Shown: positions 1 to 64,000 of the stretch, in pieces | Layout: each line of letters begins with the position of its first letter | Position numbering within the stretch: position 1 is the first letter of the stretch | Assembly (NCBI RefSeq): GCF_057098645.1 | Contig: NZ_CM169472.1 | DNA length: 64,000 nucleotides | Direction: 5' to 3' (one strand) | The notes under the pieces: model-generated | Database searches by the model: none | Told to the model about the DNA's origin: nothing | Seen by the model: only the letters and a program-made list of their open reading frames with translations | Program-made: the position numbers and the translations under genes

Positions 1-1123
1 GCAGAGGCTCATCCGCCAGCGAACCTTCCAGCGCCACACCATTGCGCTTTAGCCCCACCACATTCAGTCCGTAGCGGGTACGAAAACCAATTTCGCGCAT
101 CGATTTACCAATCAGTTCTGACTCAGGAATTAATGAAATCTCTGCCATGCCCACATCAAGGGCCTGGTCAGAAAAATACTCGCCGCGCAGTACCATCGGC
201 TCCAGCAATTGCTCACTACAAAATTGCCGGAGATCGACATCAGCCGCAGACATATCAATAAGCAAAACGTCACGCGCGCGAAATTCAGAAACCCCATTAA
301 CGTTCACGATAACGCGACGAAAACGCCGCCAGCGTTCAACACCGATGACGTTAGCGCCATAACGCTCACGTAATTTGAGATCGTCCAGCCGTTGACCAAT
401 CATTGGCGATCCGGGGCGAATAGCCAGACGTCGCGCACGCCCGGTCAGTCGATATTCACGGATAAGATCGCGAAAGGTTCGACGCGTCCAGCCTTCGCGC
501 TGCGGGGTCTGGGTATCCCCTTTCAGCATGAAACGCATCACTAACATATACAAAATACCCAGCACCAGCACGACCAGGCCAATAGGTGTTACGCTAAAGA
601 AACTGAAGCCGTGATAGCCTTCACGCAGCAATTCACTGTTGACTACCAGGTTCGGCGGCGTCGCCACCAGCGTCATCATGCCGCTAATCAGCCCGGCAAA
701 ACTTAACGGCATCATCAGACGTGACGGCGACGTTTGCATACGCATGGCAACGCTTAACACCACGGGAATAAAGATAGCGACAACGCCGGTTGAACTCATA
801 AACGCGCCAAGCCCCGCGACGGTCAGCATCAACAAAACCAACATTTTGATTTCACTGTTGCCCGCAACTTTGACCAGCCATGTTCCCATTACGGTGGCAA
901 CACCGGTACGGACCAAACCATCGCCAATAATAAACAAGGCGGCAATCAGGACAACGTTAGGATCAGAAAAGCCGGAAAATACTTCTGGGACTGTCAGCGT
1001 TCCGCTTAATGCAAACGCGACAATAACAAACAAAGCGACCGCATCCATACGCACTCTGCCCGTCGCAAACAAGACGATGGCAACGGCCAGTAATGAAAGA
1101 ACCCAAATCAATTCACCGTTCAC
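1..1123 (-). CDS. yfbS: Putative transporter YfbS, N-terminal part (C-terminus lies beyond the window start); GTG start at 1123
   Basis: Reverse-strand translation from 1123 reads [22 protein letters not shown], a membrane-protein N-terminus; position matches K-12 synteny upstream of yfbT. ORF track omits it because it is truncated. Confidence 0.75.
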
Positions 1124-1209
1124 AACTTATCCTTGTTAATTGAGGGGGATGACTTGATTCTGCCATAAAAAAGCCCCGACGAGACGGGGCTAAATCATGA
1201 TCAGGTGTT

Positions 1210-1860
1210 TCACTGAATAATAACATCGCCATTTGGCTGTTTGGTCACAGTAATTTGCTCCAGACTGTGGAGGACCAAATCGACCTCATTCAGGCGCGGG
1301 GTATCTGCCGGAGCGTTAACCGCAATGACATGGCAACCCGCCGCCAGGCCAGAAAGCACGCCAGCGGGAGCATCTTCCACCACCACACACTCTTGCGGCG
1401 CAAGCCCCAGCAGCTGCGCGCCTAGCAGATACGCATCAGGTTCTGGTTTTCCGCGCTTCACTCGCTCAGCGGTTACAAACACCTCTGGCGCGGGAAGCCC
1501 CGCTATTTTATGGCGCGCTCGCGCTACCGGCATGGAGCCAGAAGTCACAATGGCCCACGGAATACCTGCTTTATTCAAATGATTGAGTAAGGCGATTGCC
1601 CCCGGAAGCGCGGTAATACCTTCGGTTTCCGTGGCCTCGATTTGCTCCAGACGCGTAAACTCGGCGGCAATATCAGCCTCGGATTTGCCCGCCATAAAAT
1701 GGCGCAGAGAGGTGATCGCCTGTTTACCGTGAATGAAAGCCAGCACCTCTTCCGGCGCTAACCCATGACGTCTGGCCCAGTTGCTCCACGCCCGTTCTAC
1801 CGCAGGCAGGGAATCCACCAGCGTTCCATCAAGATCAAACAGAAAACCTTTGCACCGCAC
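1210..1860 (-). CDS. hxpA: HAD-family sugar phosphatase (hexitol phosphatase A)
   Basis: 216 aa ORF with the HAD motif FDLDGTLVDS near the N-terminus; synteny with yfbT. Confidence 0.9.
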   Translation of the reverse strand: MRCKGFLFDLDGTLVDSLPAVERAWSNWARRHGLAPEEVLAFIHGKQAITSLRHFMAGKSEADIAAEFTRLEQIEATETEGITALPGAIALLNHLNKAGIPWAIVTSGSMPVARARHKIAGLPAPEVFVTAERVKRGKPEPDAYLLGAQLLGLAPQECVVVEDAPAGVLSGLAAGCHVIAVNAPADTPRLNEVDLVLHSLEQITVTKQPNGDVIIQ

Positions 1861-1870
1861 GCGGGCCTCC

Positions 1871-2443
<573 letters not shown>

Positions 2444-2447
2444 TCAA

Positions 2448-2903
2448 TTACAAATCATCAAGGAAAGTTTTATCCAGTTGTTTGAAGGCGCGCTTAAGCG
2501 TGTCAGCTAATGCCTGGTAATCAGGCTTGCCTTCAACGGGTGCCAACACCTGTCCAGACTCCTGCAATTTACCGCGAACTTCATAAAACCAGTTGAGGAT
2601 AGCAGGGGGTAATGGCGTGACAGAACGCTTGCCCAGCCACCACAATCCCTGCATGGGTAAACTTAAGGCGAACAGCGCAGTGGCAACTGCCGGCCCAAGC
2701 TGACCGCCCAGGGCAATCTGCCAGCAGAGAGTAAATACGGCGATCGGCGGCATAAAACGGATCGCATAACGCGTCATCTTGATAACGCGATTTTCGACAA
2801 AGACCGGGGCAAGGCGTTTTTCCAGCGGCCACGTCTTTGAGTAATGCTGTCCCCGGCGAAACAAGCTAAAAAAATTAACAGAACGATTATCCGGCGTTGA
2901 CAT
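2448..2903 (-). CDS. yfbV: Inner membrane protein YfbV (UPF0208)
   Basis: 151 aa ORF with hydrophobic segments; divergent from ackA as in K-12. Confidence 0.85.
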
Positions 2904-3240
2904 GCTTCACCTCAACTTCACATATAAAGATTCAAAAATTTGTGCAAATTCACAACTCAGCGGGACAACGTTCAAAACATTTTGTCTTCCATACCCACTA
3001 TCAGGTATCCTTTAGCAGCCTGAAGGCCTAAGTAGTACATATTCATTGAGTCGTCAAATTCATATACATTATGCCATTGGCTGAAAATTACGCAAAATGG
3101 CATAGACTCAAGATATTTCTTCCATCATGCAAAAAAAATTTGCAGTGCATGATGTTAATCATAAATGTCGGTGTCATCATGCGCTACGCTCTATGGCTCC
3201 CTGACGTTTTTTTAGCCACGTATCAATTATAGGTACTTCC

Positions 3241-4443
3241 ATGTCGAGTAAGTTAGTACTGGTTCTGAACTGCGGTAGTTCTTCACTGAAATTTGCCATC
3301 ATCGATGCAGTAAATGGTGAAGAGTACCTTTCTGGTTTAGCCGAATGTTTCCACCTGCCCGAAGCACGTATCAAATGGAAAATGGACGGCAATAAACAGG
3401 AAGCGGCTTTAGGTGCAGGCGCCGCTCACAGCGAAGCGCTCAACTTTATCGTTAATACTATTCTGGCACAAAAACCAGAACTGTCTGCGCAGCTGACTGC
3501 TATCGGTCACCGTATCGTACACGGCGGCGAAAAGTATACCAGCTCCGTAGTGATCGATGAGTCTGTTATTCAGGGTATCAAAGATGCAGCTTCTTTTGCA
3601 CCGCTGCACAACCCGGCTCACCTGATCGGTATCGAAGAAGCTCTGAAATCTTTCCCACAGCTGAAAGACAAAAACGTTGCTGTATTTGACACCGCGTTCC
3701 ACCAGACTATGCCGGAAGAGTCTTACCTCTACGCCCTGCCGTACAACCTGTACAAAGAGCACGGCATCCGTCGTTACGGCGCGCACGGCACCAGCCACTT
3801 CTATGTAACCCAGGAAGCGGCAAAAATGCTGAACAAACCGGTAGAAGAACTGAACATCATCACCTGCCACCTGGGCAACGGTGGTTCCGTTTCTGCTATC
3901 CGCAACGGTAAATGCGTTGACACCTCTATGGGCCTGACCCCGCTGGAAGGTCTGGTCATGGGTACCCGTTCTGGTGATATCGATCCGGCGATCATCTTCC
4001 ACCTGCACGACACCCTGGGCATGAGCGTTGACGCAATCAACAAACTGCTGACCAAAGAGTCTGGCCTGCTGGGTCTGACCGAAGTGACCAGCGACTGCCG
4101 CTATGTTGAAGACAACTACGCGACGAAAGAAGACGCGAAGCGCGCAATGGACGTTTACTGCCACCGCCTGGCGAAATACATCGGTGCCTACACTGCGCTG
4201 ATGGATGGTCGTCTGGACGCTGTTGTATTCACCGGTGGTATCGGTGAAAATGCCGCGATGGTTCGTGAACTGTCTCTGGGCAAACTGGGCGTGCTGGGCT
4301 TTGAAGTTGATCATGAACGCAACCTGGCTGCACGTTTCGGCAAATCTGGTTTCATCAACAAAGAAGGTACCCGTCCTGCGGTGGTTATCCCAACCAACGA
4401 AGAACTGGTTATCGCGCAAGACGCGAGCCGCCTGACTGCCTGA
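3241..4443 (+). CDS. ackA: Acetate kinase
   Basis: 400 aa; N-terminus [22 protein letters not shown] is the acetate kinase signature; followed by pta. Confidence 0.98.
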
Positions 4444-4517
4444 TTTCACACCGCCAGCTCAGCTGGCGGTGCTGTTTTGTAACCCGCCAAATCGGCGGTA
4501 ACGAAAGAGGATAAACC

Positions 4518-6662
4518 GTGTCCCGTATTATTATGCTGATCCCTACCGGAACCAGCGTCGGTCTGACCAGCGTCAGCCTTGGCGTGATCCGTGCAATGGA
4601 ACGCAAAGGCGTTCGTCTGAGCGTTTTCAAACCTATCGCTCAGCCGCGTACCGGTGGCGATGCGCCCGATCAGACTACGACTATCGTGCGTGCGAACTCT
4701 TCCACCACGACGGCCGCTGAACCGCTGAAAATGAGCTACGTTGAAGGTCTGCTTTCCAGCAATCAGAAAGATGTGCTGATGGAAGAGATCGTCGCAAACT
4801 ACCACGCTAACACCAAAGACGCTGAAGTCGTTCTGGTTGAAGGTCTGGTCCCGACACGTAAGCACCAGTTTGCCCAGTCTCTGAACTACGAAATCGCTAA
4901 AACGCTGAATGCGGAAATCGTCTTCGTTATGTCTCAGGGCACTGACACCCCGGAACAGCTGAAAGAGCGTATCGAACTGACCCGCAACAGCTTCGGCGGT
5001 GCCAAAAACACCAACATCACCGGCGTTATCGTTAACAAACTGAACGCACCGGTTGATGAACAGGGTCGTACTCGCCCGGATCTGTCCGAGATTTTCGACG
5101 ACTCTTCCAAAGCTAAAGTAAACAATGTTGATCCGGCGAAGCTGCAAGAATCCAGCCCGCTGCCGGTTCTCGGCGCTGTGCCGTGGAGCTTTGACCTGAT
5201 CGCGACTCGTGCGATCGATATGGCTCGCCACCTGAATGCGACCATCATCAACGAAGGCGACATCAATACTCGCCGCGTTAAATCCGTCACTTTCTGCGCA
5301 CGCAGCATTCCGCACATGCTGGAGCACTTCCGTGCCGGTTCTCTGCTGGTGACTTCCGCAGACCGTCCTGACGTGCTGGTTGCCGCTTGCCTGGCTGCCA
5401 TGAACGGCGTAGAAATCGGTGCCCTGCTGCTGACTGGCGGCTACGAAATGGACGCGCGCATTTCTAAACTGTGCGAACGTGCTTTCGCTACCGGCCTGCC
5501 GGTATTTATGGTGAACACCAACACCTGGCAGACTTCTCTGAGCCTGCAGAGCTTCAACCTGGAAGTTCCAGTTGACGATCACGAGCGTATCGAGAAAGTT
5601 CAGGAATACGTTGCTAACTACATCAACGCTGACTGGATCGATTCTCTGACTGCCACTTCTGAGCGCAGCCGTCGTCTGTCTCCGCCAGCGTTCCGTTATC
5701 AGCTGACTGAACTTGCGCGCAAAGCGGGCAAACGTATCGTACTGCCGGAAGGTGACGAACCGCGTACCGTTAAAGCAGCCGCTATCTGTGCTGAACGTGG
5801 TATCGCAACTTGCGTACTGCTGGGTAATCCGGCAGAGATCAACCGTGTTGCAGCGTCTCAGGGTGTAGAACTGGGTGCAGGCATTGAAATCGTTGATCCA
5901 GAAGTGGTTCGCGAAAGCTATGTTGGTCGTCTGGTCGAGCTGCGTAAGAACAAAGGCATGACCGAAACCGTTGCCCGCGAACAGCTGGAAGACAACGTGG
6001 TGCTCGGTACACTGATGCTGGAACAGGATGAAGTTGATGGTCTGGTTTCCGGTGCTGTTCACACTACCGCAAACACCATCCGTCCGCCGCTGCAGCTGAT
6101 CAAAACTGCACCGGGCAGCTCCCTGGTATCTTCCGTGTTCTTCATGCTGCTGCCGGAACAGGTTTACGTTTACGGTGACTGTGCGATCAACCCGGATCCG
6201 ACCGCAGAACAGCTGGCAGAAATCGCGATTCAGTCCGCTGATTCCGCTGCAGCCTTCGGTATCGAACCGCGCGTTGCTATGCTCTCCTACTCCACCGGTA
6301 CTTCTGGTGCAGGTAGCGACGTAGAAAAAGTTCGCGAAGCAACTCGTCTGGCGCAGGAAAAACGTCCTGACCTGATGATCGACGGTCCGCTGCAGTACGA
6401 CGCTGCGGTAATGGCTGACGTTGCGAAATCTAAAGCGCCGAACTCTCCGGTTGCAGGTCGCGCTACCGTGTTCATCTTCCCGGATCTGAACACCGGTAAC
6501 ACCACCTACAAAGCGGTACAGCGTTCTGCCGACCTGATCTCCATCGGGCCGATGCTGCAGGGTATGCGCAAGCCGGTTAACGACCTGTCCCGTGGCGCAC
6601 TGGTTGACGATATCGTCTACACCATCGCGCTGACTGCGATTCAGTCTGCACAGCAGCAGTAA
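4518..6662 (+). CDS. pta: Phosphate acetyltransferase
   Basis: 714 aa, GTG start, N-terminus [22 protein letters not shown]; classic ackA-pta operon. Confidence 0.98.
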
Positions 6663-6702
6663 TCTCGTCATCATCCGCAGCTTTGCGCTGCGGATATCTG
6701 AA

Positions 6703-6734
6703 CCGGAAATAGTCACTATTTCCGGTTTTTTATT
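6703..6734 (+). terminator. Rho-independent terminator of ackA-pta
   Basis: Hairpin ccggaaatagtcactatttccgg followed by ttttttatt immediately after the pta stop. Confidence 0.7.
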
Positions 6735-6851
6735 CTCTTAATTTGCATTAATCCTTTCTGATTATCTTGCTTAACTGCGCTGCATCAATGAATTGCGCCA
6801 TCTCACTTTGCATACTTACCACTTTGTTTTGTGCAAGGGAATATTTGCGCT

Positions 6852-8372
6852 ATGTCCGCAATCACTGAATCCAAACCAACAAGAAGATGGGCAATGCCCG
6901 ATACGTTGGTGATTATCTTTTTTGTTGCTATTTTAACCAGCCTTGCCACCTGGGTAGTTCCGGTGGGGATGTTTGACAGTCAGGAAGTGCAGTATCAGGT
7001 TGATGGTCAAACAAAAACACGCAAAGTCGTAGATCCACACTCATTTCGCATTCTGACTAACGAAGCAGGCGAACCTGAGTATCACCGCGTACAGCTGTTC
7101 ACGACGGGCGATGAACGCCCGGGCCTGATGAACTTCCCGTTTGAAGGGTTAACCTCAGGATCGAAATACGGGACAGCCGTTGGCATCATCATGTTTATGC
7201 TGGTGATTGGCGGCGCGTTTGGCATTGTGATGCGTACAGGAACCATTGATAACGGTATCCTGGCGCTTATTCGCCATACCCGCGGGAATGAAATTCTCTT
7301 TATTCCTGCGCTGTTTATTCTGTTTTCACTTGGCGGCGCGGTATTTGGTATGGGAGAAGAGGCCGTCGCCTTTGCCATTATCATCGCACCGCTAATGGTC
7401 CGGCTGGGCTATGACAGTATTACCACCGTCCTGGTGACCTATATTGCCACGCAAATCGGTTTTGCCAGTTCGTGGATGAACCCGTTTTGTGTGGTCGTTG
7501 CTCAGGGGATTGCCGGCGTTCCGGTGCTTTCTGGCTCCGGGTTGCGCATCGTGGTGTGGGTTATCGCCACTCTGATTGGCCTGATCTTTACCATGGTCTA
7601 CGCCTCACGAGTGAAAAAGAATCCTCTTCTGTCACGCGTGCATGAGTCCGACCGCTTCTTTCGTGAAAAGCAGGCGGATGTTGAACAACGTCCGTTTACC
7701 TTTGGTGACTGGCTGGTATTGATTGTCCTGACCGCCGTAATGGTCTGGGTGATTTGGGGCGTGATCGTTAATGCCTGGTTTATTCCAGAAATTGCCAGCC
7801 AGTTCTTCACCATGGGTCTGGTGATTGGCATCATCGGCGTTGTTTTCCGCCTTAACGGCATGACGGTTAATACCATGGCTTCATCCTTTACCGAAGGGGC
7901 GCGAATGATGATCGCCCCTGCCCTGCTGGTGGGTTTCGCCAAAGGGATTTTGCTGCTGGTTGGTAATGGTGAAGCAGGTGATGCCAGCGTGTTAAATACT
8001 ATCCTCAACAGCATTGCCAATGCCATTAGCGGTCTGGACAACGCGGTCGCGGCCTGGTTTATGTTGCTCTTCCAGGCGGTATTTAATTTCTTCGTGACGT
8101 CCGGTTCTGGTCAGGCGGCGTTAACCATGCCGTTACTGGCACCGCTTGGCGATCTGGTCGGTGTTAACCGTCAGGTTACCGTGCTGGCGTTCCAGTTTGG
8201 TGATGGCTTCAGTCACATCATTTACCCAACCTCAGCTTCGTTAATGGCAACGCTCGGTGTGTGCAGGGTGGACTTCCGTAACTGGCTGAAGGTGGGCGCG
8301 ACCCTACTTGGACTGCTGTTTATTATGTCCAGCGTCGTAGTGATCGGCGCTCAGTTGATGGGCTACCACTAA
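6852..8372 (+). CDS. yfcC: Putative inner membrane transporter YfcC (C4-dicarboxylate anaerobic carrier-like)
   Basis: Multi-pass membrane protein; ORF track starts at 6831 but MSAITESKPTRRW at 6852 is the likely start. Confidence 0.85.
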   Translation: MSAITESKPTRRWAMPDTLVIIFFVAILTSLATWVVPVGMFDSQEVQYQVDGQTKTRKVVDPHSFRILTNEAGEPEYHRVQLFTTGDERPGLMNFPFEGLTSGSKYGTAVGIIMFMLVIGGAFGIVMRTGTIDNGILALIRHTRGNEILFIPALFILFSLGGAVFGMGEEAVAFAIIIAPLMVRLGYDSITTVLVTYIATQIGFASSWMNPFCVVVAQGIAGVPVLSGSGLRIVVWVIATLIGLIFTMVYASRVKKNPLLSRVHESDRFFREKQADVEQRPFTFGDWLVLIVLTAVMVWVIWGVIVNAWFIPEIASQFFTMGLVIGIIGVVFRLNGMTVNTMASSFTEGARMMIAPALLVGFAKGILLLVGNGEAGDASVLNTILNSIANAISGLDNAVAAWFMLLFQAVFNFFVTSGSGQAALTMPLLAPLGDLVGVNRQVTVLAFQFGDGFSHIIYPTSASLMATLGVCRVDFRNWLKVGATLLGLLFIMSSVVVIGAQLMGYH

Positions 8373-8380
8373 AAATGTTA

Positions 8381-8406
8381 AGAGCCGCAATTGCGGCTCT
8401 TTTTTC
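8381..8406. terminator. Bidirectional hairpin terminator between yfcC and yfcD
   Basis: agagccgcaattgcggctct followed by ttttt on the + strand and preceded by an A-run. Confidence 0.6.
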
Positions 8407-8947
8407 ATTCTGCCGTTTCAGTCTCTACGGCTTCATTTTTGGCATTGCGCGTCATCCACAACGCTAGCGCTTTCAGCGAGTCTGGAGTGAACTCATCGCA
8501 GCGTGCGGTGATTTCTTCCGGCGTCAGCCAGCAAACTTCACTGACTTCATCTTCCTGTAGGGCGAAGGGACCGTGAGAGACGCAGCTGAACAATGCGCCC
8601 CAGACACGGCAATTTTTATCTTCGAAATAGAACTGCCCGTGCTCGGCAAAGGGGACACCGGCAATGCCCAACTCTTCTTCCGCTTCGCGACGCGCGGATT
8701 CCAGCAGTTGCTCATCGGCCTGGACTACACCGCCTGCGGTCGCATCTAACATGCCGGGTAAAAAGTCTTTTGTCTCGGTACGACGCTGGACCAGAATTTT
8801 GCCCATGCCATCATGCACGACGATGTAAGTTGCACGATGACGCAGACACTGTGCCCGCATTTGTTCCCGGCTGGCTTGTGCAATGACTTCGTTCTCTTCA
8901 TTGACAATATCCACCCATTCAGTACTTGCCAAACGACGCTGTTCCAT
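8405..8947 (-). CDS. yfcD: NUDIX hydrolase YfcD
   Basis: 180 aa; Nudix box region [24 protein letters not shown]. Confidence 0.9.
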
Positions 8948-9004
8948 TATCAGGAAACCTTCTTTTTCTGGCGCTCTTACGGCGCATTTTGAGTTGTGGG
9001 TAAA

Positions 9005-9559
9005 TTACGGATTAATCGCGACCTGCGCAATGATACTTTGATCATTGAGTGCGATTACACTGAGTACGTCATTATCGAGCATGCCATAACTCGCCGGATT
9101 ACCGCCTTTCGGAATACTCACCGAGCCGGGGTTGAAGTGGAAAATCTCCCCCCGCTGTTCTGCCACTGGCAGATGGGTATGGCCGTACACCAGCACATCG
9201 TTCTGGTTTAAAGCAGGCAGATTTTCTGGGCCAAAAAGATGACCATGCGTCAAAAACAGACGTTGTTTTTCCAGTAATACCTGTTGCCACGGCGCGGTTA
9301 TCGGGAAATGCAGCAGCATTTGATCCACTTCGCTGTCGCAGTTGCCGCGCACAGCGATAACCTTATGTGCCACTTCATTAAGCCGTTCAGCGACTTTGGC
9401 TGGCGCATAACCCTCCGGTAAAGCATTACGCGGGCCGTGATTCAACACGTCGCCAAGGATCACCAGCCACTGGGCACCGCTTTGGGCAAACAACTCCAGA
9501 ACACGTTCCGTCGCCGGTAACGACCCATGAATGTCCGATGCAAACATCAGTTTCATCAC
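9005..9559 (-). CDS. yfcE: Metallophosphoesterase / phosphodiesterase YfcE
   Basis: 184 aa; calcineurin-like motifs ASDIHG, GDVLNHG, GNCD, GHTH. Confidence 0.9.
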   Translation of the reverse strand: MMKLMFASDIHGSLPATERVLELFAQSGAQWLVILGDVLNHGPRNALPEGYAPAKVAERLNEVAHKVIAVRGNCDSEVDQMLLHFPITAPWQQVLLEKQRLFLTHGHLFGPENLPALNQNDVLVYGHTHLPVAEQRGEIFHFNPGSVSIPKGGNPASYGMLDNDVLSVIALNDQSIIAQVAINP

Positions 9560-9562
9560 TCA

Positions 9563-11039
<1,477 letters not shown>

Positions 11040-11095
11040 CAGAAACAGGTTCTCGTGTATTATTTCATCCTAAGTAAAACAACGGAGAACCTGCA

Positions 11096-11458
11096 ATGGC
11101 ACAACCTGCCGCTATTATTCGTATAAAGAACCTTCGTTTACGTACGTTTATCGGAATTAAGGAAGAAGAAATTAACAACCGTCAGGATATTGTTATCAAT
11201 GTGACGATCCACTACCCCGCCGATAAAGCGCGCACCAGCGAAGATATCAACGATGCGCTGAATTATCGCACCGTAACGAAAAACATTATTCAGCATGTAG
11301 AGAATAACCGTTTCTCTTTGCTGGAAAAATTAACTCAGGATGTGCTCGATATCGCACGTGAACATCACTGGGTGACGTATGCTGAAGTGGAGATCGATAA
11401 ACTGCACGCGCTGCGCTACGCCGATTCGGTATCCATGACCTTAAGCTGGCAGCGTTAA
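11096..11458 (+). CDS. folX: Dihydroneopterin triphosphate 2'-epimerase
   Basis: 120 aa; [25 protein letters not shown]; FolB/FolX fold family. Confidence 0.92.
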
Positions 11459-11478
11459 CCGCCATATCGGGAGGCTGC

Positions 11479-12372
11479 ATGAACATAGTGATCACCGGAG
11501 GGACGGGATTAATTGGTCGCCATTTGATTCCACGTTTGCAGGAGCTGGGCCATCAAATCACGGTAATGACGCGTAACCCGCAGAAAGCCAGTTCCGTTCT
11601 CGGCCCTCGGGTGACACTATGGCAAGGGCTTGCCGATCAAAGCAACCTCAACGGCGTTGATGCGGTAATCAACCTGGCCGGAGAACCGATTGCTGATAAA
11701 CGCTGGACTCACGAGCAAAAAGAGCGTCTCTGCCAAAGCCGCTGGAATATCACGCAAAAACTGGTCGATTTGATTAATGCCAGCGACACGCCACCGTCGG
11801 TACTCATTTCCGGCTCAGCAACGGGCTATTATGGCGACTTAGGTGAAGTGGTGGTTACCGAAGAGGAACCGCCGCATAACGAATTTACCCATAAACTCTG
11901 CGCCCGCTGGGAAGAAATTGCCTGCCGGGCGCAAAGTGACAAAACGCGAGTGTGCCTGCTGCGTACCGGTGTAGTGCTGGCACCGGATGGCGGTATTCTC
12001 GGTAAAATGCTGCCGCCGTTTCGTCTTGGCCTGGGCGGGCCGATTGGTTCCGGTCGGCAGTATCTGGCCTGGATTCATATCGATGATATGGTCAACGGCA
12101 TTCTCTGGCTGCTGGATAACGAGCTGCGCGGGCCATTTAATATGGTTTCGCCCTACCCGGTACGCAATGAACAATTTGCCCATGCGCTCGGTCATGCGCT
12201 GCATCGCCCGGCCATTTTGCGCGTCCCCGCGACCGCCATTCGACTGTTAATGGGCGAATCTTCAGTACTGGTATTAGGTGGACAACGCGCGCTGCCTAAA
12301 CGGCTGGAAGAAGCGGGTTTTGCGTTTCGCTGGTACGATTTAGAAGAGGCGCTGGCGGATGTCGTTCGCTGA
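11479..12372 (+). CDS. yfcH: Epimerase-family NAD-binding protein YfcH
   Basis: 297 aa; Rossmann motif [12 protein letters not shown] at N-terminus. Confidence 0.9.
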
Positions 12373-12419
12373 TGTGGTTTACAGCAAACATCCGCCAGTT
12401 AACTCCCGGTGTTACAGGA

Positions 12420-13310
12420 TTAGTGGCTTTGCGCGATAAGATCGTCTGGTGAAAGTCGGGTCAGCGTCAGGATGACTTCGTGGTCAAATCCTTTTTCCAG
12501 CATCTCCTGAGCAATACGCAGAGCTTCTTCGTGTTTGCCCTGCATTGCGCCTTCTTCACGTAATCTGTCAGCAATGGTCATCAGTTTCTCCTTTTCCTGT
12601 GGTGCGCGTTCTGCTATCTCACCAATAAATGCACGGAAACGCTGGGCATCTCCCGTTTGTAATACATAATTAAACAGGGCTTTTAGCTGTCTGTCATTAG
12701 TGTTCCCTGTAACTAGCAGCGAAACAATTTGGTCGACTAATCCCAACAGATCGCGCTGACGAATATGTTTCTGAATTAACTCCAACAGCGCCATTTTGCG
12801 ATGTTGCATAATCTCGTCATCCGGCACCACGGTAATATCCACCAACGGAAAAGCCGATGAATATATTTTACGGGCAATCGCAGGCTCGGCAAATTCATCA
12901 AGCCAGCAGAGTGAATAAGGATAAGGACTTCTGCAACCATGATAAAACAGCATCGGGATCACCAATGGAAGCTCTTTATAGCCCGCATCAAGATGGTTTT
13001 GCATTGCCGCAATGGAATAACGCATCATGCGAAAAGCCATTAATTCTTCCGGCTTACTTTGGTGCTCTATCACTACATAAATATAACCCACTCCCTCCTG
13101 CGTTTTCACAGACCACAAGAGGTCGGAATAATATTGCCGCAGGTCTTCATCTATAAAACTGTTTGGTTCCAGTTTAAGCGTCGTTAAATCACACAGTTTG
13201 CGCAGCGGCGCGGGAAGATGAATATCAATAAAATCCCGCGCGGTGTCTGGATGGCGTAAAAAAGATTTAAATACCGCATCATGCGGCGTGGAAGTTGTCG
13301 ATATTGTCAT
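12420..13310 (-). CDS. rpnB: Recombination-promoting nuclease RpnB (YfcI; PD-(D/E)XK, transposase_31 family)
   Basis: 296 aa; N-terminus [33 protein letters not shown] typical of the Rpn/YhgA-like family. Confidence 0.85.
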
Positions 13311-13506
13311 GGCGTTCCGTCACCCCTCAAATTTAAGATGACGCGACAATAACCACGATTAACACCCAATGCAGCAGGCAGTTTTTATCTTTGGACAGCG
13401 AATTCAGAAGTATTTTTAGCGGACTGCAACTTTTACATTTCAGCGGAAGCTGACTCGCAAATTCCCCTTGAAAATACTCCGGCAGCGTTAGCCACCGGAG
13501 AGGCAA

Positions 13507-14280
13507 TTATTTCAGCGAACCTTTAAGGAACTGTTGCAGACGAGGGCTTTGCGGGTTGCCAAATAACTGCTCCGGCGCGCCTTCTTCCTCTATTTTCCCC
13601 TGATGGAGGAAAATGACGTGAGTAGAAACATGACGAGCAAAGCCCATTTCGTGAGTCACTACCACCATGGTTTTCCCCTCTTCTGCCAGTTGCTGCATAA
13701 TGCGCAACACTTCGCCTACAAGTTCAGGATCGAGCGCCGAGGTAGGTTCATCAAACAGTAAAACTTCCGGTTCCATCGCCAGCGCCCGCGCGATAGAAAC
13801 ACGCTGTTGCTGACCGCCGGAAAGATGCACCGGATATTTCCCCTGTGCACGTTCGTCTATCCCGACTTTTGCCAGATACTTCACCGCCCGCTCGCGCGCT
13901 TCATGCTTGCTCAGGCCCAACACCTGAATCGGCGCTTCCATGACGTTTTCCAGCACCGTCATATGGCTCCAGAGATTGAAGTGCTGGAATACCATCGTCA
14001 GGCGTGTGCGCAGTAAGCGCAGTTGATTTTTATCGGCGACTTTGAGTTGACCGTCTTTGTCGCGCACCAGATTGATCGTCTGGCCATTGACCACGATCGA
14101 CCCTTCACTCGGTTTTTCGAGGAAGTTAATGCAGCGCAGAAAGGTACTTTTCCCCGATCCCGACGATCCGATGATGCTTATTACATCTCCGGCATTCGCT
14201 TGCAGTGACACCCCTTTCAGCACTTCGTGTTCGCCATAGCGTTTGTGCAAATCGATAACGTTTAATTTATTCTCGGACAT
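13507..14280 (-). CDS. hisP: Histidine/lysine/arginine/ornithine ABC transporter ATP-binding protein
   Basis: 257 aa; Walker [13 protein letters not shown] signature LSGGQQQR. Confidence 0.97.
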
Positions 14281-14287
14281 CGTATTC

Positions 14288-15004
14288 TCAGTGCGTTGAA
14301 GAAGGTTTCACATGCTGCAACCAGCGTTTTTCCGCTCTGCGAAAGAGGCTGATCAGGACATAAGAGATGATTAAATAGAGCACCGCGGCAATGCCGAAGG
14401 CGGTAAAAGGTTGATACGTGGCGGCGTTAATATCGCGGGCTATTTTCAGCAGATCCGGCACCGTGGCAGTAAATGCCAACGCAGTAGAGTGCAGCATCAG
14501 GATCACTTCGTTGCTGTATGCCGGTAACGCAATACGCAGCGCAGAAGGCAAAATAATGCAGCGATACATTTTAAAAGTCGAGAAGCCATAGGCTCTGGCG
14601 GCTTCAATTTCCCCATGCGGAACCGAACGGATTGCCCCAGCAAAAATCTCGGTAGTGTAAGCGCAGGTGTTAAGCGTCAGCGCCAGCACGGTACAGTTCA
14701 GGCCACTGCGGAAAAAGGCGTTAAGAAACTCGGTCCCCTTAACAATCTCCAGCGTATACATGCCGGAATAGAACACCAGCAACTGAACATACAGCGGCGT
14801 ACCGCGAAAAATATAGGTAAATAACCAGATTGGAAACTGGATGTATTTATTACTGGAGACACGACCAATCGCCAGAAACAGCGCCAGAACTCCGCCTATC
14901 ACTACCGACAAAATAAGCAGCCACAGAGTGATCGCCACGCCGGTAAAGCGATAACCGTCGGTCCACAGCAGCGGTTTCCAGTATTCATGTAAGATTTCGA
15001 TCAC
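14288..15004 (-). CDS. hisM: Histidine ABC transporter permease
   Basis: 238 aa polar amino-acid permease; operon position. Confidence 0.95.
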
Positions 15005-15687
15005 AGGTCAGCCCTCTTCACACCCACGGAGTAGCGGCGCTCAAGGAACAGCAGCACACCATTGGAAACGGTGGTGAAAACCAGGTAAATCACGCCACAG
15101 ACTATGGCGAAATAGAACGGCTCCCAGGTACTTTTGCCTGCCAGCTGCGTGGCTTTGACCACATCTTCCAGGCCGAGTAACGAAACCAGTGCGGTAGATT
15201 TGAGGATCACCTGCCAGTTGTTGCCAATGCCTGGCAGGGCGTAACGCATCATCGCCGGAAACATGATCCGCCGAAACACTTGCCCACGAGTAAAACCGAA
15301 CGCCGTCGCCGCCTCTATATGTCCTTTCGGCACTGCCATAAAAGCACCACGGAACGTTTCGGTAAAATAAGCACCGTAGATAAAACCGAGAGTGATAATA
15401 CCAGCGACCATCGGATCGATATCAATCTGCCCGACGCCCATCGCCTCCGTCACCGTGTTTAGCGCAATCTGCAAACCGTAGAAAATCAGCAGCATCAACA
15501 CTAAGTCCGGCACGCCACGAATCAGCGTGGTGTACCCTTCGAAAATCAGCCCCGAAAGCCGATTTTGCGAGAGCTTACCGCCAGCGCCAATTAAACCGAT
15601 GATTACAGCGAGCACTACAGAGCTGATAGCCAGCTCCAGCGTGACGAGCGCACCCTGTAAAATAACACCTGAAAACCCATACAACAT
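15001..15687 (-). CDS. hisQ: Histidine ABC transporter permease
   Basis: 228 aa permease; 4-bp overlap with hisM suggests translational coupling. Confidence 0.95.
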   Translation of the reverse strand: MLYGFSGVILQGALVTLELAISSVVLAVIIGLIGAGGKLSQNRLSGLIFEGYTTLIRGVPDLVLMLLIFYGLQIALNTVTEAMGVGQIDIDPMVAGIITLGFIYGAYFTETFRGAFMAVPKGHIEAATAFGFTRGQVFRRIMFPAMMRYALPGIGNNWQVILKSTALVSLLGLEDVVKATQLAGKSTWEPFYFAIVCGVIYLVFTTVSNGVLLFLERRYSVGVKRADL

Positions 15688-15776
15688 GCAGCCTGTCCTG
15701 TCGTGTGTGGTGAATTACCGCCTCTTGTCTCCCTCCGGTTACCCGAAGGGAGCGGGCTTTCTTTCACCGATGGCGA

Positions 15777-16559
15777 TTAGCCACCATAAACATCAAAATC
15801 GAAGTACTTTTTCGCTAATTTCTCGTAAGTACCGTCAGCGCGCATTTCGGCAAAGGCTTTGTTCAGTGCCTCGCGCAGTTCGTTATCTTCTTTACGTAGG
15901 CCCATGCCGGTCCCTACGCCAAACAGTTTTTCATCTTTAACAGACGGGCCACCGAATTTGTAATCTTTACCGACAGGTTGTTTAAGGAAACCTTCGCTGG
16001 CAGCGACCTCATCCTGGAACGCGGCATCAATACGTCCGGCAGTCAGGTCAGAATAAATGTTGTCCTGCCCCTGATACGAGACGATTTCAATGCCTTTTGG
16101 TGCCCAGTGTTCGTTACCGAACGTCTCCTGGGTGGTGCCCTGCAATACGCCTACCCGTTTGCCTTTCAGCGACTCGACTGTCGGCTGAATGTCAGAATTT
16201 TTCGCCACCACCAGACGAGAATCGGCAGCGTACAGTTTGTCGGTGAAGGCTATTTCTTGCTGACGTTTTTCCGTAATGGAAAGCGATGACATGATGGCGT
16301 CAATCTTCTTCGCTTTTAAGGACGGGATTAACGCATCCAGCGGATTTTCGACAAACGTACATTGCGTATTGATGCGTTTGCATAATTCCTTTGCCAGATC
16401 GATATCGAAGCCAACCAGTTCGCCTTGTGAATTTTTTGATTCAAATGGCGCATAGGTCGGGTCGGTACCGATGCGGATGTTTTGCGGAATCGCAGCAAAT
16501 GCCGCAGTTGCGCTGGAGAAGGCCAGAACCAGAGAGAGCGATAGCACCAGTTTTTTCAT
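15777..16559 (-). CDS. hisJ: Histidine-binding periplasmic protein
   Basis: 260 aa with signal peptide; paralog of the adjacent argT. Confidence 0.95.
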
Positions 16560-16779
16560 AATGTCCTCAACTGACAGTCTTTTTATAGGGAATATTTACA
16601 GGTTTGTTACACTTATCGTGCCATAAAATTGACCATCAAGGCAAAATATCCCGCCCCGTTAGACGTATTATTTTTCATTAAAAATGCTTAAGTATGCATT
16701 TCAATGCACCACGATAGTGCAACAAACCTGGCGTGCACCATGATGATCATTCCATCAGGTACAGCTTCCCAGCGACGTA

Positions 16780-17562
16780 TCAGTCACCGTAGACATTAAA
16801 GTCGAAATACTTTTTCGCCATCTTGTCGTAGGTGCCGTCCTGACGCAGCTCGCCAAGCGCCTTATTGAAAGCAGCCGTCAGTTCAGCATCATCTTTACGT
16901 AGCCCTACACCGGTGCCATCACCGAAGTATTTTTTGTCTTTTACTGATGAGCCAGCAAAGGCGAAGTCTTTACCAGCAGGTTGCTTGAGGAATCCTTCGC
17001 TGGCAGCAACTTCATCCTGCAGTGCAGCATCCAGACGTCCTGCAGCCAGATCGGAATAGACCAAATCCTGGTTGGCATAGGCCACCACATCCACACCTTT
17101 GCTACGCCAGGTCTCGTTAGCGTAAGCTTCCTGGGTTGATCCCTGCAGCACACCAACATGTTTACCTTTCAGTGAATCCAGCGTTGGCTGAATCGGCGAA
17201 CCTTTGGCGGCAATCAAACGAGAATCTGCGGCGTACAACTTGTCGGAGAAAGCAATCTCCTGCTGACGTTTATCGGTAATGGAGAGCGACGAAATAATGG
17301 CGTCGATTTTTTTCGCTTTCAGTGAGGGGATCAGCGCGTCAAAGTCACTGGCAACCCAGGTACATTTCACCTGCATCCGTTTGCACATCTCGTTACCGAG
17401 ATCGATATCAAAGCCAACAAAATCACCTTTAGCATCTTTCGACGAGAACGGCGCATAGGTGGTATCGGTTCCGATACGTACCGTCTCCGGTAGCGCCGCA
17501 TAGCTGGAAGCCGCTGCGGAGAGACCGACTAACAAAGACAGAGCGAGAATCGACTTCTTCAT
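16780..17562 (-). CDS. argT: Lysine/arginine/ornithine-binding periplasmic protein
   Basis: 260 aa with signal peptide; high similarity to hisJ product; synteny. Confidence 0.95.
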
Positions 17563-17794
17563 ACATAACCCTCAAGTGAAAATGGCTTTTTATGTTGTGT
17601 ATTGTGTTGTGTGTTTGCAGGCTCTTTCATGCAGGTCTTATGCCATCTTGACGACAACAGTAACATTCAACGTTAAATGTGTTAATAAGACGTTGCATTA
17701 TTGTCCTGAAGTTGAAGATAGCAGGTATAGCGGTTGAATCGCAGCGTTTCGATTGAATGGCAGAAACAAAATGTCGAGGATTTGATCGCGGTTG

Positions 17795-17818
17795 CAAAAT
17801 TGCCCTGAAACAGGGCAA
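17795..17818 (-). terminator. Rho-independent terminator downstream of ubiX
   Basis: ttgccctgaaacagggcaa hairpin; the reverse strand has a T-run after the stem. Confidence 0.55.
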
Positions 17819-17826
17819 CAGCGGAG

Positions 17827-18396
17827 TTATGCGCCCTGCCAGCGGGCAAAGAGATCTTCAGGAAGGGTTATCGCAAACTGGTCAAGAACACGATTAACCG
17901 TCTGATTTATCACATCATCAAGGGATTGTGGGCGATGATAAAACGCCGGAACGGGAGGCATAATCACCGCACCGATTTCTGCTGCCTGCGTCATTAAACG
18001 CAGATGGCCTAAGTGCAATGGTGTTTCACGCACGCAGAGCACCAACGGGCGACGCTCTTTCAGCACAACATCTGCCGCACGGGTCAGTAAGCCATCAGTA
18101 TAGCTATGGACAATGCCGGACAGGGTTTTGATTGAACAGGGTAAAATCACCATCCCCAACGTCTGGAAAGAACCGGAAGAGATGCTGGCGGCAATATCGC
18201 GCGCATCGTGCGTGACATCGGCTAACGCCTGCACTTCGCGCAGGGAAAAATCCGTTTCGAGGGATAAGGTCTGGCGCGCTGCCTGGCTCATTACCAGATG
18301 CGTTTCGATATCTGTGACATCGCGCAGAACCTGTAATAAACGCACGCCATAAATCGCGCCGCTGGCACCGCTGATGCCCACAATAAGTCGTTTCAT
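17827..18396 (-). CDS. ubiX: Flavin prenyltransferase UbiX
   Basis: 189 aa; MKRLIVGISGASGAIYGVRLL flavoprotein motif. Confidence 0.95.
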   Translation of the reverse strand: MKRLIVGISGASGAIYGVRLLQVLRDVTDIETHLVMSQAARQTLSLETDFSLREVQALADVTHDARDIAASISSGSFQTLGMVILPCSIKTLSGIVHSYTDGLLTRAADVVLKERRPLVLCVRETPLHLGHLRLMTQAAEIGAVIMPPVPAFYHRPQSLDDVINQTVNRVLDQFAITLPEDLFARWQGA

Positions 18397-18490
18397 AAAT
18401 AGTTGCCCTGTCAGACTTGCAGGCAGACTTTGCAGGATTTCGGCGGGAGTTGCAAGTCAGGGTGCCAGATCGGCACCCTGAGCGAAGGCA

Positions 18491-20008
18491 TCATCCTTCG
18501 TTATGCATTTCGAGATTTTCCACTTCGTTCTGACGTTGCACTGCTTTGGCGTCGTCATTACGTAAAGTATCGAGGAAATCGAGGTAGCCCTGATCAACAT
18601 CTTTGGTGACGTAGACGCCGTTGAACACCGAGCATTCAAACTGCTGGATATCCGGGTTTTCAGCGCGAACGGCGTCGATCAGATCGTTCAGATCCTGGAA
18701 AATCAACCCGTCAGCACCGATGATCTGGCGAATTTCATCTACTTCGCGACCGTGAGCGATCAGTTCCGTGGCGCTCGGCATATCAATACCATAAACGTTC
18801 GGGAAGCGAATTTCCGGTGCCGCAGAAGCGAGGTACACTTTCTTCGCTCCGGCTTCGCGTGCCATCTCGATAATCTGCTCAGAAGTGGTGCCACGGACGA
18901 TAGAGTCGTCGACCAGCAGGACGTTTTTATCGCGGAACTCGGCGCGGTTGGCGTTCAGTTTACGGCGCACGGACTTACGACGCAGCTGCTGACCCGGCAT
19001 GATGAAGGTACGGCCAACATAGCGGTTTTTAACGAAGCCCTGACGGTACGGTTTGCCCAGAATACGAGCAATTTCCAGCGCGATATCACACGAGGTTTCC
19101 GGGATCGGGATCACCACGTCGATATCCAGATCTTCCCATTCGCGGGCAATTTTCTCGCCCAGCTTCGTGCCCATATTCACACGCGCGCTGTAAACGGAAA
19201 TTTTGTCGATGAACGAGTCCGGGCGGGCAAAGTATACATACTCAAACAGGCACGGATTGCTGACCGGATTGTCAGCACATTGACGGGTAAACAACTGCCC
19301 TTCTTCAGTGATGTAAATCGCTTCGCCCGGCGCGACGTCACGCAGGAAATCAAAGCCCAGCGTATCGAGCGCTACGCTTTCGGAAGCGACCATATATTCT
19401 GTGCGGTTCTCGTCAATATCACGTTTTCCCAGAACCAGCGGACGAATACCGTTTGGATCGCGGAAAGCAACCATACCGTGGCCGATAATCATCGCCACAC
19501 AGGCATACGCGCCGCGGATTAAGCGGTTTGTAGCAGCGATGGCGGCGAAAATGTTGTCGGCTTCCAGCGGGTAGTGGCGGAAGTTGTCCAGCTCGCTGGC
19601 GAAGATATTAAGCAGAATTTCCGAGTCGGAAGTGGTGTTGATGTGGCGGCGTTTTTCTTCAAACAGTTTTTTACGCAACTCGTGAGCGTTGGTCAGATTG
19701 CCGTTGTGGGCAAGCGTAATGCCATACGGGGAGTTAACGTAAAACGGCTGCGCTTCAGAGGCGCTGGAGCTGCCAGCCGTGGGGTAACGCACATGACCAA
19801 TGCCCATATTGCCCTGCAAACGCTGCATATGGCGAGCTTCAAATACATCGCTCACCAGCCCGTTCGCTTTACGCAAACGGAAGCAGTTATTGGCATCTAT
19901 GGTGATGATGCCGGCGGCATCCTGACCGCGATGCTGAAGCACCGTTAAGGCATCATAAATCGACTGGTTAACCGGCATAACACCGGCGATACCGACAATA
20001 CCGCACAT
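18491..20008 (-). CDS. purF: Amidophosphoribosyltransferase
   Basis: 505 aa; N-terminal MCGIVGI with catalytic Cys after Met. Confidence 0.98.
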
Positions 20009-20044
20009 ACGTCTTTTTCCTCGTTAAGCCACATCTCAGAGCAC

Positions 20045-20533
20045 TTACGCTCTGGGCAAGAAACTTGACGAGCTTTGCAGATAATCAAAAAACCATCTGA
20101 TGATAAAACTGAACTGCGGGATCAGCTGTGATTTGCTCCAGTCTTCGCTTTTCGACACCCCGGTAAAGGAGTCGAGAAAGAAGAGAATGGCGGCAACAAT
20201 CAACACACCGCGCAACGCACCGAAACAGACGCCCAGCACCCGATCGGTGCCTGACAACCCCGTTTTCTCCACCAACTGGCCTATCACGAAGTTCACGATA
20301 GCACCAACGATCAGGGTAGCGATAAACAGTACCGCGATGGCAATCCCATTTCGAACCAGTTCGTCTTCAAAGCCCGTAAACCAGACTGACAGGTAAGTGT
20401 AGTAATGACTGGCAACAAAGAAAGCACAACCCCATGTCACCAGCGATAACGCTTCACGAACAAAGCCGCGGATCAGGCTAACCAGAGAGGAAAAAGCAAT
20501 CACCGCGATTATGGCGTAATCAATCCAGACCAT
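20045..20533 (-). CDS. cvpA: Colicin V production membrane protein CvpA
   Basis: 162 aa membrane protein; upstream of purF. Confidence 0.92.
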   Translation of the reverse strand: MVWIDYAIIAVIAFSSLVSLIRGFVREALSLVTWGCAFFVASHYYTYLSVWFTGFEDELVRNGIAIAVLFIATLIVGAIVNFVIGQLVEKTGLSGTDRVLGVCFGALRGVLIVAAILFFLDSFTGVSKSEDWSKSQLIPQFSFIIRWFFDYLQSSSSFLPRA

Positions 20534-20590
20534 ATGTGTCCTACGATTTTACGCCCTGTCATCCTGTTCGGGGCGCATTCTAACAGAAAA

Positions 20591-20606
20591 AGAAAACGTT
20601 TGCGTA
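20591..20606 (-). promoter_or_regulatory. PurR operator (PUR box) upstream of cvpA-purF
   Basis: agaaaacgtttgcgta matches the palindromic PurR consensus around AAACGTTT. Confidence 0.65.
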
Positions 20607-20696
20607 GGGATTTCCTTCCCGCGCATCAATAAAAATGGCGCTGAAAAAATATTCAACGCCATCGACTTTTTATGCCTTTGCGGCATCGTTCAATGC

Positions 20697-20967
20697 GTGT
20701 CGGATGCGGCGTAAACGCCTTATCCGACCTACAGTTCTAACCCTGCGTAGGCCTGATAAGACGCGCCAGCGTCGCATCAGGCAACGGCTGTCGGATGCGG
20801 CGTAAACGCCTTATCCGACCTACGGCTCTACCCCTGCGTAGGCCTGATAAGACGCGCCAGCGTCGCATCAGGCAACGGCTGTCGGATGCGGCGTAAACGC
20901 CTTATCCGACCTACGGCTCTACCCCTGCGTAGGCCTGATAAGACGCGCCAGCGTCGCATCAGGCAAG
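20697..20967. repeat. REP/BIME cluster: three tandem ~90 bp units of paired REP palindromes
   Basis: Unit gtcggatgcggcgtaaacgccttatccgacctac...gcgtaggcctgataagacgcgccagcgtcgcatcaggca is repeated three times between cvpA and dedD. Confidence 0.9.
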
Positions 20968-20973
20968 ACCGTA

Positions 20974-21636
20974 TTAATTCGGTGTATAACCCATTACCAC
21001 GCCGCTTAAGCCAGAAAGTTGCTTCAACTCACCCAGCGAACCTTTCAGCTTATCTTTCGAGGCATCTGGCCCAACCAGAATACGGGTAATTTTACCCTGC
21101 ACTGGCGTGGATGGCGACGTATAAACCCGATAACCGGCACCGCGCAGCTTACCGACAATCTCATTCACTTTATCGGCATTTTTCAGCGCGCCCAGTTGCA
21201 CAACATAGGCTTTACCCGTTGGCGCTGCTTTTTCTTCCACGACCGGCTTCGGTTCTGGCTTCGGCGCAGGTGGTGCTTCAACCTTCGGCTTAGGCGGCTC
21301 CACCGGTTTCGGCTTCGGTGGGACGACCGGTGCAGGTTCCGGTTCAAACTCGGTGTTATTGGCTGCAATAGTGGCCGGATCGAGCGACGGTGCTGCGGCA
21401 TCACCTGCCCGCACCTCTTCCGCTGCGCCTTCCGGCGGCTGCGTCGGCAACGCCTGGGTGGCGGCTGGCATCATATCAGGTTCATCGCGATCGCCCGCTT
21501 TTGGCACCAGCGGGATAGCCGCGAACTCATCCTGATAATGTTTTTTCTGCCCGTCCAGCAGCCCTGGAAGTACAATCACCCCCAGCGCCACCAGCACGAT
21601 CGTGCCCACTAACCGATTCTGAAACTTACTTGCCAC
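20974..21636 (-). CDS. dedD: Cell division protein DedD (SPOR domain)
   Basis: Pro/Ala/Glu/Lys-rich linker and C-terminal SPOR; probable GTG start giving 220 aa (ORF track extends to 21654). Confidence 0.9.
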   Translation of the reverse strand: MASKFQNRLVGTIVLVALGVIVLPGLLDGQKKHYQDEFAAIPLVPKAGDRDEPDMMPAATQALPTQPPEGAAEEVRAGDAAAPSLDPATIAANNTEFEPEPAPVVPPKPKPVEPPKPKVEAPPAPKPEPKPVVEEKAAPTGKAYVVQLGALKNADKVNEIVGKLRGAGYRVYTSPSTPVQGKITRILVGPDASKDKLKGSLGELKQLSGLSGVVMGYTPN

Positions 21637-22894
21637 CGCTTCTCCTCGCGTCAATCACTTCCATGACATGTGCGACCGTGTGGAACGAACCACACACCAG
21701 CACGGTATCTTCCGCTTTAGCGTCCGCCATTGCGGCATCCCATGCCTGCGCAACGCTATCAAATGATTTGCCGTTACCCAAATGCTCAAGCAGTTGTTCT
21801 GCCGTGGCACCGCGCGGCCCTTCCAGTGGCGCACAATACCAGTCATCAACCACGCTTTTCAACCAGGCCAGAGTTCCGGCAATATCTTTATCATGTAGCA
21901 TACCGATAACCGCCAGCACGCGCCCGTTTTTCGGTAGCGCTTTCATACACCCGGTGAGATATTCCGCCGCATGTGGATTATGCGCGACATCAAAAATAAC
22001 GCGTGGCGACTCGCTCACAATCTGGAAACGTCCCGGCAAAATTGCGCTGGCAATCCCGTCGCGAATGGCATTTTCACTGACCTCCAGCCCGCTGGCACGC
22101 AGTGCCGCCAGCGCCGTTGCGGCATTCGGTTGCGGGACAAGCGGCAACGCCAGGTTTTCCAGCGTGCCGTGAGCATCGCTAAACGCCCAGTCATGATCGG
22201 TGACGGAATAGTTCCACTCAACGCCCCGACGTTGTAACAGTGCACCTTTTTCCTGCGCCACATCAGCAATGGTAGAAGGCATTTCCGGCTCACCGACAAT
22301 TGCCGGTTTTTCGCTGCGGAAGATGCCTGCTTTCTCGCGACCAATACTTTCGCGATCTGGCCCCAGCCAGTCGGTATGATCCAGCGCAATACTGGTTACT
22401 ACCGCGACATCGGCGTCGACAATATTGGTTGCGTCCAGACGACCGCCCAGCCCTACTTCCAGAATCACCACGTCAAGTTGTGCCTGTTTGAACAGCCACA
22501 ACGCCGACAGCGTACCGTACTCGAAATAGGTCAGGGAAATATCACCGCGTGCCGATTCAATCTCCGCAAAAGAGGCGGTGTGGGCCGATTCCGGCAATTC
22601 CTTGCCCTGCACACGTACGCGCTCGGTATAACGCACCAGATGCGGCGAACTGTAGACGCCCACTTTGTACCCTGCCGCCATCAGAATCGACTCCAGCGTA
22701 CGGCAGGTGGTGCCTTTGCCATTCGTACCCGCAACGGTAAATACAAATGGCGCTGGTTTCAGGACGCCAAGACGCGCCGCGACCTGGCTCACGCGCTCAA
22801 GGCCGAGATCGATAGTTTTACTGTGCAGGTTTTCCAGATAAGAAAGCCACGAAGCCAGAGGCGACGCGGCTTGAGGAGTGCGTTTGATAATCAT
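21626..22894 (-). CDS. folC: Dihydrofolate synthase / folylpolyglutamate synthase
   Basis: 422 aa; Mur-ligase-like P-loop AGTNGKGTT. Confidence 0.96.
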   Translation of the reverse strand: MIIKRTPQAASPLASWLSYLENLHSKTIDLGLERVSQVAARLGVLKPAPFVFTVAGTNGKGTTCRTLESILMAAGYKVGVYSSPHLVRYTERVRVQGKELPESAHTASFAEIESARGDISLTYFEYGTLSALWLFKQAQLDVVILEVGLGGRLDATNIVDADVAVVTSIALDHTDWLGPDRESIGREKAGIFRSEKPAIVGEPEMPSTIADVAQEKGALLQRRGVEWNYSVTDHDWAFSDAHGTLENLALPLVPQPNAATALAALRASGLEVSENAIRDGIASAILPGRFQIVSESPRVIFDVAHNPHAAEYLTGCMKALPKNGRVLAVIGMLHDKDIAGTLAWLKSVVDDWYCAPLEGPRGATAEQLLEHLGNGKSFDSVAQAWDAAMADAKAEDTVLVCGSFHTVAHVMEVIDARRSGGK

Positions 22895-22963
22895 GGTATC
22901 CGCTGATTCGTTACGGTGAGAATAGCAAAAGGGCAGAGCCAGTGGCCCTGCCCTTATCAGTTA

Positions 22964-23878
22964 TCAGGCCTCAGGTTCCTGATCCGGTACCGGGGGTACC
23001 ACTACGCCTTCACGCGGCGCTTCAGGATTCGGCGCTGGCAGATTCATCAACTTCGCCAGAATGCTCGCCAGTTTCAGGCGCATTTCCGGACGACGGACGA
23101 TCATGTCGATCGCGCCTTTCTCGATCAGGAATTCACTGCGCTGGAATCCTGGCGGCAGTTTTTCGCGAACGGTCTGTTCGATAACACGCGGACCGGCAAA
23201 GCCGATTAACGCTTTCGGTTCAGCGATGTTGAGATCGCCCAGCATGGCGAAACTTGCAGAAACACCGCCCATCGTCGGGTCGGTCAGCACGGAGATGTAC
23301 GGCAAGCCGCGCTCCTGCATTTTTGCCAGTGCCGCAGAGGTTTTCGCCATCTGCATCAGCGACATCAGTGCTTCCTGCATACGTGCGCCACCAGAGGCGG
23401 AGAAGCAGATCAGCGGGCAGTTATCTTCCAGCGCCTGCTCAACGGCACGCACGAAACGTGCACCCACAACAGACCCCATTGAACCGCCCATAAAGGCGAA
23501 CTCGAATGCCGCAGCGACAACCGGCATTCCATACAGAGTGCCTTTCATCACCACCAGCGCATCTTTTTCGCCGGTTTCTTTCTGCGCAGATGCCAGACGG
23601 TCTTTATACTTCTTGGAGTCACGAAACTTCAGCACATCTTTCGGCTCAAGCTCGCTACCCAGCTCCACAAGGCTTCCTTCATCTAACAGGCTATGCAGGC
23701 GATTACGCGCTGTCATACGCATGTGATGGTCACACTTCGGACAGACCTCAAGATTACGTTCCAGCTCAGCGCGGTATAAAACCTGACCGCAGCTATCACA
23801 CTTAGTCCACACCCCTTCAGGAATGCTCGCCTTGCGGGTGGGAGTAATGTTGCTTTTAATTCGTTCAATCCAGCTCAT
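22964..23878 (-). CDS. accD: Acetyl-CoA carboxylase carboxyltransferase beta subunit
   Basis: Zinc-ribbon CDSCGQ...CPKCDHH; likely start MSWIERIKS (304 aa). Confidence 0.96.
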
Positions 23879-24033
23879 TAGGGACCTTTCTGTCTGAACC
23901 TGGTTCGATGCCAGTTTTATCTTTGGGGACGCATAATGCCATTTTTGCCCCCAACAGACCATGAATGTTGCACATTAAAACATAACAGCCCGAAACTTTG
24001 GATAAAAAAGTGGTCGAACCGCGGAGTTACTTT

Positions 24034-24693
24034 TTATTTTGCGGCGCGTGCCGCAGCGCGTTTGTGACGGATTATTTCGATGACGCCCGGCAAAATAGAA
24101 ACCACAATAATCCCGACGATCAGCAGCTTAAGGTTATCCTGAACCATCGGGATTGTACCGAAGAAATAGCCTGCGTAGGTAAAAAGCAGTACCCACAACA
24201 GTGCGCCGATCACGTTATAAGCGGCGAAATGACGGTACGACATGTGGCCCATTCCCGCAACAAACGGGGCGAACGTTCTGACGATCGGCACAAAACGGGC
24301 GAGAATAATCGTTTTGCCGCCATGTTTCTCATAAAACTGATGGGTTTTGTCGAGATAACTGCGACGGAAAATTTTCGAATTGGGATTACTGAATAACTTT
24401 TCACCGAACAACCGCCCGATAGTGTAATTGACCGCGTCCCCCACAATCGCGGCGATCAGCATCAGCACCACCATCATATGGACGTTGAGATCGTTGGTTT
24501 CCAGTGATGCCAACGCTCCGGCAACAAACAGCAATGAATCACCCGGTAAAAACGGCGTTACCACCAGACCGGTTTCACAGAACAAAATTAAGAACAAAAT
24601 GGCATAAACCCAGACGCCGTACTCCGCGACCAGCTCTGCCAGATGCACGTCAATGTGCAGGATAAAATCGATGAGGAAATAAATCAGGTCCAT
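24034..24693 (-). CDS. dedA: DedA family inner membrane protein
   Basis: 219 aa hydrophobic protein; synteny. Confidence 0.93.
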
Positions 24694-24775
24694 ATTTGCC
24701 TATGCCTTGTACTCGTCATCTTTCAGGCTGTAACTACGTTGGCTACAGCCTGAAATGTTCCGAGCATTATTCTCG

Positions 24776-25588
24776 TTAGTCCGCCAGAAATAGCGGGCCC
24801 ATTGGCGGTTTTGGAAGATCATACCGGTCAGGGTAATCCACCGCGACCAGATACAGCCCTTCCGCTTTTGCCGTTGCTGCCGCCAGCGTTCTGTCCTTTG
24901 CCGCCAGCAACTCTGCTATCCAGCTCTCCGGCTGGTTGTGGGCACCGACTTCCATCAGGCTGCCGACAATATTCCTGACCATATGATGTACAAAGGCATT
25001 CGCTTTGATATCAACCACCACATAAGGACCGTGACGCGTGACATTAATATGCATAACGTTGCGCCACGGGGTTCGGGACTGGCACTGCACCGCACGGAAC
25101 GAGGTGAAATCATTCTCGCCCAGCAAGCACTGCGCAGCCCGATGCATCCGTTCAGCGTCCAGCGGTTCGTAAAAATGGGTTACCCCTTTACTCAGTACCG
25201 CCGGGCGCAGCCGATGATTGTAGATGATGTAGCGATAACGGCGAGCCGTGGCGCTAAATCGGGCATGAAAATCATCAGGTACAGCTTTAACCCAACGCAC
25301 GGCGATGTCACCAGGTAAATTCGCATTTACGCCCAACGTCCACGCAGCGTCTTTGCGCTGCGCGGTAGTTTCGAAATGCACAACCTGCCCGGTACCGTGT
25401 ACCCCTGCGTCAGTACGCCCGGCGCAGAAGACGGTGATGGGTTCGTTCGCCACCTGGGAGAGCGCCTTTTCCAGCTTCTCCTGCACACTGCGAACTTCAT
25501 TCTGCCGTTGCCAGCCGTAATACTTACTGCCGTCGTACTCAATGCCCAGCGCAATTTTATAAACTGGCGGTTGTTGCTGGTCGGACAT
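24776..25588 (-). CDS. truA: tRNA pseudouridine(38-40) synthase
   Basis: 270 aa; catalytic-region GRTDAGVH motif. Confidence 0.96.
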
Positions 25589-26601
25589 TAGTACAGATAC
25601 TCCTGCACCAGTTTCTCGGCGATTTTTACTGCCATCAGCGCGCCGCCAAAGCGAACGTTATCGGCCACCGACCAGAACTGGACTTGCTCCGGCATACCGT
25701 AGTCATTACGCACGCAGCCAACAGAAAGATGCGGCGTACCAGAAGCATCACCTACCTGAGTTGGGAATTCGTTCTCTTCAGAGAGCACAATATCTTCGCC
25801 TTGAACAAACGCATCACGCGCTTCTTCTGCTGCCAGTGGACGCAGAGCTTCAAAGTTGACCATCTGGGCATGACCGTAGAATACCGGTGCCTGGACGACG
25901 CTTGCCGAAATCATCAGCCCTTCGTCCTGCAGGATTTTGCGTACTTCGTCAACGATACGACGTTCTTCACGCACGCTACCTTCGCTATCCGGCAGTAACG
26001 GCAGCATGTTGAACGCCAGCTGACGCCCGAAGAAATCTTCTTCGTCAATCGGAATGCCGTTGAGCAATTTCGCACTCTGCCCCGCTAACGCCTCGACCGC
26101 TTTTTTGCCCTGGGCGGAGGCTGAAATCAGGCTGGTAACACTGATACGCGACAAACCGCCCTGATCGATTAACGGTTTCAGTGCCGCCAGCAGCTGGCAG
26201 GTCAGACTGTCTGGTACGGCGATGACATTCCGGTTGCGGTAATCGGTCAGTACAAACGGGTTTACTTCCGGCACCACCAGCGGTACGTCGGGTTCGAGAG
26301 CAAACAATCCGCTGCTGTCGATCACCAGGCAACCTGAGTTGGTCGCTTCTTCAACCCAGGCTGCGGTAGCTTCTTTGCCTGCGACAAAAAATGCCAGCTG
26401 CGCCTGCGTCCAGTCGAATTCAGCGGCATCCTGCACGGTGATTGTCTTACCACCAAAGCGCAGTTGCTCGCCTGCGCTTTCGTTACGTGCCAGTGCATAA
26501 ATTTCCCCAACCGGGAACTGACGTTCAGCCAGCGTTTCAAGCAGGGCTTCGCCCACAGCGCCAGTTGCGCCCAGGACGGCAATGTTCCAGCCTTCAGACA
26601 T
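25588..26601 (-). CDS. usg: USG-1 protein (aspartate-semialdehyde dehydrogenase paralog)
   Basis: 337 aa; N-terminal Rossmann VLGATGAVG; stop overlaps truA start. Confidence 0.93.
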
Positions 26602-26666
26602 GGTGGTTTACTCCAGAAATAGCAAAGCTCCCTGCCAATGTTACAGCAGAGAGCATGAAGAAGAGA

Positions 26667-27803
26667 TTAACGTGCCGGATGATGAACGGCGTTAAAACCC
26701 AGTTTACACAGCAATGATGCCGCACTGGCGTCATCACAAATTACATACAGAGATGACCATTCACGGCGCTCAAGATAGTTTTTGCGCAGTTTATCGAACT
26801 CACCCGGTATCCCGGCGACTTTACGCAGCGGTGCGTCATCGCGGCGCACATCATACACCAAATGCACCAGCCTTTTCAGCGTCGGTTGATCGAGCGGGCC
26901 ATGCAGCGTAATGCGACCAAACTCTGGCGCGGGCAGTAATGTATCCAGCGCAACGTGCTGTTCATGCCCAATAAACTTGCTATAGGCTTCAAACACTTGC
27001 GTAGTACCGCGTGCTTTACCTTCCAGGGTATAGCCTGCAATATGCGGCGTGCCGATATCCACTTTTGTCAGCAACTCCACGTTAAGTTCCGGCTCGCCTT
27101 CCCAGACATCCAGCACCACGCTTAACTTCTGGCCTTCATTCAGGCAGGTCAGCAGCGCGGTATTATCGACGACTGCGCCACGGCAGGCGTTAATCAGAAT
27201 CGCTCCGGGCTTCAGGCTACGGATCAGTTTTTCATCCGCCAGATGTAGCGTTTTGTACGGACCATCTTTAAAGAGTGGCGTATGGAAAGTCAGAATATCC
27301 GCGCGCTGGACTAACTCATCCAGCGAGCGGAAATCACCCTCATCCCCACGGTCGGCGCGAGGCGGATCGCAAAGTAAGGTTTTAATCCCTAACGCTTCCA
27401 GTCGTGCCTGTAAACGCCGACCAACGTTACCAACGCCCACGATCCCCACGGTACGCTCGTGCAGTGAAAATCCATCGCGTTCGGCAAGCATCAGCAGGGA
27501 GGAGAAAACATATTCCACCACCGCAATCGCATTACAGCCAGGTGCAGCGGAAAAACCAATTCCCGCCTGCTTCAACCATGCTTCATCGACATGGTCGGTC
27601 CCCGCAGTGGCAGTGCCAACAAATTTAATGGGTTTTCCTGCCAGCAAAGATTCATTCACTTTCGTGACCGAACGCACCATCAGCGCATCCGCGTCTGCCA
27701 GTTGAGCGACGGGGATTGGACGCCCGGGAACCGCGATCACCTCACCCAAACGGCTAAATAAGTCGCGGGCATAAGGCATATTTTCATCAACAAGGATTTT
27801 CAC
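26667..27803 (-). CDS. pdxB: Erythronate-4-phosphate dehydrogenase
   Basis: 378 aa D-2-hydroxyacid dehydrogenase-family protein; synteny. Confidence 0.95.
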
Positions 27804-27901
27804 GTTTGTGTTACCTGTATGAGACGAGAGTTAACCGGACAAGTGTGCCATAATCTCGCGGCCAGGCATACTTGCGAAGATTTCAGGTATAAGGATACGT
27901 A

Positions 27902-30075
<2,174 letters not shown>

Positions 30076-30261
30076 TTACTCCAGAATGCAGCGCAAGGCG
30101 AGGAGTATCCCCGTCTCATCTCTCTGGTTTCAGGGTTACGGTGCGTTGGCAGGAATTAACGCGTACGTCTTTTCAGAAGGAAATCGACAAAGCGGGAAGT
30201 TTGCCTGGAACAGGCGGCGATTGTCAATGATGTGAAAAAGGGAACCATCGGGTTCCCTTTG

Positions 30262-30330
30262 GCGTTAGTGCCGAATGCCGCATTGGCGCGTAACGTCGGA
30301 TGCGACGCTGGCGCGTCTTATCCGACCTAC
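30262..30330. repeat. REP element
   Basis: gccgaatgccgcattggcgcgtaacgtcggatgcgacgctggcgcgtcttatccgacctac; adjacent hairpin gggaaccatcgggttccc at 30243-30260 likely terminates fabB. Confidence 0.8.
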
Positions 30331-30336
30331 TCCGGA

Positions 30337-31557
30337 TTAATCTTTCAGCTTGCGCATTACCAGCGTGGCGTTGGTGCCGCCGAAGCCGAAGCTGTTAGAC
30401 ATAACAGTGGTCAGTTCGCGATCGGTCGTTTCGGTCACGATGTTCAGACCCGCAGCCTGCTCGTCCAGCTCTTCAATGTTGATGCTCGGGGCGATAAAGC
30501 CGTGTTCCAGCATCAGCAGAGAGTAGATAGCTTCCTGTACGCCAGCAGCGCCCAGAGAGTGACCGGTCATGGCTTTGGTTGCAGAAATCGCCGGGCTCTT
30601 ATCGCCGAACACTTCACGGATAGCTGCCAGCTCTTTCACGTCGCCAACCGGAGTCGAAGTACCGTGGGAGTTCAGGTAATCGATTGGGGTATCAACGCCA
30701 TGCATCGCCATCTTCATGCAGCGTACTGCGCCTTCGCCAGACGGAGCAACCATGTCTGCGCCATCAGACGTTGCGCCGTAGCCAACGATTTCAGCATAGA
30801 TGTGAGCACCACGCGCCAGCGCGTGTTCCAGCTCTTCAACCACCACCATACCGCCGCCGCCAGCGATAACGAAACCGTCACGGTGAGCATCGTAAGTACG
30901 GGAGGCTTTTTCCGGGGTGTCGTTGTATTTAGTAGACAGCGCACCCATTGCGTCGAATTCGCAAGCCATTTCCCAGCACAGCTCTTCGCCGCCGCCAGCA
31001 AACACGATGTCCTGTTTGCCCAGTTGGATCTGCTCTACTGCGTTACCGATACAGTGTGCGGAAGTCGCACACGCGGAGCTGATGGAGTAGTTAACGCCAT
31101 GAATTTTAAACGGGGTGGCGAGGCAGGCAGAAACGCCGGATGCCATCGCTTTGGTGACCACATACGGGCCAACCGCTTTCAGGCCACGCGGGCCGCGCAT
31201 TGCGTCAGCGCCGAACACCTGGAAACGCGGGGAACCGCCGCCAGAACCTGCAATCAGGCCAACGCGCGGATTATTCTGGTAAGCTTCCGGAGAAAGGCCC
31301 GCATCTGCGATTGCCTGCTCCATAGAAAGGAATGCATAAATGGATGCGTCGCTCATAAAGCGCACAACTTTGCGGTCAATGAGGCCAGTGGTATCCAGTT
31401 TTACGTTGCCCCAGACGTGGCTACGCATGCCGGAATCCTTCAGCTCCTGAGAGAAAGTGATCCCTGAACGTCCTTCACGCAGAGATGCCAGGACTTCCTG
31501 CTGGTTATTACCGATGCTGGAAACAATGCCCAGGCCAGTAATCACTGCACGTTTCAT
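30337..31557 (-). CDS. fabB: 3-oxoacyl-ACP synthase I (KAS I)
   Basis: 406 aa; [18 protein letters not shown]; active-site Cys region [10 protein letters not shown]. Confidence 0.98.
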
Positions 31558-31604
31558 TCAATACCTCTGTAAGTCGCACATAGAGTAAGTTTCGAATGCA
31601 CAAT

Positions 31605-31639
31605 AGCGTACACTTGTACGCCGAACAAGTCCGATCAGC
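31605..31639 (-). promoter_or_regulatory. fabB promoter operators: FabR-type palindrome plus adjacent FadR-like site
   Basis: agcgtacacttgtacgcc is palindromic (FabR-like); the adjacent gaacaagtccgatcagc resembles a FadR site; located 50-80 bp upstream of the fabB start. Confidence 0.55.
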
Positions 31640-31649
31640 CAATTAATAG

Positions 31650-33722
<2,073 letters not shown>

Positions 33723-33735
33723 CCAGCTTTGGCAT

Positions 33736-33836
<101 letters not shown>

Positions 33837-33842
33837 CGCAAC

Positions 33843-34121
33843 TTACTGCTGTGACGCCTGCTGAAACAGGTTTTCCCACATATCGGTCACCAGCGCCTGG
33901 TCACGCGGCGACAATTCACCGGCACCAATGGCTTTTTCCAGACTCTGGCTAACGGTCGTATGCACCGCCTGAGCGGAGTGGTCATCACCACTTTCCAGTT
34001 CTGCGATGGCTAATGTCAGGTGGCCACGCAAATACCCACTGGCAAACAACTCATCATCACTGGCATGGTCAACCATACCGTCGATTAATGCCAGAATGCG
34101 TGATTCAAACTCCGCGATCAT
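33843..34121 (-). CDS. yfcL: Uncharacterized protein YfcL
   Basis: 92 aa ORF in the conserved position. Confidence 0.8.
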
Positions 34122-34154
34122 CTTCTTTCCTCATTGTAAAACGTGGCGCTGGCT

Positions 34155-34703
34155 TCAGTTGAGCGCTTCCGGCCACGGGAACTGTTCCGCCGTAAGTTCC
34201 GGCGTGTGATAATAATTTTGTAGTGCTTTAATGAAGCGTGCCGGGCGTTCCGGAATGCCATTTGTTAGATAATCCATCACCTGCGCATGTACTCGCCGTT
34301 GAAACACCACGCGGTCCGGTTCGAAGTCGCCTTCCAGATTGTCGCAACTGACGTTAAACGGATATCCAGCCGCCACGCAGAACAACCAGTCGAGCGCCTG
34401 CGGCTTCACTTCAACATCTTCAAACTGGCTTTGCGTTTGGGCATCGCGTCCGTCCGGGCAATACCAGTAGCCGAAATCAACCAGCTCACGGCGCGCTTTT
34501 CCGGCAATACACCAGTGCGAAATCTCATGAATTGCGCTGGCATAAAAGCCGTGGGCAAAGACGATTCGGTTATACGGTACTTCCACATCAGCAGGAAGAT
34601 AGATCGGTTCGTCGTCGCCTTTAATCAGACGGGTATTAAAATCATCGGCAAAGCAGCTATTAAAAATTTCAATCAACTGCTCATAGTGGTGTGTACTGTT
34701 CAT
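34155..34703 (-). CDS. epmC: Elongation factor P hydroxylase
   Basis: 182 aa; conserved position; stop overlaps yfcA start region. Confidence 0.88.
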   Translation of the reverse strand: MNSTHHYEQLIEIFNSCFADDFNTRLIKGDDEPIYLPADVEVPYNRIVFAHGFYASAIHEISHWCIAGKARRELVDFGYWYCPDGRDAQTQSQFEDVEVKPQALDWLFCVAAGYPFNVSCDNLEGDFEPDRVVFQRRVHAQVMDYLTNGIPERPARFIKALQNYYHTPELTAEQFPWPEALN

Positions 34704-35512
34704 TAGTTCATCCCCAACCAGTGGAGGATCTCCTGTCCGTGGCTATCATAAAGTAATTTGGCACTCATCACCGCCGAGACGATAACGATCATCGGGCGGA
34801 TCAGTTTTTGTCCTTTGCTCAACACCAGTCTTGAACCCATGCGTGCGCCGAGGAACTGCCCCACCAGCATCACAAAGCCCGTCGCCCAAATCACTTTGCC
34901 GCCGAGAATAAACAGCAGTAAACCGCCGATGTTTGACGTTGCGTTGAGTAATTTGGCGTGAGCCGTGGCTTTGGCGAGGTTGAATCCGCACAGCGTAACA
35001 AAGGCCAGCGCGTAAAACGATCCGGCTGCCGGACCAAAGAATCCGTCATAAAAACCGACGCAGCCACCGGCAATTAACGCGAAAGGTAAACCGTACATCC
35101 GGCGCTGGCGATCTTCTTCACCCAGCTTTGGCATCAGCAAGAAATAGAGGCCGATACAAATCACCAGAATGGGCAAAATCTGCCGTAAGACATCAGCCTG
35201 AACGTATTGCACCAGCAGTGCGCCGCTCATTGAGCCGATAAAGGTCATGGCGATATTGAGTTTCTGATCACTTAAACTAACCACTTTGCGGCGAATAAAG
35301 TAGATAGTGGCGGAAATAGAGCCGCCGCAGGCTTGCAGTTTATTGGTTGCCAGCGCATTAGCGGGAGACATCCCCGCTGCCATTAATGCCGGAATCGTGA
35401 GTAACCCACCACCACCGGCAATCGAGTCGATAAATCCCGCCAGCATGGCGACAAAAAAGAGAACTCCCAGCAACAGCGGGGAAACCATAAACAGGCTATT
35501 AAACGTTTCCAT
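34703..35512 (-). CDS. yfcA: TauE/SafE-family membrane transporter YfcA
   Basis: 269 aa integral membrane protein. Confidence 0.9.
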   Translation of the reverse strand: METFNSLFMVSPLLLGVLFFVAMLAGFIDSIAGGGGLLTIPALMAAGMSPANALATNKLQACGGSISATIYFIRRKVVSLSDQKLNIAMTFIGSMSGALLVQYVQADVLRQILPILVICIGLYFLLMPKLGEEDRQRRMYGLPFALIAGGCVGFYDGFFGPAAGSFYALAFVTLCGFNLAKATAHAKLLNATSNIGGLLLFILGGKVIWATGFVMLVGQFLGARMGSRLVLSKGQKLIRPMIVIVSAVMSAKLLYDSHGQEILHWLGMN

Positions 35513-36336
35513 TAGATCACGTGCTCATCCAGTAGCGCCTGGCAGGAAGGCGGCAACGGAGGCGGTGTCTTCTTCTCAGGCTTTGTTGTTCCCGGTTTTG
35601 GAGGTTCAAACCAGCTTTGCAGTTCTGCCCCGCAACCATCGCCTGGTGGCGGTAAAGGTTGATCTTCACACTCCAGACTATCGGCAGGACAACGTAATCG
35701 TACATGCATATGCGCACGATGCTGGAACCAGGGTCGCACTTTGCGCAACCAGTCGCGATCGGTGCCCGCATCAAGGCAAAGTTGTTGTTTAATCGCCGGA
35801 TTAACAAAAATGCGCGTGACGTCTTTGTCCTGGGCGGCGAGTTTGATCAAGCTGAAAATTTCTGGCTTCCACAGCGTGGAGACAACGTGTTTACCGTCGC
35901 GGGATACTAAGTCCAGTGCTTGCGGGCGCAAGAGCTGCGCGGAGGTCCAGCGAGTTTTCGGCAGTTGCAGAAAGATATCGACATCCAGTCCGGTCTGGTG
36001 GCTGGCATGACCGCCGTTGAAACGCCCACCAGCGGGCATCCCCATATCGCCAATCAGCACCGTACCCATGCCCAGATTGCTCACCTGGCTACTCAGACGC
36101 TGGATAAACATCACCAGGTCCGGGTGACCGAAATAGCGACGCTGATCGGTACGCATGACCTGATAATGTTCGGACTGTATCGGCAGCGTGTCAGCGCCGA
36201 CGATACAGCCATTAGAAAAACTGCCTATCGATTGTGCGCTACCCGGCACAGGTTGGGTTATTTTTTGCCACGGCGTCGCTGCCAGGCTGACGCTACTGGC
36301 AAGCAGGGCCAGCAGCGCAATCGCGGTTTTGTTCAT
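35512..36336 (-). CDS. mepA: Penicillin-insensitive murein DD-endopeptidase
   Basis: 274 aa with signal peptide; metallopeptidase His-rich motifs. Confidence 0.93.
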
Positions 36337-36339
36337 TTT

Positions 36340-37425
36340 TTACCAGCGTGGAATATCAGTCTTCACATCGGCATTTTGCGCCCGCTGCCGTAACAGGTGA
36401 TCCATTAATACGATCGCCAGCATCGCTTCAGCGATCGGCACCGCGCGGATCCCGACACAGGGATCGTGACGGCCTTTGGTGATCATCTCAACTTCTTCGC
36501 CAAAGCGGTTAATGGTGCGCCCCGGCACGGTAATGCTGGAAGTCGGTTTCAGCGCCATATGGGCAATGATTTGCTGCCCGCTGCTGATACCGCCAAGAAT
36601 GCCGCCCGCATGGTTGCTCTGGAAACCGTCTTTGGTGATTTCGTCGCGATTCTGGCTGCCGCGCAGCGCCACCACGTCAAAACCGTCGCCAATTTCCACG
36701 CCTTTCACCGCGTTGATGCTCATCAGCGCATGGGCGATGTCGGCATCTAGGCGGTCAAAGACCGGCTCGCCAAGTCCGGCGGGGACACCACTGGCTACAA
36801 CGGTGACTTTCGCGCCGATGGAGTCGCCCTCTTTTTTCAGCGCGCGCATCAGTTCATCTAACGCGTCGATTTTGTCCGGGTCCGGGCAGAAGAACGGATT
36901 TTGTTCAACCTGCGACCAGTCTTTGATTTCCAGCGGAATGTCGCCCATCTGGGTCAGGCAGCCGCGGATTTCAATACCAAATGTCTCGGCGAGATATTTT
37001 TTGGCAATCGCCCCTGCCGCCACGCGCATGGCGGTTTCGCGGGCGGAAGAACGTCCACCGCCGCGATAATCGCGCAGACCGTATTTTTGTTCGTAGGTGT
37101 AATCAGCATGGCCAGGACGGAAAACGTCCTTAATCGCACTATAATCCTGAGAACGCTGATCGGTATTTTCGATCAACAAACCAATGCTGGTGCCGGTAGT
37201 AACACCTTCAAAAACACCGGAGAGAATTTTGACCTGATCTGGCTCACGACGCTGTGTGGTATAGCGCGATGTCCCAGGGCGACGACGATCAAGGTCATGT
37301 TGCAGGTCCGCTTCCGTCAGCGGAATGCCCGGCGGAACACCATCGACGATGCAGCCGAGCGCCAGCCCGTGCGATTCGCCGAAGGTGGTTACGCGAAAGA
37401 GTTGTCCAATTGTGTTTCCAGCCAT
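36340..37425 (-). CDS. aroC: Chorismate synthase
   Basis: [20 protein letters not shown] signature; 361 aa. Confidence 0.98.
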
Positions 37426-37459
37426 CACGGCTCCGTTATTGTTGTGTTTGCGTGTTTAC

Positions 37460-38392
37460 TTAATCTTTATAAATCGCGAAATGTTCACGGGCCGCCAGCA
37501 GCTGCTCTTTGGTGAGCATAAACACACCATCGCCGCCGTTATCAAACTCCAGCCAGGTGAACGGAACATCCGGATATTGTTCCATAAGATGTACCATGCT
37601 GTTGCCGACTTCACAAATCAGCACACCATCATCAGCAAGGTAATCTGCCGCGTTACCGAGAATGCGACGCGTCAGTTTCAGGCCGTCAGTGCCAGATGCC
37701 AGGCCCAGTTCCGGCTCGTGACGGTATTCGTTTGGCAGGTCGGACATATCTTCCGCATCGACATACGGCGGGTTAGTGACGATCAGGTCGTACTGCACTT
37801 TCGGCAAATCACGGAACAGATCGGAACGAATCGGAATGACGTTGTGGATCAGACCGTGTTCTTCGATGTTCTGTTCGGCAACCGCCAGCGCGTCGGGAGA
37901 GATATCCACCGCGTCGACTTCCGCATCCGGGAAGGCATAAGCACAGGCAATGGCGATGCAGCCGCTACCGGTACACATATCTAAAATATGCTGCGGTTGC
38001 TTGCTGATTAGCCCGGCAAATTTATTGTTAATCAGTTCACCAATCGGCGAACGCGGCACCAGCACGCGTTCATCGACGTAAAATTCATGGCCGCAGAACC
38101 AGGCTTTATTGGTCAGGTAAGCCACCGGAATGCGTTCGTTGACGCGGCGGATCACGCGCTCAACAATACGGTGTTTTTCGCTGGAGGTCAGACGCGCAGT
38201 GCGCATATCTTCCGGAATATCCAGCGGCAGGTAGAGCGACGGCAACACCAGTTGTACCGCTTCATCCCACGGGTTATCGGTGCCGTGACCGTACCAGATA
38301 TTTGCCGCGCTGAAGCGGCTAACCGACCAGCGCAACATGTCCTGAATGGTTTGCAGCTCATTTACTGCTTCATCAACGAAAATTTTATCCAC
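37460..38392 (-). CDS. prmB: Ribosomal protein uL3 glutamine methyltransferase
   Basis: Probable GTG start at [14 protein letters not shown] (310 aa); NPPY methyltransferase motif; the ORF track extends an unlikely 111-codon N-terminal tail to 38725. Confidence 0.92.
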
Positions 38393-38557
38393 GTATTCCT
38401 CCAGGGCATGATCGCAATAATTTCGGCGGCTAGTTTGCCATGAAGATGACGATAAATCAGCATTCACGCGCGGTGAGTGAGGAAAAATACGTTTAAAACG
38501 ATCGATTGCGCTACGAGTCGGGTAAACTGTAGGAAAATTAGAAATAGAGACAGATAA

Positions 38558-39109
38558 ATGAAAAAGAAAACAACACTTAGCGAGGAGGACCAGGCTCTGT
38601 TTCGCCAGTTGATGGCGGGGACTCGCAAGATTAAGCAGGACACGATTGTCCACCGACCGCAGCGTAAGAAAATCAGCGAAGTGCCGGTGAAACGCTTGAT
38701 CCAGGAGCAGGCTGATGCCAGCCATTATTTCTCCGATGAGTTTCAGCCGTTATTAAATACCGAAGGCCCGGTGAAATATGTTCGCCCGGATGTGAGTCAT
38801 TTTGAGGCGAAGAAGTTGCGACGCGGTGATTATTCGCCGGAATTGTTTTTGGATTTACACGGTCTGACGCAGCTGCAGGCCAAGCAGGAACTGGGCGCGT
38901 TGATTGCCGCCTGCCGTCGTGAACATGTGTTTTGCGCATGCGTAATGCACGGGCACGGAAAGCATATTTTGAAACAGCAAACGCCGCTGTGGCTGGCGCA
39001 ACATCCGCATGTAATGGCATTTCACCAGGCGCCGAAAGAGTACGGCGGAGATGCAGCGTTGTTAGTGTTGATTGAAGTGGAAGAGTGGCTACCGCCGGAG
39101 TTGCCGTGA
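38558..39109 (+). CDS. smrB: Smr-domain ribosome rescue endonuclease SmrB
   Basis: 183 aa; Smr domain with LDLHG motif. Confidence 0.92.
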
Positions 39110-39161
39110 ATATTAGGGGGCGGATGCGCTTTGCCATTTCGCCCTGAATGCTGGGACCAAA

Positions 39162-39205
39162 TGCCGGATGCGGGGTAAACGCCTTATCCGGCTACGAACA
39201 CTGTC
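39162..39205. repeat. REP element
   Basis: gccggatgcggggtaaacgccttatccggctac. Confidence 0.75.
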
Positions 39206-39222
39206 GAGGCTAATAATATTAA

Positions 39223-40062
39223 TTAAAGTTCATTAAGAATATATTGAAAGCGACATGTAGCATCAAAACTTTGCCGTTCACTAGTATCAACACGCACCTG
39301 CATGTCATGGAGTTGTTTATCAGTTACAGGATGTCGGTTTGCCGTTACGTTCACTTTATTGTTATCACAACCCTGGACACTAAACGTCATTAATTGTGAT
39401 ACCAGGCGACAATAGGCTCCACGGTCATCACTGAAGTCACTGCCATCACATAATCGCCCATCTTTCATTAAGAATGTCGGCAACGATTTCTCAATAACCC
39501 CCCCCGTAGATTGCAGGCTTAATGATTTATTATGAACAACGGTGTTTTCATCCCAGGAAATATCATAGCTTGCTACTGGCTCTGTTGGACAATTTGATTG
39601 GTGCGCATTCGGCCCCTGATAATAATATGGCCCCGCCTGCGGAGGCCTTGCTGTGCTATAAATTGATGTTGTCACCACCCAGGGGCAACCATGGGTTGTA
39701 CCCGTAACATGTACATTTACAGGAAGTCTATGACAAACCCAACCAGAGGTCATACCGGGACAATAAGAATCATCTACTATCGGTGCCCGCCCTGGCGGAA
39801 TTGTTATGTCTGGGGGGACACCCGGTCCAGTCCAGGTTAAGTTAGGCACAACTCCTGCCTGTACCATAATCCCCCCTTGTGAATATGTCCCATAATATGC
39901 CCCTTCAGGGGTTAACACATCTATTTTATAAACGATAGATGTTGTTAGCCCACTGCCATAAGATGCGCCATAAGTCTGAACATTATTAAATGTAACGTCT
40001 GCTTGTACAGAAGAATTAAGCCCGAACAATAACATACCAAATAAAATCACTTTTATTTTCAT
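39223..40062 (-). CDS. yfcO: Yfc fimbrial operon distal gene (YfcO-like, putative tip adhesin / DUF2544)
   Basis: 279 aa secreted protein with signal peptide; last gene of the chaperone-usher cluster. Confidence 0.75.
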   Translation of the reverse strand: MKIKVILFGMLLFGLNSSVQADVTFNNVQTYGASYGSGLTTSIVYKIDVLTPEGAYYGTYSQGGIMVQAGVVPNLTWTGPGVPPDITIPPGRAPIVDDSYCPGMTSGWVCHRLPVNVHVTGTTHGCPWVVTTSIYSTARPPQAGPYYYQGPNAHQSNCPTEPVASYDISWDENTVVHNKSLSLQSTGGVIEKSLPTFLMKDGRLCDGSDFSDDRGAYCRLVSQLMTFSVQGCDNNKVNVTANRHPVTDKQLHDMQVRVDTSERQSFDATCRFQYILNEL

Positions 40063-40587
40063 TTAGATATACTCAAAAATTGCCGTCAGGCTGGCAGTAA
40101 ATTCACCAGAAGTGACTTCACGCCCAGATTTCGCCTGCAACCAAGCCTTAAAGTTAAGATTATTAGCACCGTTACTCAGGTTAAATATTGCCCCTGCCGA
40201 ATTGTTGATGGGGACCTGTATCCCATCAACTGTTTCCATGCCAATGCTCACACCTTGCGCACCCGATGATGCATCCAAAGCCAGAAACCCTGGCAAATCG
40301 CTATCTTCGGTACCGGTTAACGTAACTCTAACTTTGTAACCAACAGGCCCTTTGCAATCTTTCAATTGAAAAACGACCGGCACACGATCAGATTGTTCCC
40401 GTGACATTAAATCTCTGCTGCTGATACTTGGGAAATGGACTTCAGCCAGCACTTGTCCTTGTACTACCAGGGTACAAGATTTACTTAATAAATTTCCGTA
40501 GAAGTGCAAATTATTGTCTGCACGCGCTGTGCTATTTCCTGCCAGTAACAGCATTACTATGAGTGCGAACCAGGTTTTCATCTTCAT
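40063..40587 (-). CDS. yfcP: Fimbrial minor subunit
   Basis: 174 aa with signal peptide; fimbrial-subunit C-terminus ending in FEY. Confidence 0.8.
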   Translation of the reverse strand: MKMKTWFALIVMLLLAGNSTARADNNLHFYGNLLSKSCTLVVQGQVLAEVHFPSISSRDLMSREQSDRVPVVFQLKDCKGPVGYKVRVTLTGTEDSDLPGFLALDASSGAQGVSIGMETVDGIQVPINNSAGAIFNLSNGANNLNFKAWLQAKSGREVTSGEFTASLTAIFEYI

Positions 40588-41060
40588 TGATATTCCACCC
40601 GTAATGTGGCCGAAGCTGAAAACGTTCCGTCTGTTAATACAGCATCTACCGCCTTCACGGGGACAGCCTCTAATTGTGGTTTCGTATCGGCGTTAATTTG
40701 TATCGGTGTATTTACTCTAAATGGCTGACCATTTTGCCGAAGTTTAATCCCTAATCCTGTTACATCAGTTTCGATTGCAGCATCATCATAACTTGTTTGT
40801 GTGCCTATCCATGTCAATGTCATATCCCAGGAACTACCGGGTGTAACAGCATCACATTTAATATCGTAGGGCACGACCTCTCGCCCATTATTTCCATCAA
40901 TGCTATCGATAATTACATCCCTGAACTCCACCTCGATAGTGTTTCCATCACTAATAGTACATGCCGGAGGCAATACAAGAGTTCCTTTGAAGGTGATATC
41001 CGGTGATGCATTCACAATACCGCTGCTCATACAGAGCAATAAATACAAGAGTATTTTCAT
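40584..41060 (-). CDS. yfcQ: Fimbrial minor subunit
   Basis: 158 aa with signal peptide; ends with Y-Q beta-strand motif; overlaps neighbours by 4 bp. Confidence 0.8.
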   Translation of the reverse strand: MKILLYLLLCMSSGIVNASPDITFKGTLVLPPACTISDGNTIEVEFRDVIIDSIDGNNGREVVPYDIKCDAVTPGSSWDMTLTWIGTQTSYDDAAIETDVTGLGIKLRQNGQPFRVNTPIQINADTKPQLEAVPVKAVDAVLTDGTFSASATLRVEYQ

Positions 41061-41560
41061 TGATAATCCACCACCATTGTTAAACTCCCACTAAAATCGG
41101 CCCCTGAAAGTTGTGCACCACTTTGTTTTACCGGGACTGCATTAAGTTTCGGCTGTGATGTGATATTGAAAGGGGTCCAGTTGTTTTCTCCAATGGAGAA
41201 TAGTGAGTTGTTATCTGCATTCTCGATTCGAATACCAAATCCTGGAACCCCTACATCAACGACTTTTTCTCCATTAATTGTGGTGGTGTTTCCTCTCAAC
41301 TGCATACGTAAATCATCAGCTTTTCGGTCAGGGCATGACAACGTATATCCTGCATCTTTACGATAATTACTACCATTGATATCGTTGATATTCACAGTCT
41401 GAAAATCTACTGAACTCCCCGTTACGCTACATGGCGGAGGAGGATCTACATGTACCTGTAAAATGAGATCAACAGGTTTTGAATTTGCAAGGATAATGTT
41501 ATATATCCCACTAACGCCCAGCAGTAATATACCCACCCCCACAACAAAAATTTGTCTCAT
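41057..41560 (-). CDS. yfcR: Fimbrial minor subunit
   Basis: 167 aa with signal peptide; C-terminal MVVDYQ. Confidence 0.8.
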   Translation of the reverse strand: MRQIFVVGVGILLLGVSGIYNIILANSKPVDLILQVHVDPPPPCSVTGSSVDFQTVNINDINGSNYRKDAGYTLSCPDRKADDLRMQLRGNTTTINGEKVVDVGVPGFGIRIENADNNSLFSIGENNWTPFNITSQPKLNAVPVKQSGAQLSGADFSGSLTMVVDYQ

Positions 41561-41575
41561 GTCGCTCTCCCGGCA

Positions 41576-42328
41576 TCAGCCTTTGCGGCTCTGCTCTACA
41601 TCCACCTGGCAGGTATCACCGCCACATTTAAAATACAGCGGCATCCGTGCGCCATAGTCGTTGACGTAAGACAGCACCGGGACGCTATCCATTTTGACCT
41701 TTAACGGCACGGAGGTTTTTGGTGATATCACCATGGGGGAAAATCCCGCTGCCGGATTGCCATTTTTCTGCGCGCTGGCGTTACTGATAACCACGTAGTA
41801 CGGCGTAGGATTATTGACGGTAAACTCCTGACCGCTGCGGGTTAAGGTCTCCTTATGCTGCCACGGGTTTTTCATGCTGACGTTTTCCAGCGCCTTTGGT
41901 CGCCAGAACAGCTTGATGCGCGTTTGCAGCGCTATCTGTAACGTGTTGGGTTTGTTCGATTTCGGCGGAATTTCACGCACGTTGAAGTAGAACACGCTCT
42001 CGCGGTCGGCAGGCAGCTTGTTGATATCCGGCATCCCCTGCACCTTCACCTGGCCGTTCATCATGGAATCGATGCGCTGCACCGGCGGCAGGACCGTCAG
42101 TGGCGAGCTAATCCTGTTACCCTGTTCATCTTCCATCCAGCTTTGTGCCAGATACGGCATTTTCGGGTCGTTATTACGCAGCGTGACGCTGATTGATTTA
42201 TCACTCTCATTAAAAATCAGGCGTGTACGGTCTGGCGTGACAGAGGCCTGTGCTGACAGGCTGGCAGTGGTTAGTAGCAATGCTAGCAACATTGTGGATT
42301 TTTTGGCAGAGCAAAATAGATTCGTCAT
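41576..42328 (-). CDS. yfcS: Periplasmic fimbrial chaperone (PapD-like)
   Basis: 250 aa with signal peptide; chaperone fold motifs. Confidence 0.88.
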   Translation of the reverse strand: MTNLFCSAKKSTMLLALLLTTASLSAQASVTPDRTRLIFNESDKSISVTLRNNDPKMPYLAQSWMEDEQGNRISSPLTVLPPVQRIDSMMNGQVKVQGMPDINKLPADRESVFYFNVREIPPKSNKPNTLQIALQTRIKLFWRPKALENVSMKNPWQHKETLTRSGQEFTVNNPTPYYVVISNASAQKNGNPAAGFSPMVISPKTSVPLKVKMDSVPVLSYVNDYGARMPLYFKCGGDTCQVDVEQSRKG

Positions 42329-42350
42329 GGATCATTCCTTAATCACGTTA

Positions 42351-64000: not shown

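Follow-up and report, generated by a model that had tools for sequence, protein, structure and literature searches.

PurR, FadR and FabR boxes in a chromosome segment of a non-K-12 Escherichia coli strain correspond to the known K-12 operators

In E. coli, PurR, a member of the LacI family, is reported to act together with a corepressor, hypoxanthine or guanine. On the cvpA-purF-ubiX promoter, where its target would be the palindrome located here at positions 20590-20605, it is described as blocking RNA polymerase. FadR, which belongs to the GntR family, is described as binding, in its ligand-free form, to 17-nt boxes at fadL (two boxes) and fadIJ (one box); these boxes would lie over -10 elements and start sites, resulting in repression, and long-chain acyl-CoA is reported to release the protein. 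At fabB, FadR is known from the literature as an activator, and would act there from a box over the -35 region, at around -40. FabR, of the TetR family, reportedly recognizes the adjacent palindrome in the fabB promoter, in what is probably the spacer between the -35 and -10 elements, and represses the gene, the repression being stronger when unsaturated acyl thioesters are bound. The binding proteins, their ligands and the sign of regulation are given throughout as in the literature.

The DNA analysed in the current study (the window) is a stretch of 64,000 nucleotides from contig NZ_CM169472.1 of RefSeq assembly GCF_057098645.1. It represents a segment of an E. coli chromosome reaching from yfbS to the evgA side, with O145:H28/O157:H7 as the nearest lineage. 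Strain 12E115 of E. coli O145:H28 carries a 1.2-kb piece around the PurR site with 100% identity, and the greater part of this piece occurs in 5276 of the 5426 complete genomes of E. coli. According to the RefSeq annotation of strains 12E115 and MG1655, the genes are arranged in the order hisJQMP, argT, ubiX-purF-cvpA, dedD-folC-accD, dedA, truA, followed by usg, pdxB, flk, yfcJ, fabB and mnmC, and beyond these by sixA, fadJ-fadI, yfcZ, fadL, mlaA, yfdC and tRNA-Arg. The cvpA-purF, fabB and fadI-fadJ genes lie on the minus strand, and fadL on the plus strand. The yfc fimbrial operon (41538-45803) showed 83% identity to K-12, and the gene after fadL (51901-53332, yfdF in K-12) showed 86% identity and is longer in the window (ORF of 426 aa).

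Six boxes were located in this segment, and there is little doubt that they are the established operators of the three metabolite-sensing regulators of E. coli, in their normal places. What was determined for each box was its presence, its position, its statistics, its conservation and its identity with published bound sequences. The matrices used for scoring were built from sites printed in papers, and every site within the window was left out. For PurR, the matrix drew on Table 1 of the ChIP-chip study (PMC3159470), from which 26 of 28 motifs were taken. The FadR matrix comprised four out-of-window boxes, two from fadD and one each from fadBA and fabA, as contained in the EMSA probes of an earlier study (PMC4259882). 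The FadR matrices used in the study rest on four to seven sites, and the FabR comparison, made with no matrix, on two other sites. Both strands of the window (128 kb) were scanned. In a scan for consensus promoters none of the four promoters was detected; their hexamers were identified by visual inspection, with conservation as a check, and the starts of cvpA, fadIJ and fabB were placed from these hexamers.

The PurR operator of the cvpA-purF-ubiX promoter (20590-20605, minus strand) is a 16-nt imperfect palindrome, AAGAAAACGTTTGCGT (ACGCAAACGTTTTCTT on the gene strand), with its CG centre at 20597/20598. It differs at 2 positions from the PurR consensus ACGCAAACGTTTGCGT, which has a central CG. 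With the leave-out matrix the box scored 21.95 bits (p 2.5e-8, E 0.003 per window), a value in the mid-range of known sites, and it was the single significant match; the runner-up in the window reached 12.7 bits, at which 1.3 matches are expected. The same 16-mer was listed for cvpA-purF-ubiX in the ChIP-chip study, in which the region was enriched by PurR with adenine (PMC3159470).

The end of the PurR box lies 56 nt upstream of the cvpA ATG and 7 nt upstream of a conserved TAGAAT (20577-20582, minus strand), which was read from the sequence as the probable -10 hexamer of cvpA and was invariant in the cvpA alignment. With the start placed from this hexamer, the PurR box would occupy about -35 to -20 of the cvpA promoter, which agrees with the ChIP study, where a location between the -35 and -10 elements is noted as common for PurR sites (PMC3159470). 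The scan gave no match to a full consensus promoter at cvpA, due to a poor -35 element.

A second PurR site in the window would be the motif published for 'fabB-mnmC', ACCAAAGCGATGGCAT (31140-31155, minus strand). It scored 9.2 bits, and since about seven such matches are expected by chance, the assignment of this motif to the 'fabB-mnmC' PurR peak looks unreliable. The motif falls inside the fabB coding sequence in the window, and the published ChIP peak (2011 study) is weak.

For the cvpA and fabB alignments, seven loci were obtained via Usg homologues among the best 120 matches listed, namely those of E. albertii, two Salmonella and four Citrobacter. The PurR box was invariant in these seven other species. 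The whole cvpA promoter and 5' leader of about 130 nt (20534-20665) likewise showed no or almost no variation among Escherichia, Salmonella and Citrobacter, and thus conservation at the sampled depth does not single out the PurR box. Such a pattern would also be expected if the boxes were conserved as core promoter or leader sequence, and not via the binding of a regulator, an alternative which has to be considered for the other promoters as well.

The invariance of the cvpA promoter and leader exceeds what the PurR box and the hexamers need. No unusual RNA fold beyond that of shuffled controls was found in the cvpA leader (z -0.34) or the fadL leader (z -0.80). The spacer between dedD and cvpA contains three tandem 91-nt REP/BIME units (20698-20966), two of which matched Rfam naRNA4 (83 bits). 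This array ends about 30 nt before a terminator-like hairpin (20634-20663), which precedes the cvpA promoter.

When all 128 kb were scanned with the out-of-window FadR matrix, the three best matches were, in this order, those at fabB (17.7 bits, E 0.03), fadI (14.2 bits, E 0.7) and fadL site 1 (13.9 bits, E 0.9). Compared with the consensus of the 17-nt box, aaCTGGTCnGACC(T/A)Gtt, the 13-nt core had 1 mismatch at fadI, 1 at fadL site 1 and 2 at fabB. Taken singly, the scores of fadI and fadL site 1 are borderline. Each by itself, these two scores, fadL site 2 (E ~7) and the FabR site (14 of 18 positions) lie within or near the expectation for 64 kb, as would be the case if the boxes were chance resemblances to a degenerate consensus and had no regulatory role. 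The PurR box, with its E of 0.003, speaks against this, and so does the location of the FadR matches, since all three lie at most 130 nt upstream of the start codon of a fad or fab gene. As promoter zones make up less than 1% of the window, the scan suggests a joint chance of the order of 1e-6, so that the joint placement of the three matches at fad and fab promoters is not accidental. No further FadR site above chance was found with the FadR matrix in the window, the upstream region of accD included.

Both FadR sites of fadL lie on the plus strand, site 1 at 51132-51148 (AGCTGGTCCGACCTATA) and site 2 at 51156-51172 (CACTGGTCTGATTTCTA). For this gene, a transcription start 95 nt before the ATG and a functional CRP site centred 157 nt upstream of the start have been published (PMC3460868). 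In the window the centre of the CRP palindrome is at 50999.5, and both published distances fit one start, 51157. With this start, site 1 lies at -25 to -9 and shares bases with the -10 hexamer TATACT (51145-51150, plus strand), and site 2 spans -1 to +16 and covers the start itself. This layout is the classical occlusion arrangement. The fadL EMSA probes of Feng and Cronan, as well as their upstream CRP probe, are present letter for letter in the window (PMC3460868), and the identity of sites 1 and 2 with published EMSA probes extends to a further study (PMC4259882). The EMSA data for the fadL boxes and the fabB stretch considered here are those of Feng and Cronan, and Zhang et al. (PMC3460868; PMC4259882; PMC4537474).

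Only the left half of the box is kept in fadL site 2, which has 3 core mismatches and scored 10.95 bits with the symmetrised matrix, a sub-threshold value at which about seven matches are expected. Column identity over 77 sequences was 0.86 for site 1 and 0.92 for site 2; site 2, although it matches the matrix less well in E. coli, is thus the better conserved site. Where the boxes were found, they had a constant offset of 24 nt and were located about 126 nt (site 1) and 102 nt (site 2) from the start codon, with FadL identity falling to 63%. In most of 78 species the core of site 1, GGTCnGACCTATA, was seen again at about 126 nt from the fadL start codon. Site 1 scored below 7 bits, or was unlisted, in part of the Serratia, Rahnella, Hafnia, Photorhabdus and Pantoea loci.

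The conservation of fadL site 1 may be partly owed to the promoter, with which it shares the -10 hexamer. The presence of this hexamer in the box is in line with conservation as core promoter sequence, as is the high conservation of the fadL region throughout (column identity 0.70-0.92). It was also observed that site 1 decays in several distant lineages of the Enterobacterales, and that site 2 is nearer to the consensus in Yersiniaceae and relatives (loci L061-L082), an example being AACTGGTCTGATTTGTT in L069.

In the fabB promoter the FadR box (31624-31640, minus strand) reads AACAAGTCCGATCAGCC (GGCTGATCGGACTTGTT on the gene strand). It was the best FadR match in the window, and is unlike the FadR box of fabA only at the first two bases (fabA sequence from PMC4259882). 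One base downstream of it lies the FabR palindrome (31605-31622, minus strand), AGCGTACACTTGTACGCC (GGCGTACAAGTGTACGCT on the gene strand), which consists of 8+2+8 nt with one arm mismatch. A hexamer TATTGT (31600-31605, minus strand), situated in an invariant block, and a hexamer TTGTTC (31623-31628, minus strand) were read from the sequence as the putative -10 and -35 elements of fabB. With the start placed from these hexamers, the FabR palindrome would fill the spacer between them and the FadR box would overlap the -35 element. A FadR box over the -35 region and a FabR site in the spacer fit the roles of FadR as activator and FabR as repressor. The overlap with the predicted -35 element is, at the same time, a further feature that conservation as core promoter sequence could account for.

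The FabR 18-mer agreed at 14 of 18 positions with the fabA site AGCGTACACGTGTTAGCT; the core motif, ACAnnTGTnnnnT, lies at 31605, and the best matches in random windows averaged 13.3, with a maximum of 15. Comparable 8+2+8 palindromes occur 34 times in the window, and the known FabR sites are too few for a matrix. Alone, the 18-mer is at chance level and is not significant by sequence. The FadR box and the FabR palindrome taken together form a 36-mer which matched the fabA module at 30 of 36 positions with the same 1-nt spacing, whereas the maximum in 100 random windows was 26. It is this shared module that makes the FabR site convincing as a predicted operator, and it is so only in that context.

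The FadR box of fabB lies inside a published EMSA probe (PMC4259882; PMC4537474), and the FabR palindrome is marked in the fabB probe (PMC4537474). A single base differs between the window and the published probe, and it lies outside the boxes. For Salmonella, ChIP of FabR at fabB and transcriptomic data have also been reported (PMC4804515). The FadR box, the FabR palindrome and the -10 hexamer form a 43-nt block which was invariant in eight sequences (seven other species), with variable flanks.

The FadR site of fadIJ was reportedly first described by Campbell et al. in 2003. In the window this operator lies at 50448-50464 on the minus strand (AAGTGGTCTGACCTGAT; gene strand, ATCAGGTCAGACCACTT). 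It is separated from the fadI ATG by 27 nt and scored 14.2-16.0 bits. The probable -35 and -10 hexamers, TTGGCT (50492-50497) and AAGACT (50468-50473), are both on the minus strand, are separated by an 18-nt spacer, and were conserved over 79 sequences. These hexamers would place the start of fadIJ within the FadR box, in agreement with a review which describes fadIJ as repressed by FadR, with a FadR site that overlaps the transcription start (PMC9329746). The sequence of the fadI box was not found printed in the literature searched, and FadR binding at fadIJ is cited here from the review only.

A scan for FadI with one genome per species gave 80 loci, from genera that included Escherichia, Citrobacter, Salmonella, Enterobacter, Klebsiella, Serratia, Rahnella, Yersinia, Hafnia, Photorhabdus and Pantoea. 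The region upstream of fadI could be examined in 78 of these loci, and each contained, 14-157 nt from the ATG, a FadR box that read ATCAGGTCAGACCACTT or nearly so and scored 11.0-18.3 bits; none of 2137 control windows (150 nt of coding sequence from the same loci) reached 13 bits. Column identity was 0.94 in the fadI box, compared to 0.65, 0.79 and 0.50 in the flanks. Chance resemblance is hardly compatible with boxes which were kept in 78 species of Enterobacterales while the flanks drifted, or with sequences identical to those for which ChIP or EMSA binding has been published. Conservation and published binding effectively refute this explanation, and we consider it vanishingly improbable.

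The same data bear on conservation as core promoter or leader. At fadI the sequence of the box was kept at an identity well above that of flanks at 0.65 and 0.79, even though its distance to the ATG varied from 14 to 157 nt. The positions that did vary in the boxes were mostly those at which FadR sites are degenerate, i.e. the central N and the outermost bases. Hexamers alone do not account for a palindromic pattern of 16-17 nt, and binding to the boxes has been published. Despite the invariance of the whole cvpA promoter and the overlaps with hexamers at fadL and fabB, it is therefore very improbable that the boxes are conserved as promoter sequence and not as operators.

In two Buttiauxella loci (L023 and L050) the fadI box lay 154-157 nt from the start codon, as opposed to 14-89 nt in the other 76, which points to a putative insertion between operator and fadI. 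A CRP-like site, TGTGTcatagcTCCCA, was seen upstream of fadI (50515-50530, minus strand), and its half-sites were conserved in the 79 sequences. Its centre is about 61-62 nt upstream of the predicted fadI start, a typical position for a class I activator. The review mentions a CRP site at fadIJ; published coordinates for this site were not found, and the paper on carbon limitation to which the site is credited has no mention of fadI in its main text.

The box upstream of fadI could also, or instead, be a target of PdhR, another member of the GntR family, which has been reported to bind and activate fadIJ; a genomic SELEX peak for PdhR lies at this operon (PMC7660256). The candidate box of that study (50400-50416, fadI codons 2-7) matched the PdhR consensus AATTGGTnnnACCAATT at 7 of 14 positions (PMC7660256). 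The FadR box, which lies about 50 nt upstream of this candidate, matched it by our count at 10 of 14 on either strand, and from this difference a recognition of the fadIJ operator by PdhR appears possible. The PdhR peak at fadIJ, about 50 nt from the FadR box, might then reflect binding to that box. On the other hand, the FadR consensus is the better fit, with 1 mismatch in the 13-nt core, the deep conservation of the box follows the pattern of FadR sites, and repression of fadIJ by FadR has been reported (PMC9329746). A role of PdhR at this box is thus unlikely, and the two roles are not exclusive. Slightly less likely again is that the fadIJ operator is shared in the sense that FadR and the pyruvate sensor PdhR, two GntR-family regulators with opposite effects, would compete at one box. 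The established role of the box as a FadR operator remains the preferred reading.

The results carry a caution for screening with matrices. A score threshold would miss both fadL site 2 and the FabR site, for which binding has been published, and in the current study these two sites were recovered only via context and conservation. The earlier note on this stretch, which was made from the sequence alone, had proposed matrix scanning as a check, and had named sub-threshold scores as grounds for rejecting the sites. Scanned with the literature-built matrices, the PurR box was significant and fabB, fadI and fadL site 1 were the top FadR matches, in support of the note, and fadL site 2 was sub-threshold. 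The proposed ground for rejection is itself mistaken, since it would wrongly discard fadL site 2 and the FabR site, which are weak or untestable by matrix, yet conserved and with published binding.

As to the sites themselves, the observation made in the earlier note was confirmed and its interpretation supported. Motifs were present at all four promoters it named, but its coordinates were off by 1-4 bases: 20591-20606 for the PurR box is one base to the right of the true range, 51132-51170 cuts two bases off fadL site 2, 50449-50468 was given for the fadIJ site at 50448-50464, and 31605-31639 for FabR and FadR at fabB lacks the last base of the FadR box. The gene calls which the sites were taken to support (ubiX-purF-cvpA, fabB, fadJ-fadI and fadL) are right by the RefSeq annotation of matching genomes. 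The suggestion that the core regulatory architecture is conserved also holds, given that the six boxes equal those of MG1655, that the fadI box was found in 78 of 78 species loci, and that the fabB block was invariant in seven other species.

Stretches of 41-51 nt around each site were single-copy and were found in 5343-5425 of the 5426 E. coli genomes. Identical copies numbered 5348 for PurR (46-nt stretch), 4653 for fadI, 5089 for fadL and 2315 for fabB. The lower count for fabB is due to an A/T polymorphism at 31642, which splits the complete E. coli genomes at about 2315 to 3110.

All the operators described here are already known, ordinary and the same as in K-12, and the value of the results is that of a quality control, in which the gene calls were confirmed. 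They show a non-K-12 E. coli strain keeping the K-12 wiring to the base for purine synthesis, for fatty acid uptake and breakdown, and for unsaturated fatty acid synthesis. In the comparison with MG1655, six of six boxes were identical base for base. The spacer between yfcZ and fadL showed no differences from MG1655, and the spacer between fabB and mnmC one (31642). That between fadI and yfcZ showed three (50434, 50499 and 50573), all of them outside the FadR box.

The PurR operator of cvpA-purF-ubiX is shared with K-12 in its 16 bases, its distance to cvpA and its gene neighbours, without any difference in the operator itself. The spacer between dedD and cvpA does differ, upstream of the promoter, in that two extra 91-nt REP units are present relative to K-12 (MG1655 is 182 nt shorter). 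For the FadR operators of the K-12 fad regulon (fadL sites 1 and 2, and fadIJ) no differences in the boxes were found, the sequences being those of MG1655, and the position of these boxes over the -10 element and the start fits a repressor role, as in the K-12 fad regulon. The fabB promoter resembles the module of FadR activator and FabR repressor sites known from E. coli fabA and fabB. Its order of box, one base and palindrome is the same as in fabA, and the module as a whole is identical to the K-12 fabB probe, with position 31642, two bases outside the FadR box, being A in the window and T in K-12.

Follow-up and report, generated by a model that had tools for sequence, protein, structure and literature searches.

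Between the dedD and cvpA genes of the DNA analysed here (a stretch of 64,000 nucleotides, called the window below, to which all coordinates refer), a sequence of about 90 bp made of paired REP palindromes stands three times in a row. What kind of element is this, does it belong to the gene behind it or to the promoter ahead of it, how was the third copy gained, and does the number of copies matter? REPs in general can affect mRNA stability.

Two classes of REP element, BIME-1 and BIME-2, have to be told apart. In PMC3333891, BIME-1 is defined by a single copy, a Z1 and a Y REP and, between them, a long L linker in which an IHF site is often present, and BIME-2 by Z2 and Y REPs, multiple tandem copies and short linkers; the same paper ties IHF sites to the long linker of BIME-1. 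Strains differ in how many BIMEs they have at a given locus, and in vitro the REP-associated tyrosine transposase TnpA-REP is able to cleave and recombine BIMEs (PMC3333891). Strains have also been typed by the length polymorphism of BIMEs (PMC2817692). Gyrase cleavage sites are over-represented in BIME-2 elements, where most of them fall within Y REPs, Y being preferred over Z2 (PMC6379681).

Results

Anatomy of the array

The repeat forms one tandem array at 20698-20966, for which Tandem Repeats Finder gave a period of 91, 3.0 copies, 98% matches, no indels and a score of 517. A second repeat search returned three copies at spacings of 91 and 91. A 273-bp repeat at 98% identity cannot be the product of chance. 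An earlier, sequence-only reading of the window had reported three near-identical tandem REP-pair units of about 90 bp at 20697-20967; these were confirmed, with coordinates off by at most 1 nt at each end.

Each 91-bp unit contains two imperfect palindromes in opposite orientation and runs as a Y-type REP, a 14-nt S linker, an inverted Z2-type REP and a 7-nt linker. In unit 1, the Y-type REP (GTCGGATGCGGCGTAAACGCCTTATCCGACCTAC, ending in CTAC, so that its minus strand starts 5'-GTAG) lies on the plus strand at 20699-20732, where a hairpin is predicted that corresponds to the Y hairpin of the Rfam family naRNA4. It is followed by the tail-to-tail short linker at 20733-20746 (14 nt, in the variant form AGTTCTAACCCTGC) and by the Z2-type REP at 20747-20782 on the minus strand (GCCTGATGCGACGCTGGCGCGTCTTATCAGGCCTAC on that strand), the counterpart of the naRNA4 Z2 hairpin. 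The head-to-head linker AACGGCT (plus strand, 7 nt) forms the junction between units 1 and 2 at 20783-20789 and recurs between units 2 and 3 at 20874-20880. Unit 2 has its Y-type REP at 20790-20823 (plus), the 14-nt tail-to-tail linker GGCTCTACCCCTGC at 20824-20837 and its Z2-type REP at 20838-20873 (minus). The corresponding parts of unit 3, an exact duplicate of unit 2, are at 20881-20914 (plus), 20915-20928 (again GGCTCTACCCCTGC, 14 nt) and 20929-20964 (minus). This last Z2-type REP would be the first hairpin after dedD, its stem beginning 9 nt past the stop codon. Unit 1 deviates from the other two solely in the 14-nt linker between its palindromes, and the array is therefore typed A-B-B.

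All six palindromes have the features of REPs: they are imperfect, about 35 nt long, with mismatches in the stem, a CTAC/GTAG foot (six of six) and CCTAC at the end, and they are extragenic, lying between the dedD stop and the cvpA start. Small open reading frames within the array (43 aa twice on the minus strand; 56 and 67 aa on the plus strand) consist of REP sequence and recur at the repeat period, and the RefSeq record that is 100% identical here has no CDS annotated under the array; these reading frames are by-products of the repeat. Elsewhere in the window, three solitary REP-like palindromes were noted on the plus strand, at 30295-30330, 33741-33774 and 39163-39196; among them are one Y/Z hybrid, one Y-type palindrome and one weak Y-like match.

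Element class

Judged by its sequence, the array is a BIME-2 element. Three Y REPs alternate with three inverted Z2 REPs; the linkers, which were classed by length, measure 14 nt tail-to-tail and 7 nt head-to-head, with no long L linker; and the units stand in tandem, three in the window and zero to six across E. coli, in steps of 91 bp. It is this combination of Y and Z2 REPs, tandem arrangement and short linkers on which the assignment is based. For the Y/Z2 typing itself, the main basis is that both hairpins match those of REP325/naRNA4. The unit-1 Y REP is also at three substitutions from what we take to be the Y consensus (a fuzzy match), and the Z2 REPs were located with the array's own sequence as the pattern, so that their exact match is not independent evidence.

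The array resembles BIME-1 (RIB/RIP) elements in having inverted REPs at the 3' end of a transcription unit. It differs from them in composition: a BIME-1 combines Y with Z1 in a single copy and has a long, conserved L linker bearing the IHF site, whereas the array has Y and Z2, short linkers and three tandem units, and carries neither an L linker nor an IHF consensus. From BIME-2 elements such as REP325 (between yjdM and yjdN), sucC-sucB and tldD-yhdP, there is no difference of kind. The shared features are Y and Z2 REPs that alternate in inverted orientation and are joined by short linkers into tandem units, an extragenic location at a gene's 3' end, a unit number that varies among strains, and gyrase cleavage, which for the array locus is known from its K-12 orthologue. 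REP325 differs in detail, with a 13-nt head-to-head linker and six units compared with 7 nt and three units in the array. REPIN/RAYT systems, in which REP-associated tyrosine transposases mobilise REP doublets, likewise have an inverted REP pair as their module and GTAG/CTAC at the foot of each hairpin, and the stem mismatches in the array are of the kind that TnpA-REP requires in vitro; these systems spread by dispersal, whereas the array has grown by local tandem duplication.

The K-12 catalogue lists an 83-bp BIME-2 under the label '<cvpA-<dedD' (PMC6379681 Table DS3). The element is therefore already known, both in kind and at the cvpA-dedD locus.

Gene context

All neighboring genes are read from the minus strand. 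Open reading frames place purF at 18491-20008, cvpA at 20045-20533 (start ATG at 20531-20533), dedD at 20974-21654 (stop TAA at 20974-20976), folC at 21626-22894 and accD from 22964. Positions 20300-21350 of the window are 100% identical to E. coli O145:H28 strain 12E115 (NZ_AP024921.1), in which cvpA and dedD are annotated too. The open reading frames and this annotation agree with the earlier placement of the array between the two genes.

Between the array and the cvpA promoter, a consensus scan and RNA folding revealed a terminator-like hairpin of 12 pairs followed by TTTTATT (20634-20663, minus strand), whose sequence is also conserved in E. albertii, Salmonella and Citrobacter. This hairpin is the probable end of the folC-dedD transcript. 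Further on lies the PurR operator of cvpA-purF-ubiX, AAGAAAACGTTTGCGT, at 20590-20605 (no strand assigned), 93 bp from the array; the identical 16-mer is listed for cvpA-purF-ubiX in ChIP-chip work (PMC3159470). A candidate -10 hexamer of the cvpA promoter, TAGAAT, can be read at 20577-20582 on the minus strand. A scan for sigma-70 promoters found no promoter-like site inside the array.

Since the array begins 9 nt past the dedD stop and the terminator-like hairpin comes before the cvpA promoter, the natural reading is that it would form the 3' UTR of the folC-dedD message rather than a promoter element. The sequence-only reading had called it promoter-proximal to cvpA-purF, which holds in so far as the array is upstream of the cvpA promoter; its immediate neighbor is the dedD stop, and the terminator-like hairpin intervenes on the promoter side.

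Some further observations concern this region. The cvpA-dedD intergenic region of K-12 (old coordinates 2428784-2429041) corresponds to 20534-20973 of the window. An in vitro run-off microarray study found the K-12 region to be transcribed opposite to cvpA (PMC3141248), a direction that would run antisense to the array in the reading given here. Within dedD, the proline/lysine-rich linker of DedD includes a 24-bp tandem repeat of two copies (21284-21331), and in some lineages dedD is 12 bp shorter (651 vs 663 nt at loci L007 and L009); at L007 the shorter gene drops four residues (KPEP/PKPE) from this linker.

Gyrase, IHF and the cvpA-purF promoter

The closeness of the array to a regulated promoter raises an alternative, in which the array is an upstream regulatory module of cvpA-purF: IHF and/or gyrase would shape the local topology, and unit number would tune transcription. 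The distance of only 93 bp to the PurR operator, the differences in unit number among lineages and the mapped gyrase cleavage sites of the K-12 element are all in keeping with this idea. For the cvpA-dedD BIME-2 of K-12, those sites number two with rifampicin plus ciprofloxacin, one with microcin B17, and none with ciprofloxacin or with oxolinic acid (PMC6379681 Table DS3). Gyrase binding, which had been predicted from the REPs, is a fair expectation given the BIME-2 class and the cleavage sites mapped in this single-unit orthologue.

The prediction of IHF binding is not supported and should be dropped, as should the promoter framing. It is the L linker of BIME-1 that has IHF sites, and the consensus WATCARNNNNTTR has no match at zero or one mismatch in 20690-20973, one-mismatch matches occurring across the window at a rate of about 0.5 per 284 bp. 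A regulatory module would thus be a BIME-2 without the IHF-bearing linker and without a sigma-70-like site, separated from the cvpA promoter by the terminator-like hairpin. Moreover, conservation of the cvpA promoter region extends to genera lacking an E. coli-type REP here and to E. coli strains with an empty site. We therefore regard an upstream regulatory role as very unlikely and continue to read the array as part of the dedD 3' UTR.

Copy number across E. coli

To count units, we used a query made of the two unique flanks only (491 + 491 nt) and converted the span of each match to insert length; a query containing the array had matched REPs genome-wide and was ambiguous for alleles of more than three units. 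The flank query matched 5,425 of 5,426 complete E. coli genomes. An empty site gives a span of 988 nt, and one unit (as in K-12), two, three, four, five and six units give 1079, 1170, 1261, 1352, 1443 and 1534 nt, respectively, a calibration that was checked on retrieved allele sequences; TTTATGCCTTTGCGGCATCGTTC and GTATTAATTCGGTGTATAACCC are anchors on either side of the array. The empty allele reads CGTTCAAGACC, and filled alleles are longer by exact multiples of 91 bp.

The census comprised 105 different complete genomes, taken as two systematic samples down the match ranking. One unit was found in 66 of the 105, three units in 14, four in 12, two in 3 and five in 2; the site was empty in 3, held a decayed remnant of 74 bp in 4 and had its array split by an IS1397 insertion in 1. 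Six units were seen in one genome outside this sample, among the best matches. The clean empty sites in 3 of the 105 genomes imply that the element is dispensable. The 74-bp allele, which about 4% of the genomes sampled have, is a mutated fusion of the Y and Z2 REPs (GTCGGATGCGGCGTGAACGCCTTATCTGTACCAGATAAGACGCGTTAGTATCGCATCAGGC); its carriers are loci L008 and L009 (strains MSB1_4I and 500111), H182 and H224.

The split array belongs to strain JNE25-003 (L011; NZ_AP045053.1, locus 4784-6132), where the transposase gene of IS1397, a member of the IS3 family, lies within a five-unit array. The element is inserted in the loop of a Z2 REP, with GCCA on either side. IS1397 is reported to target REPs (PMC1525189), and the insertion fits this specificity.

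The locus behaves as a minisatellite. It shares with bacterial minisatellites (VNTR) the gain and loss of exact unit lengths, differences among close isolates and independent expansions in different lineages; it differs in that a VNTR is a locus-specific repeat, whereas the array unit is a member of a dispersed, genome-wide family.

A recent duplication in the O145:H28 lineage

Records with flanks 100% identical to those of the window numbered 25, and those among them that are named are O145 or O145:H28. Two units are present in 23 of these, three in strain 12E115 and one in strain C325. The earlier suggestion that copy number may differ among strains was well founded, as the comparison across E. 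coli gave zero to six units in the species and one to three among the identical-flank records. When unit types are compared, the window has A-B-B, the 23 two-unit records A-B and C325 B. A-B-B and A-B on identical flanks indicate that the window allele is a recent exact duplication of unit B. The compositions in O157:H7 (G-F-C or G-E-F-C) and ST131 (M-N-O) are unrelated; K-12 has C. Three-unit alleles have therefore expanded independently in the different lineages.

Could the third unit instead be an artefact of assembly, the true allele being the two-unit A-B? The three-unit form occurs in only 1 of the 25 identical-flank records, and the extra unit is an exact copy, both in keeping with an artefact. 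However, long reads exceed the 273 bp of the array and paired reads span such a length, and steps of a single unit are found elsewhere too (three or four units in O157:H7, one in C325), which marks them as the normal mode of mutation at this locus. An artefact is thus extremely improbable, and we take the duplication of unit B to be real.

Occupation of the site in other genera

The dedD-cvpA region was also compared among species, with one genome per species and a 19-mer around the PurR operator (20587-20605; TACGCAAACGTTTTCTTTT on the minus strand) as the query, which yielded at least 120 loci. This 19-mer is exact in at least 120 species genomes of Enterobacterales and Pasteurellaceae. Among the matches listed, the dedD-cvpA gene arrangement holds across Enterobacterales, and E. 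coli-type Y and Z2 REPs occupy the site only in E. coli and E. albertii, the latter with two units. A single REP-like palindrome is present just past the dedD stop in Salmonella enterica subsp. arizonae, Citrobacter werkmanii and Citrobacter sedlakii.

In several other genera, the position between dedD and the conserved terminator hairpin is taken up by unrelated tandem palindromic repeats. Their units are 43-83 bp long, are built around CCCTCTCCC...GGGAGAGGG and reach up to 7.2 copies. Examples are Pseudocitrobacter faecalis (locus L071; 7.2 copies of 59 bp), Enterobacter sp. ENT03 (3.4 copies of 43 bp) and Serratia sp. H1w (L130; 2.3 copies of 83 bp); the Enterobacter loci noted are L086 and L104, and L100 (Lelliottia) has such repeats too. 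The spot behind dedD is thus one that repeats have colonised repeatedly. The reason may be that the site, next to a terminator, permits insertions, or that structure after dedD brings a benefit.

RNA structure and resemblance to naRNA4

Folding of the minus-strand RNA gave -176.9 kcal/mol (z = -8.95 vs shuffles), with most of the REP hairpins and the terminator hairpin predicted. In folds of single units, the Z2 hairpin has 8 + 5 pairs around one bulge and the Y hairpin 7 + 4 pairs with a 2x2 internal loop. Fifteen distinct unit variants, from 10 strains, retain the two hairpins, and 98.9% of their pair cells are standard pairs. The covariation test is formally positive, with compensatory double changes at two pairs of the upper Z2 stem and a score reached by 5 of 500 shuffles; this covariation is weak because the units are nearly identical and both changes rest on two E. 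albertii units, and it contributes little beyond the fold.

naRNA4 (RF02564) is the sole Rfam family above threshold in the array region. It matches twice and identically on the minus strand, at 20750-20820 (the unit-2 Y hairpin, the 7-nt linker and the unit-1 Z2 hairpin) and at 20841-20911, each match scoring 83.3 bits vs a gathering score of 59.5 and covering model positions 1-77. The alignment shows near-identity of both hairpins, with one loop difference in Z2 and a linker between the hairpins that is 6 nt shorter. REP325 consists of six repeats of Y, short linker and Z2 (PMC4550694), and the naRNA4 model is one unit of it. The scan also returned a match to MIR1437 (E = 0.12; 26 bits vs a gathering score of 168), which we attribute to chance. 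Besides the two naRNA4 matches, the only above-threshold Rfam match in the whole window is a tRNA gene at 56483-56554 on the plus strand.

These matches bring up the idea that the units are genes for naRNA4-like nucleoid-associated RNAs. Two-hairpin RNAs (Y, linker, Z2) would be released from the dedD 3' UTR by processing and, as reported for REP325, would bind HU and act as bridges between cruciform DNA. Both matches are full-length, exceed the gathering score and lie on the transcribed strand; with respect to the upstream gene, the hairpins have the order and orientation seen in REP325, and according to PMC4550694 the RNA needs two hairpins such as Y and Z2. On the other hand, the naRNA4 model is in effect a model of the BIME-2 module, so any Y-Z2 pair would match it, and the score measures family resemblance rather than giving evidence of a dedicated RNA. 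The shorter linker also speaks against such genes, as does the presence of a single unit in most strains and of none in some. On balance we consider dedicated naRNA4-like RNAs unlikely at this locus and return to the BIME-2 reading.

Discussion

Proposed origin and action of the array

The explanation that best accounts for these data jointly, and that is very probably correct, is a BIME-2 minisatellite in the dedD 3' UTR, placed ahead of a terminator-like hairpin, with about 90 bp between it and the PurR-controlled cvpA-purF promoter downstream. The array belongs to the genome-wide REP/BIME family, which is thought to be maintained by TnpA-REP (RAYT). Whole 91-bp units are gained and lost, be it by slippage, unequal recombination or strand exchange by TnpA-REP, and a single exact duplication of unit B has turned A-B into the A-B-B allele of the window.

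What such an array may do can be proposed from the behavior of its family. At the DNA level, the Y REPs would be preferred sites of gyrase binding and cleavage, and gyrase loading might be in proportion to their number. At the RNA level, the six stable hairpins may shield the folC-dedD message from 3' exonucleases and may partly attenuate read-through towards cvpA. Translation could also be affected. REPs at most 15 nt from a stop codon stall ribosomes, according to a summary of Liang 2015 in PMC12306157, and the first hairpin, 9 nt past the dedD stop, would be near enough to impede terminating ribosomes and to lower DedD synthesis. Any such effect would be independent of unit number, since the non-empty E. 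coli alleles examined all share an identical first REP.

Significance of unit number

Unit number itself is probably near neutral. We give very little credence to the contrary view, that it is a heritable, fast-mutating dial, by which additional hairpins and gyrase sites behind dedD would alter DedD output or else read-through and supercoiling at the neighboring PurR-controlled cvpA-purF promoter. If that view were true, the larger arrays of the sampled O157:H7 (three to four units), O145:H28 (two to three) and ST131 (three) strains would reflect selection rather than drift, and the unrelated repeats that other genera have at this site would mark a conserved need for structure after dedD.

In annotations, this stretch is best marked as a BIME-2 repeat of the dedD 3' UTR and as neither coding sequence nor promoter; its import beyond that is small. 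The locus can serve as a length marker for close isolates, in steps of 91 bp, with one, two or three units in O145:H28 and three or four in O157:H7. Finally, the natural allelic series of zero to six units could be used to study how REP number affects mRNA decay, read-through, gyrase loading and DedD translation.
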